This document shows, in pieces, positions 1 through 64,000 of a stretch of DNA of 64,000 nt. The notes under the pieces are model-generated. The model made no database searches and was not told where the DNA came from. It saw nothing but the letters and a program-made list of their open reading frames with translations. The stretch is taken from the IMG/VR virus record IMGVR_UViG_2724679237_000005, positions 32,001 through 96,000 of that record. One strand, written 5' to 3'. Each line of letters opens with the position of its first letter. Within the stretch, counting starts at the first letter, position 1. The DNA comes from a virus (lineage: Duplodnaviria; Heunggongvirae; Uroviricota; Caudoviricetes). A program made the translations under genes and the position numbers.

Positions 1-141
1 CACAGTTTCGAATATGGCACGAATAGCCAGACGAGCCTCTCGATCGCTCATAAGCGACCGGGAATGTTCGTCCGCTACACGAATCAAAGCCTCTGTTGTT
101 TTCCGATCCAGTTCATCTTCAAGCAACAGTTCACTAAACAT
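1..141 (-). CDS. hypothetical protein, N-terminal part only (gene runs off the window start)
   Basis: ATG at 139-141 on minus strand preceded by AAGGAT; frame open to position 1. Confidence 0.3.
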   Translation of the reverse strand, partial: MFSELLLEDELDRKTTEALIRVADEHSRSLMSDREARLAIRAIFETV

Positions 142-202
142 TTTTTATCCTTAACCCATTTTGAGAGTTTTATTGTCGCAATGTCGAAGAGGCGAACAAT
201 TT

Positions 203-847
203 CTAATGAACGGTTACTCGGCCACAGAAGCGGTTTTCTATCTTTTCTACCGCGTTATCGAGCATTCTCATCACTGATCTGGCTCTTGCTTCAACCGTGC
301 GATATCGGTTGGAAACGACGAAGGTTTGCAGATCTCCCCTTTGCGGATGCAGGTGAATTTTTGTCAGTTCCCCGCACATCAACGCATCAATACGAGCGAC
401 ATACAGACGGTCTAATGATGCTCGTTGTGATCGCAAGTAATCTCGCTCTGAGAGAGCGACTCCCGGGCGTAAGCCAGCAATGGCGTTAAAGTTTGAAATA
501 GCAGTTTTGTGGCAAAACTTTTCGATATCGAGGGCTAACTCAATACACCGATCTTCATTTGTATGGCCGACCAAATCCAACGTGTAGGCCATAACATCAG
601 CAGGTGTGCGATCGATAACAAAGCCTTCAACACCACGTGTAAGTAGCTCTATATGCTTTGCTATTTCCATTTGAATCTGAAGCCGCTCATATAGAGGCAT
701 AGACTCACCTACTCGAACACCGAGGCGGCTCATCAAACTTCCGACACCAGCATCCACGTAAGGGATTCCGTAATGTTTGTCGATATATTTAGCCAGGGTT
801 GTTTTCCCACTGCCCTGAGCACCAGTGATCCCAATCCGGTAATCCAT
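203..847 (-). CDS. P-loop nucleotide kinase (dNMP kinase-like)
   Basis: Walker A GITGAQGSGKTT near N-terminus; start overlaps DHFR stop; sits in nucleotide-metabolism block. Confidence 0.5.
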   Translation of the reverse strand: MDYRIGITGAQGSGKTTLAKYIDKHYGIPYVDAGVGSLMSRLGVRVGESMPLYERLQIQMEIAKHIELLTRGVEGFVIDRTPADVMAYTLDLVGHTNEDRCIELALDIEKFCHKTAISNFNAIAGLRPGVALSERDYLRSQRASLDRLYVARIDALMCGELTKIHLHPQRGDLQTFVVSNRYRTVEARARSVMRMLDNAVEKIENRFCGRVTVH

Positions 848-1323
848 TACGACCTTCTGTATACGATCTGCGAAAAGCCAGGCTCTTCCTCGCTGGCTCG
901 TTGGGTATAAGCTGTTTCAACAGGCACAAAGCCTAAGTTACGCATCATGCTTGCCGGGAAGAATGCATCAGCGTTTGGTACATCAACGCCGATGTGGGAG
1001 AGCCAAATCTCTTCAACATGCGGCATGAATAGCGAGTAAATTTGTTCCCCGCCAATCACCCACACAGGCTCTGGTAATCGCAACACATCATCCACACCAG
1101 CAGGGTAGAATCCATTTGGTACAAAGCCATGAGAGCGCGTCAAAACGAGGTTATGACGCTCTGGAAGAGGGCGTTTGAGACTTTCCATCGTTTTACGCCC
1201 CATAACGACAGTGGCGTTTTTGGTGAGTCTCTTAAATAGCTTCAGATCGGTAGAACAGCGCCAGGGCAGTTCGTTCGCTATGCCGATCTCATAGTTACGG
1301 CCAACAGCAGCTATCATCTTCAT
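847..1323 (-). CDS. frd: dihydrofolate reductase
   Basis: MIAAVGRNYEIG...ELPW N-terminus and GGEQIY motif typical of DHFR; GAGGTGA RBS. Confidence 0.8.
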   Translation of the reverse strand: MKMIAAVGRNYEIGIANELPWRCSTDLKLFKRLTKNATVVMGRKTMESLKRPLPERHNLVLTRSHGFVPNGFYPAGVDDVLRLPEPVWVIGGEQIYSLFMPHVEEIWLSHIGVDVPNADAFFPASMMRNLGFVPVETAYTQRASEEEPGFSQIVYRRS

Positions 1324-1733
1324 TTGCTCACCTCATAGATGACCGGTCTATGATGAGAGTCAGCTAAAGCGGCACGGAGTCGAGGATCGTGCACCAGCGC
1401 AGCGATAAGCAGATCGCCTTTATGCTCCGCTAATGTGCGTTTAATATGCTTCTCATAACTGGTGCTATTCGGTACGAGATGAAGCCAGTCGTAATCAACG
1501 CCAAAATCTTTCAGCCATCGTTTAGTGGGCGCTTCAAGAGTTTCAGAGCGGCTACTGATAAGCACCACTTCAGCCCCTGAGCGAGCAAAACCACGCAACA
1601 TACGGCTGGTGGGGAAAATGAGTTCATCACCGGCAATGAGCTGGCCTGCATCCGCGTCAGATACAGATTTACGATGGCTGGTATTTGCCAGCACACCTTC
1701 AATTTCGCATAAGACATACATACCTCTTGCCAT
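1320..1733 (-). CDS. hypothetical protein (weak HAD-like motif, catalytic Asp not conserved)
   Basis: ORF with ATG immediately after thyA stop; motif LCEIEGVL resembles HAD motif I with E in place of D. Confidence 0.4.
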   Translation of the reverse strand: MARGMYVLCEIEGVLANTSHRKSVSDADAGQLIAGDELIFPTSRMLRGFARSGAEVVLISSRSETLEAPTKRWLKDFGVDYDWLHLVPNSTSYEKHIKRTLAEHKGDLLIAALVHDPRLRAALADSHHRPVIYEVSK

Positions 1734-1734
1734 A

Positions 1735-2838
1735 TCACACCGCCACTGGAACCTTGATCCACGGTAGAGGGTCATAGCCAAGAATTAAAACCTCGTCCCA
1801 TTTGAAATCATCCAACTCTGACCATTCATGAGGGAAAATAACGACCGGATCTGAATGCTCTGGAGCCTGTCGTTTCATTAGCTCACACACACCTTCCATG
1901 TGGTTGTTGTACAAATGCACGTCAAAGCCAAAATGCACAAATGCACCGGCCATGTGACCCGTAATCTTCGCGAGAAAATGAGTGAGAATGCCATAGCCAG
2001 CAATATTGAATGGCATACCAACAAAAGTGTCTACGCTACGCTGTACGAGGCAGGAGTTGAGGATGCGTTTGGGGATTCCAAGTTCATCCAGTTCGGCTTC
2101 AGTAACACTGCCGTCCATCTCCAGATCGTATAGCATCTTGGTGTAGATAGACTCGTAACCGAGGCGACTGTGTTGAAGACCAATGTCAGTTGCCATCGTT
2201 AAACGGGTTTCAAAATCCAGCTCACGACTCCACAAAGAGAAGACAAAGTGGCAAGGTGGCAGCTTCATATCCTCAAGCTCGCCTACGTTCCATGCGTTAA
2301 GCATGATGCGACGATCGGTAGGGTTCGTGCGCAGTGTATCGACAATACGCTGTAGCTGATCGATTTCACGGGACAGCACTACGCGATCTTCACAGATACC
2401 CAGGTATCCCTCGACTTTGTACCCGCGTTCACGGAAAGTAGCGATCTTGCTCAGATATTCACTATGGCTCACGATGCGGGTATCTTCCCATCGACGCCAC
2501 TGCTTACCGTAAACCGGCCCCAAATCGCCATTCTCATCGGCCCATGCATCCCAAATCTTAACGCCGTTATCCTTGAGAAATTGGATGTTGCCCGTGCCTT
2601 TCAGATACCACTCAAGTTCGACAAGTAGTGGCTTAAGATTTACCGCCTTTCCAGAAATAAGCGGCACAGTCCCACCAGTAAGCATGTAGTAAGAGGGAAC
2701 GTAGCAGGTGCTTAAAGTACCAGTGCCTGTGCGATCATCAGCCTGCACGCCGCTTTTAAGCACCGTCTCAATAACTTTTGCATACGATGCGTTTGTTACC
2801 TGACCGTTCGTATGCTCACGATTCAAAAGGAGTGACAC
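1735..2838 (-). CDS. thyA: thymidylate synthase
   Basis: DRTGTGT, GPVYGKQWR, DRRIMLNAWN and LPPCH motifs; GTG start with GAGGT RBS. Confidence 0.9.
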   Translation of the reverse strand: MSLLLNREHTNGQVTNASYAKVIETVLKSGVQADDRTGTGTLSTCYVPSYYMLTGGTVPLISGKAVNLKPLLVELEWYLKGTGNIQFLKDNGVKIWDAWADENGDLGPVYGKQWRRWEDTRIVSHSEYLSKIATFRERGYKVEGYLGICEDRVVLSREIDQLQRIVDTLRTNPTDRRIMLNAWNVGELEDMKLPPCHFVFSLWSRELDFETRLTMATDIGLQHSRLGYESIYTKMLYDLEMDGSVTEAELDELGIPKRILNSCLVQRSVDTFVGMPFNIAGYGILTHFLAKITGHMAGAFVHFGFDVHLYNNHMEGVCELMKRQAPEHSDPVVIFPHEWSELDDFKWDEVLILGYDPLPWIKVPVAV

Positions 2839-2853
2839 AATAACCTCACAAAG

Positions 2854-2869
2854 ATAAGTAATTACTTAT
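2854..2869. promoter_or_regulatory. perfect 16-bp palindrome ATAAGTAATTACTTAT upstream of thyA (member of ACTTACTTAT motif family)
   Basis: read directly; 16 nt upstream of thyA start. Confidence 0.5.
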
Positions 2870-2912
2870 TCATTGCGTGAGTTTACATTTATTGAGGGGA
2901 CAAGGCCAGATA

Positions 2913-2945
2913 GATAAAAAAATGGTGGCCATAGGCCACCAAAAA
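2913..2945 (-). terminator. rho-independent terminator after NTP-pyrophosphatase gene
   Basis: 8-bp stem tggtggcc/ggccacca followed by T-run on minus strand. Confidence 0.55.
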
Positions 2946-3009
2946 CGAATAGTTGTTTCAGGAATTTAACGCGCCAACACAATATACATAGATAGATAAC
3001 TACCTACAA

Positions 3010-3879
3010 TTATTTTTTGATCATTCCATACATTGCTGAGGATTTAGCTTGCTCAACAAAGGAGGATAAATCGACATCACTATAGGTTGGAGACTTCAGA
3101 ATCTTTCCATCGGAAATTCGAAAACCGATCATCTTATCGGTGCCATCAGCATGGCGGAATCCCAGATCTGAAGAGTCGTATTTGCAGTTGGCCACAGCCT
3201 GGCGACGTTCCTCGACATCAGCAGGCCATAATTTTGTCATGTTCGACCGATGAATTTCGCCAACCAGCTCGACTACATTGATACCGAGGAAATCAGCCAG
3301 TCGATAGGTCATCATGCACGCCACATAGATTTTGTTCATGACACGGCGCAGTTCCTGAATCAGTTCAGAATCCTTAACAGTCTTGTTCTCAAGTTTATCT
3401 GCCAGCTCTTCGAGCATACATGACGCCTCACGAGCTTCCTGAAATGGCATTGCCATATCATCGAAAACAGTGTTACCGGGCACAAAAATTGTCTGCATAA
3501 AGCGATCAATGCTCTGTTCCTGCGTGTAATAGGTCATGCCGGTAGAAATACCACCTTTGATGGCGACCATCGTACCAACACCAACGTATAAAAAGTCGGC
3601 CATTGCATCCAGCAGTTGCTCAATATCCCCATTCATTGCGGCTGGAATACCTTCCACTACAGCTTCTTCATGAATCAGGCTTGCACGGAGACGAAGCAGC
3701 TCTGGTGTCGGCATAACGCGTCTCGGATGCTGGAAGAGTTCATGAAACTGATCGACCATCTTGTAAATACTTTCAGTAGCTACACCATGACCTTCATGCA
3801 ACTCATATGGTTCTGGCTTAAATCCAATGAGACGATCGGTGGCAAGTTTCAGGTGGTCAGTCAGTTTGGTAAAGTTCAT
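3010..3879 (-). CDS. putative all-alpha NTP pyrophosphohydrolase (MazG or dimeric dUTPase-like)
   Basis: EExxE-type acidic helical motifs (LIHEEAVVEG, MLEELADKLE); start reassigned to internal ATG with AAGGAA RBS because upstream part overlaps nrdB. Confidence 0.4.
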   Translation of the reverse strand: MNFTKLTDHLKLATDRLIGFKPEPYELHEGHGVATESIYKMVDQFHELFQHPRRVMPTPELLRLRASLIHEEAVVEGIPAAMNGDIEQLLDAMADFLYVGVGTMVAIKGGISTGMTYYTQEQSIDRFMQTIFVPGNTVFDDMAMPFQEAREASCMLEELADKLENKTVKDSELIQELRRVMNKIYVACMMTYRLADFLGINVVELVGEIHRSNMTKLWPADVEERRQAVANCKYDSSDLGFRHADGTDKMIGFRISDGKILKSPTYSDVDLSSFVEQAKSSAMYGMIKK

Positions 3880-3956
3880 GCTAGTTTTGTTCCTTCTTAA
3901 TTCTTGTGATCCATTGTGGCCCAGCGTTGCCAGGCCACATAATGCTTTGTATCGGT

Positions 3957-5099
3957 TTACAGGTCTGCAAACTGGCTTAGAGAAGCCTTGTCCACGGTAG
4001 AATCGATCTGACCTACCAGATATGTGCTTTGCTCTGCCTCTTGTGGTGCAATTTGCAGTGTGTCGGTTAACAACCACTTGTTCATCCAGACCAGCGGATC
4101 TGTGGTAACTTCTGGAAATAAAGCCTTCAGGCCAAGACGATTCATAGCCAGATTGGTTCGGTATTTTACATAGGTCTTCAGAATATCCGCGTTTAAACCA
4201 ATCATCGAACCGTCTTTGAAGAGATAGTCTGCCCAGTTCATTTCTTGTTCGGCGACTGATTTCATGGTGTCGTAAATGACGTTTTCTTCATCAGCAGCAA
4301 TCTCTTTCCACAATAAACCTTCGCGACCGGTACGCATGAAGCGGATCATGCGTTCAGTTCCTTCGCAATGCAGAGCTTCATCACGGGCAATAAAGCGCAT
4401 AATTTTGGTGTTACCCTCAAGCAACTTCCGTTCGCCAAAGGCAAACGTACATGCAAAACTTACATAGAAACGGATCGCCTCAAGCGCATTAATGGACACC
4501 AACGTGCGGAAAAGCTGACGGTGCAAAGGGTATGGCTCCCAGCCATATTCATTTACGTACAGACGTTCAAACTCTTTCTCACCTAACGACTGGCGCTCGC
4601 AGGTCATCCCATAAAGCCTGTCATATTCAGCAGAGATACTGATCGCTCGGTTGATGATTTCTTCATCCGTAACAATACCGTCAAAAACAATGCTCGGATC
4701 GTCCACCATGCCACGAATAATGTGGGTGTAGCTGCGGCTATGGATAGTCTCAGAGAAAGACCATGTTTCAACCCACGTTTCCAGTTCAGGAATAGAGATA
4801 AGCGGCAGCAGCGTTGCATTTGGGCTACGTCCCTGAACTGAATCGAGTAACGTTTGATAACGGAGATTGCTCAGAAAAATGTGACGTTCGTGGTCCCGCA
4901 GCTTCGTGTTGAAGTCGATACGATCGCTCGAAATATCAACTTCTTCCGGCCGCCAGAAGAAAGACAATTGACGTTCAATCAACTTTTCAAAATCACGGTA
5001 TTTTTGCTGATCGTAACGTGCCACGTTGACAGATTGTCCGAGGAACATAGGTTCTTTGGTTGCATCATTAGCACCCAAACGGAACGTTGAATATGACAT
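3957..5099 (-). CDS. nrdB: ribonucleotide reductase class Ia small subunit
   Basis: Strong resemblance to enterobacterial NrdB N-terminus ([31 protein letters not shown]); start at ATG 5097-5099 with AAGGA RBS. Confidence 0.9.
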
Positions 5100-5129
5100 G
5101 TGTTTTTCCTTTTGTTTTTTGATGTGTTT

Positions 5130-5148
5130 AAACAAGTTGTTATCTTAT
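5130..5148 (-). promoter_or_regulatory. conserved palindromic element AAACAAnTTGTTnTCTTAT (site 1, upstream of nrdB)
   Basis: motif recurs at 23251, 29287, 42815, 45744. Confidence 0.5.
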
Positions 5149-5166
5149 TTGTTTAAACAAGGCTTA

Positions 5167-5199
5167 CAAATCAAAGAGAAGGTGGGGATACACCCCACC
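5167..5199 (-). terminator. terminator after nrdA
   Basis: stem ggtgggg/ccccacc, then T-rich tract on minus strand. Confidence 0.5.
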
Positions 5200-5204
5200 A
5201 TATG

Positions 5205-7520
5205 TCAGATTTTGCAGGCTCCGTCGCACTCATCTTCTGGCTCGACGGCTACAGCTTGCGTCAGTGGATTCTGCGGTTCGTCGTCATCACGCTTTCCTGC
5301 CCCATCTCTGGTGTTGTGGTAGTAAAGCGTTTTAACTCCCATCTTGTAGGCGAGAAGCAAATCTGACAGTAGCGTCATCATTGGGACTTTATCGCCTTCA
5401 AAGCGAGAAGGGTCATAGTTGGTATTGGCTGAAATAGCCTGGTCAAAGAACTTCTGGATGATCGCCACCTTTGTCAGATAGCCGCGGTTGTCCGGCATAT
5501 CCCACAGGTATTCATACTGTTCCTTCAGTTTTTCAAACTCAGGCACGACCATCTTAACGATGCCGTCCTTAGAAGATTTCACCGACACCGGGCCACGAGG
5601 CGGTTCGATGCCGTTGGTGGAATTAGTGATCTGGCTGGAAGTCTCGCATGGCATTTGTGCCGTCAGTGTGGAGTTGCGAAGGCCGTATTTTGCAATACGT
5701 TCACGCAGTTCTTCCCACGGCATCTTTAACTCAAAGTTGGTTTCGCCACTTTCGTCTAATGAAGAACGGTAATGGTCGATCGGCAACTGACCAATTGCGT
5801 ACTTGGTCTGCTCAAACCAGTCACACTCACCTTTTGCTTCAGCAAGTCGGCAGCTGGCATCAAGAAGGTAATACTGGATAGCTTCGAACGTTTCATGCAC
5901 CAGTTTATTGCCAGCGGTATCAGAATAACGAACGCCATTCTTTGCCAGGTAATAAGCAAAGTTGGTTACACCAATTCCCAAGCTACGACGAGCTTTGGCA
6001 GGCACTTCGGCTGCCTCCATCGGATAGTCTTGATAATCCAGTAACGAATCCAGTGCAGCAACGGCATAGAACGCCACCTCTTTAAGAGACTCCAGTGAAC
6101 GGATAGCTCCGAGGTTAAAAGCGGATAAAGTGCATAGCGCGATCTCACCGTTCGGGTCGTCGGTAAATGCCAGTGGACGAGTGGGTAGAGTGATCTCCAT
6201 GCACAGGTTTGACTGGCGGACAGGTGCAAGAGCAGGAATGAAAGCGCCATGCTCATTAATATGATCTACGTTCGCAATATAAATTCGGCCCGTGGACGCT
6301 CGTTCCTGCATCAGAGATGAGAACAGCTCAATGGCAGGTACTGACTTCTTGCGAATTGAATCATCGGCTTCGTATTTATGGTACAGCTTTTCAAACAGCT
6401 CCTGGTCTGTGAAGAAGGCTTCGTACATATCAGGCACATCATGCGGGCTGAACAGAGTGATGTTCTCGCTTCTGACGAGTCGACGGTACATTAGACGGTT
6501 ACTCATGACGCCGTAATCAAGATGGCGAACGCGGTTTTCATCAATACCACGGTTATTTTTCACCACCAGCAGACTTTCAACTTCAAGATGCCATATCGGG
6601 TAAAACGCTGTTGCTGCGCCACCACGAACACCTCCTTGCGAGCAAGATTTAACAGCAGTCTGGAAATGCTTCAGGAATGGAATAACTCCGGTATGGGTGG
6701 CTTCACCATTGCGGATCTCGCTGCCCAGCGCACGGATACGGCCAAAACCAATACCAATTCCAGCACGACGTGAAACGTAGTCGATAATTGCGGCTGAAGC
6801 TGCACTAATCCCTTTCAGACTATCGCCAGACTCAATCAGCACACAACTGGAGAACTGACGGGTTGGAGTACGGACGCCGGCCATGATTGGTGTGGGCAGA
6901 GACAGTTTGAACGTACTTGTAACGTCATAGAAACCTTTGACCATCTCCATACGTGTTTTGCCAGCGCAGTCGTCTTCCCAATTCTGGAACAGACACATGC
7001 CCACCAGCATATAGATATGTTGCGGCCCCTCATGAATCTCACCAGTAACACGGTTTTGAACGAGGTATTTGCTTTGCAATTGCACCGTAGCCGCATAGCC
7101 AAAAAGATCGTCACGTTTAGGCTTAATGTAATTGCCGAGTTCTTCGATCTCTTCAAATGAATAATGTGTCAGCAAATCCTTGTCATAAACGCCCTTGTTA
7201 ACGTTCTTGATAATGTGTTGGTAGAAGTTCGGATAGTCGTAACGACCGAAGGCATCTTTGCGGATTTTAAAAATGTTCAGGCGGGCAGCCACCTGTGAGT
7301 AATTTGGTGCTTCTGGTGAGATCAAATCAGCGGCAGATTTAACCAAAGCCTCATGCAACTGGCTGGTGGTAATCCCATCAAAAATGCTGGCCGCAGCTCC
7401 CATTGCTACAGCGGATGCGCTTACACCACGAATGCCTTCTACGCCATACATTACGACGCGGTTGTATTTTTCTTCGGATAACGGCTCTGTTTGGCCGTTA
7501 CGTTTTACGATGCTTATCAT
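5205..7520 (-). CDS. nrdA: ribonucleotide reductase class Ia large subunit
   Basis: Near full-length similarity to NrdA incl. PTPIMAGVRTPTRQFSSCVLIE, CSQGGVRGGAAT and C-terminal CDGACKI. Confidence 0.9.
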   Translation of the reverse strand: MISIVKRNGQTEPLSEEKYNRVVMYGVEGIRGVSASAVAMGAAASIFDGITTSQLHEALVKSAADLISPEAPNYSQVAARLNIFKIRKDAFGRYDYPNFYQHIIKNVNKGVYDKDLLTHYSFEEIEELGNYIKPKRDDLFGYAATVQLQSKYLVQNRVTGEIHEGPQHIYMLVGMCLFQNWEDDCAGKTRMEMVKGFYDVTSTFKLSLPTPIMAGVRTPTRQFSSCVLIESGDSLKGISAASAAIIDYVSRRAGIGIGFGRIRALGSEIRNGEATHTGVIPFLKHFQTAVKSCSQGGVRGGAATAFYPIWHLEVESLLVVKNNRGIDENRVRHLDYGVMSNRLMYRRLVRSENITLFSPHDVPDMYEAFFTDQELFEKLYHKYEADDSIRKKSVPAIELFSSLMQERASTGRIYIANVDHINEHGAFIPALAPVRQSNLCMEITLPTRPLAFTDDPNGEIALCTLSAFNLGAIRSLESLKEVAFYAVAALDSLLDYQDYPMEAAEVPAKARRSLGIGVTNFAYYLAKNGVRYSDTAGNKLVHETFEAIQYYLLDASCRLAEAKGECDWFEQTKYAIGQLPIDHYRSSLDESGETNFELKMPWEELRERIAKYGLRNSTLTAQMPCETSSQITNSTNGIEPPRGPVSVKSSKDGIVKMVVPEFEKLKEQYEYLWDMPDNRGYLTKVAIIQKFFDQAISANTNYDPSRFEGDKVPMMTLLSDLLLAYKMGVKTLYYHNTRDGAGKRDDDEPQNPLTQAVAVEPEDECDGACKI

Positions 7521-7523
7521 GTA

Positions 7524-7562
7524 TCACCAAATAAAGAGGGCCACTATATTTAGTGGCCCATG
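7524..7562 (-). terminator. terminator between RuvC-like gene and nrdA
   Basis: 9-bp stem gggccacta/tagtggccc followed by T-rich run on minus strand. Confidence 0.5.
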
Positions 7563-7593
7563 TTAATAGATAAGCACTTACCTATCAATGAGA

Positions 7594-8163
7594 TCAAATG
7601 AGAGACTTGAGAACATCGCGCACCTGGCGAAACTGATCCGTTTGCATACCGGTATGGATGGCAGCCACCGCATCAGCCAAATGTTCGTTTTTGTTCACGA
7701 GAACATCCTGTCCAGATTGCTTACGACGCAGCCACGGTGCTTTAGGGTGTTTTTTCGTAGCCCACTGGATAATCTCTTCTTTCGATGTAGTAAGTTTATT
7801 GCCGACAAAATGCTTAATTTCGTTTGGAGTAACCTGGATCAATGGCTTATCCACACACGCAAGTACACCGATACAAATACCGTAAGACGTCTGCGAACGA
7901 GAGTTTTGGCTCCCAACCGGTAGCTCACAAAAAACCATATTCGCCTTATCAATGATTGGCTTCGCAACACGCCATATTTCACTGGCACGGCGCAGATCGT
8001 CACTGTTCACACGAACGGTCTTTTTGTTACTCCCCGCTTTAGTCTCAACAAGAGTAAGGCCGTGAATCTCAAGTTCGTCCGTTTCAAGGTCTAAAGTGCC
8101 CACAGCAAGCCCAAAGTTGCTCATCGAGGGATCAACACCAACTACGCTGATTTTTTTACTCAT
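7594..8163 (-). CDS. RuvC-like Holliday junction resolvase
   Basis: N-terminal VVGVDPS acidic motif and C-terminal EHLADAVAAI resembling RuvC DAADALA motif; AAGGAGA RBS. Confidence 0.5.
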   Translation of the reverse strand: MSKKISVVGVDPSMSNFGLAVGTLDLETDELEIHGLTLVETKAGSNKKTVRVNSDDLRRASEIWRVAKPIIDKANMVFCELPVGSQNSRSQTSYGICIGVLACVDKPLIQVTPNEIKHFVGNKLTTSKEEIIQWATKKHPKAPWLRRKQSGQDVLVNKNEHLADAVAAIHTGMQTDQFRQVRDVLKSLI

Positions 8164-8172
8164 ATAGTCTCC

Positions 8173-8916
8173 TTACCATGTTCCCCATAGAGGGTTTTCC
8201 AATAATCTCGCCTCCAACGAATTGGCTACTATTGCCGTTTGCAACGTTGGTTGGGGATAGTTTGCAAAGTCTGAATACTCATTTTCCTGCGTGACACGTT
8301 TATCTACGGCATGTTTAACGCCACTTGCTATGAAATGACGCATGATGCCCAACAGCCTCCGACTGTCTGCACTATCGTTTGCTAAAACATGAGGGAGCTG
8401 AAGTTCGATTTCTACCATTTCTCCATACTTACCAACAAACTGTAGTTTGTCCGCACTGTACTTTTTATCCCTCCTTTGGATAAGGAAACCAGTAAAAGCA
8501 TCACCTGGCGATGCCAAACTATCCACCCGCTTATTGGCAAGTCGAATAAGGTTCGTGAAAGCCATACAGTGATGCGCACCCATTCCCCCAAAGAACCCTT
8601 CGCTATTAATGTTAAGATCTTCAGTTTCATGGGATGCAATAAACCCAGGCCCGACGTTGGGAAGATATCCCCCCTCAACAAAAGGATTAATCAGGATCGG
8701 CGCAATACATCCAGGTGGTAGTGATTTCAAACTTTGCATCAATGGCGTCTCGGATATTAGACCAAGCAACGCGGCGAATTGTACTCCGTCAATATTGTTG
8801 CTGCCCCACAGAATACGTGGAGCCGCACCATTGGAAGTATGCCCATTGATCAGTTTTATCGACTGCATCACTGCAAATACCTGCAAAAACTGCGAGCGGC
8901 TTAATTTAAACGACAT
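8173..8916 (-). CDS. hypothetical protein
   Basis: 247-aa ORF overlapping sbcC-like stop by 11 nt; no recognisable motif. Confidence 0.5.
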   Translation of the reverse strand: MSFKLSRSQFLQVFAVMQSIKLINGHTSNGAAPRILWGSNNIDGVQFAALLGLISETPLMQSLKSLPPGCIAPILINPFVEGGYLPNVGPGFIASHETEDLNINSEGFFGGMGAHHCMAFTNLIRLANKRVDSLASPGDAFTGFLIQRRDKKYSADKLQFVGKYGEMVEIELQLPHVLANDSADSRRLLGIMRHFIASGVKHAVDKRVTQENEYSDFANYPQPTLQTAIVANSLEARLLENPLWGTW

Positions 8917-10822
8917 AGCTGCGCCCCTCTTTAACTTCCAGCGTAATAGTTTCCCGGAACCATGACTTCATCTCTTTATGGGAGATAATCAGCACAGTAC
9001 CTCGCTCGCGAGCTTTGGACTCCAGAATACCCATGAGGCGTTCAAGACCGGCTGTATCGAGTGCATCGTCAATTTCGTCGCCGATAAACAAATCGATGTT
9101 TTTACTCGCCCGGTTACTAACCAGATCCTGCAATGCCAAAGAACACGCAATGCGAACCTTCCGCTTCTCACCACCAGAGAGGGTCTGGAACGACTTACTT
9201 GAACCTTTCTTCTGCACACTAATGTTGAATTTGTCGCGATACTCACCTTTTTTAGTGACATCCATCGTCGACCACTCAGCAGTAATATTCCCGTCAGACA
9301 ACGTATTGAGATACTCGGCTGTGCGTGTATTCAGGAAAGGCGTAACAGACGTCAAAATATGAGAACGCACCCCGGCAGGAGAGTAGACCTGACGAGCTTT
9401 TTCCAATAGCAACGTTTGTTCCTGAATAGCCTTTAACTCGTCTTTTAAGGACTTGAAGGTAGACTTACTGGATGCCAGGTTATCTTCGTGTCTGGCGATA
9501 AGAGCAATAAACGGATTAATCTCTTTTGATATACGATCGACCTCAGTACGAGCACGAGTAACAAGAGACTCAATAGCAACAACCTCCTTCTCACGATGAC
9601 GCAAAGTTGAGAGTTGTTTAGTAAGCTCTTCAATCCGGGCAATGATAGCCGTTACATCAGGTGTCGTTTTAACAAGGGCAGACTCAATGCTTAACGCCTT
9701 CTCAAGATTCGTTTTGTGTTTAGCCATTGCCTCTGCAAGTGTCTTCGCCTGACCAATTTCCTGACGTGCTTGTTCAATGAAACTCTCCTTCACCGTTGAT
9801 AGATCTTCTTCGCAGTAGGCTTTGCCACAAGTAGGGCATGGTGATCCCACTTTAGTACCAACCTCTTCTGCTTTGGTCTTAAAATTACGCGCGCGGTTCA
9901 TTGCATCAGCCTGACTATTTTCTGTAGCTTTGATGCTTGCCCGAATATCAGTTATCGCACCACGCACTTTGAGCAACTTGGCATCATGTTCTTCTTTTGA
10001 GGCTAACTTTTTGCGCTCACTTTCGATTGCCTTCTCGGTATCACGGATCTGTTCGGGAAGAGTGCGGATCTCAAGTTCAACTTCCGTTAACTCAACTTCG
10101 GCACTTGCCAACCCAGCTAGGGCATCGTCATAACGTTTAGAACGCTCTTGCTCCCATGATTCAGAGGAGGCTTTCGCGGACTCAATTTCTGACTGTGTTG
10201 CCTCAATGGTCGAGATTGTCGACTCCAATTTGGTTTTAATCACGTCCATACGTGCGGCAGCTGCGTTAGCTCGTTCACGAGCAATAGCGTAGGCGCGTGT
10301 CAGTCTGTCAACGCCAGCGGCTTCTTCTACGATGGTTTTGAGATTTTTGTCGGACATTCCAGGTAGATCTGGCATAGCTTCTTGGCTTGCATAGATGGAA
10401 GCCATGAAAACTTCTTTAGATGCACCGATCAGACGCTCGACGAACTCCTGCGTCAGCGCATCTTTGCCTTTCGTCATATCGCCATCTTCACCACGAACGA
10501 TAAGACGATTTTTGAACTCTTTGTGTTTACGGTGACGAATGATCGCGTATCTCTTGCCTTCATCCTCGATGGTTACTGCAACACGACAGTTCTTTTCATG
10601 GTCGGTAGACAACACATCGTCACCCTTCACACCATGAGCTGTTTCGCCATAAAGACACCACATCAGGCTATTCATTAGCGTTGACTTTCCAGAGCCATTG
10701 CTTGATGCGGAACTATCATCACTATTAACGCCCTGAATTAGCACTAAACCACGCTGATCTAACTCGACCTCCGCGCTGGCGATAGCCATAAAATTCTCAA
10801 CCTGGAGTTTTAAAAACTTCAT
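8906..10822 (-). CDS. sbcC: SbcC/Rad50-like recombination ATPase
   Basis: N-terminal Walker A GSGKST, long coiled coil with central CPTCG zinc hook, C-terminal signature and Walker B. Confidence 0.8.
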   Translation of the reverse strand: MKFLKLQVENFMAIASAEVELDQRGLVLIQGVNSDDSSASSNGSGKSTLMNSLMWCLYGETAHGVKGDDVLSTDHEKNCRVAVTIEDEGKRYAIIRHRKHKEFKNRLIVRGEDGDMTKGKDALTQEFVERLIGASKEVFMASIYASQEAMPDLPGMSDKNLKTIVEEAAGVDRLTRAYAIARERANAAAARMDVIKTKLESTISTIEATQSEIESAKASSESWEQERSKRYDDALAGLASAEVELTEVELEIRTLPEQIRDTEKAIESERKKLASKEEHDAKLLKVRGAITDIRASIKATENSQADAMNRARNFKTKAEEVGTKVGSPCPTCGKAYCEEDLSTVKESFIEQARQEIGQAKTLAEAMAKHKTNLEKALSIESALVKTTPDVTAIIARIEELTKQLSTLRHREKEVVAIESLVTRARTEVDRISKEINPFIALIARHEDNLASSKSTFKSLKDELKAIQEQTLLLEKARQVYSPAGVRSHILTSVTPFLNTRTAEYLNTLSDGNITAEWSTMDVTKKGEYRDKFNISVQKKGSSKSFQTLSGGEKRKVRIACSLALQDLVSNRASKNIDLFIGDEIDDALDTAGLERLMGILESKARERGTVLIISHKEMKSWFRETITLEVKEGRSYVV

Positions 10823-11010
10823 ATAACACCTCTGATACCGTGTGTTAGCTTTTGGCCTTCTTTCAATCTGAACTCCGTATGCGCCGGGAAGGATCTACGC
10901 CTCAATACGCCTTTTTTGGTTAACCTTCCTAGATAAAACGCTACGGGATTTCCTTGTGGCGGGTAGGGCTTGTGAAACATCACCGTCTGGCCTCGTTCAA
11001 GTCTTTTCAT
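10819..11010 (-). CDS. small hypothetical protein
   Basis: short ORF filling gap between sbcD-like and sbcC-like genes; weak. Confidence 0.2.
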   Translation of the reverse strand: MKRLERGQTVMFHKPYPPQGNPVAFYLGRLTKKGVLRRRSFPAHTEFRLKEGQKLTHGIRGVI

Positions 11011-11051
11011 CGTGATGGCAAAGTCTCGAAAGCTCCCATAACGACTTTGCC

Positions 11052-12137
11052 TCACACAGCCTCCGAACTCTCCGCTTCGGTGAGGATTTCCTGACACAAA
11101 ATATCCAACTTGCTCAGATCAAATCCGCCGTCAGTATCGTGAACAATCTTGCAATAAGCAGATACCGACTCTCCTAGGCTATCGATTTTGCTGGTTTCCG
11201 TTGTGCTTGCTGTCCCTTCCATCATTGATGACTTACGGATGAAGTTGCACACGACACCTTTTGCACCCATTGTTTTGAGGATGTTCTGGTACTTAATGCC
11301 TTCTTCATCGTTCTCAATTACGGCGCGGAAACGCACGTAGTTGCCGCGAATTTGGTCATCAGCAACATAATCTTCCAGGTTAATGAATTTAGGCGCACTG
11401 GTTTCGTAGTGACTGAAACTGCCGTCCGGGTTTACGATCATGTAACCAGCCAGAGATCCAACATCTCCCCAATTTTGATGGGTCAGTGCACCGACACTGA
11501 TAACTCCAGGAATGACCTCTTTGTGGTTGTGGTAATGCCCACTAAGCACGAGACGAAAGCCGATATCCTTTAACTCCTGCGCATCGATACCGACGTCAGG
11601 CATTGTTGGAATGGCTTTGTTAATGGATGTATGGATAACAACGTCATGATTATCACCTTCTACGCTCTTACGTAATGCTTTCAGATCGCTGATAAGCTCC
11701 GCATGATTGTTACGCCAGCTAATCAGGTGGACAGTCACATCACCAATTTTTATTGAGTGTGGGCGCTTGCCACATACGATTACCACGCCGATAGAACTCA
11801 GCGATGCTGCTGCGTTGGCGCTATATACTGAATCGTTGGTTTCAAGATCGTGATTACCGGCCAGCATTACTACTGTCAGATCAAGCTCGTTGATAATCCA
11901 CTTGTACGTTTCAGTTACGTAATGCAAAACAGAAGGGGACACAGTTCCTCGGACGTGAAATGTATCACCGGCAACCAACATGTACTTACAACCGGCCTTC
12001 TTCATGGCGATGGCTGCTTCTTTCGTTGCTTCCAACTGTATTTCAAGTCTGGAGTTAAGCCCCTCAGCGTTCGTCGTGGAGAACGCATCCCATTTGTGGT
12101 AGTGGCAGTCAGAAATGACGCCGTATGGCAAAGTCAT
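11052..12137 (-). CDS. sbcD: SbcD/Mre11-like nuclease (calcineurin-like phosphoesterase)
   Basis: DCHYH, GDTFH and GNHD metallophosphoesterase motifs; AAAGGA RBS. Confidence 0.8.
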   Translation of the reverse strand: MTLPYGVISDCHYHKWDAFSTTNAEGLNSRLEIQLEATKEAAIAMKKAGCKYMLVAGDTFHVRGTVSPSVLHYVTETYKWIINELDLTVVMLAGNHDLETNDSVYSANAAASLSSIGVVIVCGKRPHSIKIGDVTVHLISWRNNHAELISDLKALRKSVEGDNHDVVIHTSINKAIPTMPDVGIDAQELKDIGFRLVLSGHYHNHKEVIPGVISVGALTHQNWGDVGSLAGYMIVNPDGSFSHYETSAPKFINLEDYVADDQIRGNYVRFRAVIENDEEGIKYQNILKTMGAKGVVCNFIRKSSMMEGTASTTETSKIDSLGESVSAYCKIVHDTDGGFDLSKLDILCQEILTEAESSEAV

Positions 12138-12391
12138 GTGTTTTTCCTTTGTGGTTATTTTGATACAAATTTTAAGAGCAATGAGAAGGTAAACAACTAT
12201 GCATAACGGTATGTTAGGAATGAAACGAGCGTCTTAATATACAAAATTTATAAGTAAGTATATACCTATTTGTTGTGGCGCAACTTTGCTTGTCTGTATG
12301 ACTAAAAATAAGACAGGATCACTGTAGAACGCTATGAGAGCTATTTTGAGGGGGCGTAGATTCTATCTACGCCAATATACGATCTGGAGGG

Positions 12392-13036
12392 TTACAGCGC
12401 GTCAGTGGGCTTTTTACGCGCTGCGTTTATGCTTATGACGCCAGCTTTTGGACGTGGGTCAACAAGGTTAAGCTCTTCTTCGCTGTGGTATTCGAGGTCG
12501 AACTCACGTTTTACATGTCTGATGTAGATTGCGGTGAGCAGGCTATCTTTGGTCAGAAAGTGTCCGTAGGATTTGCGGATCACTTCTTCTACCTTCTCGA
12601 TTTTCTCACCACCCATACAGAGATGATTAAACCGGCTGTGTTTCCGCAACATTTCGTCTACTGGGCCTGAGTAAACCTTGTCTACTTTCCCAAAACGGAT
12701 GATTTTCCCTGTGTCTGCGGATACGAGGCAAATCAGCTTGTCTGGTGATAAACGATCTCGCCACGTCACACCTGAACGGAGTGTGTTGAAGTAGGGAGCA
12801 TCCAATCCGATGATCGGTTTACGAAATGCGAGTAATGGAACGTACCTGATGCAACTGTTTAAATGAAAATTCACACCAGCCTTATCAAGTTTAATTCTGG
12901 TTTCGTAGATCGGGCACTTCGCCGCTATACCGCAGATGTCACAAAGCAACTTCTGCTTATTCAGGTTGGAATTTGATTCGATAGTGTAGGAGCCGTCTTC
13001 AAGACGACGAACCCAGCGCGTGCGTTTTAGATCCAT
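12392..13036 (-). CDS. hypothetical protein
   Basis: 214-aa ORF with ATG start; no recognised domain. Confidence 0.45.
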   Translation of the reverse strand: MDLKRTRWVRRLEDGSYTIESNSNLNKQKLLCDICGIAAKCPIYETRIKLDKAGVNFHLNSCIRYVPLLAFRKPIIGLDAPYFNTLRSGVTWRDRLSPDKLICLVSADTGKIIRFGKVDKVYSGPVDEMLRKHSRFNHLCMGGEKIEKVEEVIRKSYGHFLTKDSLLTAIYIRHVKREFDLEYHSEEELNLVDPRPKAGVISINAARKKPTDAL

Positions 13037-13235
13037 ATGTCATTTTTCTGTGATTGTTAGCCGAGGCAACGATAACCCACCAGGTGCGCCGAAGGTAGTA
13101 AATGCCTGTTTTAATTATTCACATATCCACAGGATAGATCCTAATAAAGAGATCCATAGATAGATCCTTGTATAGATCAAATAAGATCCCCGATCGCTGT
13201 AAGCCGCTCCACGACTGGTCTGAAGCCATGTTCAT

Positions 13236-13341
13236 GTATGCTGCCAGCGGTAATTGATAGTCTGTCAACGGTTCGCCGTATGCTGCCAACTGTTTTTGGT
13301 ATGCTGCCAGCGGCAAATCAAGTATGCTGTCAGCGGTTGAA
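13236..13341. repeat. upstream iteron set (4 copies of GTATGCTG(C/T)CAGCGG) of replication origin
   Basis: direct repeats at 13236, 13278 (degenerate), 13299, 13323 immediately 5' of repA. Confidence 0.7.
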
Positions 13342-13357
13342 TGACAAAGGTGTCCAC

Positions 13358-14452
13358 ATGTCCACAAAAAATAAAAAAGGTAAAAATAACAAAGAAGTAG
13401 AAGATAATCTCGACAACTTTGAAGAAGGTTCCCTTGAATTGTACACAGGGGAACTTGTCCCTAATAGCAACAATACAGTCCAACCAATTGCGTTGATGCG
13501 GCTGGGGTTGTTCGTGCCCACGCTCAAGGGGACAAAATACAGCAAGCGTAACAAGCCAAATGAGATCGATGCTTCAAAGGAGCTTGTTCAGCTCGAAGTA
13601 GCCCGTTCTGAAGGCTATTCCGATATCAAGATAACCGGTCCTCGTCTCGACATGGATCATGATTTCAAAACGTGGGTGGGCGTTGTGCGTTCGCTGGCAG
13701 AATACGGCGAACCTAACGGTCGTGTCGAGTTAAGCATCACGAAATTTGCGAAGTTTTGTGGCTATCCATCGTCACAGATCCGCAAAACACTCCGCGACCG
13801 GCTTACAAACAGTCTTTTGAAGATCATGCGTACAACTCTGTCTTTCCAGAGAACGTATGAAGAAAAGAACGTCGACGGCTCTAACAAGATCTCGCTTCTG
13901 ATGGTGCACCTCATCAATAGCGTGGACTACAACGAGCAGAAAGATACGGTGGTGTTCTATGCAGAACCGAAGCTGGCCGAACTATATCGCTTTGACCATA
14001 AGGTTCTTTTGCAGTTAAAGGTTATCAATAAGCTACCACGCAAAGAAACAGCACAGGCTCTGTACACCTTCATCGAAAGTCTTCCAACCAAGCCTGCGCC
14101 GGTATCGCTTGCTCGATTGCGTGCGCGACTCAATTTGAGTAGTAGGAATGTCAGCTCGCAGAATCAGACTATACGTAACGGCTTAAAAGCTCTCCAAGAT
14201 TTGGGCTATCTCGAATACAGCGAGATTAAGCGTGGGCGGTCGATCTATATCCAGATTCACAGCCGCAATCCAAAACTCAAAGTCGCACCGCCAAAACCTG
14301 AAGACATCGAACCCAAAAAACCAGATGAGAAAGCTGGGGAAATTGATGCCAAACAGAACATTATCAACAAGATAACCGAACTTTCGCAGAATTTGACGCC
14401 TGAAAATATCAAGATGATTGAGATCCTTTCCAATAGTCTCAAACTGCTTTGA
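13358..14452 (+). CDS. repA: plasmid-type replication initiator (RepA-like, iteron-binding)
   Basis: 364-aa ORF flanked on both sides by iterons; start set at ATG 13358 because ORF-track N-terminus overlaps the iterons. Confidence 0.65.
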   Translation: MSTKNKKGKNNKEVEDNLDNFEEGSLELYTGELVPNSNNTVQPIALMRLGLFVPTLKGTKYSKRNKPNEIDASKELVQLEVARSEGYSDIKITGPRLDMDHDFKTWVGVVRSLAEYGEPNGRVELSITKFAKFCGYPSSQIRKTLRDRLTNSLLKIMRTTLSFQRTYEEKNVDGSNKISLLMVHLINSVDYNEQKDTVVFYAEPKLAELYRFDHKVLLQLKVINKLPRKETAQALYTFIESLPTKPAPVSLARLRARLNLSSRNVSSQNQTIRNGLKALQDLGYLEYSEIKRGRSIYIQIHSRNPKLKVAPPKPEDIEPKKPDEKAGEIDAKQNIINKITELSQNLTPENIKMIEILSNSLKLL

Positions 14453-14985
14453 TATGCTGTCAGCGGTGAAATGTATGCTATCAGCGGCTATTTTTCTGAA
14501 AAGTATGCTGTGAACGGTTAAAGATATGCTACCAGCGGTATAGTGAGATGAACGTATGCTGTGAGCGGTAAATCATCTATCACCACTCAATGCTCTGTCA
14601 TACCTCCCCAGTGGTTACTAACCTCGAAGAGTGCATTCCATATAGGTTTGCGCTCACTAACATTCTATTGCTATTGCGCTGATTGCTTGTAGTGAAAGGC
14701 ATTTATTGCCTGCTGCTCCTGATAGAACGTATGCTGTCAGAGGTGTTTTATTGAGGAATTTTTGTTTGGATATGCTATCAGCGGTAATTAATGGCATATG
14801 TCAGACCTTCGTATGCTGCCAGCGGTAATTTTGTTCTGGTTATACCCATACCGGTACATATTATTCATGCAATGTCTTAAGTATGCTGTCAGCGGTAAAA
14901 AATCGAGTAAAGTATGCTGTGAGCGGTGAGATAGACTCTCGATATGCTATCAGCGGCAGTTGATTGTGTATGCTGTCAGCGGTGA
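14452..14985. repeat. downstream iteron array (about 12 copies of the same 15-bp iteron, irregular spacing)
   Basis: TATGCT(G/A)(T/C)(C/G)AGCGG copies at 14452, 14473, 14503, 14524, 14544, 14728, 14770, 14810, 14880, 14902, 14942, 14967. Confidence 0.75.
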
Positions 14986-15030
14986 CGACTATGAAATATG
15001 ACTGCGGAACGAGCCGCAGTCAGTTTGCAT

Positions 15031-15243
15031 TTAGTGTATTTTCTTCAACAGACCCCAAAGTGTTCCGGCTTTTGTAGTCAGTTTTCCTGTTTCTGGATCG
15101 TACATACGCCATTCACGCCGCTGGTGGACGATATACCCATCTTCACGTTCCAGACGCTCAAGAACGCCAGGCTGCTTGAAACCCTTAGCACGCCAGTATC
15201 CGCTTGTTTTCTCGATTTCCAGACCTGCTAGTGTTAATGCCAT
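15031..15243 (-). CDS. hypothetical protein
   Basis: 70-aa ORF. Confidence 0.35.
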   Translation of the reverse strand: MALTLAGLEIEKTSGYWRAKGFKQPGVLERLEREDGYIVHQRREWRMYDPETGKLTTKAGTLWGLLKKIH

Positions 15244-15578
15244 TATCCAACCTCCTTGCAGTCATCGAAAAGGTAGCTTTGCTGAGAAGCGTGAACGCCA
15301 TAGAAGCCCTTGTATTTGTTGTATACGAAGTGATCTTCTCCGACGCCGGTTAATTTGCCATTACGGTTTGTGAGATATGGGGATGACAATACTCGATCGT
15401 CACGCACAACATAGAACTGGTCGCCGCTGTCTACGACCATCGCGCCATATGGTGCTTTTATGACGTCGGTAAGAGCGCCATTCTTAACGTCGGCTACAGA
15501 CATTTCACACTGATAAACAGTGGTGTCGGCCACAACGATCGAAGAAAGGAACAACAGCGCGAATGGGATGGCCTTCAT
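15243..15578 (-). CDS. secreted hypothetical protein
   Basis: N-terminal signal-peptide-like segment MKAIPFALLFLSSIVVA. Confidence 0.5.
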   Translation of the reverse strand: MKAIPFALLFLSSIVVADTTVYQCEMSVADVKNGALTDVIKAPYGAMVVDSGDQFYVVRDDRVLSSPYLTNRNGKLTGVGEDHFVYNKYKGFYGVHASQQSYLFDDCKEVG

Positions 15579-15754
15579 GCTGCCACCTCTTTGATTACAT
15601 CAAATGCTGAATTAAATACGAGCACGATAGCCAAAGCGTTTATGACTACGTCGTTCACCGGGGAAAAGACTTTACGAATGACACCAGTGAAAATGCTGTC
15701 GATGACAAAAGCTATTGACACGATGAGTAACAAGTATTCAATAAAAATCTTCAT
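15575..15754 (-). CDS. small membrane protein
   Basis: 59-codon ORF (below ORF-track cutoff), hydrophobic, stop overlaps downstream ATG (ATGA). Confidence 0.35.
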   Translation of the reverse strand: MKIFIEYLLLIVSIAFVIDSIFTGVIRKVFSPVNDVVINALAIVLVFNSAFDVIKEVAA

Positions 15755-15793
15755 GATAGGTAGATACTAACTTATATAAATTTTACTGTAAAC

Positions 15794-16069
15794 TCACTCA
15801 AAAGTGCTGATGCTTAAAATACGCTCAAGATGTGCGGCATCTTCATCACTGATTTGTTGAGTCTCTTCTACGTACCAACAGTTGCCGTTATGCCAACAAA
15901 CACCATCATCATCAACCATCACTGAATCAGCGTCATGACCTGTATATTCAACGAGAATACGCTGGATCAGCGCGTCAGTTTCCTCGTCGTTAAGGCCATT
16001 GGCTTTGACCATAAAAAGCGGAAACACGTCATAGACAGTGCTGGTAACGATTCGAACTAAAACTCTCAT
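15794..16069 (-). CDS. hypothetical protein
   Basis: 91-aa ORF preceded by conserved AAAAGGAAAAATAC leader. Confidence 0.45.
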   Translation of the reverse strand: MRVLVRIVTSTVYDVFPLFMVKANGLNDEETDALIQRILVEYTGHDADSVMVDDDGVCWHNGNCWYVEETQQISDEDAAHLERILSISTFE

Positions 16070-16124
16070 GTATTTTTCCTTTTGTGGTTAGTGTTTACTT
16101 ATTTTGTTAGTTATGAATAGGCGA

Positions 16125-16550
16125 TCAATCTTCTTGTTTAGGGAAAAACTGTTCAATAACTCTGTCAACGGCTGTGTCTATATGGAGTAGATGCCACACA
16201 ACCATATCTTTGCTCCCCATGCCTTGTGTGAATATCACGTCATACTTACGCCATGCGCAGTGGAACCAATATGCTGAGTCATCAATTGGTAAATCCTCTC
16301 CCGCCTCTTTGAAGTATTTCAGCAGCATTGCTTGCTCTGCCGTTGGCGTTGGGCCTATTTCCTGAGCGTACATACGGATAAATCGCTGCCAGTCTGTCTC
16401 GTCGGTGGTCGGATCTGGTGGATTCATTTCGGCGATAGCGTTTCGTAGCTGATGCGCCCAATCAGGTTCAGGAAAGCCTTTTGATACTTCATCATCAATA
16501 ACATCCAGAGCCGCGTTTGCGGCATCGTAGAGTTTCTTAATTGCTGCCAT
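16125..16550 (-). CDS. hypothetical protein
   Basis: 141-aa acidic ORF. Confidence 0.5.
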   Translation of the reverse strand: MAAIKKLYDAANAALDVIDDEVSKGFPEPDWAHQLRNAIAEMNPPDPTTDETDWQRFIRMYAQEIGPTPTAEQAMLLKYFKEAGEDLPIDDSAYWFHCAWRKYDVIFTQGMGSKDMVVWHLLHIDTAVDRVIEQFFPKQED

Positions 16551-16613
16551 GTTTTACTTCTCCTTATAAATAGGAAAATAATCACCTTTGAAAAAAATAA
16601 AGCAAAGATATAT

Positions 16614-16880
16614 TCACTCCGATACAAGACGTTTATATGCTTCAATATCTCGCCGTGCTTCACCGAGCTTCCTCCTTAGATCCATATTTTCCAATTCAAG
16701 TTTCTCCATGTCTTTTTGGTATCGATCGCGGTGTTCTTTCCATGCTTTTCGATACGCCTTCATGTATGTCGTATTAGCTTTTCTCTTTGCCTGACGAACA
16801 GCATGGTGGTTTTCTATAAACCAGTCAGGGTCGTTAAATGCGACCAACGCCAACCACTTCACCAATCCCTTTGTCTTCAC
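16614..16880 (-). CDS. hypothetical protein
   Basis: 88-aa basic ORF; overlaps alternative small lipoprotein ORF. Confidence 0.3.
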   Translation of the reverse strand: MKTKGLVKWLALVAFNDPDWFIENHHAVRQAKRKANTTYMKAYRKAWKEHRDRYQKDMEKLELENMDLRRKLGEARRDIEAYKRLVSE

Positions 16881-16989
16881 CTAATTTGTTTACTTTGATG
16901 CCAACGTATCCAGGCTCCACGCGATCGCAGCCAGTAAGACCCATTGTGCAAATAGCCGCCAGAGCAACTGCAAGTAAACCTTTCTTCAT
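16834..16989 (-). CDS. small lipoprotein candidate
   Basis: MKKGLLAVALAAICTMGLTGC signal peptide with lipobox; 51 codons. Confidence 0.3.
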   Translation of the reverse strand: MKKGLLAVALAAICTMGLTGCDRVEPGYVGIKVNKLGEDKGIGEVVGVGRI

Positions 16990-16992
16990 TAC

Positions 16993-17193
16993 TTATTTCC
17001 CCTTTGCTTTGATTAATGAGTTGATAAACTTACGACCAGCAATAAGACCGATTACAGGAGCACCAAAACCAACGATAACTCCAAACATGACGGCTAAATC
17101 ACTCTTGGTAGAAATCAGCGACGGAACCAGTAAACCGTAGATGAGAGCCACTGAAAGGCCTGTGGCTACTGCCAATAGATAGATTTTGATCAT
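16993..17193 (-). CDS. small membrane protein (2 predicted TM helices)
   Basis: 66-aa hydrophobic ORF. Confidence 0.45.
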   Translation of the reverse strand: MIKIYLLAVATGLSVALIYGLLVPSLISTKSDLAVMFGVIVGFGAPVIGLIAGRKFINSLIKAKGK

Positions 17194-17253
17194 GTGTTTT
17201 CCTATGTGGTTGTTATGCGAAAATAATAAGTAAGTACTTATATATTTTCAAGA

Positions 17254-17281
17254 GATAAAAAAGGCGTCCTGTGGACGCCTT
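17254..17281 (-). terminator. rho-independent terminator after recombinase gene
   Basis: stem aaggcgtcc/ggacgcctt followed by T6 on minus strand. Confidence 0.65.
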
Positions 17282-17285
17282 GTGT

Positions 17286-18359
17286 TTACTCTTCTACTGA
17301 CTCGGTGGGGTTGTCTTTTGCTCTTCGGTCGTCGATTGCCTGCAAAGCCGCAATGATTTCAGCCAGTGGCTTCTCCCGATACATCTCGACGATCTGCGAT
17401 TTGGTGTATTTCTTGTCACCAATTTCAACTCGCCCGCTGGCGTTCTTTGGCAGGTATCCTTCTTCCAGCATGTACTCGACGAGCGATTCGATAACGTCGA
17501 GGCCACGAGTAGGATCGAAGTAGAATTTCCAGGTGCATTTGCCATACGGTGGTGCAACTTTGTTTTTGATGCATTCTGCGCCTACGTCCTGGCCGATCTT
17601 CTCTTTACCATCCTTCATCACCGATGCACCAAGACGGATACGTACAGAAGCGTAGAACTTCGGTGAATCCCCACCTGGCGACGTAGTAGGGTCGCCAAAC
17701 ATTACACCGATTTTTGTGCGAACCTGATTCAAGAAGATGATGCAGGCGTTGTATTTGCGTGCCCACAAAGCCAGAGTAGGGAAGTTCGCACTCGTCGCAC
17801 GAGCCAGTGCCGTATTGTCGTTCATGTTTAGCTGATCTTTGTCTTTGGCAGTGCCTTCAGCCATCTTTTCGAACTTCTCGGCTTTGGAGTTCGGAACCAT
17901 AGACGCAAGAGAGTCAGCCACGATACAGATTGGTGCTGATTCGGGGATAAGCTCTTCATCACGAACCAATTTAAGTATTGTGCCGATCAACTCTACAGAG
18001 TCTTCGAAGGTATCTGGCTGCTTGTATACCCACTGACCGTCATCCTCATCTGCGTTCAGGCCATTGGCGACAGCCAGGCCAACGTCAAAACTGTTTTCAT
18101 GATCGAGGAATACCGCCAGACCATCTTGTTTTTGAGCGGAGATCATCGCTGCTGTTGCAAGGAACGTTTTCCCTGCACTTGGAGGACCGAATACTTCGAC
18201 GATACGACCACATGGGAAGCCGCCATCGTAACGACCAGAAATAGCTTTGTTTAACGGTGGAAAGCCTGTATCAATCCAATGAGTTACTTTCTGAATTTCG
18301 TCGTTGCTACCGATTTTCTTTTTCAGAGCAAGTGCCAGTGCGGATTTTCCTTTTGCCAT
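17286..18359 (-). CDS. RecA/UvsX-like recombinase
   Basis: Walker A GPPSAGKT in RecA-like context, Walker B IVADSLAS. Confidence 0.8.
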   Translation of the reverse strand: MAKGKSALALALKKKIGSNDEIQKVTHWIDTGFPPLNKAISGRYDGGFPCGRIVEVFGPPSAGKTFLATAAMISAQKQDGLAVFLDHENSFDVGLAVANGLNADEDDGQWVYKQPDTFEDSVELIGTILKLVRDEELIPESAPICIVADSLASMVPNSKAEKFEKMAEGTAKDKDQLNMNDNTALARATSANFPTLALWARKYNACIIFLNQVRTKIGVMFGDPTTSPGGDSPKFYASVRIRLGASVMKDGKEKIGQDVGAECIKNKVAPPYGKCTWKFYFDPTRGLDVIESLVEYMLEEGYLPKNASGRVEIGDKKYTKSQIVEMYREKPLAEIIAALQAIDDRRAKDNPTESVEE

Positions 18360-18361
18360 GA

Positions 18362-18634
18362 TCAGGCTCCTTTTGTTTCGTTGATTCGTTTTAAAGCGGC
18401 GGATTCATCGAATACAATCGCATCGTGGTTAAGGAGTCTGGATACACGAGCGAGGATTTTTACGACCTGCTCGCTGACTAATCCAAACTCGCGATCTGTC
18501 GCTTTCATTCCGGCAGCGCCTAGAATTGACGGCAGTGCGATGACAGCGTACTCACCGTGATAAAAGACAATCTCTTTTGCCAGTTGGGCAGGGGTGGTTG
18601 TAGCGCCATTGATAATCGATTTAAGCATTAGCAA
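18362..18634 (-). CDS. hypothetical protein
   Basis: 90-aa ORF between recombinase and FEN. Confidence 0.4.
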   Translation of the reverse strand: MLMLKSIINGATTTPAQLAKEIVFYHGEYAVIALPSILGAAGMKATDREFGLVSEQVVKILARVSRLLNHDAIVFDESAALKRINETKGA

Positions 18635-19572
18635 TACCTTTCGAATGGAAGAACAAACACTTCAAGGTCTTCAAGGAACGAACGGAAATTCAGCTCGTAG
18701 CACAGTTGCTCGAATGCTTTCACGTCACGATTGCCTTTGATTGTTTCGATTTCGGTAGGCGGAAACTTCGTCTCAATCAGGTTCATTAGCGTGATGTTTC
18801 TCTTGAACGCTTCGAGCATTCGACAGCCTGTTTTCTCGTTGAAGGCATTCTTCGCTAGTTTGTTGAAGGCGGTCTTATGACGCCCTTTATTAACCACGAT
18901 TGAGCCGTCGTTGATGCCGCGTACCATCGTTGCGACACTTCCCCATTCATGCAGCAGCTCTTTCGCACCGCCAGCACCAATGCCACCAACACCGCTAATG
19001 TTGTCCGAGTTATCGCCTTGTAATGCTTTTGCTTCCAAAAATGCGCGAGGCGTGGCGAATCCTGTCAGCTCCGCAAATTGCTCAAAATTAACCTGCTTGT
19101 TTTTGGCGTCTTCACGCAGGCTTACCCAGCTTACGTTTTCACGAACTAACTGAAGCCAGTCGCTATCGCCTGTTAACAGATAGATGTGTTCAACGGTTGG
19201 CTGCGGTGCCATGCGGGATACCAGCAGCCCGGCCAGATCATCCGCTTCTGCATCTTTTGCAATGAGTTGGGTAACTCCAAGCGCGGTCATCATTTTGAGG
19301 ATGTATGGCTTCTGGATAGCAAAGCCTTCCTTCATCTTTTTCATATCAGGATCGTCGTCGCGATTTGCTTTGTAGTCCGGGTAAAAGTCGCGACGCTTGT
19401 CACTAAATCCATCCCAAAGAATCATAGGTCGGGCATGGAGGATGGAGGCATAACGACGGACGTTCTTAACAAAGCCGAAAGCAGCCTGTACTTCCATTTC
19501 GCCGTTGTGCAATTTGTCAGATTGTTGGTGGTAATAACCCAGGCTATTGCCATCTACGAAGAGATAATTCAC
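18628..19572 (-). CDS. 5'-3' exonuclease / flap endonuclease (FEN)
   Basis: LFVDGNSLGYY, AEADD, GDSD, GDNSDNISGVGGIG motifs; start moved to in-frame GTG with GGAAGGA RBS because a terminator hairpin sits inside the longer ORF. Confidence 0.75.
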   Translation of the reverse strand: MNYLFVDGNSLGYYHQQSDKLHNGEMEVQAAFGFVKNVRRYASILHARPMILWDGFSDKRRDFYPDYKANRDDDPDMKKMKEGFAIQKPYILKMMTALGVTQLIAKDAEADDLAGLLVSRMAPQPTVEHIYLLTGDSDWLQLVRENVSWVSLREDAKNKQVNFEQFAELTGFATPRAFLEAKALQGDNSDNISGVGGIGAGGAKELLHEWGSVATMVRGINDGSIVVNKGRHKTAFNKLAKNAFNEKTGCRMLEAFKRNITLMNLIETKFPPTEIETIKGNRDVKAFEQLCYELNFRSFLEDLEVFVLPFERYC

Positions 19573-19585
19573 CGGTACATTCCTT

Positions 19586-19614
19586 CCAAAAAGTAAGGCG
19601 TCCGTAGACGCCTT
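19586..19614 (-). terminator. rho-independent terminator after SSB-like gene
   Basis: stem aaggcgtc/gacgcctt then T-run on minus strand. Confidence 0.6.
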
Positions 19615-19632
19615 ACTGGTCACGTAATGGGA

Positions 19633-20661
19633 TTACAGAGAGTCCAGCTCTCTCAGTAGGTCATCCAGACCTTCATCTTCCGTCGCAGATGCGGTTGCTA
19701 CAGATGTCGCTGCGACTGCTTCAGACTCTTTGACTGATACGGCAACGGCAGCGGAACTTGCCTCTGGTTTAAATTCAGTTTCAACGGCACGGAGGATTTC
19801 TTCATCAACCAGACTGGTTGGTTCAGAAGCCGGTGTGTGCGCGGTTGCTACAGCCGTCGCTCCTTCTGTATGACCAGTGACAGAGCCAAATCCAGGTAGT
19901 GCCGCAGCCGATGTTTTCGCGGTTGAGGAAATTGCTGGTGCAGATGCTGCGGCAGTTGGTGCAGCGATGCCAATCAGACGACCCATAGTGCGAACTGTCG
20001 ACAGAAGACGAGTTTCATCAGCCTGATTTGCGTATGCGATCAGATCATGCTGGGTGTTCCAGAATTTATCTTCGATATCGCCTTTGTAGACTTTACGCTT
20101 AGGCGAGACGTCATATTTGGTATCGCGACCAGAGCCAGTACGTTTAATCAGGAATGCGTAGCCTTCCTCTTTGCTCAGTGGATTGCCGATATCATCAGCG
20201 ATGTCTTCGGTGATTGCTTTGCAGATATCATCGAATACAGTAGACGGCAGCTCGATTAACTGGCATTTCTCAGCATCTGCGAAATCCTCACGAGCAGAAA
20301 GAATGCCGTTGACCAGGTAGCGAGGAGTGGCACGCATTTGACCGATGCGTTCTTCCATTGCTTTGTTACCCTTGTGACGAGCGCGACCTTCCATCACCAT
20401 TTCGCATAGCTGACAAGCGCGACCGTGAGTATGTTGCTCACAAATATAAGCGTTGGTTGCTTCTTTACCTTCCTCGTTCTGATACTTAACGTAGTGCATA
20501 CCGAAAGTCTGGAAGAACTTACCGTTTGGGTCGTCTTTATTCGGGAAGATGCGGATATAGTTGACGCCGTCTTTTAAGCGAGTCAGATCAACGTTGTTAC
20601 CACGTTTGGCGGCAATGTCTTCACGAGTTTTGTTAAGCAAATCAAGTAATGTCTTAGACAT
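19633..20661 (-). CDS. gp32-like single-stranded DNA-binding protein
   Basis: IRIFPNK resembles T4 gp32 IRFLPSK; C-x2-H-x-H...C-x2-C zinc motif; acidic C-terminal tail; AAGGAGA RBS. Confidence 0.55.
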   Translation of the reverse strand: MSKTLLDLLNKTREDIAAKRGNNVDLTRLKDGVNYIRIFPNKDDPNGKFFQTFGMHYVKYQNEEGKEATNAYICEQHTHGRACQLCEMVMEGRARHKGNKAMEERIGQMRATPRYLVNGILSAREDFADAEKCQLIELPSTVFDDICKAITEDIADDIGNPLSKEEGYAFLIKRTGSGRDTKYDVSPKRKVYKGDIEDKFWNTQHDLIAYANQADETRLLSTVRTMGRLIGIAAPTAAASAPAISSTAKTSAAALPGFGSVTGHTEGATAVATAHTPASEPTSLVDEEILRAVETEFKPEASSAAVAVSVKESEAVAATSVATASATEDEGLDDLLRELDSL

Positions 20662-20778
20662 GTGTTTCTCCTTGTTGTGATTTGGCCGATGGCGCTATGC
20701 GCGTTGGGCTTTCGTTCATTCGTGGCTCTTTCGAGCTGTTAAATGATAGATCAGTACTTACTTATTATCTATCAAAAA

Positions 20779-21234
20779 TCAACGGGGAGTAATAAAGCGT
20801 TCAGAGCCTAATCGCTCTAATTCAACGATGGCCATCTTTGACGCCTGAACGATCATGTCTCGGCGATGCGAAAAGGCGGCGACAGCATGTTTGTATATGT
20901 CTGCGATGTGCCGTGCTTCATCCAACTTCTGCCGTTTAGACAGATACTGTGGGTTTGTTTTAACCTTAGCGTCCAGTACAGATTCGTTGAACTTAATGCC
21001 GTTCATACTCAAGTTCTTACGCTCTGTGTCGTATAGCTTTGCTTCAACAGCTTCAAGGTTAAGTTTTGCTTCTGCGACACTTCTTTCTGCATGGGCGAGT
21101 TTTGAGCCATATTCCATCAACAGGCGGGGTTGTCTACGCCAGACTTCTTCCAGATTGTCTCGGTCAAACTCGAGATCAGACATTATTTTCTCGTAAATAT
21201 CGGCGATCATGCGCATTTCCTTATCACTTATCAT
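20779..21234 (-). CDS. hypothetical protein (coiled coil)
   Basis: 151-aa ORF. Confidence 0.45.
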   Translation of the reverse strand: MISDKEMRMIADIYEKIMSDLEFDRDNLEEVWRRQPRLLMEYGSKLAHAERSVAEAKLNLEAVEAKLYDTERKNLSMNGIKFNESVLDAKVKTNPQYLSKRQKLDEARHIADIYKHAVAAFSHRRDMIVQASKMAIVELERLGSERFITPR

Positions 21235-21335
21235 TTTGTATTGATTATATCATTGTAATGATGAGGCAATGAGCTTGAAGATAGGGGGGGGAGGGGATAA
21301 GGGAAAACATGGCCTTTATGGCCATGTTTATTGGA

Positions 21336-22505
21336 TCACGTCTTAATAGTTTCTGCTACGTCGGCTAATATCGCTTCTAGTCGTTCTCCCTCTTCAGGTC
21401 TGAAGTAAAGAATGTTGGGGTTAAACCCGTAAAAGACAGTAACGTCAAGGTCTGGAAGATACTCCTTCCTGCCGACCAAATCGGATGGCTTGTTTTTGTT
21501 GTTAAACAATGCCGTTGCCCGGCTGCCACACGTCAGCACATAGGTCGGACGCACCAGATTGATCTCTTCACGTATAAAGTCGGTGAACTGGCCGATCTCG
21601 TCTTTGGTGTAGTCTTTTTCTTTGTCTTTAACCTTCTTGCAAACGCCTGTGACATAGAGATCGCCCATGCGTAAATCTCCAGCCGTCAATAGCTTGGCCT
21701 TAAAGTCGTCGTATCCGTTCTCCATAAAGTAACCGGTTCGAGCATCATTGCCGTTCGCATTGTCCAGAATGATCATGATTTTCGGCTTAATACCAATGCT
21801 GGGGCGGATTAGTTCATCACCTAAGCCCATTTCAGCCGCCATCCGCGTCATGAGTACGTTAATTTCAGCCGAACGTTTGGGGTTCATCTCAAACGAACGT
21901 GAGGCTTTAACTGCGTCTATGACAAGATTTCCCATCAATTCAGCCTGGTCGCGTAGGCGCTCTGGAGCAGTTGCTGGCAGACTACCTGGCTCGATGGATG
22001 CAAACGCCCCTACTTTTTGCAGCGATTCGCGCACTCGACTATTACAGGCACGTTTCTCGACAGCTTCTTCGAATTGCGCCAGTGACTCGAATTTGCCGCC
22101 AACTTTTTCTCGCGCTCTCATGATGGCTTGGCAGCCATTCTCAGAACACCCCTTCACAGCAGAGAATGGCGCATACAGCACCTGGCTGCCATCTTCAAGC
22201 GTGCGGATCTCGATTCGGTTAGATGACACGTTAACGTCTGGTGGCAATACGCGAATTCCATAGGTCAGCGCATCTTTAACCAGCCCTTGGTGTTTATCTT
22301 CGCCAAGAATAGTGAGAGCAGCAGCGAAAAACTCTGCGGGATAATGAGTTTTCAACCACATAGATTGATAACTGATTAAGGAGTAAGCAACAGAGTGTGA
22401 TTTGTTGAAGGCATACGCGCCGGATTTCTCAAACATATTCCAGATTTCTTCGGCTCGTTCGTGCGTCAGGCCATTGCTCTCTTCAACTACACTGGTAATT
22501 TTCAT
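21336..22505 (-). CDS. dnaE: DNA polymerase III alpha (DnaE-type) C-terminal fragment
   Basis: YAFNKSHSVAYSLISYQSMWLKTHYPAEFFAA matches DnaE segment following the fingers domain. Confidence 0.8.
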   Translation of the reverse strand: MKITSVVEESNGLTHERAEEIWNMFEKSGAYAFNKSHSVAYSLISYQSMWLKTHYPAEFFAAALTILGEDKHQGLVKDALTYGIRVLPPDVNVSSNRIEIRTLEDGSQVLYAPFSAVKGCSENGCQAIMRAREKVGGKFESLAQFEEAVEKRACNSRVRESLQKVGAFASIEPGSLPATAPERLRDQAELMGNLVIDAVKASRSFEMNPKRSAEINVLMTRMAAEMGLGDELIRPSIGIKPKIMIILDNANGNDARTGYFMENGYDDFKAKLLTAGDLRMGDLYVTGVCKKVKDKEKDYTKDEIGQFTDFIREEINLVRPTYVLTCGSRATALFNNKNKPSDLVGRKEYLPDLDVTVFYGFNPNILYFRPEEGERLEAILADVAETIKT

Positions 22506-23236
22506 TCAGTCACCTCATCAATCTTCACGAACTCATACCCATTGGAGGCCAGCCAGTCCCGCTGGCGCTCCCAGCTCCATACCTTTTCACGCATTTCGCT
22601 ATGCAGGCGAATGTGGGCGTCTTCTGGAAGTGCCACCAGATTCCCAGGGGCGTTATCTACCGTATCGCGGTTAATATGGTGGACATGTTCATCGTCACGT
22701 AGCTCCCGACCGAGACGTTCTTTCGCTATCAACCGATGAACGTATTCGTATTGCGAAACGCCATTGTTACCAACCAGCTGCATCATGTAGCCGTTGGTTT
22801 TTACGATGATGCCATCTTTGTAGTTGTTCGCTTCTTCTCCGATCTTTCCGCGTTTGGCAGCCGCCAGCTTTTCCTTCGTCTCCGCGCGGATTGTTCTGCC
22901 GGTTAGCTTTTTCGAAACGGTGGCCACTCGCTCATCGATATCAGCACGCAGACCGGCATTCCACGAGGTTTTCCCATACATAGGGTTGCCAGTGCCAGTC
23001 CGGGCTTCGGAGAGTCGCTTCATACGTTCGTCATTATTTTTGTTTTTGCCACGATTCCAGGCTGGGGTAGCGGAGATCCGCGCGTTTCCGCGCCTGATCC
23101 CCCATTTGGCTAATAAGCGGTCAATATTTGCCTTGCTGCAACCAGCTTCGGCGGCAATGTCTTCTTTTCTCATCAGGTCAACCATGTAACGCTGACGTAA
23201 CCATTCTTCTGTGATTTTGTACTTCGTACTCGGCAT
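22502..23236 (-). CDS. HNH homing endonuclease inserted between dnaE fragments
   Basis: C-terminal HNH motif (EHVHHINRD...N) plus NUMOD-like repeats. Confidence 0.75.
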   Translation of the reverse strand: MPSTKYKITEEWLRQRYMVDLMRKEDIAAEAGCSKANIDRLLAKWGIRRGNARISATPAWNRGKNKNNDERMKRLSEARTGTGNPMYGKTSWNAGLRADIDERVATVSKKLTGRTIRAETKEKLAAAKRGKIGEEANNYKDGIIVKTNGYMMQLVGNNGVSQYEYVHRLIAKERLGRELRDDEHVHHINRDTVDNAPGNLVALPEDAHIRLHSEMREKVWSWERQRDWLASNGYEFVKIDEVTE

Positions 23237-23250
23237 TTCTAAGACTCACT

Positions 23251-23269
23251 AAACAAATTGTTTTCTTAT
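23251..23269 (-). promoter_or_regulatory. same element, site 2 (upstream of HNH endonuclease gene)
   Basis: AAACAAATTGTTTTCTTAT. Confidence 0.5.
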
Positions 23270-23284
23270 CTTATAAATTAATTC

Positions 23285-25648
23285 TCAAATATCGAAGCTC
23301 GTTATGTCGGCATTTATTGCCATTGCTTCGGCATAAGTGCGACGCTCACCATCAGCACAAAGTAGGCGTGCTGCTTTATGGATTTTTCTCGTAGAACCGT
23401 CATCCAGTGACACTGTCACCCAGCCTTCCTCCGCTCGCTTAATGAAGTCGCCGCCAATGGATTTCATTTTCTCCATATCTTTTTTCCCGATCGCTTTCCT
23501 GACCGAGTCTGCTTCCGCCATTGAGAACCCCGCCAAGATTCGCGTAGCAGCCATGATCTGTTCCTGATAAATCAGAACACCGTTTGTGTCGCGAGAGATG
23601 TCGTCCAGCATAGGGTGTAAGGAATGTGGAGCCATGAAGCCTTTGGCCACGGAGACATAGTCGTCCAACATGCCGGATTGAATCGGGCCTGGTCGGAAGA
23701 GTGCGGTCGTGGCGACAACGGTCTTGAAGCTCATTGGCTCGATGCCACCGCCCAGATCTTTAAGCAACTTACGCATGGGGCCGGACTCCAGCTGGAATAC
23801 GCCCTGCGTGTACCCTGCAGCGAACCCATCCAGAACCTTGCGATCGTCCAGTGGGATAGCGTCGAGATTGATATCTTCACCTGTGTTCTCTTTTATGTAG
23901 CGTTTTGCACTATCGAGCAAATCGAGAGTTGCCAGGCCAAGCACGTCCAGCTTAATTAGGCCCATAGCCTCGCAGTAACGCTTGTCAAATGCGATACAAC
24001 GCGCGTCACCACGTCGTTCAACCGGTGTACGTTCTGTCAGAGGAACACCTGCTACGATCATCCCTGCCGCATGTCTACCAAAGCCACGCATAAGGCTTTG
24101 TAACTTGCAGGCTGCATTGAATGCATCAGGATATTTTGTTGCGTATTTGTCGAGACTTGCCAGTTGTTCGCGCAGTTCTTCCAATGGAAGGCTATCATCC
24201 TCAGCGTTCTTCAGTTCTTTTGATACCGCCATATCTGCGGACTCCACACCATAAATACGAGCGGTGTCACGTAGTGCAGAGGCTGCGCCCAGGTAGGTGA
24301 AGTTCGGAATGCCTGCAACGTAATCTTCGCCGTAGCGTTCATTCAGATACTCGATCACCTCATGGCGACGTGCCTGGCTGAAGTCCAAATCCGCATCTGG
24401 CAAGTCGAGACGCTCAGGGTTGATGAAACGCTCAAACAGAAGACCGTGACGGATTGGGTCGACGTTGGTTATGCCTATGCACCACGCCACCAGAGAACCG
24501 GCAGAGGAACCACGACCAGGCCCAACGGGAATGCCAGTTTCACGACTATGATTCATCAGATCGCGCACCATCAGGAAGTAACCACAGAATCCCAGGCGAG
24601 TCAGCGTGTCCATTTCGTACTTTAGCCGCTCAACATAAACCCTGTTCTCAGAAGCAGGTGGTGTGTATCCAAACTCTTTTGTGGTAAGACGTTTACGCAG
24701 CCCTGCAACAGCCAGTTTCATCAGCGTTGCAGGTTCGTCGTCTGCCATCTTGGGCAGTGCTGGTGGCAATTCATGCCAGCGCCATGTGCAGGAATCGATA
24801 ATGGTATCCTGCGTTGTTGAGGCCATTGCAGCTGTTACAGGCACATCCATGCGAACGGAGAAGGCTTTAAGCGCCTCAAGGAGATGGCGGCGACCATTGA
24901 CGGCGTTATCTCGCTGGTGGGGGATACGCAGACGATGCGGCTGGTCGATTTTGATGTTGTTCGTAACCATGTGCGCAATGTCTTTAATGTCTGCATCGTC
25001 GATCGATTCGTAATAAGCGGGATAGAACGCCACTGGCTCTATTTTCAATGCGCTGGCGACTTTCATCGCCCGGACGTTAATCTGGTCGTAGAATGGGGTA
25101 GGGTGCGGATAAACCACACTATAGAAGTTGTCTTTTCCACCCGCTGTAATCAGTGTGCTTATGATTTTTGCAAAATCGTTGCGTTGGAACACGCTACCGA
25201 TGTCGGAAGTAAGCAGGATGATGTTGCCTTTGGCATATGTAGAAACCAACTGTTCGAGCGAGAGACGCGGTACAAAGTAGAACTGTTCTCGTGTGTTGGC
25301 CGCCGTCATTAGTTCGCAGATGTCGCGATATCCTTGCTCATTTTTAATTAGAGCGGTAAACGAGTAGTTACGTCCCCGCTCTAATGATTCCATACATCTC
25401 ATAGATTCTTTAGCAAGTTTAGCCCGGTGCTCGTATGTGGGATCATCAACAATGTTTAGTTTCACACCACAAATAACCGCCATGTCGTCACCAGCGGCAC
25501 GTTGTAGTGGAATAACGCTCGCAATATTCATGCTATCTGCTGAAATTACAGCGGTGTAGCCAGCTTCTCTGGCAATCTTCACCGCGTTTTCTGCTTTTAG
25601 AGCCGACTCCCCAAGTGAGAAGTCAGTTCGAACCATCAGTGCCTTCAT
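23285..25648 (-). CDS. dnaE: DNA polymerase III alpha (DnaE-type) N-terminal fragment (PHP, palm, fingers)
   Basis: GFCGYFLMVRD, PVGPGRGSSAGSLVAW, FQLESGPMRKLL, LFRPGPIQSGM, IYQEQIMAA align to DnaE. Confidence 0.85.
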   Translation of the reverse strand: MKALMVRTDFSLGESALKAENAVKIAREAGYTAVISADSMNIASVIPLQRAAGDDMAVICGVKLNIVDDPTYEHRAKLAKESMRCMESLERGRNYSFTALIKNEQGYRDICELMTAANTREQFYFVPRLSLEQLVSTYAKGNIILLTSDIGSVFQRNDFAKIISTLITAGGKDNFYSVVYPHPTPFYDQINVRAMKVASALKIEPVAFYPAYYESIDDADIKDIAHMVTNNIKIDQPHRLRIPHQRDNAVNGRRHLLEALKAFSVRMDVPVTAAMASTTQDTIIDSCTWRWHELPPALPKMADDEPATLMKLAVAGLRKRLTTKEFGYTPPASENRVYVERLKYEMDTLTRLGFCGYFLMVRDLMNHSRETGIPVGPGRGSSAGSLVAWCIGITNVDPIRHGLLFERFINPERLDLPDADLDFSQARRHEVIEYLNERYGEDYVAGIPNFTYLGAASALRDTARIYGVESADMAVSKELKNAEDDSLPLEELREQLASLDKYATKYPDAFNAACKLQSLMRGFGRHAAGMIVAGVPLTERTPVERRGDARCIAFDKRYCEAMGLIKLDVLGLATLDLLDSAKRYIKENTGEDINLDAIPLDDRKVLDGFAAGYTQGVFQLESGPMRKLLKDLGGGIEPMSFKTVVATTALFRPGPIQSGMLDDYVSVAKGFMAPHSLHPMLDDISRDTNGVLIYQEQIMAATRILAGFSMAEADSVRKAIGKKDMEKMKSIGGDFIKRAEEGWVTVSLDDGSTRKIHKAARLLCADGERRTYAEAMAINADITSFDI

Positions 25649-25832
25649 GTGTTTTTACCTTTCTGGTTTTTTTGATTTTGTCATTGGGGAAGCCTACGAA
25701 CTTCCCATGCATCGAAATCGCAACTTCTTTTGCTGATTGGTGACAATCGGGCTTGTCTGGACACACCAGACAAGCCTTACCAGTTTCAGAAGCAGCGATA
25801 AGAGAGCCGAAACATCCTTTACGCACGATCAA
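25623..25832 (-). CDS. small Cys-rich hypothetical protein
   Basis: 69-aa ORF with C-x4-C...C-x2-C-x5-C-H; overlaps both neighbours; weak. Confidence 0.25.
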   Translation of the reverse strand: MIVRKGCFGSLIAASETGKACLVCPDKPDCHQSAKEVAISMHGKFVGFPNDKIKKTRKVKTHEGTDGSN

Positions 25833-27064
25833 CCAAATATTTTTTGAACAACTTCACGAGCCGCTTGTGCAGAAGCTGAAGGGAGTTTGTTAATGAAAGA
25901 ACGCTCAATACCTGTCACAAAGTCGCCTCGCATCATTCCAATCTTGGCCGACAACAAAAGTTCACGAGGGCCAATTGGCTGACTGATAAGGTGTTCTTCG
26001 TATCCATCGCGAACGATACCGGCAAACTTAACCATCTTTTCTGCGTATTCATCCACGATACCGGCATTTATCAACATGTTGATCTCTGCCTCTTTGCTCA
26101 TGTATTTCACATTCGAAACGATGCCAAAACGCGAAAAGTTCGCGGCGTTCTGGATGTTTGTACCCTGGTACAAGCCGGTTTCATCACCAGATCCGTTCGT
26201 GTTGCCAGTGCCAATGAAAGCAAACCGTTCATGCGGAGTAATGCGACGCCATTCTGGAGTCGCCTCTTTGATGACCAACGCTTCACCTTCCAGCACTGGC
26301 TGATACACGCCAAGAATCTGTGGAAACGCAAAGTCGTATTCATCCGCGAGGTAAACCCAGCCATGCTTCATTGCGAGCGCAAGCAAGCCAGGTTCGAAAT
26401 ACGTAGAGCCATCACGCGCCAGAATTTGCCCCGTAACATGTGCCTCTTCCATTGATGCTGTATGTTGGGCACGGATCAACGGACGATTGAGCAAAGCACA
26501 TAGCTGTGTAGGCAATGACGATTTGCCTGTTCCTGCATGACCCCACAAATAGCCAGGTATGCCAAGTTCAAGCATCATGAAAATATCTTTGATCAGTTCG
26601 AAGTCGCCATATACGTAGCCTTTCTTCACTTCGGGAACGAACTCTGGAAACGGCGTATTGACGTTGACGCTAACCATGAGCGGCGTCCCACGTTTTGTTC
26701 CGAGTTCTTCCACCGTTACGTCTAGCAGTTCGTGAGCTGCGACCAGATCTGTCTTGTACTCAACTGTGCCTGTGTAGCCTGGGCTACTGGTCACGCCAGA
26801 TGATTTGGCCATTTCGCTTTTTTGCTCGGCACGTTTAGCTTGAATTGCATCAAGTGCCTTTTTCGATAGCGTTGGCTCATCTGGAAACTGTGTTGTGTAC
26901 ATTTTCAGTACGGTGTCAGGATCGGCATCTTTTACTGACTCAGGAATGCCCTCGCAATTACCATTGGCTACATGGGACTTAAAATAGTGAAATGATTTTC
27001 CGCACCACTTGCAAACAAGGTAATCAGAAGGATTTTTTTCATTTTGCAGTGCAGTAGTCGTCAT
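25829..27064 (-). CDS. CobS-like / MoxR-type AAA+ ATPase
   Basis: Walker A GHAGTGKSS, Walker B LADEYD; paired with vWA gene. Confidence 0.7.
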   Translation of the reverse strand: MTTTALQNEKNPSDYLVCKWCGKSFHYFKSHVANGNCEGIPESVKDADPDTVLKMYTTQFPDEPTLSKKALDAIQAKRAEQKSEMAKSSGVTSSPGYTGTVEYKTDLVAAHELLDVTVEELGTKRGTPLMVSVNVNTPFPEFVPEVKKGYVYGDFELIKDIFMMLELGIPGYLWGHAGTGKSSLPTQLCALLNRPLIRAQHTASMEEAHVTGQILARDGSTYFEPGLLALAMKHGWVYLADEYDFAFPQILGVYQPVLEGEALVIKEATPEWRRITPHERFAFIGTGNTNGSGDETGLYQGTNIQNAANFSRFGIVSNVKYMSKEAEINMLINAGIVDEYAEKMVKFAGIVRDGYEEHLISQPIGPRELLLSAKIGMMRGDFVTGIERSFINKLPSASAQAAREVVQKIFG

Positions 27065-27159
27065 GCGTTTTTCCTTTGTTTTCTAATGAGCGTTCAACTT
27101 CTTATATAAATATATCATTAACTATCGTAAGTGGTTACTTATCATTAAGGCTGTTTTGT

Positions 27160-29268
27160 TCACTTTAAAATGATACGAGATAGTTCAGTAACTACAGATG
27201 AACCAAGACTATCAACGCTCGTTACCAGGGCATGATTTGAGTAAAATCTCTCCGGTGCGTCAGTCATGATGCCAATTGCCATCAAATCAATGTCAGTCTG
27301 CGTTTCAATTTGTTTCGCAACCGAACGCAAATGAGCGTCAAAACCTCTCCCAACAGCCCACGGCGCGCCATCACTCAGAACAAGCATGATCTTCCTGTCC
27401 TCCATGCGACCGGAAAATAACGATGCAAGGCTGGCTATGCTTTCACCATCCACGTTATTAAGAAGTGGGAATGTGTAGCCTACGCACCCCATACGTGAGC
27501 GAACTTCGCGAGAATTTACCTTTTCATTCCAATTTTTGATGATAGGTAGCATTAAAGATTCAAAGCGAGAGAACTCATACTTGACAGCCTTAAGTTCTCC
27601 TGCCGCCATATGACTACCAAATGTAGTGAAGCCGGTGATAATGTTGGGAACATTTATTCGATCAAGGGCATCGGCGATGGTATATGCACTTGCAAGAGCC
27701 AATTGTATCGTTATACCACTCATTGAACCTGATAAATCAATCACTTGTTGAACACAGGCGTTAACGGCTTTAGATTCTTCTTTTTTACGAAACACGCGAT
27801 CATCATTCATTGCTAATCTGTAGATACTAGAACCATGAATGCGCCCCCGACGCTGGCCCGGTATAAACTGAACTCTGTTTCTGCTTGCTATTGCTCGCTC
27901 TAGGTCTTTTGCCAGCGTCGACGAAACACCTGACGAAAGATGCTTTTCAATATATTTGTCGAAGAGCTGGTTGCCTTCAGGAACGATGCGATAGCGGCTG
28001 ATTGGATATCCTCCCAAATCAATATCGGAGAATGTTTTAATAAGCCGTTTGATATGGGCTTCTGCCTGATCAATCGAGCCGATGAAGTCGTATGAGCGAT
28101 TGTATGGCCTGTATTCGCTTTTCGAGCTTTCTGTTAACTCGCTTTTAATCGTTTCGGATAGAGCATCTTCTGTCATGCCTCCGACTTCATCTTCTATGCT
28201 ATCCAGCTCCTCTAAAGCCTCTTCCAGACTCATTTTTGACGGAGTTGGAATATCTGAAGAGCCGTCTTCTGTCGTTTTTCTTTTTTCGTGGTCAGCGGTT
28301 AATGATTCTGACGCCGCGTTATCAGAAGCATCAGAATCTGATACCTCTTCATCATTTTCTGTATCATCGAATATTGTTTCTGATGATTCAGAATTATCTG
28401 AATCATCACTGTCGTTATTATCATGTTTGTGCTTACTGTGTGATTCTGGTTTGATAGATTTGTGATTATCTAACGCTGAGGGTGTCTCATAATCTTCGTT
28501 ATCTTCATTGTTTTCTCCAGAGGCATCCGTCTGGTCAGCGTCTGAAGGATCGGAAGTTTTTCCCGGAGCTGACTCCTTACCTTTGCTTTCACTTTCAGTG
28601 TCTTTGAGGATCTTAGCTATGGTCGCAGCCACCTTTACACAATCCTCGGTGCAAGACATGTTACGCACAGCCACATCGATACCATGTTCTTTTAATAATG
28701 AAATTGGTTTCTCAATGACAGGCCAGTATTCATCCATGAAATCTACGAACGGTGCTTGGCCATCCCAGGCTCTTACAACCGGACAGAGAAAGAAGTTTAG
28801 AAAAAGCGCGCGCTGATCTTTGCCACAATAAGCAATAGCCTCTGAAGCCTTTGGTTTAAAGACTTTTTCGATTATAAGGCGCTGAGTTGCCATCAGATTA
28901 CGTCTTGTTCCGTTAAAGACCTGCCCCATTTTTCGCTCGATGAACACGTCTTCTAAGGCATTCCATAGCGACCAGGAAGGAACGCGTCCTTTTTCTCTCA
29001 TTTTGTTGGACACACGAATATCGGTAAACAAAATGTGAGCAACCTCATGATCGAGAAATCCGCGCACAGCATTCATCAATGCCGGTGTTGCGTTATCCGG
29101 GATTGATGGGATGTTTACGAGAATTGGCTCTCCATCATCGTTATAGCGTACATAAGCGTCGTCCCCTCGTTCTGCAACAGGGATGTTTTTACCTGAAAGG
29201 AGAGCGACAACTCGTTTTACACTGTCACGGAAGTCCTGAACCTCTTTGATGGAACGTTTTTTAGACAT
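27160..29268 (-). CDS. CobT-like protein with C-terminal von Willebrand A domain
   Basis: MIDAS motif VIDLSGSMSG; long central Asp/Ser/Glu-rich acidic low-complexity linker. Confidence 0.7.
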   Translation of the reverse strand: MSKKRSIKEVQDFRDSVKRVVALLSGKNIPVAERGDDAYVRYNDDGEPILVNIPSIPDNATPALMNAVRGFLDHEVAHILFTDIRVSNKMREKGRVPSWSLWNALEDVFIERKMGQVFNGTRRNLMATQRLIIEKVFKPKASEAIAYCGKDQRALFLNFFLCPVVRAWDGQAPFVDFMDEYWPVIEKPISLLKEHGIDVAVRNMSCTEDCVKVAATIAKILKDTESESKGKESAPGKTSDPSDADQTDASGENNEDNEDYETPSALDNHKSIKPESHSKHKHDNNDSDDSDNSESSETIFDDTENDEEVSDSDASDNAASESLTADHEKRKTTEDGSSDIPTPSKMSLEEALEELDSIEDEVGGMTEDALSETIKSELTESSKSEYRPYNRSYDFIGSIDQAEAHIKRLIKTFSDIDLGGYPISRYRIVPEGNQLFDKYIEKHLSSGVSSTLAKDLERAIASRNRVQFIPGQRRGRIHGSSIYRLAMNDDRVFRKKEESKAVNACVQQVIDLSGSMSGITIQLALASAYTIADALDRINVPNIITGFTTFGSHMAAGELKAVKYEFSRFESLMLPIIKNWNEKVNSREVRSRMGCVGYTFPLLNNVDGESIASLASLFSGRMEDRKIMLVLSDGAPWAVGRGFDAHLRSVAKQIETQTDIDLMAIGIMTDAPERFYSNHALVTSVDSLGSSVVTELSRIILK

Positions 29269-29286
29269 GGCTAATCCTTTGTTATG

Positions 29287-29305
29287 AAAACAAATTATTT
29301 ACTAG
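29287..29305 (-). promoter_or_regulatory. same element, degenerate site 3 (upstream of CobT-like gene)
   Basis: AAACAAATTATTTACTAGT. Confidence 0.35.
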
Positions 29306-29366
29306 TGTGTTTAATGTAGCACTGCGCGAACAGGGAACTAAGCCATTCGCGCAGGGAGAAGAGGGG

Positions 29367-29579
29367 TTAACAGATTCTGACGGCTAAAGACCCGGAGCCG
29401 GTATTGAGAAGCGTGAAGCGTTTGTTGTTAAGTTCGAATATAAAGCCAGTTGTGTCATTCACACCAACCTGAATCTGCTCATTCGGTAGATCGGTGAGGA
29501 TGTCAGCTACACACTCATCAGCTAATTTCTGTACGTGTCCGATCTCAAGAGCGATTAGGCTGGAAATAGTGGTTTTCAT
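29367..29579 (-). CDS. hypothetical protein
   Basis: 70-aa ORF. Confidence 0.4.
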   Translation of the reverse strand: MKTTISSLIALEIGHVQKLADECVADILTDLPNEQIQVGVNDTTGFIFELNNKRFTLLNTGSGSLAVRIC

Positions 29580-29830
29580 TCAATCAATCCATTCTAACTT
29601 ATACTATGGTAAGGAATACTACTAAAATTTGTATCAATACTGAATACATCTATATCAGATGCAAGTTAATTTTCTTACCTATTTTGGGCTGGTTTTTCTC
29701 CATGCATGGACCTTTGCTCGGTCTTACAAGTGCCTGCCGAAAAAAATGATAATAGCTTTACAACCCTAATCTTTGATGTAATATCGGTAAGCACTTACCA
29801 GAGAGAATTAAACGCGCAAAGGTTGTAATA

Positions 29831-30217
29831 ATGTCTGACAACAAGATTGAATTTATAGAAAGTCGCTATGCTGCTTTTATCGCAGGGCTGATTGAATCCT
29901 CACCTATGAGTCAGGCCCAAATAGCCAGACTTATTGGTTATAAAAATGCCAACAACCTTTCTTTAATTAAAAGTGGCAAAATTCCTTTGCCTATCGATAA
30001 GGTTCGTCCGCTGGCGCTGGCGCTGGGTATTGAGCCAAGTCGTCTTATGATGATGGTGCTGGAAGAACGCCAACCTGAACTCGCAGCATTTTTATACAAA
30101 GAAGGCACCGCTCCTCTTAACGAGGACGAAAAACAGGTTCTTGCTGCATATAACGAGCGATTCGGTAAAGAGAAAGGCGCATCACAAAAGGTTGTTGAGG
30201 CCATAAAGTCTCTATGA
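29831..30217 (+). CDS. XRE-family helix-turn-helix transcriptional regulator
   Basis: SQAQIARLIGYKNANNLSLIKSGK HTH; convergent with recombinase gene. Confidence 0.7.
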   Translation: MSDNKIEFIESRYAAFIAGLIESSPMSQAQIARLIGYKNANNLSLIKSGKIPLPIDKVRPLALALGIEPSRLMMMVLEERQPELAAFLYKEGTAPLNEDEKQVLAAYNERFGKEKGASQKVVEAIKSL

Positions 30218-31315
30218 AAAATTTACACGAATAAGCTCTGTTGATAGACGATCTCCCTTGAATTTGTGGTCAATTTCGTCTAAATCCGGTTGCTCTACGA
30301 TTGATGCGATGTACGTCGAGAAACTTTCTAAGGCGTCTCGCATCTCGTCCATATAATCGTGCCGGTCGTAGACCCGATCTATCCCCTCAAGACTGTGGTT
30401 CATGATTTTGCGTGATACCTCCTGGCTTATGCCTAATGCTGGGAAGTAACTACGCGCAGTACGGCGCAAATCTCGGGGTGTAAATGGCTCAAGCTCCATC
30501 AGTTCTGGTCGTTCCAGAATACGACGTAATGCCTGGGCTATTGCCACTTTAGACATAGGAAGGTCTTTCCCGATTTTTTTATTCGAAGGCACGAGCCACT
30601 GGCTATCTTTACCGTATTCGAACAACTCTTCAATGCATGTGCGCATTAATGTGCTTAAAGGCAGCGAATGCTCACGTGCTGACTTGTTTCTTTTGCCTTG
30701 ATTCCAAACCCCACGCTTAAGATTGAACTCACTTTTTTTAGCCCGCAGTACTTCGTCAGGTCGTCTTGCTGATACAAGACACAGCCTGGCCGCCCATTTT
30801 GTACCAGCGCACACATTGAAGTAGTCCCATATATTCCAGAACACCCATACCTCTGCGTCGGTCAGCTTCCGCTCGCGAGGTGTGGGCTTTGCGCCACCGG
30901 CAACTTTGTTTAGTGACATATCGTTTAACGGTGACACGTCTATCATTCCCTGGAAGGCGCACCAGCTAAGGAACTGCTTCATCAGAGAGAAAACGCGGCG
31001 GCCCATAACAATTTTGCCATCCAGTATTAGTGGGTTGACCAGTTGGTTCACCATGAACCTATTAATGTCACTTACTTTTACATCGGCAATGTGCGGCAAA
31101 ACATGTATCAAAATACAATGAACAGCGATCTCTGGCCGACGTCTTGTTATCAGCAGAGATAAGCGAGTGAATAACATGAATGCGTCCGAGAATCTCATGT
31201 CATTGCTGACCTGGGAGATCATAACGGCCTGCATTTGAGATGCTCTTTCGAGATACTCAATCGCCTCTTTTGAGGTGTTCTCCGCAGCGCGTGCTCTGTC
31301 AAAGCTATTTTTCAT
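30212..31315 (-). CDS. tyrosine site-specific recombinase (integrase or resolvase)
   Basis: C-terminal catalytic region with LRRTA, NHS and YDRHDY (R-H-R-Y family layout). Confidence 0.85.
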   Translation of the reverse strand: MKNSFDRARAAENTSKEAIEYLERASQMQAVMISQVSNDMRFSDAFMLFTRLSLLITRRRPEIAVHCILIHVLPHIADVKVSDINRFMVNQLVNPLILDGKIVMGRRVFSLMKQFLSWCAFQGMIDVSPLNDMSLNKVAGGAKPTPRERKLTDAEVWVFWNIWDYFNVCAGTKWAARLCLVSARRPDEVLRAKKSEFNLKRGVWNQGKRNKSAREHSLPLSTLMRTCIEELFEYGKDSQWLVPSNKKIGKDLPMSKVAIAQALRRILERPELMELEPFTPRDLRRTARSYFPALGISQEVSRKIMNHSLEGIDRVYDRHDYMDEMRDALESFSTYIASIVEQPDLDEIDHKFKGDRLSTELIRVNFS

Positions 31316-31413
31316 ATGACAATCACCGAGTTACGCCGATGTACTGTATAAGTAAACAGTATATTAGGCATAGATTCTTATAGGATCAAGAGTAAAAGTA
31401 ACTCATTTTCAGT

Positions 31414-31446
31414 AATGATTCCATACATAGTAGGTATGGAATCATT
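31414..31446. promoter_or_regulatory. lox-like site: perfect 13-bp inverted repeats AATGATTCCATAC/GTATGGAATCATT around a 7-bp spacer
   Basis: read directly; lies about 100 bp upstream of the tyrosine recombinase start. Confidence 0.6.
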
Positions 31447-31525
31447 TAGACGTTGTTTTTTGAATTTTAAGGGAAACAGGAGTGAGTTTGGTGGGAATAA
31501 AAACGGCTCCTGTGAGCCGTTTAAA

Positions 31526-31771
31526 TCAGAGGGTGCTGACGTATGCAGCCAGTTCTGTGTATCCGCCAATCGGTTGGCCATCGATCAGTACCTGGGGGAT
31601 AGTCTCTACCGGTTTACCAACAATTTCACTAAGTTTTTCCTTGTCGATACCGGCAGTGGTGATGTCGATGTACTCATAATCACCGTAGCCATGTCCCTTT
31701 AGTTGCTTCGCCAGCTCGACCGCACGTTTGCAGTATGAGCAGTTATCTCGTCCGTAGATAGTGATCGTCAT
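31526..31771 (-). CDS. glutaredoxin
   Basis: TIYGRDNCSYCKRA CxxC motif and GKPVETIPQVLIDGQPIGGY; start at internal ATG with GAGGT RBS. Confidence 0.8.
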   Translation of the reverse strand: MTITIYGRDNCSYCKRAVELAKQLKGHGYGDYEYIDITTAGIDKEKLSEIVGKPVETIPQVLIDGQPIGGYTELAAYVSTL

Positions 31772-31945
31772 TGTTACCTCATAGAATTGATATGCAACTT
31801 TACTTACAAAGAAGATAGGTATGTGCATACTTATCATTGCAGTCTGCATTATAAAGCTATTAAAGCCTCGATCAATCTATTAATTAAGGCATTGTTTGGT
31901 TAACATTACCCTAATATTTTATAGTTAGTAGAGTGAAATACATAC

Positions 31946-33208
31946 ATGCCTTTTTTAATTTTCATTATTATACTACTGCTCACCGTGATTTTTTGGGATT
32001 GGGTTGTTTTAAATGGTCAAATTGTTGGAACATTGGCTACAGCATTTGCTTTTATAGCAACAGCATGGAATGCCTACGAAGCGAGAAAAAGTGCAAAAGC
32101 AGCTTTTTCAGCCCTTCAATTAACAACAGAATCATTGTTCGAAATGCGAAAGAGTGCATTTAAACAATGGTTTGATTCCTTATTAAATCAACATGATGAG
32201 CTATGTCTTCTTGCAAAACAAATTATCGATAAACGCAAAGTTAATTTAAACAGCGATGAGTTACATAGACTATATTACCCATTGGTAAAACAGCATGAGG
32301 TAATACAGTATGTGAAGCATATTATTAATATTTTTGAGTATGTGGATAGTTCATTTTATATTGATGGGGAATGTCTAAAGGAAAAAAGAGCGTATGTGTC
32401 ACAATTAATTTTCAAAATCCCACCTCAGATGAAGTTGATCATTGCTATCTTTGGATTAAAAATCGATTATTGTGAACATATTAATTCGGGAAAACTGTGT
32501 TGTTTATTGAATAAATATGATTTTTTCAATGATGAAATATTTTTTGATGATGCTTATTCAGATATGCCTTATCTGGATGCATTCATAAACCTTAGATTCA
32601 ACAAAATATTCAAATCTCGAATGATAAATTATTTTGATAATATCATTAAAAGTTATTATGTTCCATCGGACGTTAAAAGGGACTGGATGTTTCGAAACCC
32701 AAAGCTCGTGCCGTCGGTTCTTATGAATTATAAAACTCCTTGTTCTCCTATAATTAATGATTACTTTGAGAAGTTGCCTTTACATGTAAGAAACTACTTT
32801 GAGGAACTACTTAAAACCGCGAATGATAGAGTTACTCATTTTGACGTTTACATCCCACGCCTTATTGGTTGTTCAATCGTGCAACATTACGAAGATGTGC
32901 CTTCCGAAAAAAACAGGTTAAATGACAGGAATGATGTAATAGCTATGGCTGAAGATTACATCGAGAAAAGAAAATATAATCAACTGGATTACATACTTGA
33001 AGATATATACTTCAAGAGTGACGAAGATATAATCCCTGGCCACCATTTGATTGTGGCATTTGATGACTATGAATTTAAATTATCACTCATTAAGATAAAT
33101 GAGAATAAAGATAGCGATAATCTTTTAAATCGAATTTATACTGAATCCAGTAGCATGGTTAAAGAATATAAGCGCGAAATATTAAAACTGGGCGACTATG
33201 TAAAGTAA
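31946..33208 (+). CDS. membrane-anchored protein of unknown function in AT-rich island (candidate defence or exclusion protein)
   Basis: 420-aa ORF, two N-terminal hydrophobic helices, strongly AT-rich versus surroundings, own terminator. Confidence 0.6.
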   Translation: MPFLIFIIILLLTVIFWDWVVLNGQIVGTLATAFAFIATAWNAYEARKSAKAAFSALQLTTESLFEMRKSAFKQWFDSLLNQHDELCLLAKQIIDKRKVNLNSDELHRLYYPLVKQHEVIQYVKHIINIFEYVDSSFYIDGECLKEKRAYVSQLIFKIPPQMKLIIAIFGLKIDYCEHINSGKLCCLLNKYDFFNDEIFFDDAYSDMPYLDAFINLRFNKIFKSRMINYFDNIIKSYYVPSDVKRDWMFRNPKLVPSVLMNYKTPCSPIINDYFEKLPLHVRNYFEELLKTANDRVTHFDVYIPRLIGCSIVQHYEDVPSEKNRLNDRNDVIAMAEDYIEKRKYNQLDYILEDIYFKSDEDIIPGHHLIVAFDDYEFKLSLIKINENKDSDNLLNRIYTESSSMVKEYKREILKLGDYVK

Positions 33209-33223
33209 ATTGCACTGTTCAAC

Positions 33224-33255
33224 AAAAAAGGGGCCGAAGCCCCTTTGAATTTTGC
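33224..33255 (+). terminator. rho-independent terminator (bidirectional character)
   Basis: stem ggggc/gcccc with cgaa loop, flanked by A-run and T-run. Confidence 0.6.
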
Positions 33256-33320
33256 GCTGAAAAAAGTGTTGCTAGGATGTTAGCAAGCTATGGTTAAGAA
33301 CGTCTGCCGTAATTATCTAT

Positions 33321-33398
33321 CACAGCGTTGAGCGGTCTGGTTTATGTTAGCGGAGTCTTAATCGAGTTGATTAAAAGGCCAAACCGCTCAACGCTGTG
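33321..33398. repeat. 16-bp inverted repeat (cacagcgttgagcggt / accgctcaacgctgtg) with about 46-nt loop abutting tRNA-Ser 3' end
   Basis: read directly. Confidence 0.4.
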
Positions 33399-33400
33399 TC

Positions 33401-33487
33401 TGGCGGAGAGTAATGGAATCGAACCATCATCGTTTGCACAATGGGACGGTTTTCAAGACCGCTTGAGCACCATGCTCCCTACTCTCC
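33401..33487 (-). tRNA. tRNA-Ser (anticodon UGA), type II with long variable arm
   Basis: hand-folded cloverleaf: acceptor GGAGAGT/ACTCTCC, anticodon loop CTTGAAA, T-loop GGTTCGATTCC, encoded CCA. Confidence 0.75.
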
Positions 33488-33807
33488 AGCTATTGTGATG
33501 GTCGGTGCTGAACTCCGACACAGGGTTGTAGCAAGCCCCGCAAAGCGCGCACTACTGTAGTTGCGGCACATCAGCCTGTGCATTCATCACAATGGTAAGA
33601 TCACTACCTTTCGACCAGTCATTGTGCACATGAACGACGATTAACCGTAATGATATTATCGTTGTGTTGTGAAGCCAGATGCTTATCTTCTGGTTGCTTC
33701 AAAGAGCTGCACTTCCTCACAACGGTAAGAGCACTGGTCTGACTCTATCGATTTACGGCCTTGTGGGTCAGTATCGCCGATTCGCCCAATGCTCTTACCT
33801 GTTGTGT

Positions 33808-33883
33808 TGGTGCCGGTTAACGGACTTGAACCGCTGGCCATTCGCTTACAAAACGACTGCTCTACCAACTGAGCTAAACCGGC
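33808..33883 (-). tRNA. tRNA-Thr (anticodon UGU)
   Basis: acceptor GCCGGTT/AACCGGC, D-arm GCTCAGTTGGTAGAGC, anticodon loop TTTGTAA, T-arm AGCGGTTCAAGTCCGTT, CCA. Confidence 0.8.
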
Positions 33884-33887
33884 AATT

Positions 33888-33974
33888 TGGTGGGGAGTGA
33901 TGGAGTCGAACCACCCGAGTCGCCATGACAGTAGATTTACAGTCTACACCGCTACCTCTACGGACTAACTCCCC
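33888..33974 (-). tRNA. tRNA-Tyr (anticodon GUA), long variable arm
   Basis: acceptor GGGGAGT/ACTCCCC, anticodon arm GTAGA-CTGTAAA-TCTAC, T-loop GGTTCGACTCC, CCA. Confidence 0.7.
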
Positions 33975-33979
33975 TAAAT

Positions 33980-34054
33980 TGGCGATGGTGGGTGGATTCG
34001 AACCACCGACCAGTTGGTTAACAGCCAACTGCTCTACCGCTGAGCTACACCATC
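33980..34054 (-). tRNA. tRNA-Asn (anticodon GUU)
   Basis: acceptor GATGGTG/CACCATC, anticodon arm GTTGG-CTGTTAA-CCAAC, T-arm GGTGGTTCGAATCCACC, CCA. Confidence 0.8.
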
Positions 34055-34832
34055 AATTCAGCACTGCCAGTATTTATTACTCAACAGTGCCAATCGCGAC
34101 GGTTTAGTTTCTGCCAGGAAACGCACCGCTACTTGCACTTTTCGTTAGTGCCAGACGCTTTCGACTTCGCTCAATAGTAGAAGGCAAAATCTTTAAGTAG
34201 ATGATGTTTCTGAGGACAGCACCTACTTTGTAATTTATACAATGTGATGTATGGAATCATTTGTTGTGAAAACAGGCACCAATGGCAACAGTGGTTAAAC
34301 CTACACAACAATCCCGTCTTCACAACGTTGAGGCCACTACTCCGATTGAATGTTTGCCCAACATGTTACATATCAACGCTCGCCGGTATCTCTGTGAATA
34401 GAACCTTAGAATTGATAAAAATGTAATGGCCTCAACGTTGTGTGCTGGCTAACCATACCAGCCGGGCTACGTCGCCGCTTTTTAACCCAGTATAAACGAC
34501 ATAATTGAACAAAATGACGTAACAGGATGGGCGGTCAGTGGCTAAGAATCCGGGAGTCATATGGAGTTGAAAATATACCAACCGCCCATTCTGTTACTTC
34601 ATCGGAGGGAACATGAATGTTCCCTCCTGCGTTCTGCAATCACACTCGCTCAGTGTGTCCCATTTCGGTAACGAGGCTGGAAACTGACCTCGCTGGTGTT
34701 TGGCTTATTAGGCTACTGCCAGATAGACTTCTTCGTTTGCACTTGTATTTAAGTTCAAACAGTCGCGTCTCAACGAAAACAAAGTCATCTTATACATAAA
34801 AGATAAGTAAGTAAACACTTATCGCTGTGTTT

Positions 34833-35123
34833 TTATTCGGTTGTGACTTTTTTGATCAAGGCCACTCTACGACTAGGTGTTCTTGTGATGGTGGCAGTGA
34901 ATCGTTTCGCTTGGATAGTAATGGTTTCGTTCTCCTTAAGTTGCCCGTAGCGAGTTTCAACCAGGGTGCCAAGACGCCACAGACCATCATCGATACGTTT
35001 ATGACTAGCAAATTTAATCAGCAACAGTTTTACGACTAACTGACCTACGTAAAAGGCGAATGCGACTCCGGCCGCTAAGAAATAGGTGGCCAACCACCAT
35101 TCCCAAGAAGTTAACTTGCTCAT
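34833..35123 (-). CDS. membrane protein (N-terminal TM helix)
   Basis: 96-aa ORF, AAAGGTGA RBS, ATGA overlap with upstream small ORF. Confidence 0.5.
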   Translation of the reverse strand: MSKLTSWEWWLATYFLAAGVAFAFYVGQLVVKLLLIKFASHKRIDDGLWRLGTLVETRYGQLKENETITIQAKRFTATITRTPSRRVALIKKVTTE

Positions 35124-35272
35124 TTTTTCACCTTTGTTTCATGAACTACCCGATACACGCGCTTTCCGATGCACAGTGTTTTGGTTTTAAGTTCCTGCTT
35201 AATCAAATCACGACAGATGCCGAAGCCGATAAGGAAGCCACCCATAAAAGCCAATGAGATGTATGGAATCAT
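35120..35272 (-). CDS. small membrane protein
   Basis: 50-aa ORF starting MIPYI inside the GTATGGAATCATTT motif, AGGAG RBS 7 nt upstream, ATGA-coupled both sides. Confidence 0.4.
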   Translation of the reverse strand: MIPYISLAFMGGFLIGFGICRDLIKQELKTKTLCIGKRVYRVVHETKVKK

Positions 35273-35484
35273 TTCAACGCTCCTGACTCTACTAGTTGCT
35301 GTAGCAATACTTTCCCTTTATCAGTTAACTGGTAGTTGGCCGAACACTTCGTTTCAGAAACGTTTGCAACCAACCCTAACCGCTCTAACTTAGCCCGCGT
35401 TTTAGGCTTCCAGTACTCAGGGAACTCTGACCACTTACTGATTTCATGAAGTGTTTCCTTCTCCCGTTTACTTAATACGATCAT
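35269..35484 (-). CDS. hypothetical protein
   Basis: 71-aa ORF with strong AAGGAGA RBS. Confidence 0.5.
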   Translation of the reverse strand: MIVLSKREKETLHEISKWSEFPEYWKPKTRAKLERLGLVANVSETKCSANYQLTDKGKVLLQQLVESGALK

Positions 35485-35647
35485 CCTTAATCTCCTTCAC
35501 GGTGTTGGTTATTTCTACAATGCGATAAATACGACCGCGTCTTTCTATAACACCGCTTTTAATGTAGTCATTGATGCAACTGGACATCACCACAATACCT
35601 ATGAAAAAACCAACTGCTAAAAATGCAATCATCCAACCGAGCATCAT
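35471..35647 (-). CDS. small membrane protein
   Basis: 58-codon ORF with N-terminal TM helix; ATGATG start overlaps ligase stop. Confidence 0.35.
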
Positions 35648-36966
35648 TCTTTATCTCCGATTCGATCTTCTGTATCGCGTAAGCAACGCGGCCATTTCAG
35701 TCGTGGGTGGCGTAAGCTGCCATCCGGCGTTTTCTCGTGACAATGAACCTCGACAATACGACCACGGTACTTCTCTTTGTTGTTCCAGATCTCGTCCAGA
35801 TATTTATGCTTAATGCCGCTCGCACGAACAATCACACCGTTTTCAAGGCGAATAACAATTTTTCCAAGCGTGTTGGCAAAACCAGAGTCCGGGTCGCCCG
35901 GCTCAAAGTCGATAATTTCACCATCTTCTGAATCTTCGTCTTTTAACTTCCACCAGCTGCGGGTACGTTTAAACTCGTAAACAGAGTTCGGATCTTTGCC
36001 CATCTCCCCTTCTTCGTTATCGTCCAGGCGTTTCATGAAGCGTTCGATGAAGTCTTCGTGGCTATGGATGATATAGAACGGATGCAGGTGAATGTCTTGT
36101 GTGTAGCCTTCACTGCGATCGTTTTTGAACAACGCCACCAGCATAGCCAGGCGCTCTTTCAGCTTCATACCTGTCTTTGCATACTCTTTGGATTTAGCCT
36201 GTGCTCGCCATTCCGGTAGGAAGAAGTCGAAAACATGATAAATAGCGCCAATTGCCTGCACGTTCTTTTTGCGCAATGCAGATACGGACTGGTTAAATGA
36301 ACCGGCTGTTCCTTCACCATCGAAGAAGATGTGTTTGTGGCCTGAAAGTTTGCCTAATTCGAGCATGGCTGGCTTTAGGTGATCGAGAGACGTGATTGGA
36401 TTACCAGTACGAGAAAGGAAGTTAACCTCTTCCTCGTCAACAATAACCTCACAAATTACTCGCAAACCATCGAGCTTAAGGCTGCCAATCATCGGCCATT
36501 TGGCTTTAGGATTTGGCTTGAAGGGGTATTTGTCGCCTTTTTCTTTATACGGTGACGCCAGCTGCACCTCGAATTTCGGAATGGGATTTTCAAAAACCTT
36601 GTTGCATAGGCTAATCCCAACGCCAGCTTTCGGATCTTTTAAGAGGAAACGACGGAAGACGTCCTGCCCATCGGCGCACATTGACGCAACGATAGACTCA
36701 ACAGCAGCTATTGCTGCGTTCCCCGTCAGCTCGCGAGAGGCCAGCTTATTCAGTATATCAATGGCTTTTTCGTCACTAGGGACGGACTCACTAAGCGGCT
36801 CTGCCACTTTGTATTTCTTTACCCCAAAACGGATGAAAGGGTTGAGCATCAATGAAACCATGCTTTGCTCGAAGTCATCCATGTTGGCTAATGCCTCTTT
36901 TTTTGCATTGGTTCCCATAGCTTTCATTTCGTCCAGCTTATGCTTAAGTGCGATCAACTTTTTCAT
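35644..36966 (-). CDS. ATP-dependent DNA ligase
   Basis: KLDGLR (motif I KxDG), FDGEG, WWKLK motifs of nucleotidyltransferase ligases. Confidence 0.8.
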   Translation of the reverse strand: MKKLIALKHKLDEMKAMGTNAKKEALANMDDFEQSMVSLMLNPFIRFGVKKYKVAEPLSESVPSDEKAIDILNKLASRELTGNAAIAAVESIVASMCADGQDVFRRFLLKDPKAGVGISLCNKVFENPIPKFEVQLASPYKEKGDKYPFKPNPKAKWPMIGSLKLDGLRVICEVIVDEEEVNFLSRTGNPITSLDHLKPAMLELGKLSGHKHIFFDGEGTAGSFNQSVSALRKKNVQAIGAIYHVFDFFLPEWRAQAKSKEYAKTGMKLKERLAMLVALFKNDRSEGYTQDIHLHPFYIIHSHEDFIERFMKRLDDNEEGEMGKDPNSVYEFKRTRSWWKLKDEDSEDGEIIDFEPGDPDSGFANTLGKIVIRLENGVIVRASGIKHKYLDEIWNNKEKYRGRIVEVHCHEKTPDGSLRHPRLKWPRCLRDTEDRIGDKE

Positions 36967-37445
36967 TGTTGTTTTGCCTCCATATGTTGATCGATTTGCT
37001 CATGTGTTTCTTTTGTTGTTTCTTCAAGCAACGCCGCATACACGTCAGTGATCGCTGTTTGTGATGTGGTGCTCTTCTTAACCATGCTATTAATCGTTAC
37101 ACTGTCACGTTTTCGTTTTATAGTTCTGGCTTGTTTATTCCGTTCTTCAACCTCCTTAATGAGTGCGGTCATATCTTCAAAATACAGAGATTCTCCTTTA
37201 CGAATCTCTTCAACCATCATTTTTAACGCCTTGCATTTGCCTGCTTTAATAGCGGTTGCGCACGACTGGAAAGAAGTTCGAGGAAGACGGTTTTCTTTGA
37301 AGGCAAGAATGGTGTGCTGGCAAACGGAATAGCTGCAATATGCCGACTCACCGTTTATCTTTACTTCCTCACAACGAAGTGAATAACCGTTATTTCCTGA
37401 AATAGAAGGGATTTTTGACAAATCAGCTTTCACAATTACCGCCAA
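36963..37445 (-). CDS. hypothetical Cys-rich protein
   Basis: 160-aa ORF; start codon uncertain (TTG in ORF track). Confidence 0.4.
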   Translation of the reverse strand: MAVIVKADLSKIPSISGNNGYSLRCEEVKINGESAYCSYSVCQHTILAFKENRLPRTSFQSCATAIKAGKCKALKMMVEEIRKGESLYFEDMTALIKEVEERNKQARTIKRKRDSVTINSMVKKSTTSQTAITDVYAALLEETTKETHEQIDQHMEAKQQ

Positions 37446-37500
37446 AAATAATCTTGTGCTTACCTATCATTATTTGCGTAAAAAACGACACACTGAGAGC

Positions 37501-38283
37501 TTACCAACTTCCCCAGCTAATCATCTTGCGCTGATCGCTTTCTAAGCGATAGGGGGCAAGAAGCTCTGTGACATGATTGGTGGCGTATGATTTAGCCTCT
37601 TGCTCTATCATCGGTAATTCGTTAGCAATCCTGACCATCTTCCCAGCAAATTCCGCCATTACGCCATCACATGCCTTACCCGCATCAACAACGATATGCA
37701 CCAGATCCAACTGGCTTTTGCACATGTCCCAAAGAGTCGAATATTCGCTCTCCCTGATTAGGTTTACAGCATCATTAGCCCCTTTATTAATCAAAACCTC
37801 CAACAGATTTGTCGGGGTGACGAAATCGGCTTTCAGAGACAATGTTGGTTCAGCTTTTACCGACAGCAAGTAATCTTCAAAGTTTTGCTTGTCTTCCAGC
37901 AAAGCTAAACTACGCATAGCTCGAATTGATTCTCGAATAACGGCTTCAATATGTTCGTCACCTGGAGGACAGATAATAGTATCTGTATAGATGACTCTGC
38001 CATCAAACCACGCCCCAACCTGCACTTTTAGAGTTCGTAAGTTTTCTTTGCGTACAAAAACAACTAATGCAGAACGTCGTGCATGTGCAGGTTCGCCCCA
38101 TACGCACAACTTAACCTTCAGATAAGGTAGCCCCGGTAGAGGGATCTCGACCAAACGAGTGGCGATATGATCCATTGCCGTATTGACGGCTTTTTCAATG
38201 ATGTCTAGCCGATTGCTCTCGCTGATTTCTAAACCAGTTTTATCAATGATGTTGCAGGCTAATCTCTTAATTTCTTCTTTCAT
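37501..38283 (-). CDS. hypothetical protein
   Basis: 260-aa ORF with AGGAG RBS. Confidence 0.5.
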   Translation of the reverse strand: MKEEIKRLACNIIDKTGLEISESNRLDIIEKAVNTAMDHIATRLVEIPLPGLPYLKVKLCVWGEPAHARRSALVVFVRKENLRTLKVQVGAWFDGRVIYTDTIICPPGDEHIEAVIRESIRAMRSLALLEDKQNFEDYLLSVKAEPTLSLKADFVTPTNLLEVLINKGANDAVNLIRESEYSTLWDMCKSQLDLVHIVVDAGKACDGVMAEFAGKMVRIANELPMIEQEAKSYATNHVTELLAPYRLESDQRKMISWGSW

Positions 38284-38408
38284 ACCAACTCCTAGCTAAC
38301 GGATGAAAGTATTCTTACAAAAACTTAAGTATGTATCTACTTATCATTTTAGATGCAATAGTTCTTTATACTAAGATGCCGGGCATATCCTCAGCCCAGC
38401 ATTCACCT

Positions 38409-38822
38409 TTAATGAGCTACAGCCTCACTGTTGCACATCTTTCTGTAGACCTGCTTATAACGCTGTAAATCATGAGGATCATTAGGTGCCAACGACTTCG
38501 ATAGGATTTTGTATACCACCCCTTTTGAAAACATGCCCTTTGGCTTCATTTCGAGTTCAACAACATATGAGTGATAGCCCACGTATGCACCAAAGCCATT
38601 TTTGGCGTTTAATTCACCACACACAAAGCCTGTCACACTCCCATCATCATGATCAGTCCTGACAAACTTATCTTTCCTAAACATCACCGACGTGGGATCT
38701 TTCATATCATCCGCAATTGCCTGTTGGCCCAGAGTAATAGCCTTCTCGTCTGTAGGCTTACACCCAACTAATGCAAACAAAGACAATAAAGCACCTGTTA
38801 AAATCAACTTCTTTTTGCTCAT
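38409..38822 (-). CDS. lipoprotein of unknown function
   Basis: signal peptide with lipobox LVGC. Confidence 0.6.
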   Translation of the reverse strand: MSKKKLILTGALLSLFALVGCKPTDEKAITLGQQAIADDMKDPTSVMFRKDKFVRTDHDDGSVTGFVCGELNAKNGFGAYVGYHSYVVELEMKPKGMFSKGVVYKILSKSLAPNDPHDLQRYKQVYRKMCNSEAVAH

Positions 38823-39052
38823 TTTGACTTCCCTTTATTTATATTTATCGTAGGTATTAGTTAACCAAAACACGAGCCGTGTCACAATAATTCCATAGCT
38901 CATTATCTCTATCGGTGATTAATATCACATCAACTTTACAGTCCATAAATTAAATTATCAAAGCTGACAGATTAACTAAATTTAAGTACCCTTTTCGCAC
39001 ACTTGACGCTTGCCGCGTCTAAACTATTCATCCTATATCAACAGAAAAAAAC

Positions 39053-40198
39053 ATGAAATACATAAAACCTTCATCGTTGCTGGCATTAACTTTGCTTTTT
39101 AGCTCTGGATTCGTTAACGCAGACAATAAACAAACGCTGATAGAAGCCGCTAACGCAGGTGATACCGCAGCACAAAGTGAGTTAGGGACAAATTATTTGG
39201 ATGGTGTCAATGGTTTTGATAAGGATGTAGTTGAGGCCAAGAAGTGGATTGATCTCGCTGCAGAAAAGGGAGATAAAGTAGCATATTATGCACTTGGAGT
39301 TATGTACACATTTGGCGAGGGTGTAGATAAAGACCTAAATAAAGCTGTTGAGTACTACAAACTTGCGGGGGATGCTCGTGAAGGTAGAGCCTACAACAAT
39401 CTTGGTGCTATTTATCAAAAGGGGATGCTTGGTAAAGTAGATCATGCACTCGCCATTAAATACTTCAAACTAGCCTCTGATGCCGGGTATGTTAAAGCAA
39501 CTTCAGTTCTTGGGGCGTATTACCAATATGGTAAAGGCGTTCAAAAGAATTATAAAAAGGCTTTTACTTATTACAAAAAGGCGGCAGACCAAGGCAGTTC
39601 AGAAGCTATGATAGGATTAGGAATACTATACGATGATGGGTTAGGCGTTAAACGCAATGATGCAGAAGCAGTTAAGTGGTATAAAAAGGCAGCGGAACTT
39701 GGAAACGCCGACGCCATAACCAATCTTGGCATTATGTATGAGAATGGGGAAGGAGTAAAAAAGGACTATAAAAAAGCAGCCGACCTTTATCAGACTGCTT
39801 GCAATAAAGGAGAAAAAAGAGGCTGTGAATACATTACTGAACTGAAAGAAAGCGGAAAATATCGAGTATCTGATTCCAAAGCCAAATCAAAATCAGATGT
39901 ACAGCGACTTATTGCTAAATCCATTGATAAAGGCGTTAACGCAACTTTTACCTGGCAAGGTGATGACGCCACATTCACCGCTAATGGCGGCAAAATTGAC
40001 TGCACTTTCCTAAAGGATTTTTCAGAGAAAGGAGGCAATCTGGCTACCTCGTTTGTTTGCACCGATAACGTTCAAATCATCCTGAAGCAATTCAGAGATA
40101 CCAAGAATGCCTACCTCGCGGTAATGACTGACAACTTCAACACAGAAGTTAAATCATTTTCGGTCAATGTTTACGTGACTAATACTGGTTCAAACTAA
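39053..40198 (+). CDS. secreted Sel1-like repeat (SLR/TPR-like) protein with extra C-terminal domain
   Basis: signal peptide then about 6 repeats of A..W(Y)..AA..G...A...LG.MY..G.GV..D; plus strand, lower GC. Confidence 0.75.
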   Translation: MKYIKPSSLLALTLLFSSGFVNADNKQTLIEAANAGDTAAQSELGTNYLDGVNGFDKDVVEAKKWIDLAAEKGDKVAYYALGVMYTFGEGVDKDLNKAVEYYKLAGDAREGRAYNNLGAIYQKGMLGKVDHALAIKYFKLASDAGYVKATSVLGAYYQYGKGVQKNYKKAFTYYKKAADQGSSEAMIGLGILYDDGLGVKRNDAEAVKWYKKAAELGNADAITNLGIMYENGEGVKKDYKKAADLYQTACNKGEKRGCEYITELKESGKYRVSDSKAKSKSDVQRLIAKSIDKGVNATFTWQGDDATFTANGGKIDCTFLKDFSEKGGNLATSFVCTDNVQIILKQFRDTKNAYLAVMTDNFNTEVKSFSVNVYVTNTGSN

Positions 40199-41371
40199 TG
40201 CTGCTATGCCTTTTACCTTGCTTAAAAGTTCAAGCTGTCGTGAGTAAGGTTTTGCGCAATAGTAGGCTTTGATAATCTTCCCCGGTGTCGCATCGCCGGG
40301 GTCGAGTCCTTCCTCGCCCAAACACGCAACTTTGACATTAAGACCGATACTGGTCAGTCGCCTGGCTGCGGCCATAGTGTTGCGTATAGCTTGCTTTTCA
40401 CTATCCCACATCATGATCACATTACGTAACCCACGCGCCTTGAGCGTCAGGAACGCGCCTAACTGATCTTCTGCATCCTGAGTGGTGTTACCAGATAGAT
40501 GCATCCCGAACGTTCCTATTGGTTCCACGTAATCACGTAATGTTTCTTCGTCAAAAATAGCTCGTTTAACCCCCATAACATCGAACGCCCCCTCACAGAC
40601 AACTACAGTCTGTTTGCCGACTGCATTATGGCCGTTGTAGAGAAACTTACCTGAAGCTGGAAGCTGCATAGGAAAGAGGTAGCGGCGTTCTGCTGTACCG
40701 GTAATGTCTCGTCCCTGAAATGTCTTCATTACCCCATCCAGATCGTAAACCGGTATCAGTATTCGCATATCGAATATCTGCCCTTTTACCTGATCTGTAT
40801 ACGGATCTACATAAGCGTGCTTGCCTTCGACGCAGTATCGTAGGTCAAAATACTTTGCCATTTCAGGTGATATGTTTCGTTCAACCAGATAGTCTGGAAG
40901 ACGGCCATCTATAGGAAGCTCGTAATGACGAGGGAGTGCAACTGGCCCCTCTAACTCGACTGTGCTTGCAAGCACTAGCTCTTCTTTCTTTGGTGCCCAC
41001 CCCTGGGAAAGAAGGGCGTTCTGCACATATTCCTCGAACTGTCGTCGTGATTTGCCGCTGTAGTGCTTGAGGAAGACCAGCTTATTGAACTGAATCTCTT
41101 CGGGATGATCACCAGCGAAGCATTTACCGACGCCACTGGTCAGATTGAAATATACCTTCCAGTTGGAGCTGCCGCATACCGGACACTCTTTGATATTCAC
41201 TTCACGACCGCGAGCACTCACGCCTCCACGTCGATAAACGATACCTTCAGTATCCAACCATTGTTCAAAATCTAATTCGGCAATTAGCTCTTTCAGCTCG
41301 CTCACGATAATTCCACTTTTAACAGGCAATATTGTGACCAACCTAAATGTTGATATAACATAAAGGCTCAT
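40190..41371 (-). CDS. DnaG-like DNA primase (zinc finger + TOPRIM)
   Basis: CPVCGSS...C zinc ribbon, TOPRIM VVVCEGAFD; start taken at internal ATG (ORF-track start is GTG at 41443). Confidence 0.7.
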   Translation of the reverse strand: MSLYVISTFRLVTILPVKSGIIVSELKELIAELDFEQWLDTEGIVYRRGGVSARGREVNIKECPVCGSSNWKVYFNLTSGVGKCFAGDHPEEIQFNKLVFLKHYSGKSRRQFEEYVQNALLSQGWAPKKEELVLASTVELEGPVALPRHYELPIDGRLPDYLVERNISPEMAKYFDLRYCVEGKHAYVDPYTDQVKGQIFDMRILIPVYDLDGVMKTFQGRDITGTAERRYLFPMQLPASGKFLYNGHNAVGKQTVVVCEGAFDVMGVKRAIFDEETLRDYVEPIGTFGMHLSGNTTQDAEDQLGAFLTLKARGLRNVIMMWDSEKQAIRNTMAAARRLTSIGLNVKVACLGEEGLDPGDATPGKIIKAYYCAKPYSRQLELLSKVKGIAALV

Positions 41372-41424
41372 GTGTTTTTCTTTTGTGGTTTGGCAAAAGA
41401 AAAGTTGTTTCACCAATGAATCAA

Positions 41425-41456
41425 GCGTGGAGGTGTTCTCCACGCTTATTTTTTAG
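41425..41456. terminator. hairpin with flanking T/A runs between helicase and primase genes
   Basis: stem gcgtggag/ctccacgc; overlaps the alternative primase GTG start. Confidence 0.35.
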
Positions 41457-42793
41457 GTAACGTCTAAGATTCGCTCAATGAAGCGCATTTGTTCGAGGTT
41501 TTGTTTAACGCGAATGCTGATCCCTCCCTGCTGGTTACGCGAACCAGCAAAGTAGAGACGAGCCTCTCCTTTCGCTTCTTCTTCTTCGGTTTTGTTGATC
41601 GTTATTACCAGGTCAGCAATACGTACTTTTTCGATGTTGTCGGCAGCGTGCATCATTGTGGCAACTTCTGACGCGCCACCTTCACGGTTTGTTTGCGACG
41701 CCGTGATACCAGCAACGTTATGCTTGTCATAAAGAGCACGTAAATCGGTGTAGATACTACGAATGTTGGCGCGATCATCACGAAGGTCATAACTGGCACG
41801 CATCAAATCTGCGTAGTCGACAACAACCATGTCAGGCACCATGCCATTGGCTTTCATACTGTTAAGCATACGGTCCAGATCTGCCGGTGACATACTTCCT
41901 GACGGACGCTCAACAACCCACAAACTACCAATCCCCTTAGAGGCTCCCAACTCTGCCAACTTACGATGAACTTCATCGCGCCGTTCCACCAACTTGGACA
42001 TTTCCGTCTCCGACAATCTTGCATCAAAACGGTCGGACAAAATGTTGGTGTGAACCTCCAGCGAGAGATACAGAACATTGTAGCCAGCAAGCGTTGCGTT
42101 TATGGAAAACTCACCCATTGCGGTCGATTTACCGGATTTAGCGAACCCCATGAAGAGCACCATTTCGCGCTTTGCCCAGCCTTTTTGGTACAGCAACCTA
42201 TCGAGAAGAGGGAGTCCAGTTGTAATACTGTTTGGTACATACTCCTCTGAAGCCTCATATTCACGCGCTTTCAATCGCTCACTTGCGGAGGTGTAGTAGT
42301 CATAGATTCCGGTCGCTTCGTTCGATCCAATCTGCTGAACCTTGGCCATGATTGCCATCGCCCCCTGAAAGTCGCCCTTCTCTTTCAGTTCAGCAGCCTT
42401 AATCAGAGCATCATCAAACGCTACGCTTTTTGCGAAGGTTGATACCTGGTCAACCATGTACGAGGTATCGGACAATTTTTCTGCAAGGATGCGCTTAAAC
42501 GCAGCAACAACATCGGCGAATAGTTCCTCACGGATAGTCTTATCGCGTTTCGCACGCTTAAGCATATCCAGAATTGCAGATGAAGAGGGCGCGCTCTTGT
42601 ACATACGGTAATAGCCCGAAACCATATTAACCAATATGGCATTGGCCGCATTGGCAAATTGGCTAGGCACAACCAGATCTCCCGCACGAGTAAGAAACTC
42701 GTGATCACGACAAAAATATGCCGTCAGTCTGTTCTGGAAATCTTCATCAAACTCTTCGGACAGCCCGCGTCCTGTATGGCAAAGTTCGGTCAT
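41453..42793 (-). CDS. DnaB-like replicative helicase
   Basis: RecA-fold Walker A GFAKSGKST, Walker B VVVDYADL; ATG start with AAGGA RBS. Confidence 0.8.
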   Translation of the reverse strand: MTELCHTGRGLSEEFDEDFQNRLTAYFCRDHEFLTRAGDLVVPSQFANAANAILVNMVSGYYRMYKSAPSSSAILDMLKRAKRDKTIREELFADVVAAFKRILAEKLSDTSYMVDQVSTFAKSVAFDDALIKAAELKEKGDFQGAMAIMAKVQQIGSNEATGIYDYYTSASERLKAREYEASEEYVPNSITTGLPLLDRLLYQKGWAKREMVLFMGFAKSGKSTAMGEFSINATLAGYNVLYLSLEVHTNILSDRFDARLSETEMSKLVERRDEVHRKLAELGASKGIGSLWVVERPSGSMSPADLDRMLNSMKANGMVPDMVVVDYADLMRASYDLRDDRANIRSIYTDLRALYDKHNVAGITASQTNREGGASEVATMMHAADNIEKVRIADLVITINKTEEEEAKGEARLYFAGSRNQQGGISIRVKQNLEQMRFIERILDVT

Positions 42794-42814
42794 GTGCTTT
42801 CCTTTGTTTTTTTT

Positions 42815-42833
42815 AAACAAATTGTTTTCTAGT
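42815..42833 (-). promoter_or_regulatory. same element, site 4 (upstream of helicase gene)
   Basis: AAACAAATTGTTTTCTAGT. Confidence 0.5.
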
Positions 42834-42838
42834 ATTAG

Positions 42839-43579
42839 TTAATTAGATAGGGGATCAATAAACCGCCGTGCTTCTTCCAGTTCTTCTGGAAAGTGGGCGG
42901 AAATAAGGCGCTCTGGAACGATTTCCATTAGCCAGATAGCGGAGAAAATTGCGCGTATGCGCTTGCTGCGGGGGATGGTGCGTAAACGCTCCAGAATCCA
43001 CTCAAAATAGCTTTCCTGAATCGGGTTGAACTGCATGTCTCCCATATGCTTAAAGCTAACCAGAGAGTCATCCAGACGGGTTGTTGCGCGTCTGGCTAAT
43101 TTCTCTTCGAATATCTCAATCAACTCTGGCTGCCACAAATGCTGTGGGCGCGGCAGCTTGTCCCACAGACGTCGTGCAGCTGCGGAAAGAACGGTGGAAA
43201 TAAAGTAGTCGTATGAGCAGCAATAGCGGTCAGCAAACTGGCGTGCTTTCCATAGCGACGTTTTATTGGCAGTCGACAACTCCTGATAAGGCAGGCGTTT
43301 TAACCCGGTGGTGAACGGAGCTGTTTCAAAGTGTTCGCGACCGTGCGTCAGCATGATATTTGAGTACTGACGTTTGTATGCCTCCGTAAAAAGACAGGTG
43401 GCCATGAGAGGATGCATGTCGCGGTAATCAAACCACTTCGTCTCGAAGAGTTCAGCCTCGTCTTTACAGCGCGACAAACCAATGTTTTCAGCGACCCACT
43501 TGTCCATAACAGCGGTATTCCACTCTGTCATGAAGTCGTACTGGTCGTTGTCGATGGTATCGAAAAAGATTTGGCTCAT
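42839..43579 (-). CDS. hypothetical protein (position suggests helicase loader or replication accessory)
   Basis: 246-aa ORF directly upstream of helicase; AGGTGA RBS. Confidence 0.4.
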   Translation of the reverse strand: MSQIFFDTIDNDQYDFMTEWNTAVMDKWVAENIGLSRCKDEAELFETKWFDYRDMHPLMATCLFTEAYKRQYSNIMLTHGREHFETAPFTTGLKRLPYQELSTANKTSLWKARQFADRYCCSYDYFISTVLSAAARRLWDKLPRPQHLWQPELIEIFEEKLARRATTRLDDSLVSFKHMGDMQFNPIQESYFEWILERLRTIPRSKRIRAIFSAIWLMEIVPERLISAHFPEELEEARRFIDPLSN

Positions 43580-43860
43580 GTGGCTCACCTGGTAGGTAGT
43601 TACTTACTTATCACAATGAGCGGATGATAGCGACTGGTGGCAGTTTTTGGAAGTGGAAACGGAAGGGAGTTGTTCTGGTGGTGTCTTTTAAAAGACCTGC
43701 TTCCGTATATATTTAATAAGTTACTTATTATTTATATATACAGAAGCAGGCATAACTTGTCGTCTTAGACGCCCAGAAGCTCTACACTTTGAGCCTGTTA
43801 AATTGATTAAAACCTATGTGTAAAATAGAACGCATTAGTCAGTAGCAAAGAGATGCAATA

Positions 43861-44628
43861 ATGGACGATTTATCGGTATACGCGAGATCATTGGATAAGG
43901 CTAAATACTATGTTTACTGTCTCTATGATACAGAAGACAAGATGAAAAGACCGTTTTACATAGGAAAAGGCAAATCGACTCGTTGTCTCGATCACATCAA
44001 GTATCCCGATGACTCTCCCAAATCCATGCGGATCAAAGAACTTTTGGCTAATAAAAAATTAGGCATAGATATTCTTCGTCATGGTATGGATGAAACCACA
44101 GCCAAACTTGTTGAGGCGACATGCATCGACCTTATGGGGGTCGGAGAGCTTACGAATAAGGTTCGAGGAAGTGGTTCCATGATGGGCAGAATATCACTGG
44201 ACGCCTACCATCACTTAGTGCTGCAAGAGGAAACTGAAATTGCTCCTGAGCACGCCGGTCTTGCCTTCCTGCTAAACAGCACCTACAAGTCAGGAATGTC
44301 CGCTCTGGCATTATATGAAGCTACGCGTGGCGTATGGGCAAAGGTTCCAAGAGACGAGAATCTCAAATATGCCTACGCTACATATGGTGGGCTGATAATG
44401 GAAGTTTATCAGATTGAATGCTGGGTCAAAGCCGGTTCTCAGCAGTACTTTACAAGGGATATAGCTCTTGGCCCCGACACAAAACGTTATGAATTTGTTG
44501 GCAGAATAGCCGATGAGCATATTAGAAAACTGTATGTAGGCAAATTAATCAAGAAGCCACCAAGCTACGGTAGCCCTTTTGTGAAGGTTGGGATGGTTAG
44601 GACTGAACATAGTGTTAGCGCGGCATAA
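43861..44628 (+). CDS. GIY-YIG domain nuclease
   Basis: N-terminal YYVYCLYD...FYIGKGKSTRCLDH matches GIY-(8-10)-YIG-R spacing; plus strand. Confidence 0.6.
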   Translation: MDDLSVYARSLDKAKYYVYCLYDTEDKMKRPFYIGKGKSTRCLDHIKYPDDSPKSMRIKELLANKKLGIDILRHGMDETTAKLVEATCIDLMGVGELTNKVRGSGSMMGRISLDAYHHLVLQEETEIAPEHAGLAFLLNSTYKSGMSALALYEATRGVWAKVPRDENLKYAYATYGGLIMEVYQIECWVKAGSQQYFTRDIALGPDTKRYEFVGRIADEHIRKLYVGKLIKKPPSYGSPFVKVGMVRTEHSVSAA

Positions 44629-44645
44629 AGCTGACACTGTAGTTA

Positions 44646-44683
44646 TGCATTGGCGCAATGTACGCGCCAATGCATGATTTTTA
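44646..44683 (+). terminator. rho-independent terminator after GIY-YIG gene
   Basis: 12-bp perfect stem atgcattggcgc/gcgccaatgcat, 7-nt loop, T-run. Confidence 0.55.
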
Positions 44684-45040
44684 ACCTTTCTTCATCAACT
44701 CTCGTTTGATTTCATCGGTACGCATCGTGACATCGGCAGCGGTGATCGCCTCATTCAATTTCACGATGTCCTCGATTTCCTGCGGTGACTTCTCTGCCAG
44801 ATGGAAAATGGCTGCTCGAATCACGTCAGAACGAGTGAACTTCTCGAAGCGAGGGATGAACTTCATCATCTCCAGCAGTTCGAAGTATTCGTCCTCCAGT
44901 GACATTGTGCGGCTTTTAATTTTCTCTTTGCCACGAGTCGGGCGTCCCTGTGGTCTGACTGGTTGGCGCAAAGGAGTTGTGTTCTTAGCCGGTGCATCAG
45001 GCTCTTTGCGCTTTGCTAGGTCACCCATTTTCATGGACAT
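44681..45040 (-). CDS. ParG-like partition protein (putative ribbon-helix-helix)
   Basis: small basic protein immediately downstream of parA-like gene, start overlaps its stop. Confidence 0.45.
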   Translation of the reverse strand: MSMKMGDLAKRKEPDAPAKNTTPLRQPVRPQGRPTRGKEKIKSRTMSLEDEYFELLEMMKFIPRFEKFTRSDVIRAAIFHLAEKSPQEIEDIVKLNEAITAADVTMRTDEIKRELMKKG

Positions 45041-45708
45041 TATTCTTCTTCCTCCAGACTCAACAGATAATCTACAAATTCTTCAAACTCGGCTTCCGCC
45101 TTTTTGTCGCGCTCGCTACCGGTCATTTCAAAGATAGAACGACCAGACTCTTCCGCATCATCATAGACGTTGCGGTTATATAGATTGACTGGCGCAGACT
45201 CGATTCCAAACGTCTCAACAATCTCTTTAGCCGCCAGAATGCGAGACACTTGTGATGGCAAAGCCGGGCACTGGTTCATGACCGCGCGGACCTTCACTTT
45301 ATCGTTTACATTGCGAACATTGTCGATAATAGGATCGATGTCACGTAAAGATTTCAAATCACGACGCTTAGGACGCAGCGGGATAATGATAACGTCAGCC
45401 ATCAGCATCGCTTGTCGCTGAATTTCGGAGTCAAAGCCACCAGCATCTACCACTACATACTCAGCTCTACCCTGAAGCGATTTTAGGTGCTTAATGATGT
45501 CATCCTGAACGTATGCAAAAGGAATCAGCTCAAGGTCTTCGTTCTGTCGACGGTCTTCACACCAGCTCGTTGTCGTGCGCTGAATATCTATATCGGTGAT
45601 ATAAACCTTCTTCTTCTTTTTGACTTTCAGGCAAACGGCAATTTGCTGGGCAACGGTGGATTTGCCAGGCCCGCCCTTTGTGCCGCCAACCACAAAGATC
45701 TTGGTCAT
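45040..45708 (-). CDS. parA: ParA/ParF-type partition ATPase
   Basis: deviant Walker A GGTKGGPGKST, short type Ib form. Confidence 0.8.
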   Translation of the reverse strand: MTKIFVVGGTKGGPGKSTVAQQIAVCLKVKKKKKVYITDIDIQRTTTSWCEDRRQNEDLELIPFAYVQDDIIKHLKSLQGRAEYVVVDAGGFDSEIQRQAMLMADVIIIPLRPKRRDLKSLRDIDPIIDNVRNVNDKVKVRAVMNQCPALPSQVSRILAAKEIVETFGIESAPVNLYNRNVYDDAEESGRSIFEMTGSERDKKAEAEFEEFVDYLLSLEEEE

Positions 45709-45743
45709 TGGAGAGTTCCCTTTGCGTATATAATTATCGTCTG

Positions 45744-45762
45744 AAACAACTTGTTTTCTTAT
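45744..45762 (-). promoter_or_regulatory. same element, site 5 (upstream of parA)
   Basis: AAACAACTTGTTTTCTTAT. Confidence 0.5.
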
Positions 45763-45854
45763 ATGTGATATAGCCTAAATGCCTACGGCTGTGGTGTAAA
45801 GGTTAAATGGTAGGTGCTGCCTTAGAATTTTTAGGCGAGAATCAATGGCTGTTA

Positions 45855-45888
45855 ACAAAAAAGGCGACCAAAGTCGCCTGATTTTTAA
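45855..45888 (-). terminator. rho-independent terminator
   Basis: stem aggcgac/gtcgcct flanked by A-run and T-run. Confidence 0.5.
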
Positions 45889-46637
45889 TCTTTTAGGTAT
45901 AAACCTACTGGAGTTCTTGTTTTGCGGGAGATGATAAGTACGATAAATTTCTGAACGTTAACTTGCACTTTGTTTGGGAGCCAAGAGCTTAACTCTGCAT
46001 CAAGCAACAATCCTCTGTTCCACGGCAAAAATCCGGTTTCTTTCCCCATCCCGTACTCGCCTAACACATCCTCGAACGTTTCTGTTTTGGCATTGTATAT
46101 ACGCACATCGCCGGTTCGCATGAGAGGCCCTGCCCAGATCTTAGCACCAGGAATGGTTTGTGTATCGTCGCAGACTAAATGCTCATACCAATGAAGAAGA
46201 AAGAGATAGGTACGGTGACACAATCCTCGCTGACGACGCTCTCTGACAGTTTCGACACCAGCTACCTGGTAACATTCGATCTCATTACCGTCTTCAACAA
46301 AACTATATTCACGCAGAGCTATCCTACCAGCGATCGTATTTTTGTTTTCGTCCAGAAGCCCGGACTGGAGCACCTCTTTGATAATCTCTTCTTCAGGGGC
46401 ATCTTCATCCGCTCGATCTAAGATGAATTCGCTCAGGTCGCCTTGGTCGCGCGCACCTACACGTTCCATAGAGACATACAGGCAAATGTCATCTTCTGGT
46501 TCAATGATTTCAATTTCTGAGATTTTATAGAGGGAGGCTTCATTGATAAGAAAGCCAAAACGAACAACACGAGTCTCCCCTTTATGAGGAAACTCGCTTA
46601 GATCTTTTGAATATGCGCTATCTAGTGTAGGAGCCAT
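45885..46637 (-). CDS. hypothetical protein
   Basis: 250-aa ORF. Confidence 0.45.
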   Translation of the reverse strand: MAPTLDSAYSKDLSEFPHKGETRVVRFGFLINEASLYKISEIEIIEPEDDICLYVSMERVGARDQGDLSEFILDRADEDAPEEEIIKEVLQSGLLDENKNTIAGRIALREYSFVEDGNEIECYQVAGVETVRERRQRGLCHRTYLFLLHWYEHLVCDDTQTIPGAKIWAGPLMRTGDVRIYNAKTETFEDVLGEYGMGKETGFLPWNRGLLLDAELSSWLPNKVQVNVQKFIVLIISRKTRTPVGLYLKD

Positions 46638-47005
46638 TTTGTAGCAGAATCATCAGCCTTAACCGTGCTGACAATGCTACCATGATTGCGTAAGAAGCGG
46701 CGAATAGAATGTTCAATAACCTCCGAAAAAGCCTCGATAAAACGAGACAGCTCAGGGTACTGTTTAGCTGGCTTGACTACAAAACGAACACGACCATTCA
46801 GGTAAATTGCTTCAGCTAATGGCTTCACGCTTGCACCAGCGCGCTCAACATCGTCTTTGAAGGTAACGATGAAGCGTGAGTCTTCCGGTTCAATAGCGTC
46901 ATTATTGAGCTTACGTACTTCAAGCTTGTGCTGATTCAGCACATGAGTCTCGATAATACTCGTGCAATCGCGAATAGTTTGTATAGAACGTTTCTCGTTC
47001 AGCAT
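46622..47005 (-). CDS. hypothetical protein
   Basis: 127-aa ORF with AAGGTGGA RBS. Confidence 0.45.
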   Translation of the reverse strand: MLNEKRSIQTIRDCTSIIETHVLNQHKLEVRKLNNDAIEPEDSRFIVTFKDDVERAGASVKPLAEAIYLNGRVRFVVKPAKQYPELSRFIEAFSEVIEHSIRRFLRNHGSIVSTVKADDSATKWLLH

Positions 47006-47229
47006 GTGTCCACCTTAGCCGTTAACACAAGTGTCATTGCGGCACCCCTCTCGGGGTTGAAGGCTACGAGGATGCGTAGCCTGTATGTGCCCACTTACGT
47101 GGATGCCTAATAAATCTACATCAAATTACTAAATGATTCAACATGAGCTTGAGTGAACAGGCGTGTATATGAGTGAAGATGCCATCTTTAGGATAAAAGG
47201 TAAACTGAGACCACTCATCAATCATCGAC

Positions 47230-47457
47230 TCAGTTCAGGTGCCCCCACTCACACAGCCTTTCACCTATCGTATTGTGGATAAGCAACTGTCGCTCCGTTT
47301 CCTCAGTCATAAAATCCTCTCTACTCACATAGATAGGATTTGCAGCATCGCAGAATAGCACGCCTGGAGCCTGCGTCTTAATCACGCACCCATTTATCAA
47401 ACAGCTCGCGATGAACACCAGAGGCATCTTTTTGCCGCACTTCATTAACCGTTTCAT
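47230..47457 (-). CDS. o-spanin (Rz1-like lipoprotein) in alternative frame overlapping Rz
   Basis: signal peptide with lipobox LINGC; start codon uncertain. Confidence 0.45.
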   Translation of the reverse strand: MKRLMKCGKKMPLVFIASCLINGCVIKTQAPGVLFCDAANPIYVSREDFMTEETERQLLIHNTIGERLCEWGHLN

Positions 47458-47629
47458 TTTTGACATCCACTGTGCTTTGAAGTCGTTTTCTGTCTTCCTG
47501 TTTTGCCTTCTCTTCCATTGCTCGTCGCGCCGCATTTCCGCCCATCGTGTAAGCGCCGACCAGAACGAAAAGAACGGCAGCCAGCGTAATCAAAGCAACT
47601 TTTAGCTTTGTCATCAGGCTGCCTAGCAT
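47378..47629 (-). CDS. i-spanin (Rz-like)
   Basis: N-terminal TM helix followed by charged coiled-coil region; AAAGGGA RBS. Confidence 0.55.
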   Translation of the reverse strand: MLGSLMTKLKVALITLAAVLFVLVGAYTMGGNAARRAMEEKAKQEDRKRLQSTVDVKNETVNEVRQKDASGVHRELFDKWVRD

Positions 47630-47630
47630 A

Positions 47631-48323
47631 TTAGACCATCCCTTTCTGGTGTCTTCTTACCTGCGACCAGGCGATAAATCCAGCCACAACAATAGTGGCA
47701 ATACCGAAGATGATGCGTACTGTATCCCCGCTAGAGATATGACCTTGTGCTTTATCCATAGCAGCGGAAACCTGCGGCATAACATCGGCCAGCTGCGCCA
47801 GACCAATACCTGCTGTAACAGTTGCGCCTGCTGTTTCTTTAGTTACAGGAACAGCCTTCACGGTTTTCACCGGCTTAACGACGCCAGCTCGACGCAGACC
47901 TTCCTCAATAACTTCTGCCGCATACCAGGTGTTCAGCGTTTTTAGCGGACCTCGCCCATTCTCATGGCGAATGATTGCCTCAACCAAAGGTCGAAGAATG
48001 TCGTAATCATGCAGATCGATAATCATGTCTGCGGTTACACCAACGGCTTTAGACACCTCATTAATGTAGGCGTCAGTATTGTTTTCATTCGGCGGTGCCC
48101 AGCGTTCAATAACTTCACGAATGGTATCGATACTTGAGCCGTCTTTTGCGCGACGTTTGTCGTGGTAGGTAATTAGAGTCACCGCCAGCGCACGAATCCC
48201 CCAAACAGGGTCTTTAAACGTGCAAAAGCGCGGTTCGTCTGGATTCGCAACCAGACCTTGCCACGGTGATCCTTTATCAAGATTACCGGGGTTATTATTA
48301 CGAATGCCTCTCGGAGTCTTCAT
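47631..48323 (-). CDS. putative endolysin (peptidoglycan hydrolase) with C-terminal hydrophobic segment
   Basis: position between holin-like gene and spanins; IRNNNPGNL motif; enzymatic family not confirmed. Confidence 0.4.
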   Translation of the reverse strand: MKTPRGIRNNNPGNLDKGSPWQGLVANPDEPRFCTFKDPVWGIRALAVTLITYHDKRRAKDGSSIDTIREVIERWAPPNENNTDAYINEVSKAVGVTADMIIDLHDYDILRPLVEAIIRHENGRGPLKTLNTWYAAEVIEEGLRRAGVVKPVKTVKAVPVTKETAGATVTAGIGLAQLADVMPQVSAAMDKAQGHISSGDTVRIIFGIATIVVAGFIAWSQVRRHQKGMV

Positions 48324-48336
48324 CCTTGATCTCCTG

Positions 48337-48660
48337 TTATTGCAGTCCATTTTTTACGCCATACGCGGCTAACCCCAAAAGCAGTGCAGTAATAATGAAC
48401 GACGTTATTTTAGAAACAATGCCGCCAAAGAACCCACTGGAGATGGAATCTAACCGGTTAAGGAGCTTGTCCAGGTTGGAGTGTTGAATACTATGTTGCG
48501 CTGGGGTCATATCACCAAAGTAGGTTTTCAGCTGATCATTGACCTCCTGGCCAATTTCTTCACGTAGCTCTTTGCCTAATTTGCCAACAACCTCCCGAGC
48601 AACGATCGCGGCAATACGCTCAACTTGCTCTGTTGTAACGCCCGCCATCTCGTTCGACAT
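48337..48660 (-). CDS. holin-like small membrane protein
   Basis: single C-terminal TM helix; first gene of lysis cluster; GGAGG RBS. Confidence 0.35.
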   Translation of the reverse strand: MSNEMAGVTTEQVERIAAIVAREVVGKLGKELREEIGQEVNDQLKTYFGDMTPAQHSIQHSNLDKLLNRLDSISSGFFGGIVSKITSFIITALLLGLAAYGVKNGLQ

Positions 48661-48738
48661 GTTTTCCTCCATGAAAAGTCAAATCGGGATGGCGGATTTA
48701 TATCACATTTCACCCTTTTGTTGTAGGTGTGTACTTAC

Positions 48739-48975
48739 CTACCATTCAGCATTGCAACGGACTGATGAGAAAGCACCTACTCCTACCCATCGCCAGTTAT
48801 AGATGCTACCCGCTTTGTATAAGGTATAGTCGTTCACTTTTTTAACAGCATATATGGGTATGACTGTCTCCTGTCCACCAATGATAGCCTCACCATAACA
48901 TATAGGTGTCGGCAATTTCTGGCAGCCAGTAAGAGAGAGAACAACAGCTATTGTTAGAAATAATCTTTTCATCAT
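48739..48975 (-). CDS. lipoprotein (candidate superinfection-exclusion factor)
   Basis: signal peptide with lipobox LTGC; sits between tail-fiber accessory genes and lysis genes. Confidence 0.5.
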   Translation of the reverse strand: MMKRLFLTIAVVLSLTGCQKLPTPICYGEAIIGGQETVIPIYAVKKVNDYTLYKAGSIYNWRWVGVGAFSSVRCNAEW

Positions 48976-48982
48976 TTACTCA

Positions 48983-49591
48983 TCAGTTATACAGATTTCT
49001 ATTTATTACCGGTACTCTGCCATTTACGCTAAAACTATGGCCGCCATTAAGTTGGTTTACGAATATAGAGCTAACAGTATTTCCATATGCCGCATATCCA
49101 TAAACCATTGTCATGGCCCCGCCCGGTACTGGAACCGCGAACACATTTGCATATGTTGGGATTATCGCTGGCGGGTAATCAAAAACATGCCCTCCAGAAC
49201 TGTTCCACTCCGTATTATTAAGAAAGGTAAATGAAAGTGGGATATTTGCCGTATTATAGATCTCCTCTCCTCGCGCATTGAAAAAACTCATGCCCCAAGT
49301 TTCTTTTTTGGCTATACCTTTCGAAAATACGTATATCGTGGCACTAGAGTCGCTACCCTGACCTCCGAAACTGTAAATCACCTGGTTGTTACGCACTATT
49401 CTGTTGGCTATTAATGAAACAGCTTTCGAATAGGCAACAAAAATCATCGGTGAACGATCTGGAGATATTTGGGTGTTAAACTCTGTCCCGCCGGACAAAG
49501 AAACAACCTGCTTTCTCTGAAAAACGATAGGAGACAAAGAAGGAGACATCCAGACCTTCCCGTCAGATCGATATATCTTGCTTCCGTACAT
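48983..49591 (-). CDS. hypothetical protein downstream of tail fiber
   Basis: 202-aa ORF. Confidence 0.45.
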   Translation of the reverse strand: MYGSKIYRSDGKVWMSPSLSPIVFQRKQVVSLSGGTEFNTQISPDRSPMIFVAYSKAVSLIANRIVRNNQVIYSFGGQGSDSSATIYVFSKGIAKKETWGMSFFNARGEEIYNTANIPLSFTFLNNTEWNSSGGHVFDYPPAIIPTYANVFAVPVPGGAMTMVYGYAAYGNTVSSIFVNQLNGGHSFSVNGRVPVINRNLYN

Positions 49592-49845
49592 TATTTTTGA
49601 AAAACCAATATGTTTAAATTACCACTAGCTCCAGACCACGAAATGGTATTTCCAGAAACCGTAAGACTTGTGTATTTTCCATTGGTTACGTCCATTATGT
49701 AATAGTCGATTCCCAATCCCGCCTCAACCTCATATGTTCTACTTCCTGAACCAGAGGGAGTAAAATAATCGAGATAATAAACAGGGGCCAACGCATCGAC
49801 CATCTCCTGTCTTGATGGCGACCAAACCTGTGCACCATAGCTCAT
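49591..49845 (-). CDS. hypothetical protein downstream of tail fiber
   Basis: 84-aa ORF with AAGGA RBS. Confidence 0.45.
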   Translation of the reverse strand: MSYGAQVWSPSRQEMVDALAPVYYLDYFTPSGSGSRTYEVEAGLGIDYYIMDVTNGKYTSLTVSGNTISWSGASGNLNILVFQK

Positions 49846-49905
49846 AAATATATCCTTATACTTTTAAGCAGGGGCTGGTTTAGTTCCAGCCCCGATTGAA
49901 GTTGT

Positions 49906-52900
49906 TTATTCTTTAGGTGAATTTAACTTCGTTTCAAGCTCCTCAACCCTTTTGGTCAATTGCTGAATATGATGAATGAGTGGTACAACCAAACGCTCAT
50001 ACATCACTCCTTCAGCGACCATACCATTTGAGGAAATATCTCCTGGAGAATCATTATTTGTTGGTTCACGCCAATGGACATATTGCGGGGCAATCTCACC
50101 AACCTCTTCAGCAATAAGGCCGTAATACCCCCAATCCTTTCGGTCACCTCGACAAATTGAACGATACCAAACAGGTCTTAATGACAAAAGTTCATCAGCA
50201 TATCGATCTTGTAATGTTTCAATATCCTTTTTATAGCGCCTTGAAGATGTTGAACGCCAAACTGTATTGATACCTGGGTTTGGATCAATGTACATATTGG
50301 CACCGCTAGTAGTTGTGCCAATATCCCATATAGCAAACCCTCCACTACCGCCTGATTTGACAACCAGTGTTTCAGCAATAATATCCAGGTTGCCACTATA
50401 GCCTGTCAGTGATGATCTGCTTGCATAGGAACTTAGAAGGTTTGTTACCTCTGTTTTCGTATAAGCATTAAGGTTAGCCGCAGTCAAAGTAATATCGGCA
50501 GAGCCATCAAACGCCACACCAGCAATTTTCCTTGCTGTCTGCAATTTTGTGGCTGTTGCGGCATTACCAGTAGTATTCTGATTACCGGTTGTATTCACAC
50601 CAGGGATTGAATCCTTAGCGGTATATACCTGCGCCCACGCTGACCATGCCGCATCAGTGGTATCTCTTCTGGAGCGAATGAAAACCGGCGCATGTGCACC
50701 GCTCGTACCACTCCAGCCAATAAGCAACTCGCCCTCACCAGCAGCACTCGCACCTTTCATGTGCAATACGTTGCCATACGTGGTCGGGTAGCTATTGTTG
50801 TACGCCTCGTACATTTGAATGCCAGCAGTACCTTGAGTAGAACCGCTTAAAGCCGTAACTCGACCACGAGAAACCAATGTATTAATATTGATATCACCTG
50901 AACCATCAAACTTAACACCATTGATGTTTCTCGCTGTTTGCAACTTCGTAGCTGTTGAAGCATTGCCATTCAAGCTACCATTTACGCCACCAGTAACATT
51001 TAGTCCATTACCAATAGACACAACACCGCTGCTATTATTAATTATAATCGGTCGCAAACTGTTCCATGAACCTAACGTATCTCCTGATGCTGTTAGCATG
51101 AAATATGTGCTGCCGCCGTCATTACGGATAAAGAACCCGTAGTTACCGTAAGCAATGCGGAAACCATTTGCATATTTTGAAACGATCTCACCAGAAGACG
51201 TTAACCCTCCAGATAATGTGCCACCTGAAAGCGGTAATGCTCCTACATCAGAAGCTGTTGGTTTGTTTCTAGTGTTATAAGAACGACGCCAGCCTGGTGC
51301 ATAATCACTTCCATTGTACACATAAATAAATTCCGCATTGTTAACACCACCATGACCCGATGTTGTTGTCGTTGTAACACGAATAGTGTAGTGGCTTGTT
51401 GCCTTATTACTAAACACCTCAATCACGGAACCAGATAGATCGATCCTACCGCAACCAGTGTCGTCTATATAATTATTGTTGGCGTAAGTCCATGAGCACC
51501 GTGCGATCCAATGTTTGTTTGTAAATGCCCCCTGATTATTTAGCCAAGTTATAAATTGAGCAGTCGTAAATGCCGTTCCGTTACCACTATTTAACCATCC
51601 AGCGGCAGCGGTTGGCGCGTTTATATCAGCCGGCTGAGGCATAAATCCAGTCGTGTAAACCTGCTCCCAACCACTTTCAAAACCATAGCCATCTCTTGAG
51701 GAACGGTAGAACAGACCACCATTTTTATAGTGAGCTTTAATTTGAAGCGTACGGCAACTACCTACACCGGTATAAAAGTTGGCAAGAATATAACTGTCGC
51801 CTGTTCTAGTTACATTGTAAGCACCAGATTCAGCATTCCACGGCACGCCACCATCAGCATCCGCATATGACCCTGTTGCCCTTCTTGCGAAAGCGGCAAC
51901 ATGCGCAGCGGTTAAAGTGATATCAGTAGAACCATCAAATGGAACACCGGATATTTTTCTTGCAGTCTGAAGTTTTGTAGCAGTTGCAGCATTACCAGTG
52001 GTGTTCTGATTACCCGTAGTGTTTACACCTGGAAGGTTGATATTTGCAGAACCGTCGAAACCAACTCCACCGATAGATCTTGCCGTCTGCAATTTCGTTG
52101 CTGTACTTGCATTACCATTTAATGTTCCGGTGATCCCACCAGTAACAGACAACGGACCTGAAACTGTTCCTCCGGTTGTTGGCAGTGCTCCAATATCTAA
52201 CGGCGTCGGTTTCTGATGTGTGCTATACATCGTATAAACAACACCATCGGTAACGCTGGAAGGCTTACTCGCTGAATATGTTGGCGATGTATAAATAGAA
52301 ACTGACGCATTTGCAGTACAATCCCAATGGATATTTACACTCGTCGCATAATTGCCAATTTCAACGTAAATATCATATGTATCGCCGGATGTGTTGATCC
52401 AGGCGAAATTCGTTAATCCGACAGCTGTACGCTTCCACAAAGCACCTGTAATCCCTTTGGGGTTTCCATTGCCTGCTCGTAGAACCAGTTCTGAAATGCC
52501 TGCCTGATGTGGGGAGCCGACGTTGTAACCAGCGCCACCAATCAATGCGATGTAAACGATGGAACTCGCTTGTGGCATTGTAACAGTAGCCAGTTTGAAC
52601 CACCCGGCCCCGCCAGAGAAAGACATCGTTATTGAATTTAAAGTACCAATATCTTTCGGCGTTAATGTGATATCCGCAGTCAGTGCTTTCCCGTTAATTT
52701 TTCGGTTAGATGGCACCCTGCTGTTCGCATTGTCATTGACTACTTTAACTGCTTTTGGCGTTGCGGCCAGCGATTCACTGGTGCTGTCGACAGCACTGCT
52801 AAGTTTCACAACACCTTTAGTTGTAAGGCTTGCGTCTTCCATCGCAACTGCACCGGCAATCTCTTCAGCACGATCAGCAGCAGCTTCCGCACGGGTCGCA

Positions 52901-54204
52901 GCGGATTCAGCAGCAGTTTTGCTCTGAGATGCTGCCGTCGCACTGCCTGCCGCCTCTGTTGCTTTCGTGGATGCCGTCGTGGCGCTGCCCTTCGCTGCTG
53001 ACGCCTGTCTGGTCGCCTCATCTTTTGAAGCAGACGCAGATGATGCCGATGACGCTGCCGAACTGGCGGACGATGCGGCTGCCGTTTTTGAGGATTCTGC
53101 ACGGGTTTCCGACGCTTTCGCGTTCGTTTCGGATGTCTTCGCTGCGGAAGCAGACCTCGCTGCTGCGCTGGCCTGTTCAGTGGCTTCGCCAGCCTTCGTT
53201 GTGGCTGTTGAAGCAGACGATGCGGCACTTTCTGCCGATTTTCCGGCGGCGGTGGCACTGGCTGAGGCCTGCCCGGCACTTGTTGACGCGGCACTGGCAG
53301 ACGACGCAGCCGCTGTTTTTGAGCCTGCCGCAGCCGAGGCGCTCTGTCCCGCTGCCGTTTCAGAAGACCTGGCGTTCGTCTCGGACGTTTTTGCCGCCTT
53401 CGCGGAATTTCCTGCCGCCGTTGCCGAGGAAGCGGCATTACTGGCGCTCGAGGCTGCGCTCGTTTCTGATGATTTCGCTGCCTCTTTTGAGGCCGCCGCA
53501 TCCCGGGCTGAGGTGGCAGCTTCTGACGCCTTCGTGGTCGCGGTGGATGCAGAAGTGGCTGCAGATTTTTGTGACGCTGCAGCATTCGTTTCAGACGTTT
53601 TCGCGGCACCGGCACTGGTGGCCGCCGCGCTTTTTGAGGACTCTGCAGCGGATGCACTTTGAGACGCTTGAGAGGCTTTTTCTCCAGCGGTATTGGCGCT
53701 TTCTGCTGCTGCGGCAGCACTGGCCGCCGCCTCACGAGCTTTGTCGCCAGCAGCATCAATCGCGTCAGTGTTATTTTTATACCACTCAACGTTTTCGTTG
53801 TGCTCGTTGACGATCTGCATTAGCGGCTTAACGGTCACTTCTGTACCGTCTTCACGCTCGATTGTCACCTCATCCAGAGCAGTCAACCAACTGCGCATGG
53901 ACTTGGAATCAGCCGACATACGCGACATTAGTGCTGTAAAGCGCGCGCTAAACTGTGTTAAGTCGCCTTCATAGGTCGTAATGATTCGGCACGGAACTTC
54001 AGACTGAGTTTCGCCGGTATAAGGTTCTGAGAGAACAATGTTCGTATCACTGGTTACGCGCTTGATCTCATACAGCTTATTGTCGGGGCCAATGACGATC
54101 ATCCCCGGCAACACACCATTAGCTGTTACGTTCCAGGCTGTCCCTGCCCCAACCAGAGTATTGCTGCCCTGTGTAAATGTGATAGTACCTTCCCTGTACC
54201 ACAT
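49906..54204 (-). CDS. side tail fiber with C-terminal intramolecular-chaperone-like domain
   Basis: repeated NGNASTATKLQTAR-I-GV-FDGS fiber repeats; long Ala/Ser/Thr-rich region; C-terminal region resembles self-cleaving chaperone domains. Confidence 0.75.
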   Translation of the reverse strand: MWYREGTITFTQGSNTLVGAGTAWNVTANGVLPGMIVIGPDNKLYEIKRVTSDTNIVLSEPYTGETQSEVPCRIITTYEGDLTQFSARFTALMSRMSADSKSMRSWLTALDEVTIEREDGTEVTVKPLMQIVNEHNENVEWYKNNTDAIDAAGDKAREAAASAAAAAESANTAGEKASQASQSASAAESSKSAAATSAGAAKTSETNAAASQKSAATSASTATTKASEAATSARDAAASKEAAKSSETSAASSASNAASSATAAGNSAKAAKTSETNARSSETAAGQSASAAAGSKTAAASSASAASTSAGQASASATAAGKSAESAASSASTATTKAGEATEQASAAARSASAAKTSETNAKASETRAESSKTAAASSASSAASSASSASASKDEATRQASAAKGSATTASTKATEAAGSATAASQSKTAAESAATRAEAAADRAEEIAGAVAMEDASLTTKGVVKLSSAVDSTSESLAATPKAVKVVNDNANSRVPSNRKINGKALTADITLTPKDIGTLNSITMSFSGGAGWFKLATVTMPQASSIVYIALIGGAGYNVGSPHQAGISELVLRAGNGNPKGITGALWKRTAVGLTNFAWINTSGDTYDIYVEIGNYATSVNIHWDCTANASVSIYTSPTYSASKPSSVTDGVVYTMYSTHQKPTPLDIGALPTTGGTVSGPLSVTGGITGTLNGNASTATKLQTARSIGGVGFDGSANINLPGVNTTGNQNTTGNAATATKLQTARKISGVPFDGSTDITLTAAHVAAFARRATGSYADADGGVPWNAESGAYNVTRTGDSYILANFYTGVGSCRTLQIKAHYKNGGLFYRSSRDGYGFESGWEQVYTTGFMPQPADINAPTAAAGWLNSGNGTAFTTAQFITWLNNQGAFTNKHWIARCSWTYANNNYIDDTGCGRIDLSGSVIEVFSNKATSHYTIRVTTTTTSGHGGVNNAEFIYVYNGSDYAPGWRRSYNTRNKPTASDVGALPLSGGTLSGGLTSSGEIVSKYANGFRIAYGNYGFFIRNDGGSTYFMLTASGDTLGSWNSLRPIIINNSSGVVSIGNGLNVTGGVNGSLNGNASTATKLQTARNINGVKFDGSGDININTLVSRGRVTALSGSTQGTAGIQMYEAYNNSYPTTYGNVLHMKGASAAGEGELLIGWSGTSGAHAPVFIRSRRDTTDAAWSAWAQVYTAKDSIPGVNTTGNQNTTGNAATATKLQTARKIAGVAFDGSADITLTAANLNAYTKTEVTNLLSSYASRSSLTGYSGNLDIIAETLVVKSGGSGGFAIWDIGTTTSGANMYIDPNPGINTVWRSTSSRRYKKDIETLQDRYADELLSLRPVWYRSICRGDRKDWGYYGLIAEEVGEIAPQYVHWREPTNNDSPGDISSNGMVAEGVMYERLVVPLIHHIQQLTKRVEELETKLNSPKE
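52760..53770. repeat. low-complexity Ala/Ser/Thr-rich coding repeats inside tail fiber gene
   Basis: GC-rich repetitive codons leave all frames open (source of spurious overlapping ORFs). Confidence 0.6.
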
Positions 54205-54296
54205 GTTGAATATGCTCCTTGATTTGGTGGGCTATCCTTGCCCACCATTAAGTATGTACCTACTTATTTTTACCGATATAAATATTTTTTTCTACA

Positions 54297-57200
54297 TTAC
54301 AGAAGGCCAATTCTTACTCGTAGGACGTTGTTATCGTCATAAACGTCAATCCGCTGACCATTTATGACCAGTCGCCCATTACCCCCGCTATTACCGTTGA
54401 TCTCAAGCGTTCCATTTTTGCCGAACCGCCATCCAGATCTACCGCTAACAAAATTGGTAGATTGCAGATCGCCTACTTTTGCATTGGTGATTGTGCCATC
54501 CTTGATATACGCACCATTCATATAGGCGATACTGTTTTCGATAACAAATGGCGTGGTGATCTTCCCGTTAACAGAGTTGACCAAACCAAACCTGTCAGCC
54601 TGCACCAAAAACTGAGAAAGGCCAGTGGTGTCGATACCAAGCGCAATACCAGCAACATACTTCTGCCCTCCGCTCGTTGAAGTTTCCATTTTCAACGTCC
54701 ACGCGGTTGACACTTTTTTGTTGGTATCAGCAATAGCTGTTGCCTGCTGTTGAATTGTCGCGGTATTTCCATCCACCTCTGCTTTCAGAGTATCGATTCG
54801 CCCACTCAGAGCATTATCTGCCTGCGTTCTCGCTGTCGTTTCAGTTGTTACCGCCGCGGAAATGTTGGCTGCCGTTTGAGACTCTAAGTTTGTGATTTGA
54901 GTCGCCAATGCAGCATCTTGCTCTGTACGCGTTTTCGTTTCGGTTGCTACAGCCGCTTTAATATCCTCTTTGTATTGAGAGGTCAGCTTGGTGATCTGAG
55001 ACGACAACGCCGAGTCAGCATCAGTTCGAGCCTGCGTTTCAACTGCAACGGCCGCACTAATATCTTTCGCTGTCTGTGCTTTTAAACTTGAAACCTCTTT
55101 TGTTAAAGCGGTATCACCATCAGCACGAGCCGTTGTTTCTCTGGCAAGAGATGCCTCGAGATCATTAGCTTTTGCTGTAAGAGACGAAATCTGAGTGGAC
55201 AATGCACTATCGGCATCAGTCCTTGCCTTTGTCTCTACAGCAACCGCTGCGGCAATATCAGTTCCGGTTTGTGCTCGCAGGCTGTTAATTTCTCGTGAGA
55301 GCGCCTGGTCAGCACTTGCTCTGGCCTCCTGCTCCTGAGTGATGGCAGCGGATATATCACCGTCAACCTTTGACTGAAGCTGGTTTATTTGTTTGGCTAA
55401 CGCAGAGTCCCCGCTTGCTCGGGCCTCCTGCTCACTACGTATTGCAGCAGAAATATCATCATCAACCTTTGCCTGAAGTTGGGTGATCTGGCTTGCCAGA
55501 GCCGAATCTTCCGTTGCTCGGGCTTCTTGCTCTTCCTTAATAGCTGCGACGATATCGTTGCTTACTTTCGACTCAAGCTGAGTGATCTGTGTCGTCAGAG
55601 CTTCATCGGCAGATGTGCGAGCCTCCTGCTCTGTACTAATCGCCGCGCTGATATCTCCTTCAAACTTAGATTGCAGCTGAGTGACACGCTTTGCCAACGC
55701 TTCATCGCCATCGGCACGAGCGGTGGACTCTTCCAGAATACTGGCCTTAATGTCTTCGCCAATTTCTACGCGAATTTCCTCAACCTTCGTGGCCATTGCA
55801 GACATATCATCAGCAAAGGTTTTCTGTGTTGTTGCGATCTTCGCGTTATTGACCATCTGCTTGTGCTGGTCTTCATCTTGACGAAGAGCCAGGTCAATAT
55901 TTGTTTTGGCTAACGCCTCAATGTTCGTAGTCAGTTCTGCACTGGCACGATCGACCTCTGCAACCGTCTTTTTCATTTCTTCAACGGCAGCGGAGCTTTC
56001 CTCTACCGTTGACTGCAACACTTCCAGTTGTTTAGCGTTTGCAGCATCGCCTTCAACACGAGCCTCGCTTTCCTTAGCAATAAGAGCCGCCGCTTCATCT
56101 CTTGCAGCCTTTATTGCCTCGACTGTATTAGCGAGAGCTTTATCGTGTTCAGATACGGTGTTTTCGATTTCAACAATTGCAGCATCAGTAGCATCAATTT
56201 TTTCAAACGCTTCATTGACCTTGTCGATCGTTGCCGAAACCTCACCTTTAAGCTCGGTTTGTGCGTTCTCCAAAGCATCGCTACGCTCGTTGAATTTTAT
56301 TTCAAAACCCGCGAGGTTATCGCTGAACTGCTTATCTAATTCAGCTATATCTTCCTTAACGTCGTTTACCGACCCCTCCAAAGATTCGACGCTCTGGTTG
56401 ATATGCTCATTTAACTCGTCAACTGCTTCTTGAGAGGCTTTGCTGTTGATGTCCTCAAGCAGAGCCTGACCAAGCTCGGAAGATGTAATTTTGCCAGCCA
56501 GGAACGACAGTACATCGCGAGTTGTCGCCTCTGTACCCAAGTTTGAGTTCGGAGGGCTTAACATACCTCGCTTGTTCGATGCTCGAACCCAGTAATACCA
56601 CGTTTCGCTATCCCCAAGACCAGCATGTGTAAAGGTGGTGCTTGCAGACTCTGCGATCAGTTTCGCCGTATCCAGATTGTTGGTCTGGGATGCGTAAACA
56701 TTAATGTGATCAAGGTCTACCGAATCTGGATTAACCCAATTCAGTATCACATTACGATAGTCTCCAACGGCCGTTAATGACGTTGGTGCATCCGGCGGTG
56801 TCATTGTGCCCAGCACCTGATAAACGGTACTGATAATTTCTGTTTTTTTACCGTTGAATGAAACCGCATACAGTTGGAAGTCGTAGCGTCCATTCTCCGC
56901 GACATTAACGATTTCGTATTGCTCTTCGGTTACACGCGCCGATTGCCAGTTCGATACATTGTTTTCATCAGAACGTCGCCAACTGATCCAATACTCTGGA
57001 GATTTTCCTTCCCATGTTGCAGTCAGTTTTACTGACAGGTTGCCCGGGCTTGAGAGATAAGTCCCTTCAGTGATTTGCAGATTAGATGGCTTGGAGTAAG
57101 TTGGGTCCAATACCGTCGTATTCTGCGGGATCAGCGTTGCGCCATTGTCGATTGCCTCATATTTAGACGGATTGTTCTCAACAGCGGTGATGTCAAAGCT

Positions 57201-59024
57201 ACCCGGCGTTTCCCCCTGCGCGATGTTAACGATGCGAACGCGCATAGGTTCGAGATCTGGTTCTGTAATTGTCCAGACACCGTTCAAAACAGGCGTTTCC
57301 GCTGACGACAGGGCTTTTGAAAACGTAACCTTTGTTATGTTTTCGCCAGTTTCAAGAACATCGCGTTCAACGATTTTGCCTTCCTGATTCAATATCCGAA
57401 TAAAGCTGCCGCTTTTAGCTAACGACACAGGCGCATCGAGAGTGATGCTGTTTTTGGTAAACTCCACAATTCGACCGGAGTTACGTTTACCTGCACGATA
57501 TTTGTTCTGAATCAGAACGGTTTCACCAGGCATCAGAAATGAGGCGTCTAAGCCGGCAGTAAATGTAATTACATCCGACTCCATTCTGGCGGTATACAAA
57601 AGCCACAAACCAACTCGGTGAGCCTGGCCTCGGCTTGTACATCCAAATGCTACGACTTCTGTTTTACGCTCACCATAACGGCGCATTGCGTCCTGATCTT
57701 CAACGTATTCGATGTTTTGCTTATAACCGTCCTCCTTGTTGTTGTAGGTTACGAGCGCAACGGATGGGCGATCTTTACGCGCAGAACCTTTATAGGTAAA
57801 CAGTCCATCTTTGACGTTGGAGTTGGTAAACATCATTACCGGATCTGATGGGCTATCCTGCATGATGTTAACCATGCCACCAGCCCAAAACACCATGCCG
57901 CGGAATGCACCGGCAATATCCTGAATTAATCGGTATGCGTCTTGTCGACTGGTGATCTGCGTATTGATTGCAAAGCGTTTCTCTTTACCCCCAAAGCCAT
58001 CATCGACCTCTTCGTCACAATATCGACCAATCTGGTAGAGCTGGCCGAGGTCAATCATGGATTCCGACACAAATTGCCCAAGACCATACCGAGTATTGGT
58101 AAGCAAATCGTAGAGAATCCACGCAGGGTTTGAAGAAGACAACAGCTTAAAAGTACCGTCCCATACGCCGACATAAGTATTGGTGTATTCGTTGTAGTTT
58201 GACGGTACTCGGATTTTGATACCGCGCACCAAATACGAACGGGAAGGCATTGTGCTACCAAACTGCTCTGAATTGACCTTCAAGCCAACAAGAGCAGAGT
58301 TAGGGTAGTTCATTGGCGTGTCGACAATCTCACCTATGGAATCAACCCATGTGTCGTTGTAGAGGTACTGGCTACTGTTATCATCTGTAAGACGAATCAC
58401 CCTAACCTTGTATGCACGACCAGGCTTAGGTAGTTTCAGCTCATAGCTACGGTAATACACGCCTGTTTTCTTTGCCGTTAGCGTGATATCAACGCTTTTT
58501 TCACCTTCAGCGACCACATCTACAAATGTTGAGTCGCCATTTGCTATCTGGAACTTGTACTCAACAGTCGTACCGTTCGTGTCACCAGTTTTTTTATCTA
58601 TGCTTCGCAAAGAAGGAAACTTCATGATGACACGAACCCGATCAGCTTCATCGTTATCGATTGAAACCGTTACATAATGTGTTTTTTTTAACTGGATATT
58701 GACGGATTTAGGCGTTTCAACGAAATCAAAGCCAGACATTGGAGTCTGGTCTTGTGAACCGTCGCGAAAATCCCATGTGATTCCGCTGAAGTTGGAGGAA
58801 CCGTCTTCATTTACAATCGGCAGATCGTCGATAAAAATAGATCTTGCGCCATTTACTAAGCCGCCAATTACCCCTTCCCCAAGAAGATCGAGGATAGCGG
58901 CCATTGCACGAGAATTTACGGTATCGTCGGCTTCAACCGGTGTACGGCTGGAGCTTTTGCTGCTTTTTTTACCACCCGCACCGGCAATAAACAGCGGTAG
59001 CTTTTTCTTCTTGAACTGTTCCAT
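54297..59024 (-). CDS. lambda J-like tail tip / host-specificity protein with internal coiled-coil repeat array
   Basis: N-terminal half collinear with J-type central tail fiber proteins; position after I/K/L/M homologs; start at ATG 59024. Confidence 0.8.
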   Translation of the reverse strand: MEQFKKKKLPLFIAGAGGKKSSKSSSRTPVEADDTVNSRAMAAILDLLGEGVIGGLVNGARSIFIDDLPIVNEDGSSNFSGITWDFRDGSQDQTPMSGFDFVETPKSVNIQLKKTHYVTVSIDNDEADRVRVIMKFPSLRSIDKKTGDTNGTTVEYKFQIANGDSTFVDVVAEGEKSVDITLTAKKTGVYYRSYELKLPKPGRAYKVRVIRLTDDNSSQYLYNDTWVDSIGEIVDTPMNYPNSALVGLKVNSEQFGSTMPSRSYLVRGIKIRVPSNYNEYTNTYVGVWDGTFKLLSSSNPAWILYDLLTNTRYGLGQFVSESMIDLGQLYQIGRYCDEEVDDGFGGKEKRFAINTQITSRQDAYRLIQDIAGAFRGMVFWAGGMVNIMQDSPSDPVMMFTNSNVKDGLFTYKGSARKDRPSVALVTYNNKEDGYKQNIEYVEDQDAMRRYGERKTEVVAFGCTSRGQAHRVGLWLLYTARMESDVITFTAGLDASFLMPGETVLIQNKYRAGKRNSGRIVEFTKNSITLDAPVSLAKSGSFIRILNQEGKIVERDVLETGENITKVTFSKALSSAETPVLNGVWTITEPDLEPMRVRIVNIAQGETPGSFDITAVENNPSKYEAIDNGATLIPQNTTVLDPTYSKPSNLQITEGTYLSSPGNLSVKLTATWEGKSPEYWISWRRSDENNVSNWQSARVTEEQYEIVNVAENGRYDFQLYAVSFNGKKTEIISTVYQVLGTMTPPDAPTSLTAVGDYRNVILNWVNPDSVDLDHINVYASQTNNLDTAKLIAESASTTFTHAGLGDSETWYYWVRASNKRGMLSPPNSNLGTEATTRDVLSFLAGKITSSELGQALLEDINSKASQEAVDELNEHINQSVESLEGSVNDVKEDIAELDKQFSDNLAGFEIKFNERSDALENAQTELKGEVSATIDKVNEAFEKIDATDAAIVEIENTVSEHDKALANTVEAIKAARDEAAALIAKESEARVEGDAANAKQLEVLQSTVEESSAAVEEMKKTVAEVDRASAELTTNIEALAKTNIDLALRQDEDQHKQMVNNAKIATTQKTFADDMSAMATKVEEIRVEIGEDIKASILEESTARADGDEALAKRVTQLQSKFEGDISAAISTEQEARTSADEALTTQITQLESKVSNDIVAAIKEEQEARATEDSALASQITQLQAKVDDDISAAIRSEQEARASGDSALAKQINQLQSKVDGDISAAITQEQEARASADQALSREINSLRAQTGTDIAAAVAVETKARTDADSALSTQISSLTAKANDLEASLARETTARADGDTALTKEVSSLKAQTAKDISAAVAVETQARTDADSALSSQITKLTSQYKEDIKAAVATETKTRTEQDAALATQITNLESQTAANISAAVTTETTARTQADNALSGRIDTLKAEVDGNTATIQQQATAIADTNKKVSTAWTLKMETSTSGGQKYVAGIALGIDTTGLSQFLVQADRFGLVNSVNGKITTPFVIENSIAYMNGAYIKDGTITNAKVGDLQSTNFVSGRSGWRFGKNGTLEINGNSGGNGRLVINGQRIDVYDDNNVLRVRIGLL
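54920..56030. repeat. about 11 tandem 99-bp (33-aa) coding repeats within J-like gene
   Basis: periodic DISAAI..EQEAR..AD.AL..QI.QL units; DNA periodicity visible. Confidence 0.6.
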
Positions 59025-59041
59025 GTTCAAAAAATCCTTGT

Positions 59042-59635
59042 TTACATTAGCTGGTCAATCGTGATTGAAGAACTCACAACCTGTGAGCCAACCAGAATTT
59101 CCTCGCCATAGATAAGTTGTACTGGGTTGCCCTGGTTTTCTGTATTTTGAGGGCCGTCGAAATAATAAGAGTTCGAGTTATCTGCCTGTCTCACACTTTC
59201 GTTAGTGGCTTGCGGCGATATGATTTGTGATATGCCGCCCATCATCAGTGACAAACCGAGAGGTGCTAAAGCAGGCATCACTACCGCCGATACAACCAAC
59301 AAAGCGGCCCCTACTACCGTCTGAAACCACCCAAAAGCAGATCCACCGCTTCCTCGCGGAACAGGTGTAATGCGGATTTTGGCAATGTTGTCAGACTGCC
59401 CCATCATCTGATATTCACTCTCGTCCACAGACCACTTGTGGCCCTGTTTATTGGTGATCTGGATGTGGTATCTGTCATAGGTTTTGATGTTGCGCTTCAT
59501 CCATGCTTTAAACCCTGGCTTGTTGGCCTCAATTAAATCCAGAGCCTGTTTTGTATTGCGCACCTTTAGATGCCAGTGGCGGCCAAAATGTTTGGCCATA
59601 GGGCCGCCAAGCTGCACATGAACTAACTCAGACAC
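59042..59635 (-). CDS. tail assembly protein I-like
   Basis: position between K-like and J-like genes; hydrophobic C-terminal half; GTG start. Confidence 0.55.
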   Translation of the reverse strand: MSELVHVQLGGPMAKHFGRHWHLKVRNTKQALDLIEANKPGFKAWMKRNIKTYDRYHIQITNKQGHKWSVDESEYQMMGQSDNIAKIRITPVPRGSGGSAFGWFQTVVGAALLVVSAVVMPALAPLGLSLMMGGISQIISPQATNESVRQADNSNSYYFDGPQNTENQGNPVQLIYGEEILVGSQVVSSSITIDQLM

Positions 59636-60420
59636 GTCTCATCTCCCTTGAGCAAGTCTCTGTGACGCAAGTGATGCGTCGTATGTTTCTGATACATCCC
59701 GCCGTAATAAGCACGACAACTAAGGCGGTCGATCTGGTGATGAAGAATCATTCCATCGCCGATATAAACCGCACAGTGGTCAGGCATTTTTCCGTATTGG
59801 ATAAAGAAGACGTCCCCACGTTGAGGTTCTGTTCCGGACGCAAGCCGTACCAATCCTTCGTTTCGGTAGTTCTGATCGAGAATGTCGTTATCGCCGGTGT
59901 ACCACGATGGAATATGCAGGTGTGCGTTCGGGTTTAGTTCGACGTTAAACTCACGCTTCAAATAGTCCCGACACAACATCCAGCAATCAAATACGCCAAA
60001 TACATACGGTCTGCCCAGGTATGGCATTTCGAAACCATCAGGTGTGATCACATTCATCTCGCTAAAATGGAAAGGGGCATCTCCCTCAACATTCTTGCGA
60101 ATAGCCAGAATCATCCACGGAACTTCCGTCGCTTCGCAGCCTGCACGATCGGCATAAGATGCTTCTGCTGATTCATCAGTATGTGAATGCCAGATTGCGA
60201 TAACATCACCCGCATCCTCTGCCGCCATAATGTCGTCAACGTGCATTACAAAAGTGTTCTGCGGGTTCTCCGAAACATTCCGCGCTTCCATAAAGCGATA
60301 TTTGTCGCCATTAGTTCTAACCAGAAAGCCACACGCTTCATTAGGGTAGCGATTTATGGCGCAGAGATAGATTTGCTGCATAACGTCAGAGCCAAGCTCA
60401 GGGATTGCTTTATTACCCAT
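59623..60420 (-). CDS. tail assembly protein K-like (MPN/JAB + NlpC/P60 domains)
   Basis: HSHTDESAEAS (JAMM-like) and Cys/His NlpC-like motifs; start overlaps L stop. Confidence 0.75.
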   Translation of the reverse strand: MGNKAIPELGSDVMQQIYLCAINRYPNEACGFLVRTNGDKYRFMEARNVSENPQNTFVMHVDDIMAAEDAGDVIAIWHSHTDESAEASYADRAGCEATEVPWMILAIRKNVEGDAPFHFSEMNVITPDGFEMPYLGRPYVFGVFDCWMLCRDYLKREFNVELNPNAHLHIPSWYTGDNDILDQNYRNEGLVRLASGTEPQRGDVFFIQYGKMPDHCAVYIGDGMILHHQIDRLSCRAYYGGMYQKHTTHHLRHRDLLKGDETCLS

Positions 60421-61111
60421 ACCGCGTAGCTCCAATAAATCCGCCAAAATGGATCACACCGTCGGCAAAATAATTCCGACGCGCATTACAGGCGTCATAA
60501 CGTTTTGTGCAGTAATCCGCACCAGACATAGACGTCTGCTGGTTATTTTTGTCGAAATATGGACCGGTATAGCCGCATTCTGGCCCTCGGTATTTCCACG
60601 GGCAGGTGTTTTTAATGATCTGACGATACGGCAGTTGCACCCCCATCAAATCGAACACACTGGACAATTCAAACTCGACAACCTGATGAGTTTCGAGAGT
60701 TTTCTGTTCGATAAACCACATTTCATCCGGAAAATGTTGGTTTGGATCTGCTGTTGGGTTGCCGTCTTTAAAATTAACGGCATCGAGGAAGCGAGCCAGC
60801 GTCATCTTGCGAATAATGCGGCAGCCAACAAGATCGTCGTTCGCCTGAACTTCCGCAGAGACGGTTCCGGCAAAGTTCGATACCTGAATTTTTGGACGTG
60901 GCAACGTTCCCTGGCCAGTTTTGTCAAAGCCTGATGCTTTGATTGGCCACGGCTCGTATGTCACTCCTTGCCAGACGACCGGTTGCATCAGTTCGTTTGT
61001 TCCGGCGTGGAAGAATAGCTTTCCCCCTGAAGTTGTGTTCGACATATCCAATACGAACAACTCAATGAGTGCAGAGGGAGATAAGCTCTGAATATCAGCT
61101 TTAATTCCCAT
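60413..61111 (-). CDS. minor tail protein L-like
   Basis: VVWQGVTYEPWPIKASGF, RFLDAVNF, NTCPWKYRGPECGYTGP match lambda L; AAGGA RBS. Confidence 0.85.
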   Translation of the reverse strand: MGIKADIQSLSPSALIELFVLDMSNTTSGGKLFFHAGTNELMQPVVWQGVTYEPWPIKASGFDKTGQGTLPRPKIQVSNFAGTVSAEVQANDDLVGCRIIRKMTLARFLDAVNFKDGNPTADPNQHFPDEMWFIEQKTLETHQVVEFELSSVFDLMGVQLPYRQIIKNTCPWKYRGPECGYTGPYFDKNNQQTSMSGADYCTKRYDACNARRNYFADGVIHFGGFIGATRYG

Positions 61112-61193
61112 TGTTTCATCCTTGAAATAAGTAGGCGCTAACATCCTGTCAGCGCCACAATGATAGTAAATTAGTACTTACTTATCCAGATGC

Positions 61194-61529
61194 TTAAGCC
61201 TCAAATACTTGTCTGAATGTGGCAGTTAAGACACAGTACCCCTGATATCGCTTGACCGTATGACTGTCACATACAACTACAATCTGCTTGCCTCTTGGAT
61301 TAACCCAATAGAACGATTCAACACCTGATCGCTCAGTCAGGAAGTCATCGATTGCATTAATTTCGTTGTATGATCTGGTAAAGGTTAACGACCATTCTTC
61401 TTTAATACGATTAAGACCTTGAGCCTGTCGCTGCTCGTAGTCATCACCAAAATTAAGTACCGTTACATTCGGTTTTACGCTCTTTTCAGATTCGTAATCT
61501 GGATACCAATTAAACGTTTGTCTTTCCAT
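61194..61529 (-). CDS. minor tail protein M-like
   Basis: about 110-aa protein immediately upstream of L-like gene, downstream of tape measure. Confidence 0.65.
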   Translation of the reverse strand: MERQTFNWYPDYESEKSVKPNVTVLNFGDDYEQRQAQGLNRIKEEWSLTFTRSYNEINAIDDFLTERSGVESFYWVNPRGKQIVVVCDSHTVKRYQGYCVLTATFRQVFEA

Positions 61530-61571
61530 CTCACATCCTTGTGAGACTGCCCCGGTCGGGGCAGTCGATAG

Positions 61572-64000
61572 TTAGTTACGTTGAGTGTTTGGGTTGAGTG
61601 ATCCGCCAGGGCGTTTCTCTTGAGCGATAGTCTCAAGCGCGATTGCTTTCATCCGTTGAGCGGCATTGTTCCATATGCTTTCTGTATCGCCGGATTCTGT
61701 CGTGCTACCGTCACTATGGACGTTGATCTCAATTGATACAGGAGAAAGAACATTTCCGCCTCCACTCATACCATCGGTACTGAGCGTTACAGGGATTGTT
61801 CGGCCATCAGGCAATGGAACATACGCCTCATTCATAGAACCTTCCCCAAACAACGCTAATTGAGGCGAGTTAGCAATACCGCCTTTCTGGTATGCCCGGA
61901 GCGGGATCACGCCGTCTTTTCCGAATATTCCTCCATTTGCAAACTTCGGGATTGCAGGAATGCCTTTAGTTCCGTCAGCCACACTGCTGGTTGCGGTTTT
62001 AGCAGAGCTTGATGTCACGCTGTCGAAACCACCGCCAGTCCAAGCTGAAACAAGACCAGATGCAACCGTTGCTCCAAAACTCAACCACTTATTACCAGAG
62101 CCGGAAGCATTAGCTCCAAGCATTGCAAACGCGGCAGACAGAGCGCCGGTAACAGAGCTGAGGTTCTGCATCGAGAAGATGGAGTCCTTCACTGCTTTTG
62201 TCTCAGCATCTTTGGCTTCGGTGCTATCAAATAGCCCCGATACCCAGCTACCAATCGCATTTGTTGCAGTGCCAATTGCGCTGGTGGTCTGCTGTGTTGT
62301 TTGCCCCAATCCAGTTACCGAACTGGACGTCTCCTTCGTGGCTTCTCCTACTGACTTGTCGCCGTTAACAGTGTTGCCCATTCGTACCCCTTGATTGGCA
62401 ACGGCGGAAGCAACCCCGGCCAGCAAATTACCACTCTGTGAACTACCAGCTGCGGTGGTTCCCATCCCCAACATGTTCATTAGAGGCAGCGTGATCTGCG
62501 ACTTCACGACCATATTGGTGATATCTTTCAAAATGGACTGAGACAGGCTGGAGAAGCTCATCTTCCCGTTAATAACGAAATCAGTCAGGACATCAGTTAA
62601 GCCACTAAACAAATCAGTCCAGGTGCTTTCGATCTGCTCTGCCAAGTTTTCGTATTCCAGTGCCAACTTCTGCGTCGCAATCCCCGTCTCTTTAATAAGC
62701 GCGGTATTGCCAGCAGCAATAAGTTGATTGATTTTCTTTGTATAAAGCGCCACGACTTTAGGATCAGACGCCTTATCACGAAGTTCTATCAACGCTTTGA
62801 GATTGCGGTTGTAAGTGTCTTCGAAATCAGCAACTTTCTCTTCACGAGACGGCGTATAGCCAGCACTAATAATGGAATCCGCCTCCGGTGCCCAAGTGGA
62901 GATCATCTGCTCAACATTGCGGCGATTAAACATCTCGCGATATTCAGGTGTCGCATTTTTGAGGTCTTCAAGACGTTTTTTCGCCTTGTCGATCATCTCT
63001 TGAGTGATGAACTCGTTAGGAATCGCATTAGCCAAATCAGTTAGCGATTTTGTTGTATCGCGAAGAGACTGATCAAACGATACCGTAGCCTTAGAGCTTT
63101 CACCCATTTGCCCCATAAGCTGATCGGCTTTATCCAGAGCCTTCTGATATCCGGCCGCCAGTTTCTGTTGCGCTGCCTGTTCTTTCTTGGCCGCACGCTG
63201 CGAGGCATTAGCTGATCGTTGGGCTGCTTTCTCGGCGGCTGCGGCATCCTGTTCACGAGCTTTAGTAAGTGCGGCAATGGCTGCGGCACGCTCTTCATCG
63301 CTCATTTTCTCCAGAGAGCTGGCACTGGATGCTTTCTGCAAATTAAGCTGCGTCTTGAGTTGTTTAGGCCCAATAATCGGCTTACCTTCGAAGTCCATCA
63401 TCGGAGTGCCGTCAGGCAAAGTACGTTGATAAGTCGCAGAATCCATCTGGTTTCGCATATATTGCGCCAGCGCCTTCTGAGCAGCTTTATCAGTTGTACC
63501 TAACCCCAGAACAGTCCCCTGGTTTGACATTACGCCCTTACCAGTTTTGGCAGCGTTATCTCTCTCGAACTCTGCCTGAGTCAGTTCCTGAGCGACGACT
63601 TCCAAATTCTCCTGATAACCACGAATACTGCCTTGCAGTTTCTTGATCTGCTCGGTGTTTCCTTCCTTTTTCGCTTTTTCAAGCTGATCATTAAGAGTGG
63701 CTATTTGCCCCTCGACAGCATTCTTACGAGAAGAAAGTGAATCAACCAGTTTTTGCGCAGGCTCCAGATAGCTTTTGTTTACCGTTTCACGTAACGGTGC
63801 CAATAGCTTGTTCTTTTCGTCATCTGAAAGTGAACCGTCATCATTGATTTTCTGGATCTTATCCAGAGCCTCCTGCCGGGCTTTCACGAATGTTGCCGCA
63901 AAGTCTCTATTCTCTTCCCGTATTTTCTCTATCTGTGATTCTGCCGCATCTTTTGCAAGACGTTTGGCTACAGCAATGTCTCCGCGTTCAATTGCCCCAG
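61572..64000 (-). CDS. tail tape measure protein, C-terminal part (gene continues past window end)
   Basis: long helical Ala/Gln/Lys-rich protein upstream of M/L/K/I/J; frame stays open to position 64000. Confidence 0.7.
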   Translation of the reverse strand, partial: GAIERGDIAVAKRLAKDAAESQIEKIREENRDFAATFVKARQEALDKIQKINDDGSLSDDEKNKLLAPLRETVNKSYLEPAQKLVDSLSSRKNAVEGQIATLNDQLEKAKKEGNTEQIKKLQGSIRGYQENLEVVAQELTQAEFERDNAAKTGKGVMSNQGTVLGLGTTDKAAQKALAQYMRNQMDSATYQRTLPDGTPMMDFEGKPIIGPKQLKTQLNLQKASSASSLEKMSDEERAAAIAALTKAREQDAAAAEKAAQRSANASQRAAKKEQAAQQKLAAGYQKALDKADQLMGQMGESSKATVSFDQSLRDTTKSLTDLANAIPNEFITQEMIDKAKKRLEDLKNATPEYREMFNRRNVEQMISTWAPEADSIISAGYTPSREEKVADFEDTYNRNLKALIELRDKASDPKVVALYTKKINQLIAAGNTALIKETGIATQKLALEYENLAEQIESTWTDLFSGLTDVLTDFVINGKMSFSSLSQSILKDITNMVVKSQITLPLMNMLGMGTTAAGSSQSGNLLAGVASAVANQGVRMGNTVNGDKSVGEATKETSSSVTGLGQTTQQTTSAIGTATNAIGSWVSGLFDSTEAKDAETKAVKDSIFSMQNLSSVTGALSAAFAMLGANASGSGNKWLSFGATVASGLVSAWTGGGFDSVTSSSAKTATSSVADGTKGIPAIPKFANGGIFGKDGVIPLRAYQKGGIANSPQLALFGEGSMNEAYVPLPDGRTIPVTLSTDGMSGGGNVLSPVSIEINVHSDGSTTESGDTESIWNNAAQRMKAIALETIAQEKRPGGSLNPNTQRN

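Follow-up and report, generated by a model that had tools for sequence, protein, structure and literature searches.

The run of four small minus-strand ORFs (A–D) that follows a DNA ligase gene in the DNA studied here raises two questions: what function such a compact set of mostly membrane-bound proteins serves, and what is encoded in the region that lies beyond it. The window, by which we mean the whole stretch of 64,000 nucleotides that was analysed, belongs to an SSU5-type phage-plasmid with 98% identity to Escherichia phage Cyrano (pLF82). ORFs A–D form the 3' end of the DNA-replication operon of this element (Table 1). They are located directly downstream of the ligase, on the same strand and near-contiguous with the ligase, primase, and helicase genes, and the gene order (helicase, primase, two unknowns, ATP-dependent ligase, A, B, C, and D) is that of a phage-type DNA-replication operon.

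Table 1. Features of the ligase–ABCD region, of the downstream RNA locus, and of the distant lysis and exclusion genes (positions in the window)
Feature	Position	Strand	Basis
ATP-dependent DNA ligase, 440 aa	35644–36966	(-)	ORF list; annotated DNA ligase in Cyrano, SSU5, pJN2-26
ORF A, 59 aa from first of two adjacent ATGs, 58 from second	35468–35647	(-)	
ORF B, 71 aa	35269–35484	(-)	
ORF C, 50 aa	35120–35272	(-)	
ORF D, 96 aa	34833–35123	(-)	
Inverted repeat GATAAGT-N8-ACTTATC, then TTTT	34802–34823	(-)	Read from sequence; kept in all SSU5-type relatives
Predicted sigma-70-type promoter TTTACT-17 nt-TAAGAT	34787–34815 (-35 34810–34815; -10 34787–34792)	(-)	Conserved motif
tmRNA-like RNA core, without tRNA-like domain	34629–34781	(-)	Tag frame, covariation, weak Rfam tmRNA matches
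Conserved 5' motif GUUUUCGU	34773–34780	(-)	
Tag ORF ANEEVYLAVA from resume-type GCA at 34740	34711–34740	(-)	
Tag stops UAAUAA	34705–34710	(-)	
Pseudoknot PK2	34658–34692	(-)	
Pseudoknot PK3	34629–34657	(-)	
Conserved, highly structured spacer up to tRNA-Asn	34055–34628	(-)	11 SSU5-type loci aligned
tRNA array Asn, Tyr, Thr, Ser	33401–34054	(-), downstream of tmRNA-like RNA	ARAGORN; Rfam tRNA matches
Cor exclusion gene	48760–48972	(-)	59% identity to SSU5 protein (tblastn vs window)
Holin	48340–48660	(-)	96% identity to SSU5 protein (tblastn vs window; SSU5 annotation)
Endolysin	47634–48323	(-)	94% identity to SSU5 protein (tblastn vs window; SSU5 annotation)
Rz (spanin)	47381–47629	(-)	82% identity to SSU5 protein (tblastn vs window; SSU5 annotation)

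The four ORFs of the initial annotation are all present with the sizes given there, except that the length of A depends on which ATG is used, and two of them (A and C) are indeed shorter than 60 residues. The description of the run as ATGA-coupled is true of three of the four junctions only (ligase/A, B/C, and C/D, each with an ATGA stop/start overlap), because the remaining pair, A and B, has 17 nt in common, the start of B lying within the 3' end of A. A Shine-Dalgarno motif (GGAG, AAGGAG, AGGAG, and AAGGTG) is found 7–9 nt before each of the four starts. As read from these signals, A–D are shown to be linked by translational coupling, with the ligase as well as with one another.

Lack of conservation in related elements had been named as an observation that would speak against the ORFs; what is found is conserved synteny and purifying selection. 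In a comparison across six genera, A–D were found undisrupted and in conserved order in 10 loci, the relatives including SSU5, pJN2-26, Y. pestis pMT, and plasmids of Citrobacter, Klebsiella, and Cronobacter, as well as Salmonella. Differences are concentrated at third codon positions, and dN/dS relative to the window is about 0.09–0.33 wherever dS is unsaturated (0.11–0.15 for A, 0.17–0.34 for C, and 0.09–0.12 for D), with B showing a dN of 0.23–0.32 and a saturated dS. A–D are genuine protein-coding genes under purifying selection. Each has a full-length match to an already existing PHROG family labelled "unknown function" (A, PHROG 4381, E=3.6e-39; B, PHROG 4054, E=3.9e-45; C, PHROG 6302, E=1.4e-36; D, PHROG 4507, E=5.4e-58). 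Sequence searches of Pfam, PHROG, PADLOC, NCBIfam, and protein and phage collections gave none of the four a homologue whose function is known. Remote homologues of B and D in a search of 5.8 billion proteins were limited to SSU5-type relatives, and tblastn against phages returned for the same two proteins only SSU5-type relatives and one B-like ORF, with 38% identity, in Klebsiella phage VLCpiS13f. Within the reach of these sequence searches, A–D are shown to be confined to the SSU5-type phage-plasmid lineage.

Three of the proteins, A, C, and D, have an N-terminal transmembrane helix by the Kyte-Doolittle criterion, as had been noticed earlier, and B does not (maximum 19-residue scores of 2.55, 1.84, and 2.00, vs 0.17 in B). 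In each of the three this is a single hydrophobic helix, and the net charges are +3, +7, and +8. After the helix, A has a basic C-terminal tail in which the motif RRGRIYRIV occurs, and the basic tail of C contains GKRVYRVVHET as its motif. The two proteins align by hhalign over 41 collinear columns (P=1.1e-5, 82% probability), and on this evidence A and C are paralogues. In a low-confidence model (pLDDT 65), the transmembrane helix of D runs into a long helix, followed by a β-hairpin (KRFTATITRT) and a basic disordered tail. By eye there is a resemblance between the motifs RFTATITRT and R[IV]YR[IV]V that would relate D to A and C, but hhalign gave a probability of only 0.6–2.6%, and the relationship was rejected as unproven. 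RefSeq names D a 'C-type natriuretic protein'; no Pfam or NCBIfam family matched D, and the label is without family support. The tails of A, C, and D are placed in the cytoplasm because the residues that follow the helix are strongly basic (positive-inside rule), and each of these predicted cytoplasmic tails is predicted or expected to form a short β-hairpin.

ORF B differs in character. Its AlphaFold model (pLDDT 79) comprises helices at residues 6–17, 30–35, and 55–67 and strands at residues 39–41 and 51–53, and nearly all of its top 50 Foldseek matches in the PDB are winged-helix (wHTH) regulators (TM 0.5–0.73, E-values 0.02 or worse), the best being MarR-family wHTH domains (TM 0.6–0.73). 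Against Pfam, the wHTH scores of B stay under the family cut-offs (HTH_45, 14 bits, E=0.054, vs 25.5; EarA, 13.7 vs 22), and PADLOC Csa3 is matched with E=5e-4 over its C-terminal wHTH only. B is thus predicted from its model to be a soluble, minimal MarR-like winged-helix protein of 71 residues. It shares with MarR-family and Csa3-type domains the predicted core of helix, recognition helix, and β-wing, but lacks the dimerisation helices of MarR proteins, and the second helix of the HTH appears to be replaced by a Trp-rich loop.

The initial annotation compared the cassette with holin/antiholin, toxin–antitoxin, and superinfection-exclusion modules. Small membrane proteins with charged C-termini would suit a holin/antiholin pair or another module that times lysis, and D does have one weak PHROG holin match, although this single match (phrog_2359, E=0.023) covers only the transmembrane residues 7–34 and no other holin family in Pfam or PHROG was matched by A–D. 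The element, however, has a complete holin–endolysin–Rz cassette, which together with Cor (47381–48972) is located 12–13 kb away from ORFs A–D, and A–D themselves are part of the replication operon, with coupling to the ligase. A role in lysis is therefore very improbable.

The expression of the locus in the lysogenic state can be judged from RNA-seq of a lysogen of Cyrano, the 98%-identical relative rather than exactly this element, in which B–D correspond to CYRAN_37-39 and ORF A is unannotated (PMC9928086). The ligase, B, C, and D have 5.9, 6.4, 5.0, and 7.6 normalised reads there (PMC9928086 S1 Table), which is the floor level also seen for virion genes such as the terminase, and the lysogen-expressed 'morons' listed for Cyrano include none of the four (PMC9928086). 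These data of the relative show B–D to be silent in the lysogen. Such silence counts against addiction, as well as against exclusion expressed from the prophage, because either must be expressed in that state. A toxin–antitoxin or plasmid-addiction system, in which a membrane toxin would be paired with B as a small regulator, might be suggested by the residence of the genes on a plasmid and by the layout of small hydrophobic peptides next to a small, predicted DNA-binding protein, which resembles that of some such systems. Yet the recognised toxin–antitoxin genes of Cyrano (KacT, RelE, and HicAB) are expressed in the lysogen (PMC9928086), unlike B–D; no toxin or antitoxin family of Pfam, NCBIfam, or PADLOC was matched by A–D; and their expression is coupled to the ligase, with no promoter of their own. 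Natural variants point the same way. In one Klebsiella plasmid (L011), the ligase, A, and B are deleted with C and D intact, in another element (L012) C and D are disrupted, and both persist as plasmids. As read from these sequences, the variants show A–D to be individually dispensable for plasmid maintenance, and an addiction function is hardly to be expected. In sum, the holin, toxin–antitoxin, and prophage-expressed exclusion readings are disfavoured because the element has its own lysis and Cor genes elsewhere and because B–D are silent in the lysogen.

Of the exclusion proposal, the form that would operate during lytic growth only retains some weight. According to it, early inner-membrane proteins would block the entry of DNA of competing phages or perturb the host membrane in the course of host takeover, and B would be an unrelated small regulator. 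T4 Imm and Sp are small early inner-membrane proteins of that exclusion type, and functions of this kind are typically carried out by small membrane proteins with a single pass, encoded in early or middle operons. Like Imm, Sp, and Cor-type proteins, A, C, and D are very small inner-membrane or envelope phage proteins with lineage-specific sequences. Their families are lineage-restricted, with fast-evolving helix and tail ends, as would be expected of conflict genes, and their dispensability for plasmid maintenance also agrees with this proposal. Nevertheless, A–D show no homology to Imm, Sp, or Cor-type proteins, no described exclusion protein homologous to them was found in PHROG, PADLOC, or Pfam, and a Cor homologue is already present as a separate gene next to the lysis genes of the element. 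Genes silent in the lysogen cannot protect it. Furthermore, the conserved parts of the membrane proteins are, by predicted topology, the basic cytoplasmic tails and not periplasmic segments, and for that reason a cytoplasmic partner fits better. We regard exclusion or takeover during the lytic phase as rather unlikely.

The reading that we favour, tentatively and as one possibility, is that A–D may constitute a lytic-phase module that tethers or organises phage DNA or the replisome at the membrane. With low confidence, the proteins would act on nucleic acid at the cytoplasmic face of the inner membrane during the lytic cycle, holding the replicating phage genome or its replisome in place, and B would be the soluble DNA-binding partner of the membrane proteins A, C, and D; on this reading, lysogenic conversion is disfavoured along with lysis and toxin–antitoxin functions. 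The model for this proposal is provided by p16.7 and p1, membrane proteins of the Bacillus phage phi29 that organise phage DNA replication. Similarly to A–D, these are small accessory, non-essential proteins encoded together with replication genes, and their N-terminal membrane anchor, followed by a cytoplasmic nucleic-acid-binding part, resembles the anchors of A, C, and D, for which nucleic-acid binding is only proposed. The likeness seen is one of layout, and not of sequence or fold. Whereas p16.7 consists of about 130 residues and has a dimeric helical DNA-binding domain, the tails of A, C, and D are 25–60 residues long with a predicted β-hairpin, and the host of the A–D element is Gram-negative. 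This low-confidence mechanism draws on protein architecture and on gene neighbourhood, and gene order alone is no proof of a role in replication, because phage early operons often hold unrelated genes for host takeover. Considered on their own, A–D are of modest importance as a conserved, lineage-specific accessory module of SSU5-type phage-plasmids, a group that includes S. Typhi pHCM2 and Y. pestis pMT as well as numerous plasmids of clinical E. coli and Klebsiella. Reading them as lytic-phase genes for membrane and putative DNA-binding proteins, and not as lysis or addiction genes, narrows the range of worthwhile experiments.

Downstream of D, the promoter-like motif of the initial annotation is present and conserved among SSU5-type relatives. 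The region that carries it and the half-site is not a plain non-coding spacer, since a structured tmRNA-like RNA is encoded there. A gap of about 7 nt separates the predicted promoter from the conserved GUUUUCGU with which this RNA starts, and equivalent promoters are seen at the same distance in copies of the Felixounavirus type (TTGACA-17-TAAGAT or TATAGT) and in one group of the lambdoid type (TTGACA-17-TAGATT), so that in several lineages a predicted promoter directly precedes the conserved 5' motif. By position and conservation, the promoter belongs to a separate downstream gene for the tmRNA-like RNA. The inverted repeat overlaps the -35 element of this promoter and is too AT-rich for the terminator scan; it could be a weak terminator of the ligase–ABCD operon and/or an operator. 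In the latter capacity, it might be the site through which B, as a transcription factor of the RNA gene, would couple expression of the RNA and the tRNAs to the replication operon, leaving A, C, and D as unrelated passengers. The predicted winged-helix fold of B would suit such a role, as would the location of the 7-bp repeat, which in every SSU5-type locus overlaps the promoter, 10–30 nt beyond the end of the cassette. However, many Klebsiella elements have lost B but keep C, D, the inverted repeat, and the RNA, and the lambdoid and Felixounavirus-type phages have the RNA with neither B nor the repeat. Control of the RNA gene by B is thus improbable, and A–D may be unrelated to the RNA.

The RNA contains a short tag frame (GCA AAC GAA GAA GUC UAU CUG GCA GUA GCC UAA UAA), of which the 10 codons and a stop are kept in all 108 structure-anchored homologues (108/108). 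The entropies of the three codon positions are 0.27, 0.26, and 0.80, i.e. threefold higher in the third; the stop codon interchanges among TAA, TGA, and TAG; and inspection of the homologue sequences by hand revealed no in-frame start codon upstream of the tag. The two pseudoknots that follow are supported by covariation, with 41 double-change cells overall, a number that none of 500 shuffles attains (13±3) and that compares with 0–1 in slid controls. PK2 has five covarying pairs, with 99–100% of cells paired, stem 1 of PK3 has five compensatory variants, and RNAalifold recovers the same helices. The Rfam tmRNA matches are centred on the tag and weak (beta_tmRNA, E=0.033, 14.4 bits vs a threshold of 84; tmRNA_permuted, 12.8 bits vs 47), and neither the window nor six homologous loci contain a tmRNA at the Rfam gathering level. 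ARAGORN recognises the resume consensus and the tag in one homologue. A tRNA-like domain (acceptor/T-arm, CCA) was not found, ARAGORN calling no tmRNA in the window.

Several other interpretations of the RNA were considered and rejected. A hidden tRNA-like domain was sought with ARAGORN in 170 homologues, and the one call returned was an artefactual 'permuted' tmRNA built from flanking tRNA genes; for 75 of the 170 copies, no tRNA lies within 1.5 kb, and there is no consistent tRNA neighbour. An ORF in the +2 frame ([AUG/GUG/CUG] CAA ACG ... UGG CAG UAG) is not the constrained one: upon translation of the tag variants by hand, its variable residues change non-conservatively, and many copies have CUG in place of the start codon, leaving frame 1 as the frame under constraint. 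The motif (A)GUUUUCGU(C) could be taken for an antisense seed against codons 3–5 of the host tmRNA tag (GACGAAAACU); the 10-nt complementarity exists but is not statistically supported, G-U-allowed runs of 10–12 nt being typical of shuffles (mean ~11; fraction at least as long 0.23–0.92). The closing helix of lambdoid-type copies, together with the 5' motif, was compared with E. coli ssrA as a candidate 5' half of the tRNA-like domain of tmRNA, with local alignment scores that do not exceed those of shuffles (z -0.7 to 2.0); this helix is missing from SSU5-type, Felixounavirus-type, and some lambdoid-type copies. The host chromosome was likewise discarded as the source of the tag: a scan of one genome per species over 185,579 species returned the pattern from only three assemblies, all of Enterobacteriaceae and at least one with the pattern on a contig of SSU5 size.

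Over 300 records of unrelated enterobacterial phages contain the RNA, the carriers being SSU5-type phage-plasmids, HK620/P22-like lambdoids, Felixounavirus-type phages, and Klebsiella siphoviruses. No description of it was found in the literature searched (the tag peptides were included as strings), in Rfam, or in RefSeq annotation; the tmRNA census of 2014 listed phage tmRNAs only for mycobacteriophage and Bacillus phage G (PMC4131195). With tmRNA (SsrA), two-piece forms included, it has in common a frame that has no start codon and begins with GCA AAC GA, a coding-type substitution pattern of that frame, a stop codon placed in a hairpin loop, and H-type pseudoknots directly after it. The phage tag, A-N-[DE]-x-x-[YF]-L-A-V-A, resembles ANDENYALAA but ends in AVA, not LAA. 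Unlike tmRNA, the phage RNA has no tRNA-like domain, its core comprises just ~150–200 nt, and its carriers are phages and phage-plasmids rather than host chromosomes. The RNA of mycobacteriophage DS6A represents the converse case, consisting of the tRNA-like domain only (PMC4131195). It is conceivable, though we would not put it higher, that the region represents an apparently undescribed class of phage RNA, a tmRNA-derived 'message-only' molecule that has lost the tRNA-like domain, retains two pseudoknots and a translated template for the tag (A)AN[DE]xx[YF]LAVA, and has spread among unrelated enterobacterial phages.

The substitution pattern of the tag implies translation; should ribosomes indeed read it, host trans-translation must be receiving a template supplied by the phage, and the RNA might compete or partner with the host tmRNA–SmpB complex. 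In the E. coli SsrA tag, some residues are recognised by SspB and the LAA end is recognised by ClpX. If this reading is true, rescued proteins would receive a tag in which the SspB-recognised residues are kept and the ClpX-recognised LAA end is changed to AVA. The tmRNA-like RNA matters more than A–D, since no accepted route leads to the translation of a tmRNA-like template that is without a tRNA-like domain and yet is conserved, with a coding signature, in hundreds of phage genomes. An explanation would uncover either a new way in which phages manipulate ribosome rescue and protein tagging, or a new constraint that mimics coding.

The spacer that connects the RNA core with tRNA-Asn has no Rfam match (34055–34628) and is specific to SSU5-type elements. 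It comprises a variable hairpin (34604–34627), a helix of ~22 bp (about 34514–34603), and several long hairpins. The folding z-score is -6.9 for 34055–34772 and -4.2 for 34520–34772, and the long helix shows compensatory changes in the alignment of the 11 SSU5-type loci.

Between 34500 and 37000 the window shares 98% identity with Escherichia phage Cyrano (pLF82, a phage-plasmid carried by E. coli LF82) and 75–79% with Salmonella phage SSU5 and Klebsiella phage pJN2-26. Plasmids that match this interval number 786 and come from Klebsiella, Escherichia, Enterobacter, Yersinia (pMT), Salmonella, Citrobacter and Cronobacter. Judged by these matches, the window is an SSU5-type phage-plasmid. The cassette of four small ORFs (A–D) is located in its phage-type DNA-replication region (Table).

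Table. Positions of the cassette, the neighbouring RNA and related features (window positions unless a locus is named)
Feature	Position	Strand	Basis or setting
Helicase homologue	41459-42793	same as cassette	homology mapping to window
Primase homologue	40193-41305	same as cassette	homology mapping to window
ATP-dependent ligase, 440 aa	35644-36966	-	ORF; after helicase, primase and two unknown genes
ORF A, 59 aa (58 from second ATG)	35468-35647	-	ORF listing
ORF B, 71 aa	35269-35484	-	ORF listing
ORF C, 50 aa	35120-35272	-	ORF listing
ORF D, 96 aa	34833-35123	-	ORF listing
Inverted repeat GATAAGT-N8-ACTTATC, then TTTT	34802-34823	-	conserved; overlaps -35 of RNA promoter
tmRNA-like core RNA	34629-34781	-	downstream of D
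Pseudoknot PK2	34658-34692		in core RNA
Pseudoknot PK3	34629-34657		in core RNA
Cor, holin, endolysin, Rz genes of the element	47381-48972	-	homology to SSU5 annotation
HK620 homologue of core RNA	2501-2610 (L004)		between pR'/qut and tQ
Citrobacter phage Michonne homologue of core RNA	2454-2566 (L005)		inside tRNA array

All four minus-strand ORFs of the initial annotation are found, each with a Shine-Dalgarno motif at the correct distance from its start codon. The ATGA coupling claimed for the run holds at three of the four junctions (ligase/A, B/C and C/D), whereas A/B is a 17-nt overlap, which is the sole correction to that observation. The order, lengths and overlaps of A–D are kept in ten related loci of six genera, and their substitutions are enriched at third codon positions. 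Compared pairwise with the window, dN/dS is 0.11–0.15 for A, 0.17–0.34 for C and 0.09–0.12 for D; for B, dN is 0.23–0.32 with dS saturated. Each protein matches one full-length PHROG family of unknown function (E 1e-36 to 1e-58), with no significant match in Pfam, NCBIfam or PADLOC. A–D are real genes, yet ordinary ones: small, conserved and lineage-specific, they were already catalogued in databases with no function assigned.

In a Klebsiella plasmid (L011, NZ_CP129731; 3350-3598) a deletion joins the N-terminal ~70 ligase residues directly to the C-terminal ~12 residues of B; A, the ligase body and the greater part of B are gone, and C and D are intact. Database matches place this pattern in many Klebsiella plasmids. 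In a second variant Klebsiella plasmid (L012, NZ_CP070439; 1926-2344) A and B are intact and C and D are disrupted. The cassette is therefore neither an indivisible unit nor required for plasmid maintenance.

As had been claimed, three of the proteins are membrane proteins: a single hydrophobic helix lies at the N-terminus of each of A, C and D, and B has none. By hhalign, A and C are paralogues (P=1.1e-5, 41 collinear columns) that share the helix as well as an R-x-Y-R-[IV]-V motif, and no relationship of D to either is detectable. Since the sequence that follows the helix is strongly basic in A, C and D (net charges +3, +7 and +8), these tails should be cytoplasmic by the positive-inside rule. 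The low-confidence predicted model of D (pLDDT 65) has a helix through residue 60, a β-hairpin and a disordered tail. That of B (pLDDT 79) consists of two helices, a β-hairpin and a further helix at the C-terminus; nearly all of the best PDB matches to it are MarR-type winged-helix regulators (TM 0.6–0.73, weak E-values), and sub-threshold HTH_45 and Csa3 wHTH matches are consistent with this fold. A protein so folded might regulate the neighbouring promoter, a role that is improbable for B. Homologue searches find B and D only in SSU5-type elements of ~100–110 kb. D is widely labelled 'C-type natriuretic protein' in RefSeq (e.g. YP_006906680.1, WP_071684178.1), a name backed by no Pfam or NCBIfam family and one that looks like a propagated mis-annotation.

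Of the functions first proposed for the cassette, holin/antiholin is at odds with the separate Cor, holin, endolysin and Rz genes in the window; the sole holin-like match to the cassette is TM-only (E=0.023), and a part in lysis is highly unlikely. RNA-seq of the LF82 lysogen, grown overnight in LB, gives 5.9 normalised reads for the ligase, 6.4 for B, 5.0 (the floor value) for C and 7.6 for D, values no different from those of virion genes such as terminase; the Cyrano genes listed as expressed in the lysogen include the KacT, RelE and HicAB toxin systems and omit the ligase, B, C and D (PMC9928086). Because a module of the plasmid state should be expressed in the lysogen, these data disfavour both a toxin-antitoxin role, which is very improbable, and superinfection exclusion from the prophage. 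Exclusion confined to lytic growth, or host takeover in that phase, escapes this objection and is only rather doubtful. Most likely A–D would be lytic-phase membrane and DNA-binding accessories: a module co-translated with the replication ligase, in which a small winged-helix protein accompanies three proteins that are anchored in the membrane and have basic hairpin tails in the cytoplasm. The mechanism tentatively preferred, at low confidence and from their architecture and neighbourhood, is that they might tether or organise replicating phage DNA at the membrane, for which we take phi29 p16.7/p1 to be an analogue, by likeness of function and not by homology.

The unusual object here is the neighbouring core RNA, a finding separate from the cassette. 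The region after the cassette, initially described as non-coding with a promoter-like motif, does have a sigma-70-type promoter, ~7 nt upstream of the invariant GUUUUCGU in the SSU5 type, but it encodes a tmRNA-like RNA with a tag frame. On the minus strand the sequence is AAGU GCA AAC GAA GAA GUC UAU CUG GCA GUA GCC UAA UAA, in which the frame at 34740-34705 encodes A-N-E-E-V-Y-L-A-V-A with two stops after it; the SsrA tag of E. coli tmRNA is ANDENYALAA. A pattern scan of IMG/VR for the tag yields at least 119 stretches, those listed including ANEEMYLAVA, ANDNQYLAVA, ANEEVYLAVA, ANDEQFLAVA and ANEDTYLAVA, among others. In a second scan, anchored on the downstream structure alone with the tag unconstrained, the 10-codon frame and stop are kept in all 108 unique sequences. 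Mean entropy in the frame is 0.27/0.26/0.80 at codon positions 1/2/3, synonymous alternatives occur at Ala1, Asn2, Ala8, Val9 and Ala10, and the stop codons interchange (TAA 87, TGA 19, TAG 2). Homologue sequences inspected by hand have no in-frame start codon upstream. The overlapping +2 frame, translated by hand, shows non-conservative changes among the tag variants and was rejected as the coding frame.

Downstream of the tag are two H-type pseudoknots, in whose stems 97.2% of cells are paired in a 30-sequence alignment. Double-change cells number 41, against 13.2±3.0 when shuffled (none of 500 shuffles reaches 41) and 0–1 in slid controls. The PK2 stem occurs as CGAGG/CCTCG, TGAGG/CCTCA, CAAGG/CCTTG and CAGGG/CCCTG, and that of PK3 as CACAC/GTGTG, CGCAT/ATGTG, CGTAC/GTATG, CAGAC/GTCTG and CGCAG/CTGTG; RNAalifold recovers the same helices. 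With its coding signature and covarying pseudoknots, the core RNA resembles the tag-template half of tmRNA. No tRNA-like domain was found for it, ARAGORN calls no tmRNA in the window, and 75 of 170 copies lack any tRNA within 1.5 kb; no charging or ribosome-entry route was found. In one homologue ARAGORN recognises the resume consensus and tag, its 'tRNA domains' being built from neighbouring tRNA genes. The only Rfam matches in E-value mode are weak tmRNA ones, aligned on the tag region and scoring far under threshold. Two mechanistic ideas, GUUUUCGU as antisense to host tag codons 3–5 and the 5' region as a homologue of the 5' half of the tmRNA tRNA-like domain, failed to outperform shuffled controls.

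Promoters at the same position are present in Felixounavirus-type copies and one lambdoid-type group; other lambdoid copies lie within the late transcript and have a 12-bp closing helix instead. This helix, AGUGCUCUUUCC / GGUAAGAGCAUU, encloses the core in many lambdoid prophage copies (L109 1498-1772, L029 822-1096, L047 933-1207), includes a G-U pair towards the outer end, directly adjoins a tRNA gene or tRNA-like T-arm sequence in some, and is missing from SSU5-type and Felixounavirus-type copies. It may be a processing signal or an acceptor-stem vestige.

A distant blastn search of phage genomes with 34060-35700 returned 317 records, the majority of the matches being 105–113 nt long, to 34638-34792, in unrelated phages: HK620/HK633, Felixounavirus-type phages of Shigella, Citrobacter and Escherichia, and Klebsiella siphoviruses. 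These matches always fall in unannotated DNA. More than 300 phage records, from families that are unrelated, carry the core RNA, as do 258 of 5,426 complete E. coli genomes, mostly on plasmids, and only 3 of 185,579 species-representative genomes. The RNA is annotated in none of the RefSeq matches listed, has no Rfam family and is not described in the literature searched or the 2014 tmRNA census.

SSU5-type elements conserve the entire 718-nt spacer as far as tRNA-Asn, and 34055-34772 folds far better than shuffles (z=-6.9). On the minus strand, 34055-34628 contains several long hairpins and a ~22-bp helix that shows compensatory changes. It matches no known RNA family and could be a segment of a single long RNA, a platform on which the tRNA array is processed, or an element that acts as DNA. 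The inverted repeat upstream of the core RNA may weakly terminate the ligase-ABCD operon, act as an operator or do both, and may be the 'half-site' of the initial annotation. The tRNA array varies among close relatives, with Asn, Tyr, Thr and Ser in the window (33401-34054), Asn, Thr and Ser in Cyrano (L001 2307-2554) and Asn only in SSU5 (L002 2497-2568). The tRNA-Ser region is transcribed in lysogeny, since CYRAN_40, an ORF annotated over tRNA-Ser, is 15-fold above background in the LF82 lysogen (PMC9928086).

Follow-up and report, generated by a model that had tools for sequence, protein, structure and literature searches.

The window, that is, the whole stretch of 64,000 nt under analysis, comes from an SSU5-like phage-plasmid of E. 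coli and carries an accessory module with two divergently oriented genes, one for a putative lipoprotein and one for a predicted exported protein of Sel1-like repeats. Both open reading frames, and the AT-rich 230 bp that separate them, lie where the original prediction had placed them, and the features of the module are as follows.

38345-40205: accessory module, 1861 bp, inserted between a 260-aa backbone gene and the primase gene (BLAST against Cyrano and PhiR41_1)
38409-38822, minus strand: lipoprotein gene, 137 aa; the mature part is a predicted cystatin/NTF2-like alpha+beta domain
38760-38822, minus strand: predicted lipoprotein signal peptide with lipobox LVGC (regex and hydropathy)
38823-39052: divergent intergenic region, 230 bp, 33% GC (composition)
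39053-40198, plus strand: gene for the predicted exported Sel1-repeat protein with a C-terminal domain, 381 aa (ORF; Pfam Sel1, E 1.1e-52; phrog_8741)
39053-39121, plus strand: predicted Sec signal peptide, residues 1-23, with cleavage-type motif VNA/DN (hydropathy and sequence inspection)
39122-39850, plus strand: Sel1-like repeat solenoid, residues 24-266, seven helix pairs (AF2 pLDDT >90; six Pfam repeats)
39851-39904, plus strand: K/S-rich linker of 18 residues preceding the C-terminal domain
39905-40195, plus strand: conserved C-terminal domain, residues 285-381 (97 residues), predicted all-beta (conservation)
40190-40198: convergent overlap of 9 nt between the 3' ends of the Sel1 and primase genes (ORF coordinates)

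The GC content of the two genes (42.0% and 40.7%) is below that of the window (46.1%), as had been claimed for the Sel1 gene. When compared by BLAST with the phages Cyrano and PhiR41_1, in which the slot between the primase gene and the 260-aa gene is empty, the module appears as a clean insertion; its flanks are 90-98% identical to both genomes, and ∼30 bp together with the last primase codons are replaced by it. The 9-nt overlap of the Sel1 and primase genes recurs in Citrobacter P3, pRM9975-1, and the chromosomal remnant L014, and SSU5 and Klebsiella pJN2-26 have unrelated genes in the slot. Judged by sequence comparison, the slot is a hotspot for cargo. Further, the view that the two genes are cargo with no role in phage replication or morphogenesis was borne out, as both are lacking from Cyrano, PhiR41_1, CMS-2020a, and SSU5, and Cyrano produces virions (PMC9928086). 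Morons have been defined as extra DNA of differing base composition that has its own promoter and terminator and is expressed from a repressed prophage (PMC3594210); in line with the first two of these properties, the module is an 1861-bp indel relative to Cyrano and PhiR41_1 and differs in GC content. It resembles the known morons (HK97 gene 15; lambda bor and lom; phi80/N15 cor; T5 llp) in being present or absent between otherwise near-identical genomes, in having a GC content below that of its surroundings (40.1% versus 46.1%), and in encoding small products that are predicted to be envelope-targeted, but, unlike them, it occupies a slot among the replication genes of a phage-plasmid. Further, gp15, Bor, Cor, and Llp have no sequence or fold relationship to the module proteins, and searches for homology, in sequence or structure, to characterised Cor, T5 Llp, or HK97 gp15 found none.

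The original prediction had implied that the two genes form a unit. We note that each occurs without the other in the same hotspot of other genera: the Sel1 gene is found without the lipoprotein gene in Citrobacter and most Enterobacter relatives, and the lipoprotein gene without the Sel1 gene in Cronobacter and one Enterobacter plasmid (AKB48). Because the genes occur separately, we rejected a two-component system; on the evidence of gene content, they are optional, independently acquired, separable accessory cargo and not a pair. The full module was found in 51 of the 253 E. coli genomes with an SSU5-like primase-helicase, and ∼5% of complete E. coli genomes contain an SSU5-like phage-plasmid. 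As absence of the module is so common (∼80% of the SSU5-like elements in E. coli), any benefit that it brings would be conditional. This absence, together with the frequent disruption of module copies by IS3 and IS1 insertions and by frameshifts in the lipoprotein variants P0002 and P0004, would be in line with decaying or selfish passenger DNA that has no function for phage or host. However, this explanation is largely refuted by the strong purifying selection under which intact copies have evolved (dN/dS 0-0.23 overall, with 0-0.04 for the lipoprotein and 0.14-0.23 for the Sel1 protein) and by the conservation, across genera, of reading frames, export signals, and Cys pairs in both genes, and we regard it as barely credible. 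Both genes are under purifying selection, and, because they are conserved in ∼55 plasmids with a dN/dS well below 1, they are more than chance ORFs. Between genera, they are 59-62% identical, compared with 91-93% for the primase and helicase, and they diverge ∼6 times faster than these two. Overall, we conclude that the two genes are ordinary accessory cargo, real and conserved, and no new kind of system.

The 381-aa protein scored 175 bits (E 1.1e-52, six repeat matches) against Pfam Sel1 (PF08238), a family of tandem 36-44-residue alpha/alpha repeats with a gathering threshold of 30.7 bits, and is by this measure a Sel1-like repeat (SLR) protein. This agrees with the original prediction, as does its predicted signal peptide with a hydrophobic core and the VNA/DN motif; similar N termini occur in the Citrobacter protein, P0126, and P0129. 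Pfam and PDB matches are strong over residues 26-266, and the AlphaFold model has seven helix pairs across residues 23-266. The last repeat contains a Cys pair (Cys-250 and Cys-258). Alleles differ in having 7 or 8 repeats; among those of E. coli, the central repeats form a mosaic, the C-terminal domain being constant. The SLR family accounts for only part of the protein, as searches of Pfam, NCBIfam, and PDB gave no match for residues 267-381. The extra C-terminal domain that had been predicted is thus present, but its 115 residues (267-381) fall below the size of “about 130 aa” given for it, and AF2 structure prediction, which modelled the repeats with a pLDDT >90, gave an unreliable model of the C-terminal domain (pLDDT 30-54, from a shallow alignment). 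No other part of the protein is as well conserved as this domain (74-77% identity versus 55% for the repeats), which has two invariant Cys residues (317 and 336). Profile searches with it against PDB and Pfam gave no match, and an exhaustive HMMER search of 1.84 billion proteins returned nine representatives, two of which (P0130 and P0131, proteins with an Ig-like “TFTW.GD” motif) were spurious repeat matches. Among complete plasmids, the C-terminal domain occurs only in SSU5-like elements. The 87 plasmid records in PLSDB with a homologue are all non-mobilizable replicons, which, among the records listed, are 107-144 kb in size with one exception of ∼70 kb, and no complete small plasmid with a divergent gene for the domain was found in PLSDB. 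The protein aligns over its full length with phrog_8741 (E 6.6e-205), and neither module protein has an annotated PHROG match.

Periplasmic or secreted Sel1 proteins (EsiB/c5321, Helicobacter Hcp, LpnE/EnhC, PA5087, Sel1E, and Vibrio MotX) share with the phage-plasmid protein a Sec signal, a Sel1 solenoid, and a disulfide in the last repeat, but none of them has its 97-residue beta-rich, disulfide-containing C-terminal domain, and the phage-plasmid gene has no effector, flagellar, or virulence locus beside it. Secretory IgA is a ligand of EsiB, and Legionella LpnE and the Helicobacter Hcp proteins act on host cells. The phage-plasmid protein could likewise bind a molecule of the animal host, at the cell surface or in the medium, as a lysogenic conversion to colonisation or virulence; its closest solved repeat relatives are secreted or host-interacting, among them EsiB of E. 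coli (4bwr, E 6.8e-64) and a repeat protein of Legionella (6deh), and carriers of the module come from the guts of cattle, pigs, poultry, and humans. We consider this distinctly improbable, however, given that the similarity is confined to consensus repeats, that EsiB is without the C-terminal domain, that the protein has a Sec signal only and no secretion system is encoded near its gene in the window, that the gene is also present in wastewater and soil isolates, and that, outside phage-plasmids, its copies have decayed, are frameshifted, or are split by IS elements. Further, members of the lipoprotein family are also found in phages whose host genera are not animal-associated (Paracoccus, Comamonas, and Halomonas).

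A second explanation is that the Sel1 protein, and perhaps the lipoprotein, are orphan immunity proteins that neutralise T6SS or bacteriocin toxins delivered to the periplasm (phospholipases and peptidoglycan hydrolases), protecting the host in crowded gut communities. Klebsiella Sel1E, which acts against VgrG4, is a proven Sel1-repeat immunity protein (PMC7108748), and the phage-plasmid protein matches the solved immunity protein PA5087 (5jkp, E 9e-13); the predicted periplasmic location, the combination of a variable repeat cassette with a constant domain, and the putatively peptidoglycan-proximal lipoprotein domain would also suit such a role. However, many unrelated Sel1 proteins are more similar to it than PA5087 is, and the resemblance to PA5087 comes from the repeat consensus. 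Unlike the genes for Sel1-type T6SS immunity proteins (Sel1E and PA5086-5088), the phage-plasmid gene has no cognate effector, vgrG, or T6SS island beside it, and no T6SS genes flank it in the window; in the sampled genomic contexts of either family, we found no T6SS, effector, or bacteriocin genes, and the informative contexts of both are all phage, plasmid, or mobile-element settings. An immunity function therefore seems unlikely. Among the PADLOC defence models, the Sel1 protein had no significant match beyond a weak, repeat-only one to PtuA (E 5e-6, over 50 residues), and a literature search for Sel1 proteins in phage-plasmids returned nothing specific.

The N terminus of the oppositely encoded neighbour consists of a basic stretch, a hydrophobic core, and then LVGC at residues 18-21, which conforms to the lipobox pattern used here ([LVI][ASTVI][GAS]C after an N-terminal signal peptide) and supports its earlier description as a lipoprotein. 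By this pattern, it is a predicted Lgt/LspA substrate with Cys-21 as the putative lipidated first mature residue, and the lipobox Cys is nearly invariant among 102 homologues. In Enterobacteriaceae, sorting of lipoproteins is set by the residue at position +2 (the Lol rule), where Lys, in place of Asp, leads to the outer membrane; as the residue at +2 is Lys, outer-membrane sorting of the lipoprotein is predicted. The mature part is a predicted folded domain of 116 residues, which structural modelling assigns to the cystatin/NTF2-like fold class, and the invariant motif of the family sits in the beta2-beta3 loop of the predicted fold. The resemblance to cystatin, NTF2, and VirB8-like domains extends no further than fold class (4-14% identity), and Foldseek gave no PDB match at E 0.001 or better. 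The lipoprotein differs from cystatins in having an additional helix at the C terminus, held in place by a disulfide, and in being without the QxVxG motif, the inhibitory loop, for which reason membership of the cystatin superfamily was rejected. We also rejected the conjugative entry-exclusion protein EexN, for which the NCBIfam match (E 0.17) covered the signal peptide only and the replicon is non-mobilizable, and a spanin/Rz1-type lysis lipoprotein, given the 116-residue folded mature domain and the separate Rz1 annotated in phage-plasmid relatives. No PADLOC defence model matched the lipoprotein, and a literature search returned nothing specific to it.

By sequence searches, the lipoprotein belongs to a broad family, as yet without a name, that temperate phages carry as accessory genes; it comprises >370 clusters across phages of Gamma-, Beta-, and Alphaproteobacteria and occurs commonly in prophages of Salmonella, Klebsiella, and Enterobacter. 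Where members are found in prophages of Salmonella, Citrobacter, and Comamonas, the tail chaperone gene is on one side and the tape-measure gene on the other, the slot occupied in HK97 by the exclusion moron gp15 (PMC3594210), an analogy that is positional only; in P2-like prophages, members are found at the prophage end, behind ogr. Further, in phages of Pseudomonas and Paracoccus, a SPOR or PG_binding_1 domain is joined to the core domain.

The 230-bp spacer presumably holds the promoters of both genes. A −35/−10-like block (CTGACA-17 nt-TAnCCT) ∼70 nt upstream of the Sel1 ATG is common to the E. coli and Citrobacter/Enterobacter alleles, the surrounding DNA being unalignable. A promoter consensus scan of the spacer gave nothing above chance, a scan for a terminator between the two genes found none, and inverted repeats in the spacer were unremarkable. 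The lipoprotein gene is co-oriented with the helicase-primase operon and, in the lipoprotein-only arrangements of Cronobacter and Enterobacter AKB48, follows the primase gene by 32-55 bp, and so may be expressed with the lytic replication genes and not from the prophage. T5 Llp and T4 Sp/Imm act early in infection against injection into infected cells. The module products could similarly be helpers of the lytic cycle that are co-expressed with the replication genes on induction or infection and that modulate the activity of cell-wall enzymes or conceal receptors, either for the timing of lysis or so that progeny do not inject into infected cells or debris. Consistent with this are the orientation and downstream position of the lipoprotein gene, the presence of its relatives inside late tail operons of other phages, and the list of prophage-expressed genes of Cyrano, itself without the module, among which the helicase-primase genes do not appear (PMC9928086). 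Yet both genes are dispensable and absent from productive relatives, the Sel1 gene runs antisense to the operon behind an AT-rich region of its own that contains the conserved promoter-like block, and lipoprotein relatives are found behind ogr at the prophage end in P2-like prophages; we give this explanation little credence.

Because both proteins have Sec-type export signals, a location in the envelope is the natural reading, and we infer the localisation, binding mode, and protective function of both. We tentatively favour, as a plausible though far from assured reading, that each protein is a periplasmic stoichiometric binder or inhibitor that protects the carrier cell, with superinfection exclusion as the prime candidate function. 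Both products would be exported by Sec. The lipoprotein, lipidated at Cys-21 and directed to the periplasmic side of the outer membrane, would present its small, disulfide-pinned cystatin/NTF2-like domain near the peptidoglycan, and the Sel1 protein would be released into the periplasm as a seven-repeat binding solenoid with exchangeable central repeats and a constant beta-rich C-terminal domain. By binding or inhibiting stoichiometrically in the periplasm, each would guard the carrier cell and the resident phage-plasmid at the envelope stage, for example by excluding other phages through a block of tail-borne cell-wall hydrolases or of a DNA-entry step; exclusion by a phage-plasmid would also avert its displacement by an incompatible relative. 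T4 Spackle (Sp) is a periplasmic inhibitor of the cell-wall hydrolases of incoming phages. A small exported phage protein of this kind by the peptidoglycan would fit the SPOR/PG_binding_1 fusions of the lipoprotein domain, a likeness that is a mechanistic analogy only and does not come from sequence or structural similarity. An SSU5-like Klebsiella plasmid has been found to reduce phage burst and plasmid uptake (PMC8969562). Among the homologues of either protein, we found no characterised one with a function. On indirect evidence, we lean to protection or exclusion in the periplasm more than to interaction with an animal host, especially for the lipoprotein, because its relatives occupy positions that are classic for morons and are joined to domains that bind peptidoglycan.

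A bolder and rather doubtful extension is that the lipoprotein family is a new class of peptidoglycan-proximal periplasmic inhibitors, for superinfection exclusion or periplasmic immunity, that has been inserted repeatedly in moron slots, and that the Sel1 protein with its C-terminal domain is a phage-plasmid-specific counterpart, in which swappable repeats would set target specificity and the constant domain would dock to a conserved envelope component. SSU5-like phage-plasmids spread resistance and other traits, and the content of their variable slots helps explain the persistence of particular lineages. If either protein blocks phage entry or periplasmic toxins, it would represent a family of envelope-stage protection that catalogues of defence systems have missed, with a bearing on host-range predictions for phage therapy; and, as the lipoprotein family is so common in enterobacterial prophages, any phenotype would apply widely.

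Because the helicase encoded in the window shares 99.6% identity with its counterpart in Escherichia phage Cyrano/CMS-2020a and 93% with the one in Salmonella phage SSU5, we assign the window to an SSU5-like phage-plasmid. Its closest complete relative, the E. coli plasmid pRM9975-1 (IncFIB, non-mobilizable, 120 kb), is 99.8% identical across the module, and a search of phage records found the lipoprotein and Sel1 genes in none of them. Alignment with Cyrano and PhiR41_1, which lack the module, revealed a clean insertion of 1861 bp between flanks of 90-98% identity, which takes the place of ~30 bp and the last primase codons. As judged by family matches, the genes flanking the module encode an ATP-dependent DNA ligase, a primase and a DnaB-like helicase. 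Both ORFs lie exactly where the original prediction had placed them, and it was also right about the AT-rich spacer of 230 bp between them (33% GC) and about the lower GC content of the Sel1 gene. GC contents of the two genes are 42.0% and 40.7%, compared with 46.1% for the window. The features of the slot are as follows.

38345-40205, the inserted module
38409-38822, minus strand, lipoprotein gene (137 residues)
39053-40198, plus strand, Sel1 gene (381 residues)
37501-38283, minus strand, 260-aa backbone gene beside the slot (phrog_4248, no function assigned)
40190-41443, minus strand, longest primase ORF (417 aa, GTG start at 41443)
3994-4959 of the SSU5 locus (L004), SSU5_041, a 321-aa cytoplasmic protein occupying the slot in SSU5
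8654-9820 of the Klebsiella pJN2-26 locus (L005), pJN2-26_0090, a 388-aa slot occupant with C-terminal hydrophobic segments (probable transmembrane helices)

The SSU5 and Klebsiella occupants are unrelated to the module genes and showed no significant similarity to Pfam or PADLOC models; the top hit was a weak one to BnzB (E 0.0056). As different genes thus occupy the junction in other relatives, we regard it as a cargo hotspot. Of 5426 complete E. coli genomes, 253 contain SSU5-like primase-helicase DNA, and 51 of these 253 carry the full module. Further, Cyrano forms virions without the module (PMC9928086), and both genes are therefore dispensable for the phage cycle, in line with the original view that neither has an obvious role in phage replication or morphogenesis; that they act as helpers of the lytic cycle seems unlikely to us. 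That both are cargo or moron-type genes is, taken by itself, very probable. We also note that the 260-aa backbone gene is a hyper-divergent core gene, with only 40-44% identity between genera compared with 88-93% for the ligase, primase and helicase of the same replicons, and that the primase, annotated in RefSeq relatives as 371 aa from a start equivalent to 41305, differs in its C-terminal tail between module-carrying and module-free elements.

The lipoprotein begins with a classical lipoprotein signal (MSKKK, a hydrophobic core and the lipobox LVGC with Cys21), and the Lys at +2 would anchor it in the outer membrane. A single-sequence search returned 5 relatives and a profile of six orthologues 376, none of which contained a Pfam domain in the profile search. 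Invariant positions are D41, S44, C67, K73, G77, Y79, G81 and C129 in a numbering that omits the initiator Met (adding 1 gives the gene numbering, i.e. Cys68 and Cys130), and among them is the motif CGxxNAKNxFGAYxG. The AlphaFold model (pLDDT 85.7, >93 over most of the mature domain) predicts a helix, four antiparallel strands and a C-terminal helix, a cystatin/NTF2-like fold in which C67 and C129 would be positioned for a disulfide and the invariant motif would lie in the β2-β3 hairpin. Tests for membership in the cystatin, Cor/Llp/gp15, T6SS-immunity and PADLOC families were negative, and the lipoprotein falls into no named family.

All sampled contexts of the lipoprotein relatives are mobile-element settings. 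[quoted passage not shown] The chaperone/tape-measure slot houses the founding moron, HK97 gene 15, which codes for a superinfection-exclusion protein (PMC3594210). In more distant phages, the core domain is fused to SPOR (Pseudomonas phage AUS531phi, where the gene is flanked by tail genes K and I) or to PG_binding_1 (Paracoccus phage Pkon1, where it adjoins the tape-measure gene); these fusions place its site of action beside peptidoglycan. We conclude that the lipoprotein is one of a widespread family of accessory proteins of temperate phages that is linked to peptidoglycan-binding modules.

The Sel1 protein starts with a hydrophobic signal and a VNA/DN cleavage-type motif, from which we infer that it resides in the periplasm. 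It is a bona fide PF08238 member (six Pfam Sel1 repeats, E 1.1e-52, 175 bits compared with a cut-off of 30.7), and its modeled solenoid of seven helix pairs spans residues 23-266 at pLDDT >90. PDB matches of the repeats include EsiB (4bwr, E 6.8e-64), Legionella and Oxalobacter proteins, and PA5087 (5jkp, E 9e-13); this likeness to exported Sel1 proteins is at the level of the repeat consensus, and we consider an EsiB-like factor acting on an animal host improbable. One third of the protein belongs to no family. The original prediction had rightly noted an extra C-terminal part but overestimated its size at about 130 aa: it comprises 115 residues, of which 18 form a linker and 97 a conserved domain (CTD). 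This stretch matched nothing in Pfam, NCBIfam or PDB, and the CTD is predicted to be all-β but at pLDDT 30-54. It is the most conserved part of the protein (74-77% identity compared with 55% in the repeats), contains two invariant cysteines and is extremely rare: phmmer found nine proteins among 1.84 billion representatives. Seven are genuine, six being Sel1-repeat proteins or fragments thereof and the seventh (P0006) the decayed chromosomal remnant listed below. The full-length Sel1-CTD architecture is already covered by phrog_8741, with no function assigned. The 87 PLSDB plasmids with a CTD homologue are all non-mobilizable, come from Escherichia, Enterobacter and Citrobacter and, among those listed, nearly all measure 107-144 kb.

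In E. coli, elements carry both genes or neither. In other genera each occurs alone, which rules out a two-component system and implies that their adjacency in the window reflects two acquisitions in one slot: the Sel1 gene stands alone in Citrobacter freundii P3 and most Enterobacter relatives (one such copy is interrupted by an IS3 element), and the lipoprotein gene in Cronobacter pCS1 and Enterobacter AKB48, 32-55 bp behind primase. Disrupted natural copies include frameshifted or truncated lipoprotein variants of E. coli phage-plasmids (P0002 and P0004; one cluster of 20 members) and Sel1 genes into which ISSen4 or IS1 has inserted (L006, 1469-3947; H104).

Among E. coli variants, dN/dS (Nei-Gojobori) was 0-0.04 for the lipoprotein and 0.14-0.23 for the whole Sel1 protein (CTD, 0.04-0.13; repeats, 0.13-0.27). 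Such low values indicate that both are kept as functional genes, and they contradict the very remote alternative that the module is functionless DNA. Between genera, the two proteins share just 59-62% identity compared with 91-93% for the primase/helicase of the same replicons (dN ~0.3 and 0.05, respectively). The E. coli allele of pTLYA-2 has eight Sel1 repeats and adjoins an identical lipoprotein; its identity to the window's Sel1 protein is 80-90% over the N-terminal 120 residues, 40-65% in the central repeats and 92-100% in the CTD. The central array has therefore been swapped as a cassette while the CTD stayed constant. Overall, we conclude that the Sel1 protein joins a solenoid of cassette-like variable repeats to a constant domain that is rare, and that it hardly occurs outside SSU5-like elements.

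A consensus promoter scan performed at chance level, and no terminator was found between the two genes. A block, CTGACA-17 nt-TA(A/C)CCT, ~70 nt 5' of the Sel1 start is common to the E. coli and Citrobacter/Enterobacter lineages, between which the remaining spacer does not align; this conservation lends modest comparative support to a putative dedicated Sel1 promoter. The Sel1 gene is antisense to helicase-primase-ligase transcription, and the 9-nt overlap of the Sel1 and primase 3' ends is kept in Citrobacter and in the chromosomal remnant.

Elsewhere, Sel1-CTD copies are damaged or incompletely sampled.

Enterobacter kobei prophage/Rep3 region, IS3-split gene
Pantoea, frameshifted gene
E. 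coli chromosome, trp-ompW...tonB region (L014, 7796-8641), decayed module fragment, 85-90% identity
short metagenomic contigs (L036, 294-2327; L037, 1-1418), the two most divergent CTD carriers, 37-44% identity

The chromosomal fragment retains 98 bp of the lipoprotein gene together with the 3' ends of the Sel1 gene (CTD) and of the primase gene, and explains the 3 chromosomal places in our search of complete E. coli genomes. Both metagenomic CTD genes lie directly 5' of a PF03090 plasmid replicase, and no complete plasmid in PLSDB matched these contigs. We found no T6SS, effector or bacteriocin genes in any sampled Sel1-CTD context; orphan immunity to T6SS or bacteriocin toxins has no supporting genomic context, and we give it a low probability.

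Other features of the window were noted.

30212-31315, minus strand, 367-aa ORF, tyrosine recombinase-like by inspection only
31946-33208, plus strand, a second cargo-like ORF of low GC content (32.5%), 420 aa, whose hydrophobic N-terminal segment probably spans the membrane; no PADLOC match; adjoins the 367-aa ORF and a glutaredoxin-like ORF
33401-34054, minus strand, four clustered tRNA genes (Ser-TGA, Thr-TGT, Tyr-GTA, Asn-GTT)
53001-54000, compositional outlier (58% GC, AT skew -0.28; ~46% GC elsewhere)

Taken together, the module encodes two Sec-exported accessory proteins whose genes can occur apart, are maintained by selection and occupy a variable phage-plasmid slot. Both genes are already in RefSeq ('tetratricopeptide repeat protein', 'hypothetical protein') and PHROGs, without function, and the nearest known kind for both is the phage moron or lysogenic-conversion gene. 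We tentatively prefer, at somewhat less than even odds, the reading that the proteins protect the carrier cell at the envelope stage, chiefly by superinfection exclusion, because the lipoprotein family uses moron slots, its domain is linked to peptidoglycan, fast protein divergence goes with purifying selection, and Sel1-CTD copies decay outside phage-plasmids. This decay suggests that it is the element itself that profits, since to a phage-plasmid an incoming related phage is also an incompatible plasmid. Both proteins would act as binders or inhibitors. A specialist would find nothing surprising in the module, which provides a lead for envelope-stage exclusion.

Follow-up and report, generated by a model that had tools for sequence, protein, structure and literature searches.

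The lysis genes of the 64,000-nt stretch of viral DNA analysed here (the window) appear to form a known type of set, in which an endolysin anchored by a C-terminal membrane helix, like those of phages Enc34 and BSPM4 (M4Lys), is preceded by a small tail-anchored protein of PHROG 5093 and followed by a pair of overlapped spanins. The window is, on nucleotide comparison, an E. coli SSU5-like phage-plasmid: it is 99% identical to many E. coli plasmids of 100-113 kb, and phages SSU5 and Cyrano share 82-94% nucleotide identity with it, with the same gene order and annotations. Five genes (cor, the PHROG-5093 gene and the genes for the endolysin, Rz and Rz1) lie on the minus strand between 47230 and 48975, each of them matching a family far beyond chance in profile searches. 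Read along that strand, the order is tail fibre, two small accessory genes, cor, PHROG-5093 gene, endolysin, i-spanin and o-spanin. The initial annotation had proposed a lysis cassette at this place, and the matches to endolysin and spanin families agree with it. The locus is a late lysis module, while cor, upstream of it, is part of the neighbouring tail-fibre (host-range) module, which is mosaic. We hold the identity of the parts (endolysin, PHROG-5093 protein, spanins and Cor) with good confidence. Most of what had been observed here is already known, the SSU5 genes having been annotated in the same way, and the cassette is an ordinary example of a described lysis set, in which only the 107-aa component, the PHROG-5093 protein, is of modest interest.

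The 230-aa product of the central gene (47631..48323 including the stop codon, minus strand) is predicted to be an endolysin of the Enc34/M4Lys (C-terminal anchor) type. It matches phrog_873 (E=9e-89, profile match) and, by phmmer, PDB 7q47 (E=1.5e-54), a crystal structure of this endolysin type. The start is assigned to the ATG at 48323, which lies 8 nt after AGGAG; the start of a 239-aa ORF was also considered, and is ruled out by the position of the Shine-Dalgarno sequence and by the N-termini of homologues. Identity to the endolysins of Enc34 and the Chi-like phages is ~55% over 95% of the length, and full-length similarity extends to the endolysins of Serratia, Aeromonas and Proteus phages, the C-terminal membrane domain being included in both comparisons. 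This family of C-terminally anchored endolysins extends far beyond the Chi-like phages from which it was first described, with 1932 database proteins matching at E<=1e-10, nearly all of the best 120 over their full length.

The enzymatically active domain (a glycosidase domain of the PHA02564 family, residues ~4-150, 47874..48314) was modelled with AF2 at a pLDDT of mostly 77-96 over residues 21-150. Foldseek matches the model to 7q47 with E=4e-16 and a target-normalised TM-score of 0.82, and the two catalytic domains are 59% identical over the structural match. W75, Y86 and the catalytic E121 (230-aa numbering) are invariant in 30 homologues and map to W79, Y95 and E131 of Enc34, with a numbering offset of one residue; in Enc34, Glu131 is named as the catalytic residue and Trp79 and Tyr95 as substrate-positioning residues (PMC8943055). 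The domain is followed by a linker and a first helix, helix 1 (residues ~151-198, 47730..47873), recognised by conservation and hydropathy. The linker contains the motif VPVTKET, in which P159, T161 and E163 are invariant and V160, K162 and T164 are at least 90% conserved. Helix 1 is weakly hydrophobic (mean KD19 maximum of 1.22 and G/A/S/T fraction of 0.52 over 30 sequences), and the AF2 pLDDT falls below 50 in the linker and helix 1.

The sole strongly hydrophobic segment of the protein is the C-terminal transmembrane helix (residues ~203-222), which together with the basic tail RRHQKGMV is encoded at 47634..47717. Its KD19 maximum is 2.07 (at residues 213-231 in the numbering of the 239-aa ORF) and the family average is 2.23 (30 sequences); the charge on the C-terminal side of the helix is net positive in 29 of the 30. 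No N-terminal hydrophobic segment was found in any of 30 homologues (N-terminal maximum KD15 <=0.12). The N-terminus of the window protein, MKTPRGIRNNNPGN, is hydrophilic, and its first 45 residues do not contain the hydrophobic segment that marks a SAR endolysin. The features found are those of a C-terminally anchored endolysin, i.e. a PHA02564 domain with the Enc34 fold, the Glu, Trp and Tyr residues, and a C-terminal membrane helix with a basic tail. The initial annotation had placed the hydrophobic segment at the C-terminus, with no N-terminal signal-anchor, and the KD19 and KD15 values of the 30 homologues confirm this. Its description of the topology as atypical holds against the textbook case of lambda only, C-terminally anchored endolysins having been described since 2019-2022. 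Helix 1 is hard to call a second span because of its weak hydrophobicity. With a single helix and its basic tail in the cytoplasm, the positive-inside rule would put the catalytic domain outside.

The endolysin role first ascribed to the 230-aa protein is also supported, its homologues Enc34 ORF39 and M4Lys having measured muralytic activity (PMC8943055, PMC7143992). The first label given to the PHA02564 domain was 'virion protein', and it occurs inside T7-like internal virion/ejection proteins and a tape-measure family, as well as in Gp29 of PDB 9vvp (entry title 'Core proteins of the bacteriophage E1004'). These occurrences would suit a virion-associated peptidoglycan hydrolase that acts at infection, but for the protein described here such a role is very improbable. 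It stands alone with a membrane anchor, its gene lies between the gene in the holin position and the spanin genes and is translationally coupled to both, its nearest full-length homologues (Enc34 ORF39 and M4Lys) act as lysis proteins, and no second candidate for an endolysin turned up in this part of the element.

The two genes downstream of the endolysin gene are assigned by their family matches to an overlapped i-spanin/o-spanin pair, the o-spanin being of the Chi family. The i-spanin (Rz-like, 83 aa, 47378..47629, minus strand) matches phrog_1026 'Rz-like spanin' (E=6e-25), and has an N-terminal membrane helix (residues ~8-30; KD19 2.38 at residues 11-29) and a charged helical domain of the periplasmic kind. 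Its similarity to Enc34 ORF40 is weak (E=2e-4 in a single pairwise comparison) and takes in the C-terminal KW(V/M)R motif. The o-spanin (Rz1-like, 47230..47445, minus strand, the frame possibly extending to 47466) matches phrog_1275 (E=2e-25). Its probable start is at 47445 (MKCGKK), with other ATG codons at 47457 and 47466. The predicted lipoprotein signal peptide, MKCGKKMPLVFIASCLING, ends LING before the lipobox Cys, and the mature protein of ~52 aa contains two more conserved Cys residues. The lipobox L-I-N-G-C, read from the sequence at 47386..47400, has Asn at position -2, which is unusual relative to the consensus. For this reason the upstream IASC was considered as the true lipobox; its Cys is conserved only within SSU5-like elements, and only the Cys of LINGC is conserved in the Enc34/Chi-like o-spanins. 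The LINGC Cys aligns with the Cys of the VSGC lipobox in the o-spanins of SSU5, Enc34 and SPN19, in which a later Cys is also invariant, and this alignment supports the original reading of LINGC as the Rz1 lipobox. The initial annotation had further described Rz1 as embedded within Rz. The pair is real, as the matches to phrog_1026 and phrog_1275 indicate, but its genes are overlapped, and the embedded (lambda-like) architecture is not found: Rz1 and Rz share 68-89 nt, depending on the start used, and Rz1 runs 148 nt past the Rz stop. An overlapped spanin architecture has likewise been reported for Enc34 (PMC8943055), and the SSU5 o-spanin has been assigned to the 'Chi' family (Kongari et al. 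2018).

On the other side of the module, cor (48739..48975, minus strand) encodes a 78-aa lipoprotein that is predicted to be a receptor-blocking exclusion lipoprotein of the Cor family. It scores 80.6 bits against the NCBIfam equivalog NF047972 (phage exclusion lipoprotein Cor), for which the cut-off is 31, and matches phrog_1119 with E=9e-31 (profile match). The signal peptide, MMKRLFLTIAVVLSLTG, precedes the Cys of an LTG/C lipobox, and the gene sits between the tail-fibre and lysis genes, a position downstream of tail-fibre genes that is shared by the Cor family. The score and the position agree with the exclusion-type lipoprotein first suggested here. The Cor proteins of phi80, N15 and mEp167 reportedly block FhuA-dependent phage adsorption (Arguijo-Hernandez et al. 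2018; Hernandez-Sanchez et al. 2008). The C-terminus of the tail-tip protein was compared as a guide to the receptor of the window Cor; it matches many J proteins, N15 gene 21 among them, at only ~30% identity, which does not single out a receptor. Cor was also considered as an independent moron, and this idea was rejected: promoter-like and terminator-like sites are no commoner than chance, and none lies beside cor.

The 107-aa protein encoded between cor and the endolysin gene (48337..48660 including the stop codon, minus strand) belongs to PHROG 5093 (phrog_5093, E=8e-69), and its counterparts in SSU5 and Cyrano carry the annotation 'putative holin'. Translation is assigned to start at the ATG at 48660, 5 nt after GGAGGA, and the homologues begin MSNE; the start of a 111-aa ORF is ruled out by the Shine-Dalgarno position and the homologue N-termini. 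A helical soluble domain is followed by a single C-terminal transmembrane helix (residues ~79-102, 48355..48426, KD19 maximum 2.02) and a tail of 5 residues, KNGLQ, which corroborates the single C-terminal span after an ~80-aa soluble domain described initially. The AF2 model consists of two long helices, 10-48 and 53-103. A soluble domain with one C-terminal helix was found in 26 of 26 PHROG-5093 members examined, and a single architecture is common to 56 distant representatives. The conserved motif of the soluble domain, YFGDMTPAQHSIQHS (residues 47-61, 48478..48522), contains G49, H56 and H60, all invariant in 26 sequences, down to 23% identity, the two His residues forming an H-x3-H pattern. 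The charges flanking the membrane helix do not fix its orientation. Pfam searches with the 107-aa protein and 26 family members gave no match, NCBIfam and PHROG assign the protein no function (phrog_5093 is labelled function unknown), and a literature search for experiments on PHROG-5093 members found none.

As a small membrane protein whose gene ends 13 nt before the ATG of the endolysin gene, the 107-aa protein has the generic features of a holin, a name that it owes to its position only. It could be a canonical holin of a new topology, which makes the lethal holes while the endolysin helix merely tethers or restrains the enzyme, a reading to which we give appreciable weight while leaning against it. 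In every context the gene occupies the classical place directly upstream of the endolysin gene and is translationally coupled to it, and it also precedes soluble endolysins lacking a secretion signal, which need a large-hole holin. The SSU5-type cassette offers no other small membrane protein, and phage AP1 provides a case of a C-terminally anchored endolysin whose lytic action is strengthened by a separate holin. However, the protein matches no known holin family, and the highly charged hydrophilic C-terminal domain typical of holins is absent in PHROG-5093 members, whose tail comprises 4-18 residues with a charge of ~+1. The invariant G49, H56 and H60 in the soluble domain suggest binding or regulation, and M4Lys needs no holin to lyse cells.

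The composition of cassettes in distant relatives bears on the same question. The PHROG-5093 gene is the first of the lysis cassette in 9 of 9 informative contexts, and is followed by an endolysin gene (CTA type, Peptidase_M15_3 or Amidase_2) or by a holin gene and then an endolysin gene. All seven cassettes with a soluble endolysin carry a further small membrane protein besides PHROG-5093, one of which matches the holin family phrog_8226, and this counts against the 107-aa protein as the canonical holin. No further small membrane protein was found in the four cassettes with a C-terminally anchored endolysin (the window, SSU5, L009 and L018), a four-versus-seven pattern that comes from few and phylogenetically non-independent loci. 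PHROG 5093 may represent a new class of tail-anchored lysis protein, with a cytoplasmic helical domain bearing H-x3-H, that never works alone and is paired with either a 2-TM holin or the C-terminal domain of the endolysin, although with all of these elements included we regard this as rather unlikely. If true, lysis of the SSU5 type would depend on a holin system of two parts, one of them fused to the enzyme, and the question of how endolysins with a C-terminal anchor reach the cell wall would become easier to approach.

Equally doubtful, in our view, is that the 107-aa protein is an antiholin-like timer that binds the membrane domain of the endolysin (elsewhere, a 2-TM holin), the endolysin itself being an endolysin-holin fusion. 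In favour of this, M4Lys alone lyses E. coli in a holin- and azide-independent manner, its membrane domain alone is bacteriostatic, and lysis comes slightly later when the upstream gene is co-expressed (PMC7143992). The C-terminus of the window endolysin is laid out like a class II holin or pinholin (a weak G/A/S/T-rich helix, a strong helix and a basic tail), PHROG-5093 is always accompanied by a second membrane-active element, and its soluble domain is conserved with invariant His residues. However, the delay of M4Lys lysis was obtained with a non-homologous upstream protein and is considered by its authors to be a possible expression artefact (PMC7143992); because the Chi-type 'holin' is not homologous, the behaviour of the M4Lys system is not transferable to PHROG 5093. 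In addition, a folded 17-kDa domain would not pass small pinholin-type lesions, and the endolysin membrane domain has no sequence similarity to any holin compared. Homology of this membrane domain to the small 2-TM proteins of the relatives' cassettes, which it would functionally replace, was considered separately and rejected (hhalign probability 0.1%).

For the endolysin anchor and its partner we propose a mechanism tentatively, with slightly less than even confidence. The endolysin would accumulate at the inner membrane, anchored there by its C-terminal helix and with the basic tail in the cytoplasm, and while it is tethered the catalytic domain would most likely still be cytoplasmic. In Enc34 ORF39 and M4Lys the isolated domain is muralytic, and toxicity is seen with the full-length protein only (PMC8943055, PMC7143992). 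By analogy with M4Lys and LysAP, the membrane domain may supply at least part of a holin-like membrane lesion, since it is required for lysis and membrane-toxic in both. The PHROG-5093 protein would act as a tail-anchored partner, with its N-terminal helical domain in the cytoplasm and one C-terminal helix in the membrane, and might help to open the membrane or time its opening. The enzyme would then degrade the peptidoglycan, after which the Rz/Rz1 complex would remove the outer membrane. Cor, as an outer-membrane lipoprotein, would keep superinfecting phages out by blocking a receptor, which is FhuA in the characterised cases.

In phage-plasmids of E. coli, Klebsiella, Salmonella and Cronobacter these genes are mostly labelled 'hypothetical protein', and they can now be named with confidence. 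SSU5-like elements provide a second, independent partner for a C-terminally anchored endolysin, with a membrane layout opposite to that of the Chi-type holin, and a comparison of the two partners could help to explain how anchored endolysins cross or breach the inner membrane. The lysis and exclusion functions are also of some applied interest, because SSU5-like phage-plasmids commonly carry resistance genes.

The closest relatives of the cassette are those of SSU5 (SSU5_025-030) and Cyrano (CYRAN_22-25), with the same genes in the same order, annotated as Cor, putative holin, endolysin and Rz-like spanins. Cyrano, unlike the window, has neither cor nor the two small genes that precede it, and its Rz1 annotation is a truncated 39-aa ORF without a lipobox. 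The window Cor is only 59% identical to that of SSU5. The Cor proteins of phi80, N15, HK022 and mEp (NF047972) resemble it in being 78-aa lipoproteins encoded downstream of tail-fibre genes, while in sequence it is divergent, with 42% identity to Cor of phi80 and 47% to that of mEp/HK106.

C-terminally anchored endolysins were described in 2019-2022 in Chi-like phages and phage AP1 and were named a third endolysin class; the 'CTA endolysin' class was reportedly proposed by Cernooka et al. 2025. Enc34 ORF39, M4Lys of BSPM4 and other Chi-like endolysins (PDB 7q47; PMC8943055; PMC7143992) have the same catalytic domain and Glu, Trp and Tyr residues as the window endolysin and no N-terminal signal, and share its succession of linker, weakly hydrophobic helix, strong C-terminal membrane helix and basic tail. 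Overlapped Rz/Rz1 genes, with an o-spanin of the Chi family, follow downstream in both. The window endolysin is ~55% identical to them overall, and is carried by a 100-kb phage-plasmid, whereas their carriers are 60-kb Chi-like virulent siphoviruses. The upstream 'holins' differ, the membrane helix being C-terminal in the window and N-terminal in the Chi type. These layouts are mirror images of one another, and the idea that they are mirror-image homologues was dropped, as no similarity was detected by alignment or BLASTP.

LysAP of Acidovorax phage AP1 also has a C-terminal membrane helix with cationic residues, and its likeness to the window endolysin is functional only. Both membrane localisation and lysis depend on the LysAP helix, and a separate upstream holin, HolAP, cooperates with the enzyme (PMC8879335). 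SAR endolysins and pinholins (P1 Lyz, and R21/S21 of phage 21) form a further parallel: these endolysins are likewise tethered to the membrane, and are released or activated in step with a membrane event. The SAR anchor is N-terminal and that of the window protein C-terminal, and because of this C-terminal position the catalytic domain is not expected to be exported by the Sec pathway; lysis by M4Lys is azide-insensitive (PMC7143992).

Positions 44000-50000 of the window match many E. coli plasmids (100-113 kb in size) from end to end at 99% identity. At 82-94% identity, 47250-48741 matches Salmonella phage SSU5 and the Escherichia phages Cyrano, PhiR41_1 and CMS-2020a. These genes bear annotations in SSU5 as Cor superinfection exclusion protein, putative holin, endolysin and Rz-like spanins, and in Cyrano as Holin, Endolysin, Rz spanin and Rz1 spanin. 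Together with a ParA partition gene (45040-45708) just downstream of the lysis genes, these matches assign the window, by sequence, to an SSU5-like phage-plasmid, with the lysis genes as its lysis module. Between Rz1 and parA (45885-47005, minus strand) lie two genes of unknown function (phrog_2594 and phrog_3307), while Cyrano carries a KacT-type toxin-antitoxin pair in the same place, marking a variable accessory slot.

The lysis and cor genes are all encoded on the minus strand. The gene labelled holin (48337-48660) starts at ATG 48660, with GGAGGA 5 nt before it, and its product, read directly from the DNA, is 107 aa long, beginning with the MSNE N-terminus of all its homologues. The endolysin gene (47631-48323) follows 13 nt past the preceding stop, and its start (ATG 48323, AGGAG 8 nt before) upholds the 230-aa length first proposed. 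Rz starts at 47629, one base beyond the endolysin stop, and stops at 47378. The Rz1 frame (47230-47445, or up to 47466) opens within the 3' end of Rz, overlaps it by 68-89 nt, and ends at 47230, 148 nt past the Rz stop. Every protein of the set has phage-family matches (E between 1e-24 and 1e-89), so the identifications are not due to chance. The initial annotation had recognized an Rz/Rz1 pair with the lipobox LINGC, which the o-spanin alignment bears out, but had described Rz1 as embedded, whereas it is overlapped, as are Rz/Rz1 of phage Enc34 (PMC8943055). This was the only observation needing correction; the accompanying interpretation was right in outline, for genes already annotated in SSU5 and an endolysin type already characterized in related phages.

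Rz (83 aa) has a membrane helix at its N-terminus and a periplasmic part that is charged, and is weakly similar to the Enc34 i-spanin. When the o-spanin (Rz1) is aligned with those of SSU5, Enc34 and SPN19, Gly-Cys of the lipobox and two Cys residues further on are invariant; the Cys of LINGC is the one kept, and an upstream IASC was rejected as the lipobox. The SSU5 o-spanin has already been placed in a 'Chi' family (Kongari et al. 2018). With the shared endolysin type and the spanin likenesses, this placement means that endolysin, i-spanin and o-spanin form a module common to Chi-like phages and SSU5-like phage-plasmids. The Cyrano 'Rz1 spanin' CYRAN_25 (3993-4112 of the Cyrano locus) is a 39-aa ORF that begins past the Rz stop and thus has neither a signal peptide nor a lipobox; this call is probably wrong, the true Cyrano o-spanin starting inside Rz like that of the window.

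The 78-aa lipoprotein (48739-48975), whose signal peptide ends at LTG/C, had been likened by its position to receptor-blocking exclusion lipoproteins, and indeed scores 80.6 bits against the NCBIfam equivalog 'phage exclusion lipoprotein Cor' (cut-off 31); its identity to known Cor sequences is 42% for phi80, 47% for mEp/HK106 and 59% for SSU5. Characterized Cor proteins are described as excluding FhuA-dependent phages. The C-terminus of the tail tip, compared for a hint of the receptor blocked by this variant, resembles many J proteins, N15 gene 21 among them, at only about 30% identity, which singles none out. The cor stop codon is the exact point where the nucleotide match to Cyrano and SSU5 breaks off, and in Cyrano, which has no cor, the holin directly follows the tail fibre. 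Cor thus belongs not to the lysis cassette but to a mosaic tail-fibre/host-range module (48739-54204, minus strand), which also includes the small genes phrog_425 (48983-49591) and phrog_557 (49591-49845) upstream of cor, and a 1432-aa tail fibre (49906-54204). The N-terminal half of this fibre is long, repetitive and Ala/Ser/Thr-rich, with repeated 'NGNASTATKLQTAR' units, and its C-terminal end is chaperone-like. G+C at 52-54 kb reaches 0.535, compared with about 0.45 in the surroundings.

A phmmer search of PDB sequences matches the endolysin to 7q47, the catalytic domain of the Hafnia phage Enc34 endolysin (E=1.5e-54). In the AlphaFold2 model, for which 30 homologues were used, most of the catalytic domain is confidently predicted (residues 21-150, with pLDDT largely 77-96), and the model superposes on 7q47 with a TM-score of 0.82. 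E121, W75 and Y86, invariant in 30 sequences, are counterparts of Enc34 Glu131, Trp79 and Tyr95, which are catalytic or substrate-positioning residues (PMC8943055). By tblastn, the endolysin is ∼55% identical over 95% of its length to those of Chi-like Salmonella phages, Enc34, Serratia JS26, and Aeromonas and Proteus phages, a coverage that takes in the C-terminal membrane domain. Hydropathy of the 30 sequences gives no N-terminal hydrophobic segment; a weakly hydrophobic Gly/Ala/Ser/Thr-rich helix 1 (mean KD19 1.22) is followed by a strong membrane helix (mean KD19 2.23) and a tail of net positive charge (29/30). The C-terminal hydrophobic segment noted initially, and with it the atypical topology, is therefore real, but has been described before in related phages. 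The linker VPVTKET (residues 157-163; 47835-47855, minus strand), which joins the catalytic and membrane domains, is near-invariant across 30 homologues at 55-89% identity, a conservation exceeding much of the enzyme. A database search returned 1932 relatives (E of 1e-10 or better); the best 120 are nearly all full-length (about 230 aa) and come from phage-plasmids of Escherichia, Salmonella, Klebsiella and Cronobacter, as well as from Xenorhabdus, Photorhabdus, Providencia, Pasteurella and others. The type is thus spread more widely than the Chi-like clade of the Enc34 paper (PMC8943055).

The sole component without a described family is the 107-aa protein, which has no match in Pfam or NCBIfam and belongs to PHROG 5093, labelled 'unknown function'. 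No relationship was found to the Chi/Enc34 holin, whose membrane helix is N-terminal rather than C-terminal. (That holin, Enc34 ORF38, 1151-1495 of the Enc34 locus, matches phrog_7686 with E=2e-48, which PHROGs labels 'Rz-like spanin', an annotation conflict.) Close relatives of the 107-aa protein are confined to SSU5-like elements; distant ones, 56 proteins of 94-141 aa, came up when 1.84 billion representatives were searched with a profile. The single C-terminal TM after a soluble domain, noted at first for this 'holin-like' protein, recurs in 26/26 members examined: the N-terminal domain is hydrophilic and helical, a single membrane helix lies towards the C-terminus, and the tail has 4-18 residues. 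Within the motif YFGDMTPxQHxIQH (48478-48522, minus strand), which matches no known domain, G49, H56 and H60 are invariant among the relatives. In the AF2 model the protein forms two long helices, of which the second reaches from the His motif into the membrane. The H-x3-H lies on a predicted helix, and a near-invariant Asp71 stands just ahead of the membrane helix; Gly49, His56 and His60, with Asp71, could form a metal- or partner-binding site.

Neighbourhoods of ten distant relatives were inspected. In all nine informative ones the PHROG-5093 gene heads a lysis cassette, which establishes it as a genuine conserved cassette component. The next gene encodes a Peptidase_M15_3 endolysin in five and an Amidase_2 endolysin in one; in another, a phrog_8226 holin precedes a transglycosylase-like endolysin; and in two (L009 and L018) a C-terminally anchored Enc34-type endolysin and then an i-spanin follow. 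The soluble endolysins of the other seven cassettes carry no signal sequence, and all seven cassettes encode an additional small membrane protein, which is absent from the anchored-endolysin cassettes (window, SSU5, L009 and L018). This pattern (seven versus four, a small sample of loci that are not phylogenetically independent) suggests that PHROG 5093 works jointly with a second membrane-active element, a part that the endolysin's own anchor could serve in SSU5-type cassettes. Given this sample, and an anchor with no sequence similarity to the small membrane proteins, the 107-aa protein may be either the hole-former itself or a regulator of holes. In metagenomic cassettes headed by a PHROG-5093 relative, a family of proteins of 72-91 aa follows the endolysin (L006 4791-5066, L013 3905-4123, L015 3839-4093, L016 3800-4057); they have two hydrophobic segments, the motif RPY.T..FN..W..DY..GP.N..WFGE, no Pfam match and at most one weak PHROG match, and are likely an undescribed holin family.

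The remaining interest lies in this PHROG-5093 partner, whose pairing with an anchored endolysin might show how such enzymes work. C-terminal membrane anchoring was the basis for a new endolysin class proposed in the announcement of phage Siskin, and Cernooka et al. 2025, as cited in a 2026 preprint, name 'C-terminal anchor (CTA) endolysins' a third major class, for which the mode of activation is still debated as an open matter. The isolated domain of Enc34 ORF39 has muralytic activity, and toxicity is seen with the full-length protein only (PMC8943055). M4Lys of phage BSPM4, an N-acetylglucosaminidase, alone lyses E. coli in an azide-insensitive manner that needs its C-terminal membrane domain, itself bacteriostatic (PMC7143992), while the analogous C-terminally anchored endolysin of phage AP1 cooperates with a holin (PMC8879335).
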